Part shown: positions 1 through 64,000 of the stretch, in pieces
Position numbering within the stretch: position 1 is the first letter of the stretch
How the letters are laid out: the number at the start of each line of letters is the position of its first letter
Origin: Podarcis bocagei
Taxonomy: Eukaryota
Assembly (NCBI GenBank): GCA_964188305.1
Contig: OZ076888.1
Length of the DNA: 64,000 nucleotides
Reading direction: 5' to 3' (one strand)
Program-made: the position numbers and the translations under genes
The notes under the pieces: generated by a model
What the model was told of the DNA's origin: nothing
Seen by the model: only the letters and a program-made list of their open reading frames with translations
Database searches by the model: none

Positions 1-22
1 TGGCTTTAACATTTCTGACCAT

Positions 23-974
23 GGTGTAGCTATTCGACACCTGGCAACAGAAAGAGAGAAAGTAGCCCATGCTCCTGTCCCAACCAGGAAGGGATGGGAC
101 ATGTCTTGGTTGGCTGAGTGGCTTCCAAACCTTGGGTGGCTTAGAGGACTTGTAATGATGTTAATGGACTAATCTTGCTTCTTTTCTGCTCCTGTATACA
201 CTGCTTAATGCAATGCTTGCAAAATATGATGAGTAAAATGATGTCACGAATGATTCGGCCCCAGATTATAGCAGTGACATGAGAATACCAGCCAGTACCT
301 TGGGACGAGCCGAAAGGCTGTCCAAAAGAAAAGGAGGGAATGAAGGAATGGGTTTCCCAAACCCCAAAACTGACTGTGTAGGCAGTTTTTAAACTGCACC
401 AAAATCCCTATTTCTCCTTAGCTAAAATGCATAAACTTTAGCTGTTGAGCAAATGCAAAACAAGAACACAGCTCTCTTCCTTATCAGTTTGACGGCAAGA
501 CTGGCCTTGACTTTACCAGTAGAACAGACACAGACATATCTTATGTCCTGGCCACAAATGACGCAGAGACCCAAGTCTGGGACTAACGCCAGAGCATGTT
601 CTCGGAAGTAGTGACCTCTTGCTTCAAGATAGGAGTAGGAACAGGAATATCCTTTTATGGTCAGAAGTACAGGAAGGAAGATCCTTTTATGGTTGAGAGT
701 ACCAGAGCAGGAACATATGTGATGTCAACCTGTGTACGTACGCCAACGTGGTTGGGCTCCTAGGGGAGGAGTGAGAGGGTGCCTGGAGGATATATAAACT
801 GCATGAAACCTGTCATTTCTTTGGACTTGCTGTGGACTCACCACGCAAGTGCCTTCTGCTATCCGGAGAGCAGAATAAACTCTTTCTTTGAACCAACTCG
901 GTGTCATTTTGACTTCCTTCCTCCTGTCACGGAGCAATGCAGACCCAATCGGTGAACTCCAATAAGGCTACACA
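23..974 (+). mobile_element. Solo LTR (952 bp) of an LTR retrotransposon/ERV
   Basis: 5-bp TSD ACCAT at 18-22 and 975-979; terminal inverted repeat (G)GTGTAGC...GCTACACA (first T apparently mutated to G); U3 direct repeat ATCCTTTTATGGT at 649-661 and 681-693; TATATAA 791-797; AATAAA 874-879. Confidence 0.85.
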
Positions 975-984
975 ACCATACCAA

Positions 985-2765
985 AAAGTTTGTGAATGAA
1001 GTTTATTTGGGGCTGAACAGAATGGAATGTCGTACAATACAGGTAAGACACTTCAAGATGAGTAAAGCACTAATTGCACAGGAGGCTGGAATTTCACCTC
1101 AAGTCAACACAAGCAAAACCATTACTTCAGAAAAAGCAAGGTATGTCATGCAAAATTAAAAACAAAAAACCATTCTAACCAATCTTGTGGTACCATTTAA
1201 AATGCTACCCATATCACAATAATTTACATCACATTAAATAATCATTCACAAAGAATGAAGTATTTTCAGCAATGAAATGAATTATCTCAGTGCTTAAATG
1301 ATAGTTAGCAGATTTTGCATGAACACTCGATCCAGCATTTAATTAAGCTAGCGAGTGGAAAACATGCAGTGATATAGTACCATACAAATCAAGACCCCTT
1401 TATATTTTTGTATTGCTTGCAGGAGCAATCACATAAAAGTGATATTTACTATATTTCCCACATGATTTTATAACTATCCATGCACTGACTTCATGTGCAA
1501 TGCAATTGTTTAGGACTCAAGTCTCAAGTCCCCATATGAATCAGACAGCCCAAGCAGTCTTGGCAATCTCTCTTAAACCCTAATGTGACAATGATCCACA
1601 ATTAAATTACATTATGGGTCACAATGTTGAAGAACTCCCATTGAAATGCTTAATTAATGAAGAGGACAAATGAAACGTGGGATTATTTACATTTACGTAG
1701 GAGACTCTGAAAGAAATGGGTAATCCTAGATGGAACTAAAATAAGGAAAACAGATGTTAGGAGAGGGTGTGAAAAAAGTTGACAGTGCCTTGAGAAGGTG
1801 TGAGTACTTCCTTTTCTGCCTTTTTGCCTCCAGTGACTTTCATGGGGAAACCCAGCTACCGTCTACAATGAGGAAAACAGGAAGTTGGTTAGCTAAACTG
1901 TAGACAGCAGACTTCACTCACGGAGTCCAAATGCAAAAAGAAATTTGATCTCATTGCATCTCTACGCTTAGCTTTGTACTGCTAGAGGTATATAGATAGG
2001 CTCATTACAAAATATATTGCCTTTGTATGAAATGGGTGCCCAAAGATTTAACTGCACCATGTGTATAAAGTTTATTTACCTCCTCCAATAGACACCCTGT
2101 GGAGGATCTGTTGAGGAATTGGAATGTTCTGTTTCTCAGGAATGCATATGACTTAATGACTGCTGGGGCATTTCCTCCACTAAACTCTGCTTACTTAGCT
2201 AAAATCATGTGTATGTTTCTATTTGATTGGCAAATTACATGGGGTTCCCAAATCTCATGGATAGTGAAATGCAGATGAGTAATGCAACATTTGGGTGGGG
2301 GAATATTTGCATATGTTGTGGCTGTGAAACACTTTATATTACAAAACCAATGTAAATAAATACCAGGCTAGTAGAAAAGCTCTTATTTACAGGTTTTACA
2401 AATACAATTTTACTCAGTGTAAATGTAGTGTTTTAAAGAACACAGTATTAGTAAAATGAGTTCCTATATAGCAATACAATTTGTCAAGATTTCACTGTAA
2501 CAGAATATAGAAAACAAAGTTCAAGTTAATGTTTTATAATTTAGTACAGACAAACCCAGTATCACCTGGAATGAGATCTGTTAAAGTGCTGAAAAAAGGA
2601 AGTTTCTGAAATTTTAGAAAACTTACTATATATTTATTAAAGCTTTACTAAGTCAAAATGTTAGATTTTATTCACATTTTCTACCACAATGCTGTGGGGG
2701 TAGGATACATTTTTTCAGCAATTCAGTGTACTCTTCATTTTGATCTCTGCAAAACATCTGGGGTT
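985..2765 (-). other. TNKS2: TNKS2 3' UTR (approximate distal end)
   Basis: AT-rich, repeat-poor sequence between the stop codon (2766) and AATAAA. Contains mRNA-sense GCACTTTA (miR-17/20 family 8mer, 2582-2589), ACACTACA (miR-142-3p 8mer, 2424-2431) and Pumilio TGTAAATA sites (2384-2391, 1684-1691). Confidence 0.65.
1002..1007 (-). terminator. TNKS2: Probable TNKS2 polyadenylation signal (AATAAA)
   Basis: Minus-strand AATAAA followed by CA dinucleotides and a U/GU-rich tract (TTTTTGGTATGGTTGTGT), ~1.76 kb after the stop codon. Confidence 0.6.
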
Positions 2766-30467
<27,702 letters not shown>

Positions 30468-30821
30468 GCCGGGGGCAAGAGCCAACTTCCTCCCGCGTTC
30501 GCCCTCAGAGCCCAACACCCGCCATAGGCGGCCCGAGCTCTCTCCGCGGAGAGCGGCGGGGGGTGGCGGCGGCGGCGGCCGCCGCGGGGAGCAATTCGAC
30601 GCCACAGTCGCCTCCGGCCGAGGCAGCCACTGAGGGGGGAGGCGGAGCAGCCGAGGTGCGCGCGCAACGATGAAGGGGGGAGGCGGGACGGGAAGCGCAT
30701 GCGCGATGTGCGCGAGAGAACTGCCGGCGCGGCGGTTAGAGCGGCGGAGTGACGTCGGGGGGGGGAGCCGCGGTTGCTCCGGCGGTTGAAGCCCCGCCCC
30801 CCAGCCCGGCTTCCTTGGGAG

Positions 30822-30952
30822 CAGCCGTTCTCAACCTGTGGGTCCCCAGATGTTGTTGGACTACAACTCCCATCATCCCTGAGCTTGCTAGCAAGGGGTG
30901 ATGGGAGTTGTAGTTGAACAACATCTGGAGACCCACAGGTTGAGAAAGGCTG
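30822..30952. mobile_element. hAT-type palindromic MITE (131 bp) in the TNKS2 promoter
   Basis: Perfect 8-bp TSD CTTGGGAG (30814-30821, 30953-30960); TIR CAGCC(G/T)TTCTCAACCTGTGGGTC; inverted ACTACAACTCCCATCA pair. Confidence 0.92.
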
Positions 30953-31027
30953 CTTGGGAGTCAGCTTCCCGTGGGTACCGCTGCTTGGGCAGACACGTAT
31001 TAGGAATAACGCAGTGCGCGGCTGAAT

Positions 31028-31405
31028 ACGGGATTGTAGCGTTGGAAGGCGATCCCCGTGGGTCATCTAGTCCAACCCGCCCGCCCCCCGCAATGCAGGA
31101 ATCTCCACTAAAGCATCCTTGATGGGTGGCCATCCAATCTGCTTTAAAAACCCCAGCCTCCTGAGGGAGACGCTGTACTATTGACCAGCTCTTGCTGTCA
31201 GAAAGTTCTTCCTGTTGTTTAGTCCTAATCTCCTTTGTTGTAACTTGAATGCATTGGCTCGAGTCCTGCCCTCCAGAGCAGGGGAAAACAAGCTTCCTCC
31301 TTTCTCCCTGTGACAGACCTTTAGCTATTCCCTTTCCTCTCAGTTTTTTTTCCAGGCTAAACATACCCAACTCCCTCAACCGTTCCTCATAAGGCCTGGC
31401 TTCCT
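31028..31405 (-). mobile_element. CR1 LINE 3' fragment
   Basis: Translates to RELGMFSLEK..LRG, typical of the CR1 ORF2 C-terminus, followed by a CR1-like 3' UTR (GGGTTGGACTAGATGACC). Confidence 0.8.
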
Positions 31406-33263
31406 GTCATGAAGTCAGCACAGTATGGAAGTAAAGCTTCCTAGGCATCGCAGTGGGATTGTTGTTTGGTATTGAGTGCCACTGTTGGGCATGCCCACTA
31501 CAGAAATTGGTGGCTTCTGGCACACCTGACAGCAGCACAGTGTAAAGTTGGGCTTCATCCCAGTGTCAGTGTCCTAGGCAAGTAGGATAACTGCTTGTTG
31601 GGACCCCCCCCCCCTGCCCCATTGCTAATTTCGGTTTTCAAAAACACGTGTCTGGTAGAAAAAACAGCAAGCACAATTGATATGGCTGGATTTTCAATTG
31701 CAAGATTTTGTAATACAACAATATTTGATTATCTTTCTCAATGCAAACGAAAATGTTTCAGCACAATGAAGCATGACTCTTGTGATCTGTAATGTGAAGA
31801 TTTAAGTCTCTTAAAAGTTTCAATTAGAGGCACATCAAAATCTCACTTCGTGTGGGTTTTTCCTTTGCAAATAGCTATAGTGTGAATATAATGAAACAAA
31901 TCTATTACTAAAGGGTTTAGAAAAGCAACGTTTCTTTAGTCCATAAGAAAAATTCCAAAACCTCAGATTGGGTTATACTTGCATTACAACCTCTGAAAAC
32001 ATAACAAAATAGAACGTGGACCTGGTATTAAGAAAAAAAAGGGGGGGTGAGGGAGTTGAACTTGATGTTGAAGCCACAAAGTATAAATTTAGTCATCATC
32101 TTAAAATAGTGCATAAGAGGAGATTTCAGACTTATAGGACAATCCTGAAAATGCTTACTCAGAGGTAAGTCCCATTGAATTTAATGGGGGCTTACTCTTT
32201 ATGCATCCTTTGCTTGGGAGAAAGCTCCATTGGTAGACAAGCATGGGATTTGGATAACAGTGGCTTAAGTTCTGATGCTATGAAGTTTTCAGGTTGAACT
32301 GGAGATTTCTGGCACAAAGAAGCATGCAATAGCTGATCCCGCATCTCTGAAAACAAAAAATCTAGCTGCTACCAAGATCTACTTGCAGCCTTAAGCAAAA
32401 CACACAAGAGTTTTGTGAAGAACAGAAATATATTTTAGCTTTTTAAAATTTACTTTAGGAATTAATTTTCTTTGGATTATAGAGCACAGAAGACTTTGTA
32501 ATCACTTTATGTATGAATATACAAATAGAGCCTGTGTGAAGAGAGCGGACTCCTAAAAACTGGCAGCAAAACCCAAGAGAGCAACTTGTATAGTATTCCT
32601 ATATAATATCCCAGTTCCAGCTAATGCTAACTGGAAAAACACACACTCCAAACTGCTAGTTGTTTCAGCACATCCCTTCAGGTGAATTACCCATTCAGGC
32701 AACTATCCAATTCATTAACATTCTTATTCATATCCATGAGATATGAATAATAGCATAGTGATAGACTCATTTACAGTAATCATGTCTAAACCAAATGATC
32801 ATTTTGACCACATTTCCTTCTACACACAGCTATTTTCATTTCCAAAGTTGATTTGGCAAATAAAATAGTGCCACAATGTATTACATTTTTGCACACATTC
32901 ATTCATTCATTCACAGACACACAAACACTTAATCCATTCAGCCCAGTCTTATGTACAGTTAGGATCAACTGGTCAGTGCCTTAGGGGTGTCTAACTCTCA
33001 TAGACTCATTCTCTGTTTCTTTTTTCTTGGAAAGACACTACTGTGGAGGTCCATACTGCATGCTGCAGTGTGTGGTGCCATCATAATTTTCACCATCCTA
33101 AGGCCCTAGAGTGGTAGAGTGGATCCAAAACTGGTTAGTTTCCTGGAAAGGTGCAAAATTTGGGACCCTCTGATGCACTAGCCTAGAACTGGTCAGCAAA
33201 ATAATATTAATAACCCATTTGACCTCCTTCTGCCCTGGCCAGCGTATGCAGCAGCTCTTAGGA

Positions 33264-34181
33264 CAGGGGTTGTCAACTGGTGCCTAACCAGGCCTTTATT
33301 GGTGCCCCTGGGCAGTGGCCCCAGAATCTTAAGCTTTCATTTATTTAAAAAGTAAGTCTATAGCCCTCCAAGAAAAATAGGAAACAAAATGTGCTAGTGA
33401 TTTGTGTGAGGTAGCCTGACTACTCCTACCTGTTAGTGTTTTTAGCCAATGAGTCAAGTCAGAGCTGTAGTGGATATGTAATGTGTTTGGGCACTAGGCA
33501 ACAGGATCTCTGGGGTCCCAAAGAGATGCTGTTTTCCTTCCCACTTGGTGCGCTTTTGCTTTTCTAGTCCTTAGACTCTTCCTAGTTAGCTCTTCCTTTT
33601 CCCCAAGCATCCAGGATGCATCTTTCCTGTGATGGGTTCATCTGAAAGCAGGTAGTCCATAGATGTTATTTTCTACAAATACTACTACACAATAAGTGTG
33701 GGTGGAGGTTAAAGAATCCCCCCTCCCTACAGAAAGACAAATGCGGAAGGAGGCGTAGGCTTGTCTCATGCTATGTAGGAGCTGAAGACCAGGCAGAATT
33801 AAGAATTCACTTACAGCGCAATAGCATGTATGTCTACTCAGAAGTAAGTCTCTTAGTGTTTAATAGGGCTTGCTACCAGGTCAGAGGGTATAGGATGGCA
33901 GCCTAGGCTTTGGGGCATGGTTGACATTGGGGAAAACAGGGTTCTTGTGCCTTTAGCAGCCATATGACAGGCATAAACCGGTTTCTAGTTTAGAAACACA
34001 GTTATGGGGGGAAAGCTCACCATGATGTTACTCTCTCTATTTTTGGGTTATGCCATGGCCATAATGACAGTGATTTTGTGTGATGCCACACACCACACAG
34101 CAGCCATTTTGTGACCAGCACTCCCAGCACTCTCTCAAAATTCAACTATGCCCACTGGTCAGCAAAAGTTGGAGACCTCTG
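33264..34181. mobile_element. Older non-autonomous hAT element (~918 bp)
   Basis: TSD TCTTAGGA/GCTTAGGA (7/8); termini CAGGGGTTGTCAAC / GTTGGAGACCTCTG. Confidence 0.6.
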
Positions 34182-34399
34182 GCTTAGGACGTAGCTGCAG
34201 ATCCACTTTGATCTGTTCCAGCCTGCTGCTTCTGACCAAGGCTTCCGATTGTTCTTATAGTTTTATGCATGTTGACTCAAAGTATTCAAATGAGTTTACT
34301 TCAATGTAAGCATGCATAGAAATGCTTTTGCTCTTTGCCTCCAAAAGCCTTTTATTTCCACATTGGCAGAGCAATTCCCTCCTCCCCATTCCTCTAATG

Positions 34400-34646
34400 C
34401 AGGCATGTCTAACAGGTAGGTCATGATCTATCGGTAGATCACAGGCTCTCCCCATAGAAGCTCAACAACTTTGGCTCGCCTAAAAAAAGCTCAACATTTT
34501 CTCTCTGCACTCCTAAAAAACGGGCCCTCCTCCACCCTTAAAAAAATCTCAACAACTTTGACCTGAACCCCACAAAAGGGGGTAGATCACTGCCAGTTTT
34601 TAACTCTGTGAGTAGATCGCAGTCACTTGGGAGTTGGCCACCCCTG
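34400..34646. mobile_element. hAT MITE (247 bp)
   Basis: Perfect 8-bp TSD CTCTAATG; CAGG...CCTG termini; TAGATC subterminal repeats. Confidence 0.85.
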
Positions 34647-35060
34647 CTCTAATGGATTCCTACAAGGGAGACAGTCACCCCTGTATACCACCCTAGTCTT
34701 CAATATTTTGAGGGAAACAGAATTATATTGATAGCATATTCATATTTTTGTTTACTGAAGATGCCAGTAAATCCACCCCTGGATCATGCTCAGAGGTCTG
34801 AGACCCCACTTCTCCAACTGAATTGCCCATTCAGGCAATCGTCCACAGCCATTACGGTAACTCTCTTTTATCAAATCCCTGATCACCATCAAGCAGCAGT
34901 TTAGATAAAAGCATATTGATGAATTCATTTACACAGCAATCAGATGCCTAAGCTCACAATACCAAATGATCATTATGACCATTTATTTTTCTACTGGCAC
35001 TGCCATTCCAGTTTTCAGAATTGGGTTGGCAGACAAAACATTGCCACTATAGATTACATT

Positions 35061-35063
<3 letters not shown>

Positions 35064-35105
<42 letters not shown>
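35064..35105. repeat. (CA)n microsatellite
   Basis: About 21 AC units. Confidence 0.95.
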
Positions 35106-35107
<2 letters not shown>

Positions 35108-35875
35108 CCTGTATCCATTCAGCCCAGTTTTTGGCACAGTTAGGTCCTTTTAAACTACTTATTCCCAACTCCATTGAAATTAGTAGGAAAATTCCATTTC
35201 ATCTCTAGCCACAAGCATTCTTTCAATAATTTCTCATGACTGAGCAACTTCATTAAGAAATAACCCTATGGCACCCACCACAGGGTTCAGTAAATATCCC
35301 CTCAAAAATCCACAATGCTGTTTGCACTGGCGTGCCTTCTTGATGGAACGTGCCCCTTTAAAGCTGCCTGTGTTTGGATGCCAGACACTCTCCCTCTGTT
35401 CCGTTCTTAAACAGAGGAGAGGTGCAAAGAGTTTCTCTTTGTGAACACGTGAGGCAGTGACTAATACTCATTGATGGGGTGCCTGTACAATTTTGTGGCC
35501 CTGCCTCTTTTTCTGCTCTTACAGGTGGCACCCATTTGTGCTATGCCACCTTAGCATTGCAACCATTTTTTATTATGCCACACTGACTGTTGCAGGCTGG
35601 GCTGCTGTTTTGAGCCCATGGACTGCCAGGATACACACCACTCTGTGTGGCATGTGGCAGTCCCTCAAAGCATAAGGGACGGAGGGGTAGTGTTTTGTTG
35701 TTTTTGTTTTAATTATTTACTTGTGTTTTTATTTTGTGTTCTTATTCATGCTCAATATGCAGTGTTATGCCACTGATTCTTATATAGCATGAAGCAACAT
35801 GGCAGTTAGTGGCAAATTATCAAGCCTAAAATTCCTTACCATTCTTCAAGGATTTGAAGACTTGAAAATACTTTT

Positions 35876-35890
35876 GCCACCAGGGGGCAG
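35876..35890 (+). promoter_or_regulatory. CTCF core motif
   Basis: GCCACCAGGGGGCAG, close match to the CTCF consensus CCACCAGGGGGCGC. Confidence 0.6.
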
Positions 35891-36129
35891 AAAAGCACAA
35901 AGAAGGATAGCTACAATGCATAGCTTGGAATTAGTGGGGGGTGGAATTAGGGCACACTTTCCTTTGACAGAAACATACATTGTAGATTTTTCTGTGGCTA
36001 TAAATATCACAAAACTAGACCTAGGTTTGGTCATCATGCTTTTTCTACTACTTCAGCTGTCATATCTTCAGCTGCAATCCTAAACACTCCTCCTCCGCCT
36101 TCTTCTTCCCTGACTTTTTCAAGGCAGCT

Positions 36130-36580
36130 GACAGATAAAAACAAGAATTGCTGAAAACAGAAAAAACAAAATTTAAAAATTAATAGAATTAAAAACTATA
36201 TACCTATATAAAATCCATTTAAAGAATGCAAATAATTACAATAAAAACAGCATGGCATGGCACCAGCCCTTTCATTAAAAGCAGTCATTTCCCCGGAGCC
36301 TGCTGGAACAAGAAGGTTTAGCTGCCAGCAGAAGGACAATAAAGAGGGAGCCAATCTAGCTTCTCCAGGGAGGGAGTTCCAGAGTCTGGGAGAAGCCACT
36401 GAGAAGGCCCTCTCCTGCATCCCCACCAAAAGGGACTGTGAGGGTGGCAGGACCAAGTGCCTCCCCTGAATATCTCAAAACCTGGGCAGGGTCATATGAG
36501 GGGAAACGGATCTTCAGATAGCTTGGACCTAAGCCATGTAGGGCTTTATAGGTCATAACTAGACCCTGAATTGTACCAAC
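36130..36580 (-). mobile_element. L2 LINE 3' fragment
   Basis: Remnant peptides LVMTYKALHGLGPSYL and RAFSVASPRLWNSLP, typical of the L2 ORF2 C-terminus. Confidence 0.8.
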
Positions 36581-36584
36581 TGGA

Positions 36585-36743
36585 TAGCACAACTGGACAC
36601 CTTCATTTGCCCCATCTGCAACAAAACATGTCTCTTCCACATCGGTCTCCACAGCCACAGCCGGCGCTGCAACCATCCAACAGCTTGACCTCACCCCCAA
36701 AGGCGCACTCCTCCTTTGTCTCCCGAGACAGACAGATGCCAAC
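36585..36743 (+). mobile_element. RTE-clade LINE 3' fragment
   Basis: Encodes DTFICPICNKTCLFHIGLHSHSRRC*, a C-terminal C2H2-like finger typical of RTE ORFs, followed by a short 3' UTR. Confidence 0.65.
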
Positions 36744-37024
36744 TCAAAGGTCTCTTGAGTGAACGCCCAATGGACCCAATGACTTGGTCAATAAGCCCTA
36801 TCACTTCATCTCTTTAACACTCCCATTGGACTCAGTTTTGAAGACTCTCCTGAAAATATTGCTCAAGGTACATCTTCTAAACTTCCACAGTGTATAGACC
36901 GATGTAAATAATTCAAGGCCTGGGAGATTCTCTCTAAATCTCCTTTAGCATTTCCATCACATATCTGATGCTCCTTAGCCAGTTCTTGCTTCTTATGTAA
37001 TGGGAGAGGAGGCATAGAAAGATT

Positions 37025-37337
37025 CAGGGACGCGGACTTATAAAAAATATTGGGGGGCCCCGGGAAAGCTCATGAATAATAAATAAGCTCCTCGTGAGCG
37101 AATAGGGGAGAGCGTGCTGCGCCTATTAATCAGCTCCGAAGGAAATTGGGTGGAGCTTTTGCTCGGGAGGGAGGGCAGGAGGCATGCAGCCCGACCCTGT
37201 GCATTTTGGGCTGGGGGAGGGGCGGCGATGGCGCTCTGCTGGAGGGGCGCCGGAGATTATTGGGGGGGCGGAGCCCCCCCAAACGAATTTTTGAGGGGGC
37301 TCGGGCCTCCTCAAGCCCCATGGAGTCGGCGCCTATG
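37025..37337. mobile_element. hAT-type non-autonomous element (313 bp)
   Basis: Perfect 8-bp TSD GAAAGATT (37017-37024, 37338-37345); imperfect TIR CAGGGACGCGGACT / CATAGGCGCCGACT. Confidence 0.8.
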
Positions 37338-39690
37338 GAAAGATTACTGGAGGACACAGCAATCTGTTTGCAAACCCATGTGCTCCAACACGAGTAAATA
37401 CAAACTGAAATACAAATTTAAAGCTCGTTGTCAGATCCCAAAGTTCACAGGCATGTTGCCAGATCACAAATATATCTCACTGAGGACAGATTGGCTGAGC
37501 AGGTGCTAAAGAAAACACAAAACACAGCACATGCTGTTCCAGTATTTTTCATTCGTGGACTCTGGTCACATGATGACAAGGTGCTAGCCAATCGTATTCA
37601 CTTACATAAGGCTAGCCTCCAGCCTTCTGGTAGTGAAAGATTCCCCATCCACCTGCCCACACATACATACTTCCCTAACTTACTGAGATGCTCAGTCTAT
37701 TTGATGAAGTGGGAGTTGTGAGAGAACAAGCTTTCATGACAGGAAACTAGAAATGTCAAAGAAAGGAAAGAAAGAAAGATTTAGGATGCTGTAATCACAG
37801 TAGCTATTCCTCAGCTTGAGAAACCCACCCCCTTCTTGGTTCAGCCAGGTCTGGCTGATATTTAACATCCCCCCCCCCCCCCGATTTACTCAATTTGCAG
37901 TAAACTGCACCTCCTTTAATTCCCACTTATTAGAAATATATTGAGGAGAGTTCAAGTATTCAAAGAGAAAGGGGGAATTCTTAAGTTATAAAAAGGTGGT
38001 TTTTTTCTTCCTAAGGAGGGAAGAAAACCCCCAAAGGAAGATACTTAGCCATAAGACCTGTGATGTTTTCATTGCCAGATTTATAATCGGGAGAAAGGAC
38101 AAGGAAGCAGCTGAGTTTTAAAAGCCGTAATAATGTGACTTCAGCAGCCCACACATAAAATGACTAAATGTCAGTTCAGGACAAAGCTTAGACAGGCAGT
38201 TTCTCAGCAATTTAGACATCCTTTTCATGGAACACCTAGTTTCAAGGCATACAAAAGGTGAGCCTGTTCTCAACCTCATCCCTGTGATTGATTTGGCCTA
38301 CACAATGCACCATTCTAATTACTAGCAATAGCAACAATGACCTAATATAATTATGTTTAACACCTCAATAATTAGTGAGATTCTGAGGTATAGAAATAAT
38401 GAATTGGAAGTGGCAGGAGGGTGAGAATAAAGGGTGGCAGTTCAAAAGGCCTGGCAAATCAAATGCTTTGAAGTGGTTTTCAAGCTTTTTGCCTTCCAAG
38501 AACCCTTTCCCCACTGACTTGGCTGCTTTGGAATCCCTGTGCATATGCGCAGTGCCCTTGTCTCCTGAAGAGCATTCTGGGACATGTTCTAGGGTGAACT
38601 TTAAAAGTTTGCACAAGCCAGGACATGAACTTAGAATATATGCAAAACTCACCAAATGTTGCACAACTGTATGGGGGAAGATCAACAGTGCCGAACAAAT
38701 GGTCTTTCATGGAAGCCAGCTCATCTTTGCTGGTTTTCTCATTGAAGAACACCAGGGTCCTCCAGAATGTAGTTTGAAAACCATCGAGTGCTATAGAGAG
38801 AGTGAAGAGATGCCTCTGATCATGCCATCTTTTCATAGTCAAAGCTTTCTTAAACCCTTTTCAGGCATTAAACACCTGGCCGGGAGAGGGGCAGTAAGGA
38901 TGGGAACAAGACATTTCCCTCTCCATTGCTATTTCACAGCAGGGAGACTTTGTTTCTATAGAAGTTTCTGTGGGAGGAAAAATATGAATTCCTGTGACAC
39001 ATGTGTGCACGGTAAATAATAAAAGAATCAGCTGAGTGCTTTGATTCAAAACGTGGGGCTGAATTCTCTCTCCAGCAGGGGAGAGCCACACACTCAAGCA
39101 GTACAGTGAAGCATTGGCATGTAGGCTGTTAAACCTTTTGCATATTCCATTTAGTCCACTTGCAAAGCGCTCCCCTCTTTCTACCCCACTTGCACTGGAC
39201 AGACCACTTACTTTTAAGTGAGCTTAAAATGTGTTACTTACCAAATGTTCCAAATGTTAGATTCATGCATTTACCCAAGCAGCAGAAAGGAGAACACAGG
39301 CAGAATACTCTTGTGTAGAAAACACAGAGAAATAGCTTCAAACACATGCTCTAAGCTTGGAGCAAAGCTTAGACACATCTTCCTTGGTTAGTTACATGGC
39401 GAGAAGGGAGACAGGAGGAATAAGAAAATTTCACTTCCTCCCTCATCAGAGAAGAGACGGCATGGCCTACCTGAGTCCAGGAACACAGTTCTATGATCTT
39501 AATCCCTTCATGCACTCACTAATGTTCATGCATAGTTATGTTTGGGTGCAATTTCCTGTGGCCCCTTGCATAATTAGGGTTCTGTAATGTACAAGAAGAC
39601 TCCAGGAATACAAAAAAGCTACCCCTTGCAGACTCCACACAGCTGAGCTAGTGTTTAAGAGGGCTTTAAACTGCTTTTCAACGTCTATAC

Positions 39691-39817
39691 CAGACATAGG
39701 CAAACTTGGCTATTTGGGACTACAATTCCCATCATCCCTGACCACTGGTCCTGTTAGCTAGGGATCATGGGAGTTGTAGTCCCAAAACATCTGGAGGGCC
39801 GAGTTTGCCTATGCCTG
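39691..39817. mobile_element. hAT palindromic MITE (127 bp) with ACTACAA(T/C)TCCCA motifs
   Basis: TSD GTCTATAC/ATCTATAC; TIR CAG(A/G)CATAGGCAAACT; internal design as in 30822-30952. Confidence 0.85.
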
Positions 39818-40167
39818 ATCTATACTCCCCTTAAGCGTATCTTATCTGCTATCAAGAAGCACATGAGTATTATCCTTCCCCTGCGTATTATCCTCTCCCC
39901 TAGTCAGGACACCCATCCTGTCCAGAGCACAGATAAGAAATCTATCATGAGTTGGAATCATCCTGTCAATCCCTGACTCATCTGCTTGGAATTCTGATCC
40001 CTGTTTCCTGTTTCAGAAAGTGATGGTTGTTTCTTAAGTTCCACACCAGGGTCTGAACCTATGGAAAACATACCCTCCAATACTGAGGCCCGGAGTGGAT
40101 GAATATGTGACTTAGATCATTCCATTTACAAAAGCAATTCCCTACGTTCAGAGGCAGTATTCCCCTC

Positions 40168-40413
40168 TGTTATGTACTGAAGTTCTCACCCTGGGCCTGC
40201 AGTGGGATACTGTAGATAGTTATGCAAATGAAGGATCGAAAGTGACGTTCAGTTATTGGATAGTTTTAGAAAGTTGCTACAGTAACATTGTAGTGGAGCT
40301 CTATATAAGCAGGCTGACTGAGCCCTTCAGCTCAGTTCTGTTCTGGCCTCTGAATAAACAAGAGCTGTTGAAGAATCGCTGTGTCGTCTGATATGTTCAC
40401 CCACAACTTAACA
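40168..40413 (+). mobile_element. Solo LTR (246 bp) inserted in a CR1-like 3' fragment
   Basis: TGTTA...TAACA termini; 5-bp TSD CCCTC; ATGCAAAT 40222-40229, TATATAA 40302-40308, AATAAA 40353-40358; host CR1-like tail continues to ~40570. Confidence 0.9.
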
Positions 40414-41261
40414 CCCTCAATGCCAGTTGATGGAAATCACAAGTGGGGAAAGTTCTGTTGCATTTAGGTTCTGCTTGCCAGAAACATCTGGTTGGCCATT
40501 GTGAGAACAGGACGCTGGACCAGATGGCACTTTGGCCCTAGCCAGCAGGGCACTTCTCATATTCTTATATTTTTACTCTCCTACCCTGCTGAGAGTCAAA
40601 ACAAAACTGGCTGATTGAAAAGCAGTGACCTACAATTGACATGGACAGGATTTTGATTCTACTTAACAGACACCCCTACATAACAGATAGTAAGAAAGGA
40701 CGGTTGTTTTCAAAAGCCAAAGAACACACGTTTTTAGCTCTGTGTCAACACTAATCATCCTTCAGGACCATTTGTTTATAGAGTCGCAACAGGTTCCATT
40801 TTGCGTCTAGAAATAATATATTCCAGTAGGAAACCACATTGTGATAATCGCTGCACCAAGGGCAAGATCTCAGAACGTATGCATCTGAAATAATAGTATT
40901 AATGACTCATTGGCATCCTGCATTTGGATGTACAAAGAAAGCAACGGGATATTCTACCCCCAAAGGTTACCCTCCCTCCCCAAGCATGATTCCAGCCAAT
41001 AAATGAATACATCTGCCCCATAGTTTTCCTCTGTCTTTAATATGGGTCTATAATAGTACCGATTAGAAGAGCTCTCACAATGTGAAGCAAATGTATTAGA
41101 AAGTAACGTACAAAAGCAACATTCAAAAATCCAAAGCCTTGTAAAAGGTCAATATTAAAATATAAGGGATGTTGTGAAAATCTGGCCCATTCCATGGAGT
41201 TCAATGCACCTTTAGATATTTTGAAATAAAGGGGTAATCAGAAAATTTTAAAAATTATAAT

Positions 41262-41403
41262 CGGTACCATTTTTTTCCTGGGGGTACTGAAGGGCACGCA
41301 GTACCAGCACCTTTCCTCCTCAAATTGTTAAAGGTGTGGAATTTACTATAACAACTTCATGATGAGCGCTGGCACATTTTTTTCTAAAAGAAAAAAAGCA
41401 CTG
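41262..41403. mobile_element. hAT MITE (142 bp)
   Basis: 8-bp TSD ATTATAAT; right [16 protein letters not shown] shared with 45638-46060. Confidence 0.75.
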
Positions 41404-42434
41404 ATTATAATGAGCTACAAAAAGAAATGAATATTAAAAACTGACCATTAAAGGTTACCTAAGAAAACTGAAGGAAGGAAATGTCCGTTTACTTGGAACA
41501 AGTTTTGTTCAAACATTTTGATATCATAGCATTTGTGGGCCAGTGTAGATATTATATGGGAATGCATAGCCAATGGGGGCGGGGGGAGGTTGTTTGCACT
41601 GGCTACTGGTTTCGAATTAAACAAGTCTTCTCCAGCAGTCCATTCAAGCGGCAGCTAGGATTGTCCTCAGCATCACTTGATCTTCTTGCTCTCATTCTGG
41701 GATCAAATCAGAAACCGGGAGGGCATCTCTAAATCAGGGACATCCTGGAAAATAGGGACACTTGGAAGGTCTGCTATACTAAACTGAAATGTTTAAAAGT
41801 TTCTTTGATTGTTCTTGAATCTTCCCAGCACACTTGCAATCCGCTCCTGCCACACCAGTGTGGCAAGCCACAACCTTTGAGAACCACTGTTATACAGCAT
41901 GCATGCAATAATCTCCTGACAGATTGTTTTTTTTAATGAAAGGAGTCAGCAAGCTTGAATGAGAGAATGTTAATGGGGAAGAGTTGCTTAACCCTTTCCC
42001 CTCCAGCCATTTTGCTGCTCAGAATTCTGCCCCCACCCCAAGTTACTTTTCCATGGTTGGGGTGGGGGGAATCTCATTCTGTAGGTGGAAAGGCATCTTG
42101 GAGCAAGAAAATGGCAAACCCACCCATACAGGTATATCTAGTAGAGACGGTTGTCTGCTCAAAAGGTGGGCGAAGTCCTGACAGGAAAATAGGACGTGAA
42201 GATCAAAAGCTTCTAGAACTTCCTTGTTACATATGAATTTGCAGAAACTGCTCCAAGCAAGAGAACAATGTTGGAATAAAGTTCCCCTTGATGCTCAAGA
42301 CATTAAAGGTTACCATATATCAGCCGCAGGGCAAAGTGATCCAATACGAAGCGTGCAATTTTCAGATGGGCTGGGCTGAAGAAGATAAAGCAGCAATGTC
42401 ACAGAAAGCAAAAACATTACATAATAGGATATTA

Positions 42435-42998
42435 GAATCATAGAATCGTAGAGTGAGAAACATGGGAGTAGCTAGGGGGGCCCGGGAGGGGCAGCTGCCC
42501 CCGCTAAATCAATAAAAATCAATGAAAATACATAGCAAACTGAGGTTCCTTCCCCCCCATCAAAAGGGGGATACCAAGGATAATCTAGCCCAAGCCCCTG
42601 CAATGAAGGAATCTCAGCTAAAGCATCCATGACAGACGGCCATCCAAACATAGCTTAAAAACCTCCAAGGAAGGAGAGTCCACCACCTCATGAGGGAGGC
42701 TGTTCCACTGTCGAACAGCTCTTAACCATCTGACGGGTCTTACTGATTTTTAGCTGGCATCTCCTCTGTTGTAACTTGAAGCCAATGGTTTAGGTCCTAC
42801 CCTCCAGAGCATGAGAAAACAAGCCCGCTCCATCTTCCATGTGACAAACCTTTAGATATTTGAATTCTATATAATAATTGAATGGCTATCATATCTCCTC
42901 TCAGTCTCCTCATTACCCTCCTCTGTACACATTCCAGCTTGTGAATATCCTTCTTAAATTGTGGTGCCTAGAACTGGACACAGTACCTCAGGTGTGGT
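42435..42998 (-). mobile_element. CR1 LINE 3' fragment (interrupted near 42460-42570)
   Basis: TAGAATCATAGAATC tail; similarity to 31028-31405; CCTAGAACTGGACACAGTAC CR1 ORF2 segment. Confidence 0.75.
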
Positions 42999-45099
42999 GG
43001 CCCCCCGGCTTCTACTCCAGAAGACCCAAGAGCCACTAGCTACTACTGCTAGGTACAGTGTTGCTTTATTTTCAGGTTCCCCCTCTCAAGTTCCCCCTCT
43101 GTGTCCCTAAACATTCAAGGGTGTAGCTCAGGGGCTGCCTTCCCACAAAGAATTCTGGGCACTCAGGTTTAACCCTTGCAGAGTTTCAGTTGCCAGCAAC
43201 CCTTTACAAACTATAGTGCCCAGAATTATTTGAAGGGGGAAATGCACTTTGAATGTGTTTTAAGGGCATAATGTGTATATGCAGCCGCTCTTTGCTCTTC
43301 CTGCTCAGTTCCTGTTTGCCCTGGCTCCTATTCTCCTATATGGGACACACCATCTTAAGCATGCCAACATTTCATGGGATGCCAGGATTGGACACCCACC
43401 TTCTCTTGTGCAAAGAGCATCTCACTGTGAGTGAGTGCAGCAGCAGCTGATGTAGGTGCCTTTCCGGCACTGATGGTGGTGGTGAAGGAGCGATGTCCAT
43501 ATCTTGTGGTGGTCCTGTCAGCCATTTTGTGCCATACGGTGCCCCTGCACCAGCCACATTTGTGTTACACCATGTTCCCCAGTAGCTATTTTGCGATTCC
43601 TCTCACAGATGAACGTGAAAAAAGGAGGGAGGTTGGTGGCATTAAAAAAAGAGAGAGAGGCGAGCCTTGATGTATAGTTGCTGACACCTTTGAAATAAAC
43701 CATCTTATCTACTTTCTAACTGGCTTGAATATGCATTTTAGTCAAGTCCGGTTCTGGCTGGAGGAAGAGTTTGCCAACAGTTTGAGGTAATGCTTTTGTT
43801 CTGTACTCAGTGCCCTTTTTCGGAGCCACCAAAAGTTGTTCCTGGCTGTTTTGTTGCAACTTGCAGCCTGGAAGCCTGTGTCCATGTCATGCTAATAATT
43901 GAAGTCAGCAAGAGAAAAAGTATTGCAGGGTGTGGCTGCTAACTGTCTGGCTCAAAAAGTGCACCCAGTCCATGGAGATCTAGGCAGCATCCACACTAGG
44001 GTAAGATATACTGCTCCTTAGGTCAATAACAGGCCACAGGCACTGATTGTTTTTTGTAAACGTTTCATGCTTAAAACCTAAGGTATTTAGAAATATTAAA
44101 TAACCCTGGCTTCCGCTGTTACTTGTATAGTTTTCCCTCTGAGAAAAATTTGGGAGGGATCAATACCAAAAGTACGACACACATGGACACTGAATTTTCA
44201 CCCTGGTGAATATGAGGCCAGTCCCACCATTAGGCAGAGTGGGACGGCTGCTTCAGGCAGCAGAAGCTGCTGTGAACAGAGTGGCAGCAAGTTTTTGGAG
44301 GGCAGCATGGCCAACGTTCAGGGATGATAGGAGTTGTAGTCCACCAGGTTCCCTGTCCCCAGTGGATAGGATTGCAACCATGGTTATATAAGGGATCAGA
44401 CCCATGCTATTATCTTTTCATAACAACCTATGGTTTGATGTTAATTGACTTTCTAATACAAAGACTTGGATAATTTAATTGTCTCCGGAAGCTTGATAGC
44501 ATTTCAACTAGGTCTGTATTTTGGGATGGAAGAGAACTGCGTTCAGAATCTAGGAACGTAAGTTCTATAAGTCCTGACAAAATGTTCCTTCTTTTCTTAG
44601 TGCCAGGAACTCTGTTTATATCTTAGAACACAATCTGCGCCAGTTCTTTCTGCCCACGAACCAGTGAGGGTGGGGAAAACAGACGATAATTGAAGAGAAA
44701 GGCAACACAAGCTCAGTGTGCATTATCAAAACCAACAACTTAAAGCAGCGAGAGACCCTCACTGTCAGAGGTGGCTCCATTCCTATTTATATAACAGCTG
44801 ATTCCATGGAGTTACGGCTCAGATATTTATCCACACTGCCACATGCAGATTGTTTTGTATTGCTCCCTTTCCAGGAAAAGAGAACAAATGCTTAATATCA
44901 GAGCTTGAAAGGCCTAGCATGAAACCAATAGCAAAGTAACGAAACAGAGTGTTCCAAATACTTTCATGGAATCACAGTGTAGAAAAGCGACAATTCTGCG
45001 GATGCTTCCGGAGAGCAATTTGCATTGTACACTGCAGATGGAATTGCTCACATCTGTTCTGCCTTGGATGCTGTGGGCTTTTATTTTATGTATTTATTT

Positions 45100-45312
45100 T
45101 AATTTTAATTTTATGAATTTAAATTCTTCTCCAAGGAGCTCAAAGTGGTGTACATGATTCTCTCTCTCTCCTCATTTAATCACAACGACCCTGTGAGGTA
45201 AGTTTAGACTGAGAGGCTAAACTCAAGGTTACCCCATGAGCTTCATGGCCAAATGGGGATTCAAACCTTGGCCTCCCAGGTGCTACTCCGGCAATTTAAC
45301 TACTACACCACA
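45100..45312 (-). mobile_element. tRNA-derived SINE
   Basis: Reverse complement TGTGGTGTAGTAGTTAAA...GGTTTGAATCCCC (A/B-box-like head); body similar to 58440-58580. Confidence 0.7.
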
Positions 45313-45317
45313 CAGGA

Positions 45318-45561
45318 CATGGGTAGGCAAACTAGGGGCCAGATCCGGCCCAATCGCCTTCTAAATCCAGCCCGTGGACGGTCCAGGAATCAGCATGTTT
45401 TTACATGAGTAGAATGTGTGCTTTTATTTAAAATGCATCTCTGAGTTATTTGTGGGGCACAGAAATTCGTTCATATTTTCCCAAAAAAATATTATCCGGC
45501 CCCTAACAAGGTCTGAGGGACAGTGGACTGGCCCCCTGCTGAAAAAGTCTGCTGACCCCTG
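45318..45561. mobile_element. hAT MITE (244 bp)
   Basis: Perfect 8-bp TSD ACACAGGA; TIR CATGGGTAGGCAAACT / CAGGGGTCAGCAGACT; same family as 58908-59157. Confidence 0.9.
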
Positions 45562-45637
45562 ACACAGGATCTTTAACATAGCTGGACAGAGATGCTCTTT
45601 TGGACATGTTTCAGCTTGTGCAAGCTGGTGTTGTAGA

Positions 45638-46060
45638 CAGTGCTTTTTTTCTTAAAAAATGTTTAGGGGGTAATGCTCTCTTTGACTCAAGAAAATCACC
45701 ATTTTATAGTTCAAATTGGGGAAAATAAATACAGTAAATGGACAAAAGTACAAGGAACATGTATTACTTCATATTACACAGCTGACAGCTGACAGTAACT
45801 TCCACATTGGCATGAGGTTGTGTGCACTAACATCCACATTCCACACTGCTTCACACATTAAACGCTCACTTCCATCTAAGACTCAGGAAACATTGTGACA
45901 GGAAATGAGGCTGCCATTGGGGGTAGAAATGAAACTGACAATTCACTGTGCTAGAGAAAAAACAATTTTTTAAATTTTTTTAGTTTCTTCTTCTGTTAGA
46001 TTCACAAAATGTTTAGGGGTATGCGTACCCCTGTGTACCCCCCCCCCAAAAAAAGCACTG
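45638..46060. mobile_element. Non-autonomous hAT element (423 bp)
   Basis: Perfect 8-bp TSD GTTGTAGA; TIR CAGTGCTTTTTTT. Confidence 0.9.
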
Positions 46061-47261
46061 GTTGTAGACAAGCTTCTTAAAGGCTTGGGACCTTTCAACT
46101 GTTTTTCAAATCCTTGCCCTTTCTGGTTATTAAAATCTGCTTGGCCTGAGCTTACTAAGAGAGGTAAAGGTTAAATCCCCACAAAACAAATTCAAATGTG
46201 GACTCTTTCATTTTATATAAGTCTCACCCAGCATATCACGTGCCGTCCTTGAGGAAGGTCTTGGGAAAGGTATGGGTATCATCCATGTGGTCTTGGATGT
46301 TATGAAAAATTTGGATTTAATCTTGGTCTCTCTGGTAGGCAGTATTAAATAAAATTGGGCAATATTAAAAAGAGGGAGAGAGAGGGAGGGAGAGAGAGAG
46401 AGAGACTATTTTAAATGCCGCTTAACATACATGCCTGTTGGTTTGAAAGAAATGTTAAATAGTACTTGTAAATTTGTACTCTTCCTCTAAGGAATTAACA
46501 CAGAGCCAACAAAAGGCAGTGTGATGCTTAGCAGGGACTCTTGACAGAGGTTTTAAAATGAAGAAATCTACAGTTAGAGCAGCTGCCCCCCCTCCAATAA
46601 CAGAGAAGCCAAATGCAGCTTGAGTAATGGCTCCTTTGCAACCCCAATAAGCAATTCCAGGTCCCTTGTCAGTTGGTCAAGCAAGAATGGCTTTCTTGTC
46701 AATCTCAGACTCAAGAGAAGTATCATTCTCACCCGCCTAACTCAAAGCTAAGCTGTATGCCAGGCCAGCCTCGACCCTAGAGAAATTGAAGAGGGGAAAA
46801 AAAGAAAACACACGGAAGCAAATTGAAGTAAACAGATCAAGCCCCTAATAAACCCCTATTTTAAGGTTCACGCAAGTCAGAATCTAGACTAAATCTGGAG
46901 GAGAAAGGCTCCATTCATCTTGGGTCTATTTTACAGAGGACCTTCCTTGTGTAGGAAATCCAAGAAAAACTTGGAAAAAGAATTCTAACTCTGCTAATAT
47001 ATCTGAGCAAAGACTTCGCCTCTGTGAAACACAAAACAAGGAGGACCTTGTAAGAGACACCCCCCGCCAGCACCCCGAATATAGGAATTAACTGTGTCTG
47101 ATTAAGAAATAAAGAAAAAGAAAGCCAATGTAAGAAAAGGGCTATACTTGCTTGGTGTATAGGAAGGACTCACATCTTTCTCCACAAGGACCACTATGGT
47201 TTAGCATGGGTTGCCATATTGTAGAGATCTCAGAATTGCACATAAAAAGTTCCAGGTATAG

Positions 47262-47822
47262 TAATAATAAATAATAAAATAAAATAAAATAAAATAATAA
47301 TAATAGTAGTAGTAGTAGTATCCTCCCCATCTACTCTGGGCCGCTTCCAACGTATATAAAAGCACAATAAAACATCAAACATTAAAAACTTGCCTAAACA
47401 CGGCCGCCTTCAGATGTCTTCTAAAAGTCAGATACAGTGGTACCTTGGGTTAAGTACTTAATTCGTTCCGGACATCCGTTCTTAACCTGAAACTGTTCTT
47501 AACCTGAAGCACCACTTTAGCTAATGGGGCCTCCTGCTGCTGCCGCGCCGCCGGAGCACAATTTCTGTTCTCATCCTGAAGCAAAGTTCTTAACCTGGGG
47601 TACTATTTCTGGCTTAGCGGAATCTGTAACCTGAAGTGTATGTAACCTGAAGCGTATGTAACCTGAAGTACCACTGTAGTTTATTTCCTTGACATCTGAT
47701 GGGAGGGCATTCCACAGGGCAGGTGCCACTACCAAGAAGGCCCTCTGCCTGGTTCCCTGTAACCTCACTTCTCACAGGGAGGGAACCACCAGAAGACCCT
47801 CAGAGCTGGACCCCAGTGTCCA
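47262..47822 (-). mobile_element. L2 LINE 3' fragment with microsatellite tail, interrupted by a MITE
   Basis: Peptide RQRAFLVVAPALWNALPSDVKEI; (AAT/AAAAT/AGT)n tail at 47262-47320. Confidence 0.8.
47435..47676. mobile_element. Tigger-like MITE (242 bp) nested in L2
   Basis: TA flanks; TIR CAGTGGTAC; TAACCTGAA subterminal repeats. Confidence 0.88.
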
Positions 47823-48083
47823 GACTGCACCCACTGCTTCCCCAGGTAGGGCAGGGAATGTCTCCTATGAAACCCTCAAGAGTCACTGCTGGTCAGGTTG
47901 GACAGCATTGTGCTGGATGGACCAATAATTTGACTCAATGTAAGGCCCCTTCCTATATTCTTGTGGTGTTTTATAGTCTTTGTTTTATGTCTTTATTTGT
48001 ATAGTGTGAGGCAGTGTTTCAGAGACAGTGTCACTGCAAGGAAAAGTACTTGTAACAAAAGCATTTTCTCCCTTGACTCACAG

Positions 48084-48693
48084 TCAAGGCCCTGGGAGGC
48101 GACCGGGGACCCCCCCCTCCACCACCCGCCGCACCCCAGGGCCGCCAGGCCTGGCGGGGGAAGGGAAGGGGCCGCGCGTGGCGTTGCCTCCCCCCCCCCG
48201 CGGCCCACACGCCCCCGCAGGCATGGGGGGGCAGCTAGAGGGGCCCCCGTGCCCCCACCCAACACCCCGGGGCATCAGGGCCCACCTAAGGAAAAGGATC
48301 CCCTTTTGAAGGGGTATCCAGCAGTCCATTACCCCCCCCCCGTTATCCCTTGGGATCCCTCTAGTGGGGGGGGGGCAAAGGCCCAGGCTTACCTTTTGGA
48401 GCGAGGAAGTCCAGCAACGTCCTTCCTGGATAAGCTCTGGAGCCAAGTGTGGATTCCCAGGTAAGATCCTCCCTCTATTGTGTGGGCAGGTAATCCCTCC
48501 CCTACCTGGCCTGGTCTCCTTGGCAACGCTTCCCCCAGGTGGGATTGGACAACTGACTGAGGTAGGTGGAGACCTCCAGGTATCCCACCTGAGGGAAGGC
48601 AAAGCCAAGCCTATGCTGTTGGAGCCGCTCCAGATCTAGGGGCTGCACGCGTCCACGCAAAGGGCGCCCCCCATTTTAAGCGGGGAGCGGTCA
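48084..48693. mobile_element. GC-rich ~610-bp insertion with 18-bp target-site duplication, class unknown
   Basis: TTCTCCCTTGACTCACAG at 48066-48083 and 48694-48711; abrupt GC shift; no TIR or poly(A). Confidence 0.65.
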
Positions 48694-49220
48694 TTCTCCC
48701 TTGACTCACAGATCACAAATCATTGTTTAAAATGAACAAACATACAGTACTCAAATAATTAATCTGTCATACTCTGATCAAGCCCAAGAAGAACATGCAA
48801 TCAAATATTAAAACAAAGTTTGCAGTCATTTGCATGCCACAAATAAAATAAAGTAAGAAAGTATTATGCTTGAAGGGCAAAATTATTTACAATGCAACCT
48901 TATATACACCTACTCAAAATGTGGTCAATAGGGCTTGCTCCCAAGAAAGTGGGCCTGTAGCTTTAGGACTTCATTCAGCTTGGACTCTTATGGGCCAGGG
49001 CTACTGTCTTCTTGGTAATTTACCTCATTTTCTCAAAACCTCACCATCCCCATCTGATGGCTTCACCCCCAGCAGTCCAGGGAACTTCAGTGAGTGTATT
49101 GAGGAGAGGTCACTGCTCTCGACCACATCAAACTCATGCCCCTGCCAGAGTCCTATCTGAAGCCAGGTCCTACGAAGATGCAGGAAATGAATCCCACTGC
49201 AACAAAGAAAAGATGGCAGA

Positions 49221-51577
49221 ACAAGAGGTCTGAGAGAAACATAATTAACATTTTAGAGAAGCTGCAAGTGAATATTAATACTAAAGCTGTTTTAATTTTT
49301 GTAGATGCGGAGAAAGCCTTTGACAATATTTCTTGGAGTTTCATGAAGAAAAATCTTCAGGGGATGGGGGTTGGTCAAGGGTTTGAAAATGGTATAAGTG
49401 CAATTTATTCAGAACAAAAGGCTAAATTAATAGTTAACAATGTGGTGACAGAGGAATTTAAGATAGAGAAAGGGACACGACAAGGCTGCCCAATTTCCCC
49501 ATTGCTCTTTATTTCGGTCCTGGAGGTTCTGCTAAACATGATCAGAAGGGACCGTTTGATCAAAGGTATACAGGTCGGAGCTAAACAGTGCAAATTGAAA
49601 GCTTTTGCAGATGATTTCGTATTGACGTTACAGGAGCCAGAATCTAGTACTAAACGAGTATTAGAATTGATTCAGGAATTTGGTCATGTGGCAGGATTTA
49701 AGTTGAACAAGTTAAAAACTAAGGTGCCTGAGAAAAATTTAACCGATTGAGAAAGAGAGGTTTCAGAAGGAGACAGGTTTAACACTGGTTAAGAAAGTAA
49801 AATACCTGGGGATTAATATGACCGCTAAGAATTTAAACCTATTTAAAGACAATTATGAGAAATGTTGGTCAGAAGTGAAAAAGGACTTAGAGATATGGTC
49901 AAACTTGAAGCTTTCCTTGTTAGGTTGAATTGCTGTTATAAAGATGAATGTATTGCCAAGAATGTTATTTTTGTTTCAATCATTGCAAATCTTGGACAAG
50001 ATGGACTGTTTCAAGAAGTGGCAGAGAGACATTTCTAGATTTGTCTGGCAGGGCAAGAAGCCCAGAATAAAATTAATATATTAACTGATGCAAAGGACAG
50101 AGGTGGATTTGCCCTGCGAGACCTTAAACTCTATTATGAATCAGCGGCATTTTGCTGGCTGAAAGAATGGCTACTTCTTGAGAACACAGACATTTTGGAT
50201 TTAGAAGGTTTTAATAACGTTTTTGGGTGGCATGCATATTTGTGGTATGACAAGGTTAAAGCACATAAAGCATTTAAAAACCATATTGTCAGAAGAGCAT
50301 TGTTTAATGTCTGGACAAGATATAAAGACTTACTTGAAAATTAAACCCCAAGGTGGTTGTCACCGATGGAAGCTAAGGCTCAGAAAAAGCTCAATATAGA
50401 GGCCAAATGGCCGAAATATTGGGAAATTTTGGAACAAGAAGGAGACAAATTGAAACTGCAGAGTTTTGAGAAATTAAAAGATAAAGTGCGAGACTGGCTT
50501 CATTATTATCAGATAATGGAGGCATATAATTTGGATAAGAAAATTGGCTTCCAGGTGGAAAAATCAAAATTAGAAACAGAACTGTTAGAACCTAAAACTA
50601 AGATTTTGTCAAAAATGTATAACTTGCTGTTGAAATGGAATACTCAGGATGAAACGGTGAAATCTGCTATGATTAAATGGGCACAAGACGTTGGACATAA
50701 CATTATGTTTGCTGACTGGGAACAGTTGTAGACCACAGGTATGAAATTTACGGCATGTAATGCCCTAAGAGAGAATATTATGAAAATGATATACAGGTGG
50801 TACATGACACCAGTCAAGCTTGCAAAAACCTATCACTTGCCCGACAATAAATGTTGGAAATGTAAAGAAACTGAAGGTACATTCTTTCACCTTTGGTGGA
50901 CGTGCCCAAGGATTAAGGCTTTCTGGGAGATGATATATAATGAAATGAAAAAGGTATTTAAATATACCTTCTTGAAGAAACCAGAGGCCTTTCTCCTGGG
51001 CATGGTCGGCCAATTGGTGCCAAAGAAGGATAGAACTTTCTTTATGTATGCCACAACAGCAGCAATAATACTTATCGCAAAGTATTGGAAGACACAAGAT
51101 CTACCCACCTTGGAAGAATGGCAGATGAAGGTGATGGACTATATGGAACTGGCAGAAATGACTGGCAGAATCTGAGACCAGGGAGAAGAGTTGGTGGAAG
51201 AAGATTGGAAAAAGTTCAAAGACTATTTACAGAAATATTGTAAAATTAATGAATGTTAGAATGATGTTGGATAGAAACTAAGTGGTCTATAGCTGTAATG
51301 TTATAAGGGAATACGAGAAAATGGACGATTAATAGGTAAAAATCTAATGTTACAATATTTTAAGATTGAAGACCAGGATAAACAAAGAGGGGAGGGATTT
51401 GCTGAACTATCTGAACAGGAATACAGAAAAGGGAGGCGTGAGGAGGTCTGGGAAATAAGCAAATGAAAGATAAGTCATTGAAAGAGCGAATTGTTTTTAA
51501 CTATTTTTATTTTGGATTTTTCTTTTTTAATTTTGTAATACTTTGAAAATTTCAATAAATATCTTTTAAAAAAAAGA
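49221..51577 (+). mobile_element. 5'-truncated L1-clade LINE (RT and C-terminal Zn knuckle), inactivated
   Basis: RT motifs DAEKAFD, GTRQGCPISPLLF, FADD, KYLGI; CWKC...HLWWTC knuckle; stops/frameshifts; AATAAA 51554-51559 and A-tail; 17-bp TSD AAAGAAAAGATGGC(A/G)GA at 49204-49220 and 51578-51594. Confidence 0.95.
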
Positions 51578-53194
51578 AAAGAAAAGATGGCGGAGGCACT
51601 TTTTCCAGTCTGAGGGCCACGTGGCCCATTGGGCAACCTGCTAAGAGCCACATGCCCGTGGTGGGTGGAGCCAGAGGTGAAAGTGGGTGGAGCAACCAAT
51701 GTTACCTTTGTGCCCTAGCCTTGTCTCTATACACACATACTCCTCCTCTCTGTTCTCCATCCAGGTGAGCAAGAGGTATTATCAGAGTTCAAGAACACAC
51801 TCCAGCCCAGCAAAAAATCTTGGGCTGTGAAGCAGGGCAAGTGAGATGCGTATAACCTTGGGAATGTTCTGAGGATCACTTAAGCCTGGAGGGGCCATAT
51901 TTGGTATGGACCCTAAGGTTCCCCACCTTGTCGTAAAGTCATCGCCTGTACTGTATGAAATTCATGTCCCGAAAGAGAAATGCACACCTGTGGGGCTGTC
52001 AAGCAGTCACTCCAGAAAGTCTCCAGAGAGGAGCATAGCTGTTGCGGCATCCCTTCTGGCACAATACCATGGCCTGTTGCACAACTGCCTGCCCTGCAGT
52101 TCACAAGAGTGCAGGTGTCTGCCAGGAACTGGAAGTTAACAACCCCACAGAGGAACAGTTAGGACCACCCCCGTCACTACTAGGCATGAGAGGGAGCTTG
52201 TGGTCTGCCTGAAACAGGGCATGGGATGGATCCTGTACCATCTCACAGCCTGTAGAGAGGAAGGAGCATTGAGCTATAGCCAGCAGCTGGGGCACATAGT
52301 GCCTGAATCTGGATGCCCAACAGGTGAGGGCATGACAGAGAGAAGAGGGAGAAATGTAGGATACAACTTTTGCTGTGTTTTGTCCATTCTGGTGGCATAT
52401 CTGGTGTGTTCCCCCAGTGTCTCTTTTGTCTGGCATGTCCCAGGTTCGTTGGCATACCAGAGCTTTTACCAAATCCTAAAGTTCTTCTGCCAATGGAACT
52501 CAAATATCAGATTGTGTCCTATGCCACCTAAAGAACCATGAAAGCCCAATTCACTTACAAGCTTGGCCACAGGTTATACAGAATGAAGCTCCTTTTATTT
52601 TCCTTGTACAGCAAACTCCTCTCGCAAGAAATGAATAAATAAACAAACTATTAGGCATCCGTTAGCTGACATGAACATACAAACATTTTAATCCTTTAAA
52701 AAAGGAAAGAAAGAACGAAATAGTTTAAAAGAAAAAGGAGTTGGTAAAAAGTTACGTGGGTCGATGACAGAACGGGGCTGGGATTACAAGTCTGTAAGAT
52801 GATTCTTTGTGGAGTTTCAACAACGACATTTTGTCTTTGTCCAGAAAAAAAAACCTCAAAGCTAATGTGGCTTTATGCCACAGGGTATATTTTGCAACTC
52901 TGTGTGCTTCATGCCAGGAGTGACTCTAGACTGGAAACCGCATGGCAGTCTCCAAGAATGAAGCTCTTTTTTGCAGGTAACTTTTAAAAATATTTAACAT
53001 ATAAACAATGAAATTCAGAAACATGCAGGGAACAACTCGCTTGCCCTGCATGCACAGCCCTGGTGTGCACAGGCTCTCAAAAAAGGCGACTTCCCTCGTT
53101 CCTCAGCTTATGCCTGAAGGCACAGAGAGGAAGGCCTGGGTGGAAATGCAGGATATGGGTGCAAGACTATCATCCCCACTAATATACCTTATGC

Positions 53195-53674
53195 CAGTGT
53201 TTCCCAAACGTTTTTGGGCAACGGCACACCTGCTTACCGGAAAAAAATCTCGCGGCACACCACCATTAAAGCCCCGCCCCCGTGACGTCAGCGCGCAGCG
53301 TCACGCCGGGAGGGACGCACAAAAATGAAAGTTTTTTCCCTCCCCCTTGCCGGGGTGGGAGGAGGCAGCAGAGCGAGGGCAGCTGAGGCGGCGGCGGCTG
53401 CGATAGCGGGCGGAGGAGGAGCCGTCGCCGGGAGTTGCTGCTGCTGCTGTTGCTGCTGCTGCCCGGACATGCCGGCCTCCTCCTCCTCCGCTGTCTCTCG
53501 CGCGCCTCCCTTTTGCGCGCGCTGCCCCGCCGCTCGGCACGACCACCGCGGAGCCGCCCCGGCTCGACGCGGATCCTCGCCGCCGCCGCCTCTCGCCCGC
53601 CTCCCTCCCACGGCACACCAGCCGGTGTCTCACGGCACAGTAGTGTGCCGCGGAACACCGGTTGGGAAACACTG
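53195..53674. mobile_element. Non-autonomous hAT element carrying a captured gene 5' fragment (RANBP9-like)
   Basis: Perfect 8-bp TSD CCTTATGC; TIR CAGTGTTTCCCAA; GGCACAC subterminal repeats; GC-rich interior ~53338-53605 encodes MSGQ9LPATAPPPPAIAAAAASAALALLPPP on the minus strand. Confidence 0.9.
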
Positions 53675-53892
53675 CCTTATGCTGCCTGTGTGCGGGCAGT
53701 GGGAGAGGGAAAAGTGGACCCTTAGGTAGATCTTCCACATGCGGGCATGACAACTGCATCATCGCGAAAGGACTGTGTGCCCATTGTATTCATGATGCAC
53801 AACAAAAATGATCACAAAATGCAGAATACAGTAAGCCTGCAACTTATGCACATTTAGCTTGTGCACATTCAGCTTTACATGCTTGGCAATTA

Positions 53893-53947
53893 AAATGAAA
53901 TGAAATGAAATGAAATGATTAGAATAGAATAGAATAGAATAGAATAG
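53893..53947. repeat. (AAATG)n/(AATAG)n pentanucleotide microsatellite
   Basis: Direct inspection. Confidence 0.9.
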
Positions 53948-56900
53948 TGGAAATGGGGGGGATCCAGGGGGGAGGGGAAAGCTTTGGCAATCCCACCCTA
54001 ATGTGCTTTGACTATACATGATTTTGGCTTTAAGCTTGATCCCCATGCAAATTGCAGGCTTAATGTATTTTCTTATAATACTAAGCACTTTCTTATACTA
54101 CAGGGCCATGGGTTGCTGCAGCAGGAAAGCTGGAACACCAGGGCCCATTGAGATCCACAGCCATTGGGCCCCTCCCTCCCTTTCAAGGTGGTCATTCTAA
54201 GAACAATTTTGACTGTGTACACATTACTCAGTGAGGCCACTCCCCCCCAATGTATTTGCACATCATTGTACGCATCAGCACAGTTGGATGTGCTTTTGAA
54301 AAAAATCGCCGTCTGTTCACACCCGCTGGTGGACTGGGAGTGTGGATGTCTTCAGGCGGCTTACATTTTCAAATCGTTTCAAAGGTGTTTGAGGGAAAAC
54401 ACAATATTTCTCAAGAAACTCCAGGACAGATGTGAATTGTGGCTAGCGTGTTTATACGACTTCCCAAACCAGTCGTGAGAAGACACTGAACTGGAGGCAG
54501 AACAAATGGGAGTGTGTCCACAGCCTCTATAACTTGAGGAACTGGTACTTGAGTTTGTTTGTTTTCCTTCTCTATCCATTTTGCCTTTTGTGCTCTGCCT
54601 TTCAGATTTTAAGCCTGTGAGCAGGAAGTTTTTAATCTATGTATGGCATTTAGAATATGTTAGATGCTTCATAAATTATACTACTACTACTACTACTAAT
54701 AATAATAAATGGGTGGGGAGGCAATTCAAATGGATTTCCTCCATTTCATAGCTTCTGGGATTATCCTGATGGATCCCTGCCTGTGCAAATGATGTTGCAC
54801 GTTTCCAGGAAATGAAACTATGTAAGCTGGATCCCTTCAGTTGCCTTTGTGTGTCAGCAGACTCCAGAGGAATCCATCCAAAAACAACCTGATGTAAGAA
54901 AATATTACACTGGAAAGAGTCCAGTCTAAAAACAATGCTCATCTGTGTTGTACTATTAGGACAGCATTATACCCTGTGATTTTTTTAAAGTTGACATTCA
55001 GATTCTGAGGCTGAAATTCGAGGTCAACGTCAAGAGGTTAATGTTTTGTGAATAATGTCATTTTTGCTAAAAATGTATCGTGAGAGCTGATCAGAGACAA
55101 GAAGTAATGCAGAGTTGGAAAGGGGCTAATTTGTGTATCATCTATATTGGTCTTCCCAAGTGCTATCAAAGAAATAATTTTATTCCTAAATGGAATTTAC
55201 TAATTTTTTAACTTAGCTTAAAAGAAAAGAAGGGTGCTTCTTAAATTTGCAGTTGTCACTTCCCCTTTAAAGGAAAAGGTGCCAACATCAAAGCAATGGA
55301 ACAGAGTCCTCTATTTATAAACAGAACAAGTACATTGCTGGCAGCAGCATCCTTGGCAGGCTAATGACCTTGTATCAAATCCTTATTTTGCCTTAAGTGG
55401 ACTTTGGCAGGGTAGCTTTCCTTATGCTGGGAATCTGCCAACAAGGATGTGATTGACACCTGTCAACAAGGTAGCAGAAAGAGATCATGTGCCTGAGTCA
55501 TAAATTCCAGACAGATGTCAAGCTATAAAGGTTCCCATCATGGACTTGGTTTTGATGGCTGGTCCAACATTTTTGGATTACCATCCAGTCCCTCTGTGAA
55601 TCACTTTGAAAGGTTCTTTATATGTTACTAAAAATAGGATTCATTATTTCATATACTCACACTCAAGGCTGCTACCTTTGGAACACTGAACTTTCCACAA
55701 TGTTGGTCCCGCTTATGATTTTAATATTAGATTTATGCAAAGATTTAGTCTTTGCATGAGATTTTACTTAGCAATTGGAAATGTGCAGTTTTGCCCATTT
55801 CTCCATTGGCTGTTCTCTGATCATGTACAGCAGCGATCGAACTGGAGCCACATTTGAAGGGCTACTTCAAATGCAAAGAAAATACGTAAGGAGGAAGAGA
55901 AAATGCATTTCATAAATCATGTGAACGAAAAAAAGGGGGCTTTATTCTAGCATTTTAAAATTGTATCAGTGGAGGGGCAATGCCTGTCAGCCTCGCTTTT
56001 CCCACCTCCTAGCCTTCTGGCATTGAGTGGGAAGGTCAGAAGCAAGGATAAACTGAAGCCACTTCTAGTCTTCAAGGATCAACATAGCCAGGACTTGTGC
56101 AAGATCAGGGTCTCTGATTGTAGAGAGGGTTGTAAGTTACTGGGTACAGTTTCAGAATGTCCAAATAGGGCTACAGTCCGATCTGTTTGATCCACCAAAT
56201 ACACTTCTATGATACAAATTTTCCGCTTTGAAATATCCCTCAGCAAATCTGCAGGGTATTGGTCACAATATACATTATGAAACTTGGAGAATATGCAGAA
56301 TATGCATCATGAAAGTTGGCGGCCTTGTGAGCAGGGAGGTGCGTGTGTGTTGCCTTTTTTTGCCCTTCTTTGCCTCAATGGGATACTTGGAAATTCAACT
56401 GGATCTTTAACCCATAGAAGTGAACTGAAAGGACTCCCTCCATCTCTCAAACACAGGAGACTGGTTCTGCAGTTTGGAGAAAAAAATTATATCTCTTAAA
56501 ACAACTAAAAGAAAAGAAAAGGAAGAAGGAAATCCATGAAACTGTGGTATATCTGTGAGGAGAGCGGGTACACAACATGGCACAGAGATATGTGTTGCAT
56601 TGTTTATCATTAGTGTATCATTCATGTTGTCCTGGGCACTAGCCAATATGTGAAGATGTCACGTAGCACTCGTAACTACAATAGGTACATTTAGCTTGGG
56701 AGCGGAAAAATCATTTTTGTAATAAGACACTATTATACTTTTAATGCTAGGCAAATGTACTGGCGACAGAAGTGCTACGTTGGAGTAAAACACCTGGCTG
56801 CTCTGAAAGAGCTGAAGGACAGCTGTTACAATCGTGACATTAAAAATACATTGCCCAGACTACAAAGAGTTCTTGCGGTAATCTCACCTCAAACACTTGA

Positions 56901-57625
56901 GACAAAATGCCATTGTCAGCTTTGAGCATAAAATGCAGCAATGTTTAATCAGGGATTATTTATGCCAGAGAAACAAAAACCCAAAGTTAAAAACTTTGGA
57001 ACTGAAAAACTTTGAAATGGAACAGGTAAGAAACAGACTAGGGAAAGGTGTCCTTGAAGAGCTCTGGTGGAAACAGAGTCACCATTCAGAGAAATCTCAT
57101 TTCTGTAATGGGAGTACTGGTTTACAAGATACAGTATCAGCCTTCATAGGGCAGCTATCTTCAATCACCAAATACCAGCTGTTGATGTTTTTTTTTTAAA
57201 AAGATACCCACACAAGTTAGGCTGCTACCTGAATGTACCAATTATTTGTTTAAGGAAAAAGTGCTGACATTTGCATACTTTTCTGTAAAAAAAAGGGGGG
57301 GGCAAATGGTTCCAGATCGACTGAGAGGAGAGGATGCTGTTTCCTCTCCTACCTTTGTAGGGCTTGAGGACCAATTTTTGCAGTCCTACTGTCTGATTTT
57401 GAAGAGAGTCCAGGTTTCACTTAACACATTGGCATGAGTCGAAAATGAAGAAGGGGGAGATTGTTGCTCTTGCAATGTCCTTTGCCTCTGACATTTCTGC
57501 CTTGTACTTTTTATGAGCTTTCCTTGTGCAGCGTGAACGGTGGCACCTCTAGCTTTCAGAGGCCACTTGTGATGTCTGCCCAGTGTCAAGCTACCCTCCA
57601 GATAACCAAGCATGTTCCTTCCATG

Positions 57626-57776
57626 CTTCTCAGTCCTAATAAAATATGTGTAATGTCATCCTGCATAACTCATCTGGTACTCAGAGTACTCAAGCTGAAC
57701 AACTTCTTCTTAGTCCTAATAAAATATGTGTAATGTCATCCTGCATAACTCATCTGGTATGCAGAGTACTGAAGTT
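57626..57776. repeat. 80-bp tandem duplication
   Basis: CTTCT(C/T)AGTCCTAATAAAATATGTGTAATGTCATCCTGCATAACTCATCTGGTA at 57626 and 57706. Confidence 0.9.
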
Positions 57777-58439
57777 GGGGCATGTCTGCCCCATAAAGAA
57801 AATGATAATCAAATTCTGCACTGAATTCTGCGCTGAAATAAACTTTAGATATATATATTTTTTGCAAGTGGAATAAATGGTCCCAATGACATCCTTAAAA
57901 GACAATTCTATACATCTCTAGTCAGACGTAAGTCCCAAGGAGTTCAGCTGGGCTTAAGTCCAGATAAGTGGTTATTATGGGACTGCAGCCTTATTCACTG
58001 GTTTGAGTTTAATTTATATAAGGAGGGACAGAAATGGAGATTGTAAGCAGGGATATGGCATTCCCCTCGGCCCGTGGGAATTTTCTTCCTAAAGTAACAC
58101 TTCATGCAAGGACAGCCGTTTGCCAAGAAAAGTCAGAGAGGGATTGTGGAGCATAATGCAATACCTGTTTGCACGTAGGTTATTTTTGCTTTGCTAACCA
58201 GGAGCAAGGTGCTGTGCAGAACACAGAAGCGACACACACAAGCACCTTAGCCCCAGAAGGTGTGCTTCATCCCCATCCCCATTTCATTTTGATACTTGGC
58301 ACATGGGGGGGGCATCATTTAGGCTGTATACACACAGCATTTGAAATAAACAGAGGCCAATTATTTTTATTTTTTACAGTGGGCTTTTGTACACTGCGGT
58401 TTGCAACTATACACACCCTCATGTGATAACATCATCTCA

Positions 58440-58580
58440 AGTGTGGCATAGTGGTTAGAGTGCTGGACTGGGACTGGGGAAAGGAAGGTGGAAATCCTCA
58501 CCCAGCAATGAACTTCGCTGGGCTCAATCACTATCTCTCAGCTTAATTTACCTCGCAGGCTTTTTGTGAGGATCAAAACA
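58440..58580 (+). mobile_element. tRNA-derived SINE
   Basis: GTGTGGCATAGTGGTTAGAGTGCTGGACT head; CTCTCAGCTTAATTTACCTCGCAGG body. Confidence 0.75.
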
Positions 58581-58907
58581 GAGGGGCAAAGTTATATATT
58601 GTTACAGATCTAGGGTAACAGAGGTTGGGGGTGTAAGGTCACCTGTAACTGCTAGAGTTAGGGAATGCTAGAAATTAATAAACAGTATAATTGAGATAAT
58701 ATTGAAGGGAAGGTGCCAGATGTTAGATCTAAAATACAGGCTAAACCAGGAAATCTCCTTGTGGGAAGGACCATCAAGGTATGGCCAGTCATTGACCTTC
58801 TGCCTGACTCTGGGTAAATAGCAGAGTTGGGAGGGGGAGTTTACAGGAGGCATGATGTCACATAGGAAAAAGGTGTCCTTTTGAAACTGAGAGGCTGAGG
58901 AAGAAGG

Positions 58908-59157
58908 CAGGGTCAGCAAACCTTTTCAGCAGGGGGCCGGTCCACTGTCCCTCAGACCTTGTGGGGGCTGGACTATTTTTTGGGGGGGTAAGGGGGGAAT
59001 GAATGAATTCCTATGCCCCACAAATAACCTAGAGATGCATTTTAAATAAAAGGATACATTCTACTCATGTAAAAACACGCTGATTCCTGGACCATCCATG
59101 GGCTGGATTTAGAAGGCGCTTGGGCCGGATCCGGGCCCCTTAGTTTGCCTACCCATG
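58908..59157. mobile_element. hAT MITE (~250 bp), inverted copy of the 45318-45561 family
   Basis: Reverse-complement similarity along its length; AAGAAGG direct repeat at both flanks. Confidence 0.85.
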
Positions 59158-59918
59158 AAGAAGGGGGAGAACTGGATGTGCTGCTGTGAAGGCCAGAACC
59201 ATCTTGGTGAATTGGCTGAAGAAAGGCTGGGAAAGAGCACAGAGATGTCTGGGAATCCAGTGCTGGGCTGCTGTGAAGGATAGGCTGCTCCTGAGATGCG
59301 AATGCTGTGAACTCTCTTCAGAGTAGATCCAGGTGTAAATATGTGTACAAGAAACCATATTTATTGAACACACTAGTTTCCACCGCGCCTTGATTCCCCA
59401 ATGGAAACAGCAGAGATTGGGGATGGCATGCAACCTTGGAGGAGAGAAGGGGTATAAAAGTAGTAAGTAGCTAAAATGAAGCAGCAGCCTGTGATTAAAG
59501 CACTGGTGAAAAAGCTTGCCCAAATTCTGAAGCCGCCTTTCCCCCAAAAGTCATTTGCAATCCTGTTTCCCTGGAGCAGAGAGACAGCGGGTGTTTCCCT
59601 GGATTAATGATGTGGGTCATTGCTCAGCTCAAAGGCTGCATTGAAGGAGATGGCTGAAAACTGCTGCAGACAGGTGGGTGACAACCACCCTTCAGAACCT
59701 TTTTATAAGTTCCCTGTCGTGGATGGCACACTGAGACTGAAATAAGAAAAGTGTGAACGAGACAAACAAACGGGATACAGTGTGGGAAGATTATTTCTGG
59801 TCTGCAGGAGGCTCGAAAAGGTGGCTGCATGTTTGTCACAGTCAAATAATTATAGGCAAGGGTCAGGGGCCTTCCTGGAAAAGCAAAGCATGCCTCCAGG
59901 GCAGTGAAACCTTTACAC

Positions 59919-61294
59919 CAGTGTTTCCCAACCTTTTTTGGGCAAAGGCACACTTGTTTCATGAAAAAAATCTCGAGGCACACCACCATTACAGCCCCGT
60001 GACGTCAGCGCGCAGCGTCACGCCGGGAGGGACATGAATTGCTAGCAAATTACATAATCACCTCCTTAAGGGCTGGCTCATCTTCTCCGAAGGCAGAACC
60101 CCATTAATTAACAGCACAGACTCACACCATAGCCAAGACGAGGGGGGGAAACCTCAGTCATGCACAGTCATGCACATGTGGGGGCTAAATGAGGACGAAG
60201 ACTGGGCAGGGAGCAGGGTTCAAATCACCCCACCTGGCCAGGACAATCCTTGGGTGCTCCCTTGGGCCACTCGCCTGACCCACCTCGCAGGGCTGTTGTT
60301 GCGAGGATAACACAGCGGGCGATGAATGCAATGCACGAAATATATGAGAGGCGACCAGGTTTTGCAGGTGAGGGGCCCCCGCCAGCCTCCGCTTCCAACA
60401 CCCGGCGCAACGACGCCGAAGTTTCCCCCCGGGCTCGGCTCGGGGAGCAGCGCTGCTCCCCCCCGGCTCCCCTTCGCCCTCCCGGCTCTCTCTGCCGCCC
60501 ACTGGGGACCCCCCTCACCTGCCAAGTCCAGAGCGCCGGTGGAAGTTGCATGCATGCATGCAGGGCGCCGCGTTGCCATTGCGTTGCACTGCACTCCATG
60601 CAACGCCTGCACGCATGCATTGCCTTGCATGCCCGCCAAGGGGTCTCCCCGCGGTCCGATGCGTCCCCTCCGGCGCGGATGCAGCATTGCAAAAATAACC
60701 CCCCCGACGCAGCCCTACCTGGGGGGCAGCCTCCGCCGCTCCGCCTCCGCGGGGATCCCCAGGCTCCATGCTGCCGCCCGATCTCCGCGGGGGCGCAGGC
60801 AGGCTGCGCGGGGTCTGCGCGGAAGAGCCCCTGCCCGCCCGGCCGCCGCCGCCGCGCTCATTCCATGGCCGGGAGAAGAGCGCTTCAAACAAAACACCCG
60901 GCCCGCCAGGCCACGCTGGGAAACGTAGTTCACGCACCCCGCGCGGGCGCGGAGCCCAAGGGCAAGGGGACTACGGATCCCGGCAGCCCCCGCGCCGGGG
61001 ACGGAGGGGGAGAGGCCGGGTGCAGGGATGGAGGGACGGGTGGGCGAGCGAGTGAGTGAGTGGCAGCCGCCAAGCCTTGGCCGAGAGCCAGGAAGGGCCT
61101 CCCCAGAGGAGGAGGAGGGAGGCGCAGAGTGGGAGGGAGGGAGGGAACCCCAGGGGTCATCTAGTGACGGCGCCCCAATCGAAAATTTGACTTTTAAAAA
61201 AAAATCTTTCGAATTTTTTAATTTTTCCCGCGGCACACCAGGCAACATCTCGCGGCACACTAGTGTGCCACGGAACAGTGGTTGGGAAACACTG
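59919..61294. mobile_element. Non-autonomous hAT element (1376 bp) carrying a captured CpG-island promoter, first exon and intron start
   Basis: Perfect 8-bp TSD CTTTACAC (59911-59918, 61295-61302); TIR CAGTGTTTCCCAACC; left ~115 bp and right ~70 bp shared with 53195-53674; unrelated CpG-rich interior. Confidence 0.92.
60719..60769 (-). pseudogene. Captured first coding exon fragment MEPGDPRGGGAAEAAPQ (donor gene not recognised)
   Basis: agcATGg Kozak start at 60769, 17 codons, CAG|GTAGGG donor; upstream ACTACGTTTCCCA (60929-60917) and ACTACGGATCCCGGCAGCCC (60970-60989). Confidence 0.5.
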
Positions 61295-62138
61295 CTTTAC
61301 ACAATGCTCCCGCATAAGTCATTGTTCAACGACAATTATCACAAGATCTGGGAGGCCCAACAGCTTTGTAGCCATAGGGTAGAGGTGGAGGAATAGCCTC
61401 GCTGTCATTTGCCCTTTTAAACACACACACAGCTGGCTCAGGAAAGAAGTAGACAATCGGCAAACAAAACATAATAGTCAACCCATAATTAAGGCCATAA
61501 CAATATATCACAAAATGGCAAGCTATTGCTGGGTGGGTGACCATGAAAAAATATCAATGGCTTATTCTTGCAGCTTGATCCTACTGGTGAAGCTTTGTAC
61601 AGCTGCAGAAAGTGAAACAAGATCAACGGCTAGTATTTGCATATACAGCCATTATTAATGGCATATCTACAGAGGCCAGGCTAAACAACTGGCAACCCCA
61701 ATTGTGGGAAGGGAGCACTGCTGATGCTAATTGCTTTTGGCTTTTGTGGTGGCTAGTTGGGTGCTCCTCTCCTGCAGCTGTACAACAGGTAAGCTAGGCA
61801 ATATTCTTCATAGAGAGCATATTAAAGCACATGCACAGAGTAGTGGTACTTGGGGGAATTTATCATGACCTATCATCAGGGTGAACAGACGCAAAGGAGG
61901 ACAAGGGTCTTGTACTTGTGCAGAGGAAGGAATTTTAGCAGGTGCTGTTTGTCATGCAAGAAAAGGGATTTCCTTCTTTTTACACAACTCACAGGGACTT
62001 TGTTTGCCTCTGGGTGCCCTGCTGATAACCCCACAAATGATAGCCAGGTAGAATGCAAAACATACCTCCCAGCCAGCGTTGTTGTAGATACAAACACACT
62101 TTCCCACCTATAAAATTATTTGAATAGGCCTGCTTACT

Positions 62139-62256
62139 AGAATCATAGAACTGCAGAGTTGGAAGGGATGCCGCAGGTCCAACCCCCTGCAATTGAGGGA
62201 TCTCAGCTAGATCATACATGACAGCTGGTCACCCAACCTCTGCTTCAAAACCTCAG
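62139..62256 (-). mobile_element. CR1 3' end fragment
   Basis: TAGAATCATAGAACTGCAGAGTTGGAAGGG...GTCCAACCCCCTGC, as at 31028 and 42435. Confidence 0.7.
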
Positions 62257-62399
62257 GCTCCCTGCTTGAGACTTCCCCGCCATCCATTAAGTGGAAGGGG
62301 ACATGGCTGGGTGATGAGGATGCAGCAGAGGGCTAGGATCAGAAAGGATGTCCCTGCTCTCCTCTCACTTCAATCTAATTGGATAAAATGATTAGATAG

Positions 62400-62615
62400 G
62401 GCTGTAGCATTGCTTTGATTAGGGTAGGAGCTGGACTAGGACCTGCAAGACCAGGATTCAAATCCCCATTCAGTCACACTAGGTGACCTTTGGCCAGTCA
62501 CACCGCCTCTCAGCCTAACCCATCTCACAGGGTTGCCGTGAATATCAAATGGGGAACATCACCTCAAGCTCATTGCATGAAAGGTTAATATAAATTCAAT
62601 AATAATAATAATAAA
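62400..62615 (+). mobile_element. tRNA-derived SINE with (AAT)n tail
   Basis: GGATTCAAATCCCC B-box-like motif, CTCTCAGCCTAACCCATCTCACAGGGTTG body, AAT tail. Confidence 0.7.
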
Positions 62616-63676
62616 GAATAAGCTGTTCCTTTGCACCATTTCATGCAAGCCCTGAACAGTTTTTGCAGACTCACAGTTGACCTATAAAAAAGCAGCAAGC
62701 GTTACCCATGCCTCTTACTTGTTTTATTTGCGTGAAATGAATGAAAGGACTTGGCAGCTGTTTGCTTAGTTGGGTTGAGAAATAACAGCTGCTTTTCATC
62801 TCAGTGGCTTTCTCCCGCTTTCTGGAGGTTTGCTATATTGCATCATGAATCCAAAGAAAAGTGGTCTTGCTTAGCAGACTAATTTACATAAGCTCTTGGC
62901 TCCAGAAAAAATAAATGACTGGCCTAGTTTTCTTGTTCTTCCGACACACCTATAGACTAATGCTATTAATAACTATTATTTGGAAGTAAGATTTCATATG
63001 AGGAGTACTTAGGATTGTGACCTTAATGGTTCCAGTAATAAGTGGGAGATTGCATTCATATACAACTAGCAAACATAGGGCTAGTTAGTGCATGAAGGGG
63101 CTAAGACAATACAGCTGTGTAGGTCATGCACCGTCTTCTCAGATGAGGGAGGAAATGAAGCCCTCTCTTCCTGTCCACCCCACTCTGTACCATGTAGCCA
63201 ACAAAGGAGGGTGTGTATAAGTTTGTTCCCAAGCTTAGAGCACGTGTTTGGAACAAGATTCTGTATTTTCTGCCCAAAAGCTTTCTTCCTGTGTTCACCT
63301 TGCTGTTGCATGGAACAATGCAATCTGTAAGTAAAGTAAAGTAAAGTATTTTAAACTTACTTAACATAGTGTGGTATGTTCAATGATAAGAGGGGTAGAA
63401 AGAGATCCACTGTTTCAGTGAACTAAATGGGATATTTAAACAGATTTAACAGCCTATTTCCACACTTTACTGCTGTACAAGTTGTGACTTGATTTTAAAC
63501 TCTGCTGGGGCTTTCTATGTGCTAGTCCCATGTTTTGAAACTAGGCACCCAGGCGATTTATTATCCATCCACCCCACACACATGGGTCACAGGGATTCAT
63601 ATATTTCCACTCCCTCAAAATACAAAAACTAAAAGCCTCCTAACTTGTAAGTATGCTTAAATCCAATGTTCTGTAA

Positions 63677-63808
63677 CAGTGGTGCAGGACCTGTGGCCTT
63701 CCAGATACTGGAGAATTCCATCAGCCCCAGCCAGCATGGGCAATGGTCAAGGATGATGGGAATTACAGTCCAGCAACATCTGGAGGGCTGAAGGTTCTCC
63801 AGGACTGA
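63677..63808. mobile_element. Degenerate hAT palindromic MITE (ACTACA/GGGA family)
   Basis: GATGATGGGAATTACAGTCCAGCAACATCTGGAGGGC, related to 30822 and 39691. Confidence 0.6.
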
Positions 63809-64000
63809 TCTAGAACATGAGATTAATATTGAGGTCACAATCATGCAAATGTCTAGAGCTGCATCATACATTAGGCAGAAAATATGAAATTCCAAAATGT
63901 GCTAAGCAGGTAAACATGCTAAGGGCTTGGTTCTAGCTCCTCTTCCTTAATAATAATCTTCCTTAACTATATGCATGCATTGCTGGCAATCCTGTTCACA

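Follow-up and report, generated by a model that had tools for sequence, protein, structure and literature searches.

What are two transposon-like elements with the same ends and different interiors doing within 6 kb of each other, and where do those interiors come from? The locus lies in a 64-kb stretch of Podarcis bocagei DNA (the whole of it is called the window here), in which the two elements, E1 (53195–53674) and E2 (59919–61294), are situated 23 and 30 kb upstream of TNKS2. We analysed their ends, insertion sites and interiors (cargo 1 in E1 and cargo 2 in E2), together with related sequences in public read assemblies. The features are listed in Table 1.

The ends of the two elements proved to be those of a single transposon family. 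Exactly four copies of the 13-bp TIR CAGTGTTTCCCAA were found in the window, all of them at the predicted ends of E1 and E2, and the TIR obeys the YARNG terminus rule (CAGTG...). Each element is flanked by its own TSD, CCTTATGC for E1 and CTTTACAC for E2, with a perfect 8/8 match in both cases (chance approximately 1.5e-5 for each element) and with agreement at 5/6 specified positions with the NYYTARRN consensus (PMC3014272). The left arms, 115–122 bp in length, showed 87% identity and both terminate at ...GGGAGGGAC, and the 35-mer closing the left arm was present in exactly two copies compared with none expected. The right arms showed 84% identity over 69 bp (53606–53674 and 61226–61294). The subterminal motif GGCACAC, present in both arms, was detected in four and five copies in the two elements, representing 9 of the 15 copies in the window. 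The common TIR, the two shared arms and the separate perfect 8-bp TSDs described in the initial annotation were thus confirmed, and its proposal of independently inserted hAT elements is supported by the two 8/8 TSDs. A Pfam search of nine ORFs gave no domain at threshold and no transposase ORF, indicating that both are non-autonomous. E1 and E2 are real non-autonomous hAT elements, inserted independently, and the insertions are fairly recent. No autonomous partner with a matching TIR and a hAT transposase was detected in the 64-kb window, and the arm and TIR patterns gave zero matches in collections of metagenomes, viruses and prokaryote genomes. Between 52.5 and 62 kb, scans for Rfam families and tRNAs detected nothing, and the ORF in the flank at 59627–59989 (minus strand), used for the empty-site and orthology check, had no match.

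Table 1. Coordinates of E1, E2 and their component features in the window
Feature	Position	Strand	Description
E1 TSD, left	53187–53194		CCTTATGC, identical to 53675–53682
E1 left arm	53195–53316	+	13-bp TIR, two GGCACAC, GC box, CRE-like palindrome TGACGTCA at 53283
E1 interior, cargo 1	53317–53605	−	289 bp
E1 right arm	53606–53674	+	GGCACAC motifs, inverted TIR
E1 TSD, right	53675–53682		
E2 TSD, left	59911–59918		CTTTACAC, identical to 61295–61302
E2 left arm	59919–60033	+	TIR, two GGCACAC, CRE-like palindrome at 60000
E2 interior, cargo 2	60034–61211	−	Approximately 1.18 kb of host-like genomic DNA
Old tRNA-SINE-like dispersed repeat in cargo 2	60193–60347	+	nhmmer, E=2.2e-9
CpG-island-like core of cargo 2	60361–61100		GC 0.72, o/e 0.77; 740 bp
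Exon-like stretch in cargo 2	60719–60769	−	ATG and 16 codons, ending CAG|GT (GT 60718–60717), preceded by a 2-codon upstream ORF; descriptive only
Two outward-facing ACTAYRNNNCCCR motifs	60917–60982		M4/ZNF143-like; only suggestive
E2 right arm	61212–61294	+	61226 onwards common with E1; approximately 61212 onwards common with other elements in relatives
E2 TSD, right	61295–61302		

Next to these common ends, the interiors were unrelated and CpG-rich, as had been noted at the outset. No similarity between them was detected by blastn, and the CpG o/e was 0.97 for the E1 interior (GC 0.73) and 0.77 for positions 60361–61160 of E2 (GC 0.72), compared with 0.23 in the flanks. Two of the five CpG-island-like segments of the window sit inside these elements. 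Ratios of 0.8–1.0 amid a background of 0.23 imply a recent origin in unmethylated DNA. Descent of E1 and E2 from one master by nested deletion is ruled out, since the 289-bp interior of E1 aligns nowhere in E2, and with unrelated interiors the two do not form a homogeneous MITE family alignable from end to end. Alternatively, the CpG islands might be native to the locus, each bracketed by two MITE insertions or joined to them by an assembly artefact. Nothing beyond co-occurrence speaks for this explanation, to which we attach practically no weight: the perfect 8-bp TSDs flank each whole composite and rule out a native island between two MITEs, the orientation of the arms is that of a single element, and at least 12 read runs, assembled independently, show the same arm–cargo junctions.

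The origin of the interior was clearest for E2. Using an nhmmer profile built from three other copies in the window, we detected an old SINE-like repeat of the host within cargo 2, and the E2 interior is therefore host genomic DNA. Beside this repeat lies a CpG island with promoter-like and exon-like features. The exon-like stretch had no detectable homologue. The M4/ZNF143-like motif was enriched (10 matches versus 0.66 expected), and the occurrence of four of the matches within palindromic MITEs of the window makes the motif weak evidence for a promoter.

Cargo 2 recurred in public read assemblies (Logan) of close relatives, at least 12 in number; the 12 contigs examined from them showed approximately 98% substitution identity and contained the same cargo with the same junctions as the copy in the window. 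These contigs open at 60004, exactly 30 nt (k−1) before the junction of the left arm and cargo 2, and close at 61241 (61212 + 29), which is 30 nt into the right arm. A start k−1 nt before the junction marks a branch in the de Bruijn graph, indicating that the arm continues into several different interiors in these relatives. One contig (L011), which could be chimeric, passes from cargo 2 into a variant right arm and TIR and then into a flank unlike that of the window, as it might if the captured cargo had been mobilised. The mapping of the cargos to a donor locus, put forward in the initial annotation, did not succeed: among the Logan ORFs no arm-less copy of cargo 2 was detected, though the copy within the element had been assembled from at least 12 runs, and neither the Logan matches nor the protein searches gave a donor locus for either cargo.

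For cargo 1, there was no evidence for or against a host origin. It contains a CAG/CTG run, and on the minus strand an ATG (53470–53468), followed by the CAG run, opens an ORF of 60 codons extending into the left arm. ORFs of at least 96 aa are present in five of the six frames of E1, and these are accounted for by GC content alone. A RANBP9-like identity is at most putative for cargo 1; a string search of the literature gave nothing in its favour. Searches with phmmer against PDB chains (E<=10) gave no match, no homologue was detectable among 5.8 billion or 1.84 billion proteins, and a protein search of all representatives returned only two long repetitive proteins. The earlier impression that both interiors look like gene starts in the same orientation therefore holds as a description, and goes no further, as the E1 ORFs follow from GC content and neither interior has a homologue.

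Taken together, these results lead us to regard E1 and E2 as gene-fragment-capturing hATs belonging to one Charlie/OposCharlie-like family, with shared arms and a replaceable interior slot that holds captured host DNA (probability roughly 0.65). The Pack-type reading first given to the locus is supported in part, by the host DNA within E2 and by the branching of the arm in relatives, and falls short at the donor locus. Another explanation is that these are ordinary heterogeneous subfamilies of non-autonomous hATs, whose interiors are GC-rich filler or old TE-internal sequence, the gene-like features being read into the high GC content and gene 5′ ends not being captured recurrently. The failure to find a donor for either cargo, the long ORFs in five of the six E1 frames, and the eight Anolis hAT families that have only TIRs in common with any autonomous element (PMC3014272) all agree with it. 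However, the host SINE-like repeat and the 740-bp CpG island of cargo 2 speak against it, as do the CpG o/e, which points to unmethylated DNA, and the relatives, in which the arm leads from the very junction into more than one interior, and we consider it unlikely. Far less probable still is the acquisition of the cargos in another host before horizontal transfer, in which case a donor would be missing from the P. bocagei genome. No donor was found, and families of the hAT-HT3/OposCharlie type with a nearly identical TIR were horizontally transferred into Anolis (PMC3014272); however, the old SINE in cargo 2 is of a family also present in the lizard DNA around the element, indicating that the cargo was acquired in a genome having that SINE.

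How might a family of this type take up host DNA? How capture works, that its source is the 5′ ends of genes, and that it is biased towards them are inferences. The arms would supply what the transposase needs in cis, namely, the 13-bp TIR and the repeated GGCACAC subterminal motifs. In E2 the slot holds approximately 1.1 kb of host DNA, made up of a CpG island whose features resemble those of a promoter and a first exon and of adjoining DNA with the old SINE; in E1 it holds a 289-bp GC-rich CAG-repeat sequence resembling a 5′UTR and coding start. After excision, another copy of the element would serve as the template for the synthesis that repairs the double-strand gap. This synthesis may stall at the inner ends of the arms, which are GC-rich and palindromic, and switch to an ectopic template, probably one that is GC-rich and in open chromatin. 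The resulting chimera could then be moved in trans by the transposase of the family. Extending this scheme, we tentatively suggest, as a possibility somewhat short of even odds, an active or recently active vertebrate hAT with a fixed slot, which takes up unmethylated CpG-island DNA again and again, in the form of promoters and first exons from many genes, and amplifies some of the chimeras to tens or hundreds of copies, the capture site being set by the GC-rich palindromic inner arm ends. Such an element would be to animals what the Pack-MULEs, biased towards GC-rich sequence and 5′ ends, are to plants.

In plants, cut-and-paste transposons have captured gene fragments in abundance. The Pack-MULEs of rice and maize resemble E1 and E2 in their common termini and varied interiors, and prefer to duplicate GC-rich sequence (PMC5861414); however, they are Mutator elements of plants with 9–11-bp TSDs and long TIRs, whereas E1 and E2 are hATs with a 13-bp TIR and an 8-bp TSD. 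In animals, such capture is regarded as rare and as nearly always single-copy, and hATs are the commonest documented carriers of captured gene fragments (208 of 370 Pack-TIRs; Tan et al. 2021, PMC8277862). Like E1 and E2, animal Pack-TIRs have a TIR and a TSD. Their interior is duplicated host sequence, as may be the case here, and gap filling or template switching was proposed for their origin, as here. That survey of 100 genomes identified only four multicopy cases, and no Pack-TIR in the lizard genome anoCar2. If our reading is correct, the family of E1 and E2 would differ from them in holding differing cargos in one slot. A vertebrate parallel for the content of the slot is provided by bat Helitrons that carry a promoter, 5′UTR and exon 1 (HelibatN3/NUBPL; Thomas et al. 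2014, PMC4224331), in which gene 5′ ends are overrepresented among the captured regions and the elements bearing them amplify most. In contrast to the cut-and-paste E1 and E2, Helitrons are rolling-circle elements without TIR or TSD, and capture by read-through. Similar ends are known from Anolis: the TIRs of hAT-N3_AC (CAGTGGTTCCCAACCT) and hAT-HT3_AC (CAGTGRTTCCCAAA) each differ from that of E1 and E2 by one base, and the non-autonomous hAT-N3_AC, hAT-HT3N_AC and hobo-N1-15_AC have 8-bp TSDs of the NYYTARRN type (Novick et al. 2010, PMC3014272). Some of the Anolis non-autonomous families share only their ends with others, and hobo-N families incorporate genomic DNA. No CpG-island or first-exon cargo was described for these families. 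E1 and E2 fit a type of gene-fragment-capturing transposon that is known in principle and has not yet been described in lizards. If this is true, a lizard hAT that exchanges CpG-island cargos in one slot and amplifies them would be a tractable vertebrate model for the way in which capture takes place, and would make it possible to test why 5′ ends rich in GC are favoured. It would also be one more route by which promoters and first exons are dispersed, along with spurious CpG islands able to mislead genome annotation.

The state of the CpGs bears on the activity of such dispersed sequences. In E2, 13 of 216 CpG positions had changed compared with 11 of 1021 other positions, which is 5.6 times faster (Fisher p=4e-5), and in 9 of the 11 CpG transitions it was the copy in the window that had the decayed state. 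This rate indicates that the E2 copy behaves as methylated DNA and not as a protected promoter. The dispersal of promoters proposed in the initial annotation is accordingly less likely to involve working units in the case of E2, for which a working dispersed promoter is disfavoured.

Two details concern the limits of the slot. The subfamily of E2 may have a longer right arm, which would include the last approximately 100 bp of the E2 interior (from approximately 61119). The boundaries of the slot are identical in the two captures, which random template switching does not predict, and they may go back to one cargo-bearing ancestor whose interior was later replaced.

The 13-mer CAGTGTTTCCCAA occurred exactly four times in the window without mismatch, and these four sites were the two inverted ends of each of the elements E1 and E2. 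Perfect 8-bp direct repeats flanked both elements, CCTTATGC at E1 and the distinct CTTTACAC at E2. The left arms (122 bp in E1 and 115 bp in E2) showed 87% identity and the right arms (69 bp) 84% identity; GGCACAC motifs were present in both arms, and 9 of the 15 window copies of this motif lay in E1 and E2. The left arm stopped in both elements at the same inner end, ...GGGAGGGAC, and its last 35-mer was identical, with a chance expectation of 0. A similarity search between the interiors, cargo 1 of E1 (53317-53605) and cargo 2 of E2 (60034-61211), found none. The initial annotation, which had described two elements with common ends and arms, their own target-site duplications (TSDs) and unrelated interiors, was right in every checkable detail. 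A short A/T-run match, AAAAAT..GAAAG.TTTTT, between the inner-left edge of E1 (53320-53337) and the inner-right edge of E2 (61197-61215, reverse complement) may be what is left of an ancestral interior, although the match is weak and of low complexity.

Features of the window considered in this analysis
Feature	Position	Length	Strand	Remarks
E1	53195-53674	480 bp		
E2	59919-61294	1376 bp		
Palindromic long-TIR MITEs	30820-30950, 39690-39815			SPIN/hAT-N1_AC-like, ...GTTCTCAACCTGTGG...
TNKS2-like exon 1	30180-30420		minus	inside CpG island 30001-30900
SINE-like repeat copies	45140-45313, 58440-58640, 62420-62600			old, tRNA-derived, ~62-64% similar; first copy reverse-complemented for profile training

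Based on the 8-bp TSD, the YARNG terminus, the short terminal inverted repeat (TIR) and the subterminal repeats, E1 and E2 are hAT elements. Their TIR is one base off that of Anolis hAT-N3_AC (CAGTGGTTCCCAACCT) and one base off that of hAT-HT3_AC (CAGTGRTTCCCAAA), and each TSD matches 5 of the 6 specified positions of the NYYTARRN target type of these families (PMC3014272). No Pfam domain was detected above threshold in any of nine ORFs, indicating that both elements are non-autonomous. Origin as nested deletion derivatives of one master element was rejected, because the shorter element would then align completely to the longer one, and the 289-bp interior of E1 had no alignment anywhere in E2.

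The Pack-type reading of the initial annotation, in which a hAT family would capture host-gene 5' ends or CpG islands, was supported in part, as regards the host origin of cargo 2. The 740-bp core of cargo 2 was CpG-island-like, with a GC content of 0.72 and a CpG o/e of 0.77, compared with 0.23 in the flanks. The adjoining stretch, 60193-60347, was similar to old tRNA-SINE-like repeats found at other places in the window, and an nhmmer profile trained only on the three other copies (see table) matched it at E=2.2e-9, the sole significant non-training match in the window. Since an old dispersed host repeat sits inside a young element, cargo 2 is host DNA, copied from a genome with this SINE. 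The three training copies have a GGTTCAAATCC box, and their core contains ...CCTCACAGGGTTGTTGTGAGGAT.... Gene-start-like features on the minus strand of the cargo 2 core were two ACTAYRNNNCCCR motifs that face outward, an upstream ORF of 2 codons, and an ATG plus 16 codons with CAG|GT at the end. These putative features are only suggestive. The palindromic MITEs have the same motif.

A spurious 269-aa ORF across cargo 2 matched only ORFs of Logan assemblies of public read runs, in four clusters (15 sequences, about 24 contigs), of which twelve contigs from close relatives (L001-L012) were read for this analysis. By substitutions, these contigs were ~98% identical to E2; an indel of 42 bp lay at 60313, within the SINE-like stretch, and their E2-matching part was confined to window positions 60004-61241. 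All started exactly 30 nt before the left arm/cargo junction; Logan uses k=31, and 30 nt is therefore k-1. As a unitig start at this point implies that the last 30-mer of the arm has more than one continuation, one arm leads into different interiors in the genomes of the relatives. The right-hand contig end at 61241 indicates that other elements share E2 sequence from ~61212, and this common sequence reaches 14 nt further in than the part shared with E1. One contig, L011, which departs from the others mainly in its last 130 nt, crosses a variant right arm with its TIR and enters a flank that differs from the one in the window. It is either chimeric or comes from another site, where a second element has the right 180 bp of E2 or more. 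An arm-less donor contig of cargo 2 was not found among the recovered Logan contigs; this speaks mildly against the view that cargo 2 was captured recently from a donor that still exists.

When the window copy was compared with the consensus of L001-L012 over 60034-61241, changes were found at 13 of 216 CpG positions and 11 of 1021 other positions (5.6-fold, Fisher p=4e-5). Of 11 transitions at CpG positions, nine showed TpG/CpA in the window copy and two in the relatives' consensus. This CpG excess, with the decayed state mostly in the window copy, indicates that the E2 copy decays as germline-methylated DNA and is not kept as a protected island. The CpG content nevertheless remains high, which argues for a recent origin of cargo 2 from unmethylated DNA.

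Cargo 1 had a GC content of 0.73 and a CpG o/e of ~1, with a CAG/CTG run. On its minus strand, an ATG at 53470-53468 opened a 60-codon ORF running into the left arm, the product of which began with MSGQ, followed by poly-Q and a Pro/Ala-rich stretch; this start may resemble the N-terminus of human RANBP9. The ORF carries no weight, because ORFs of at least 96 aa occur in five of the six frames of E1. Searches of PDB, 5.8 billion proteins and 1.84 billion representatives yielded no usable homologue of cargo 1. E1 was absent from the k-mer assemblies, as would be expected if it belonged to a multicopy cargo-bearing subfamily.

At its inner end (53270-53316 and 59995-60033), the left arm was itself promoter-like, with a CRE palindrome, TGACGTCA, aimed into the cargo slot and preceded by a GC box in E1 only; two of the three window copies of this octamer were in the E1 and E2 left arms. 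This end may be the hAT family's own promoter. Both gene-like cargos are oriented against it.

For Ac/Ds, P elements and Pack elements, the established model is that gaps left by excision are repaired aberrantly, with template switching. The inner arm ends of E1 and E2 were GC-rich and partly palindromic (left, GTGACG...CGTCAC followed by GGGAGGGAC; right, CCCGCGG). Such ends could stall synthesis and make microhomology with open, GC-rich CpG-island DNA more likely, and we propose that stalling and microhomology together would explain both a fixed slot and a GC bias. Alternatively, the common slot boundaries may have been inherited from one cargo-bearing ancestor. As to the capture of host DNA, animals are known to have Pack-TIRs, most of them carried by hAT elements; multicopy cases are very rare, and the one lizard surveyed had none (PMC8277862). 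Anolis hAT families sharing only their ends, or incorporating genomic DNA, are on record (PMC3014272). A 5'-end preference like that proposed in the initial annotation is seen in bat Helitrons, by a different mechanism (PMC4224331), and Pack-MULEs show a GC preference (PMC5861414).

The TNKS2-like exon 1 places E1 23 kb and E2 30 kb upstream. In each of the two palindromic MITEs, the M4/ZNF143-like motif ACTACAAYTCCCA was present as an inverted pair; the window had 10 matches to this motif against 0.66 expected. One of these MITEs lay on the margin of the CpG island of TNKS2. A GC-rich tandem repeat at 4651-5200, in which ORF translations repeat a ~20-aa unit at least three times, was also scored as CpG-island-like in a simple scan.
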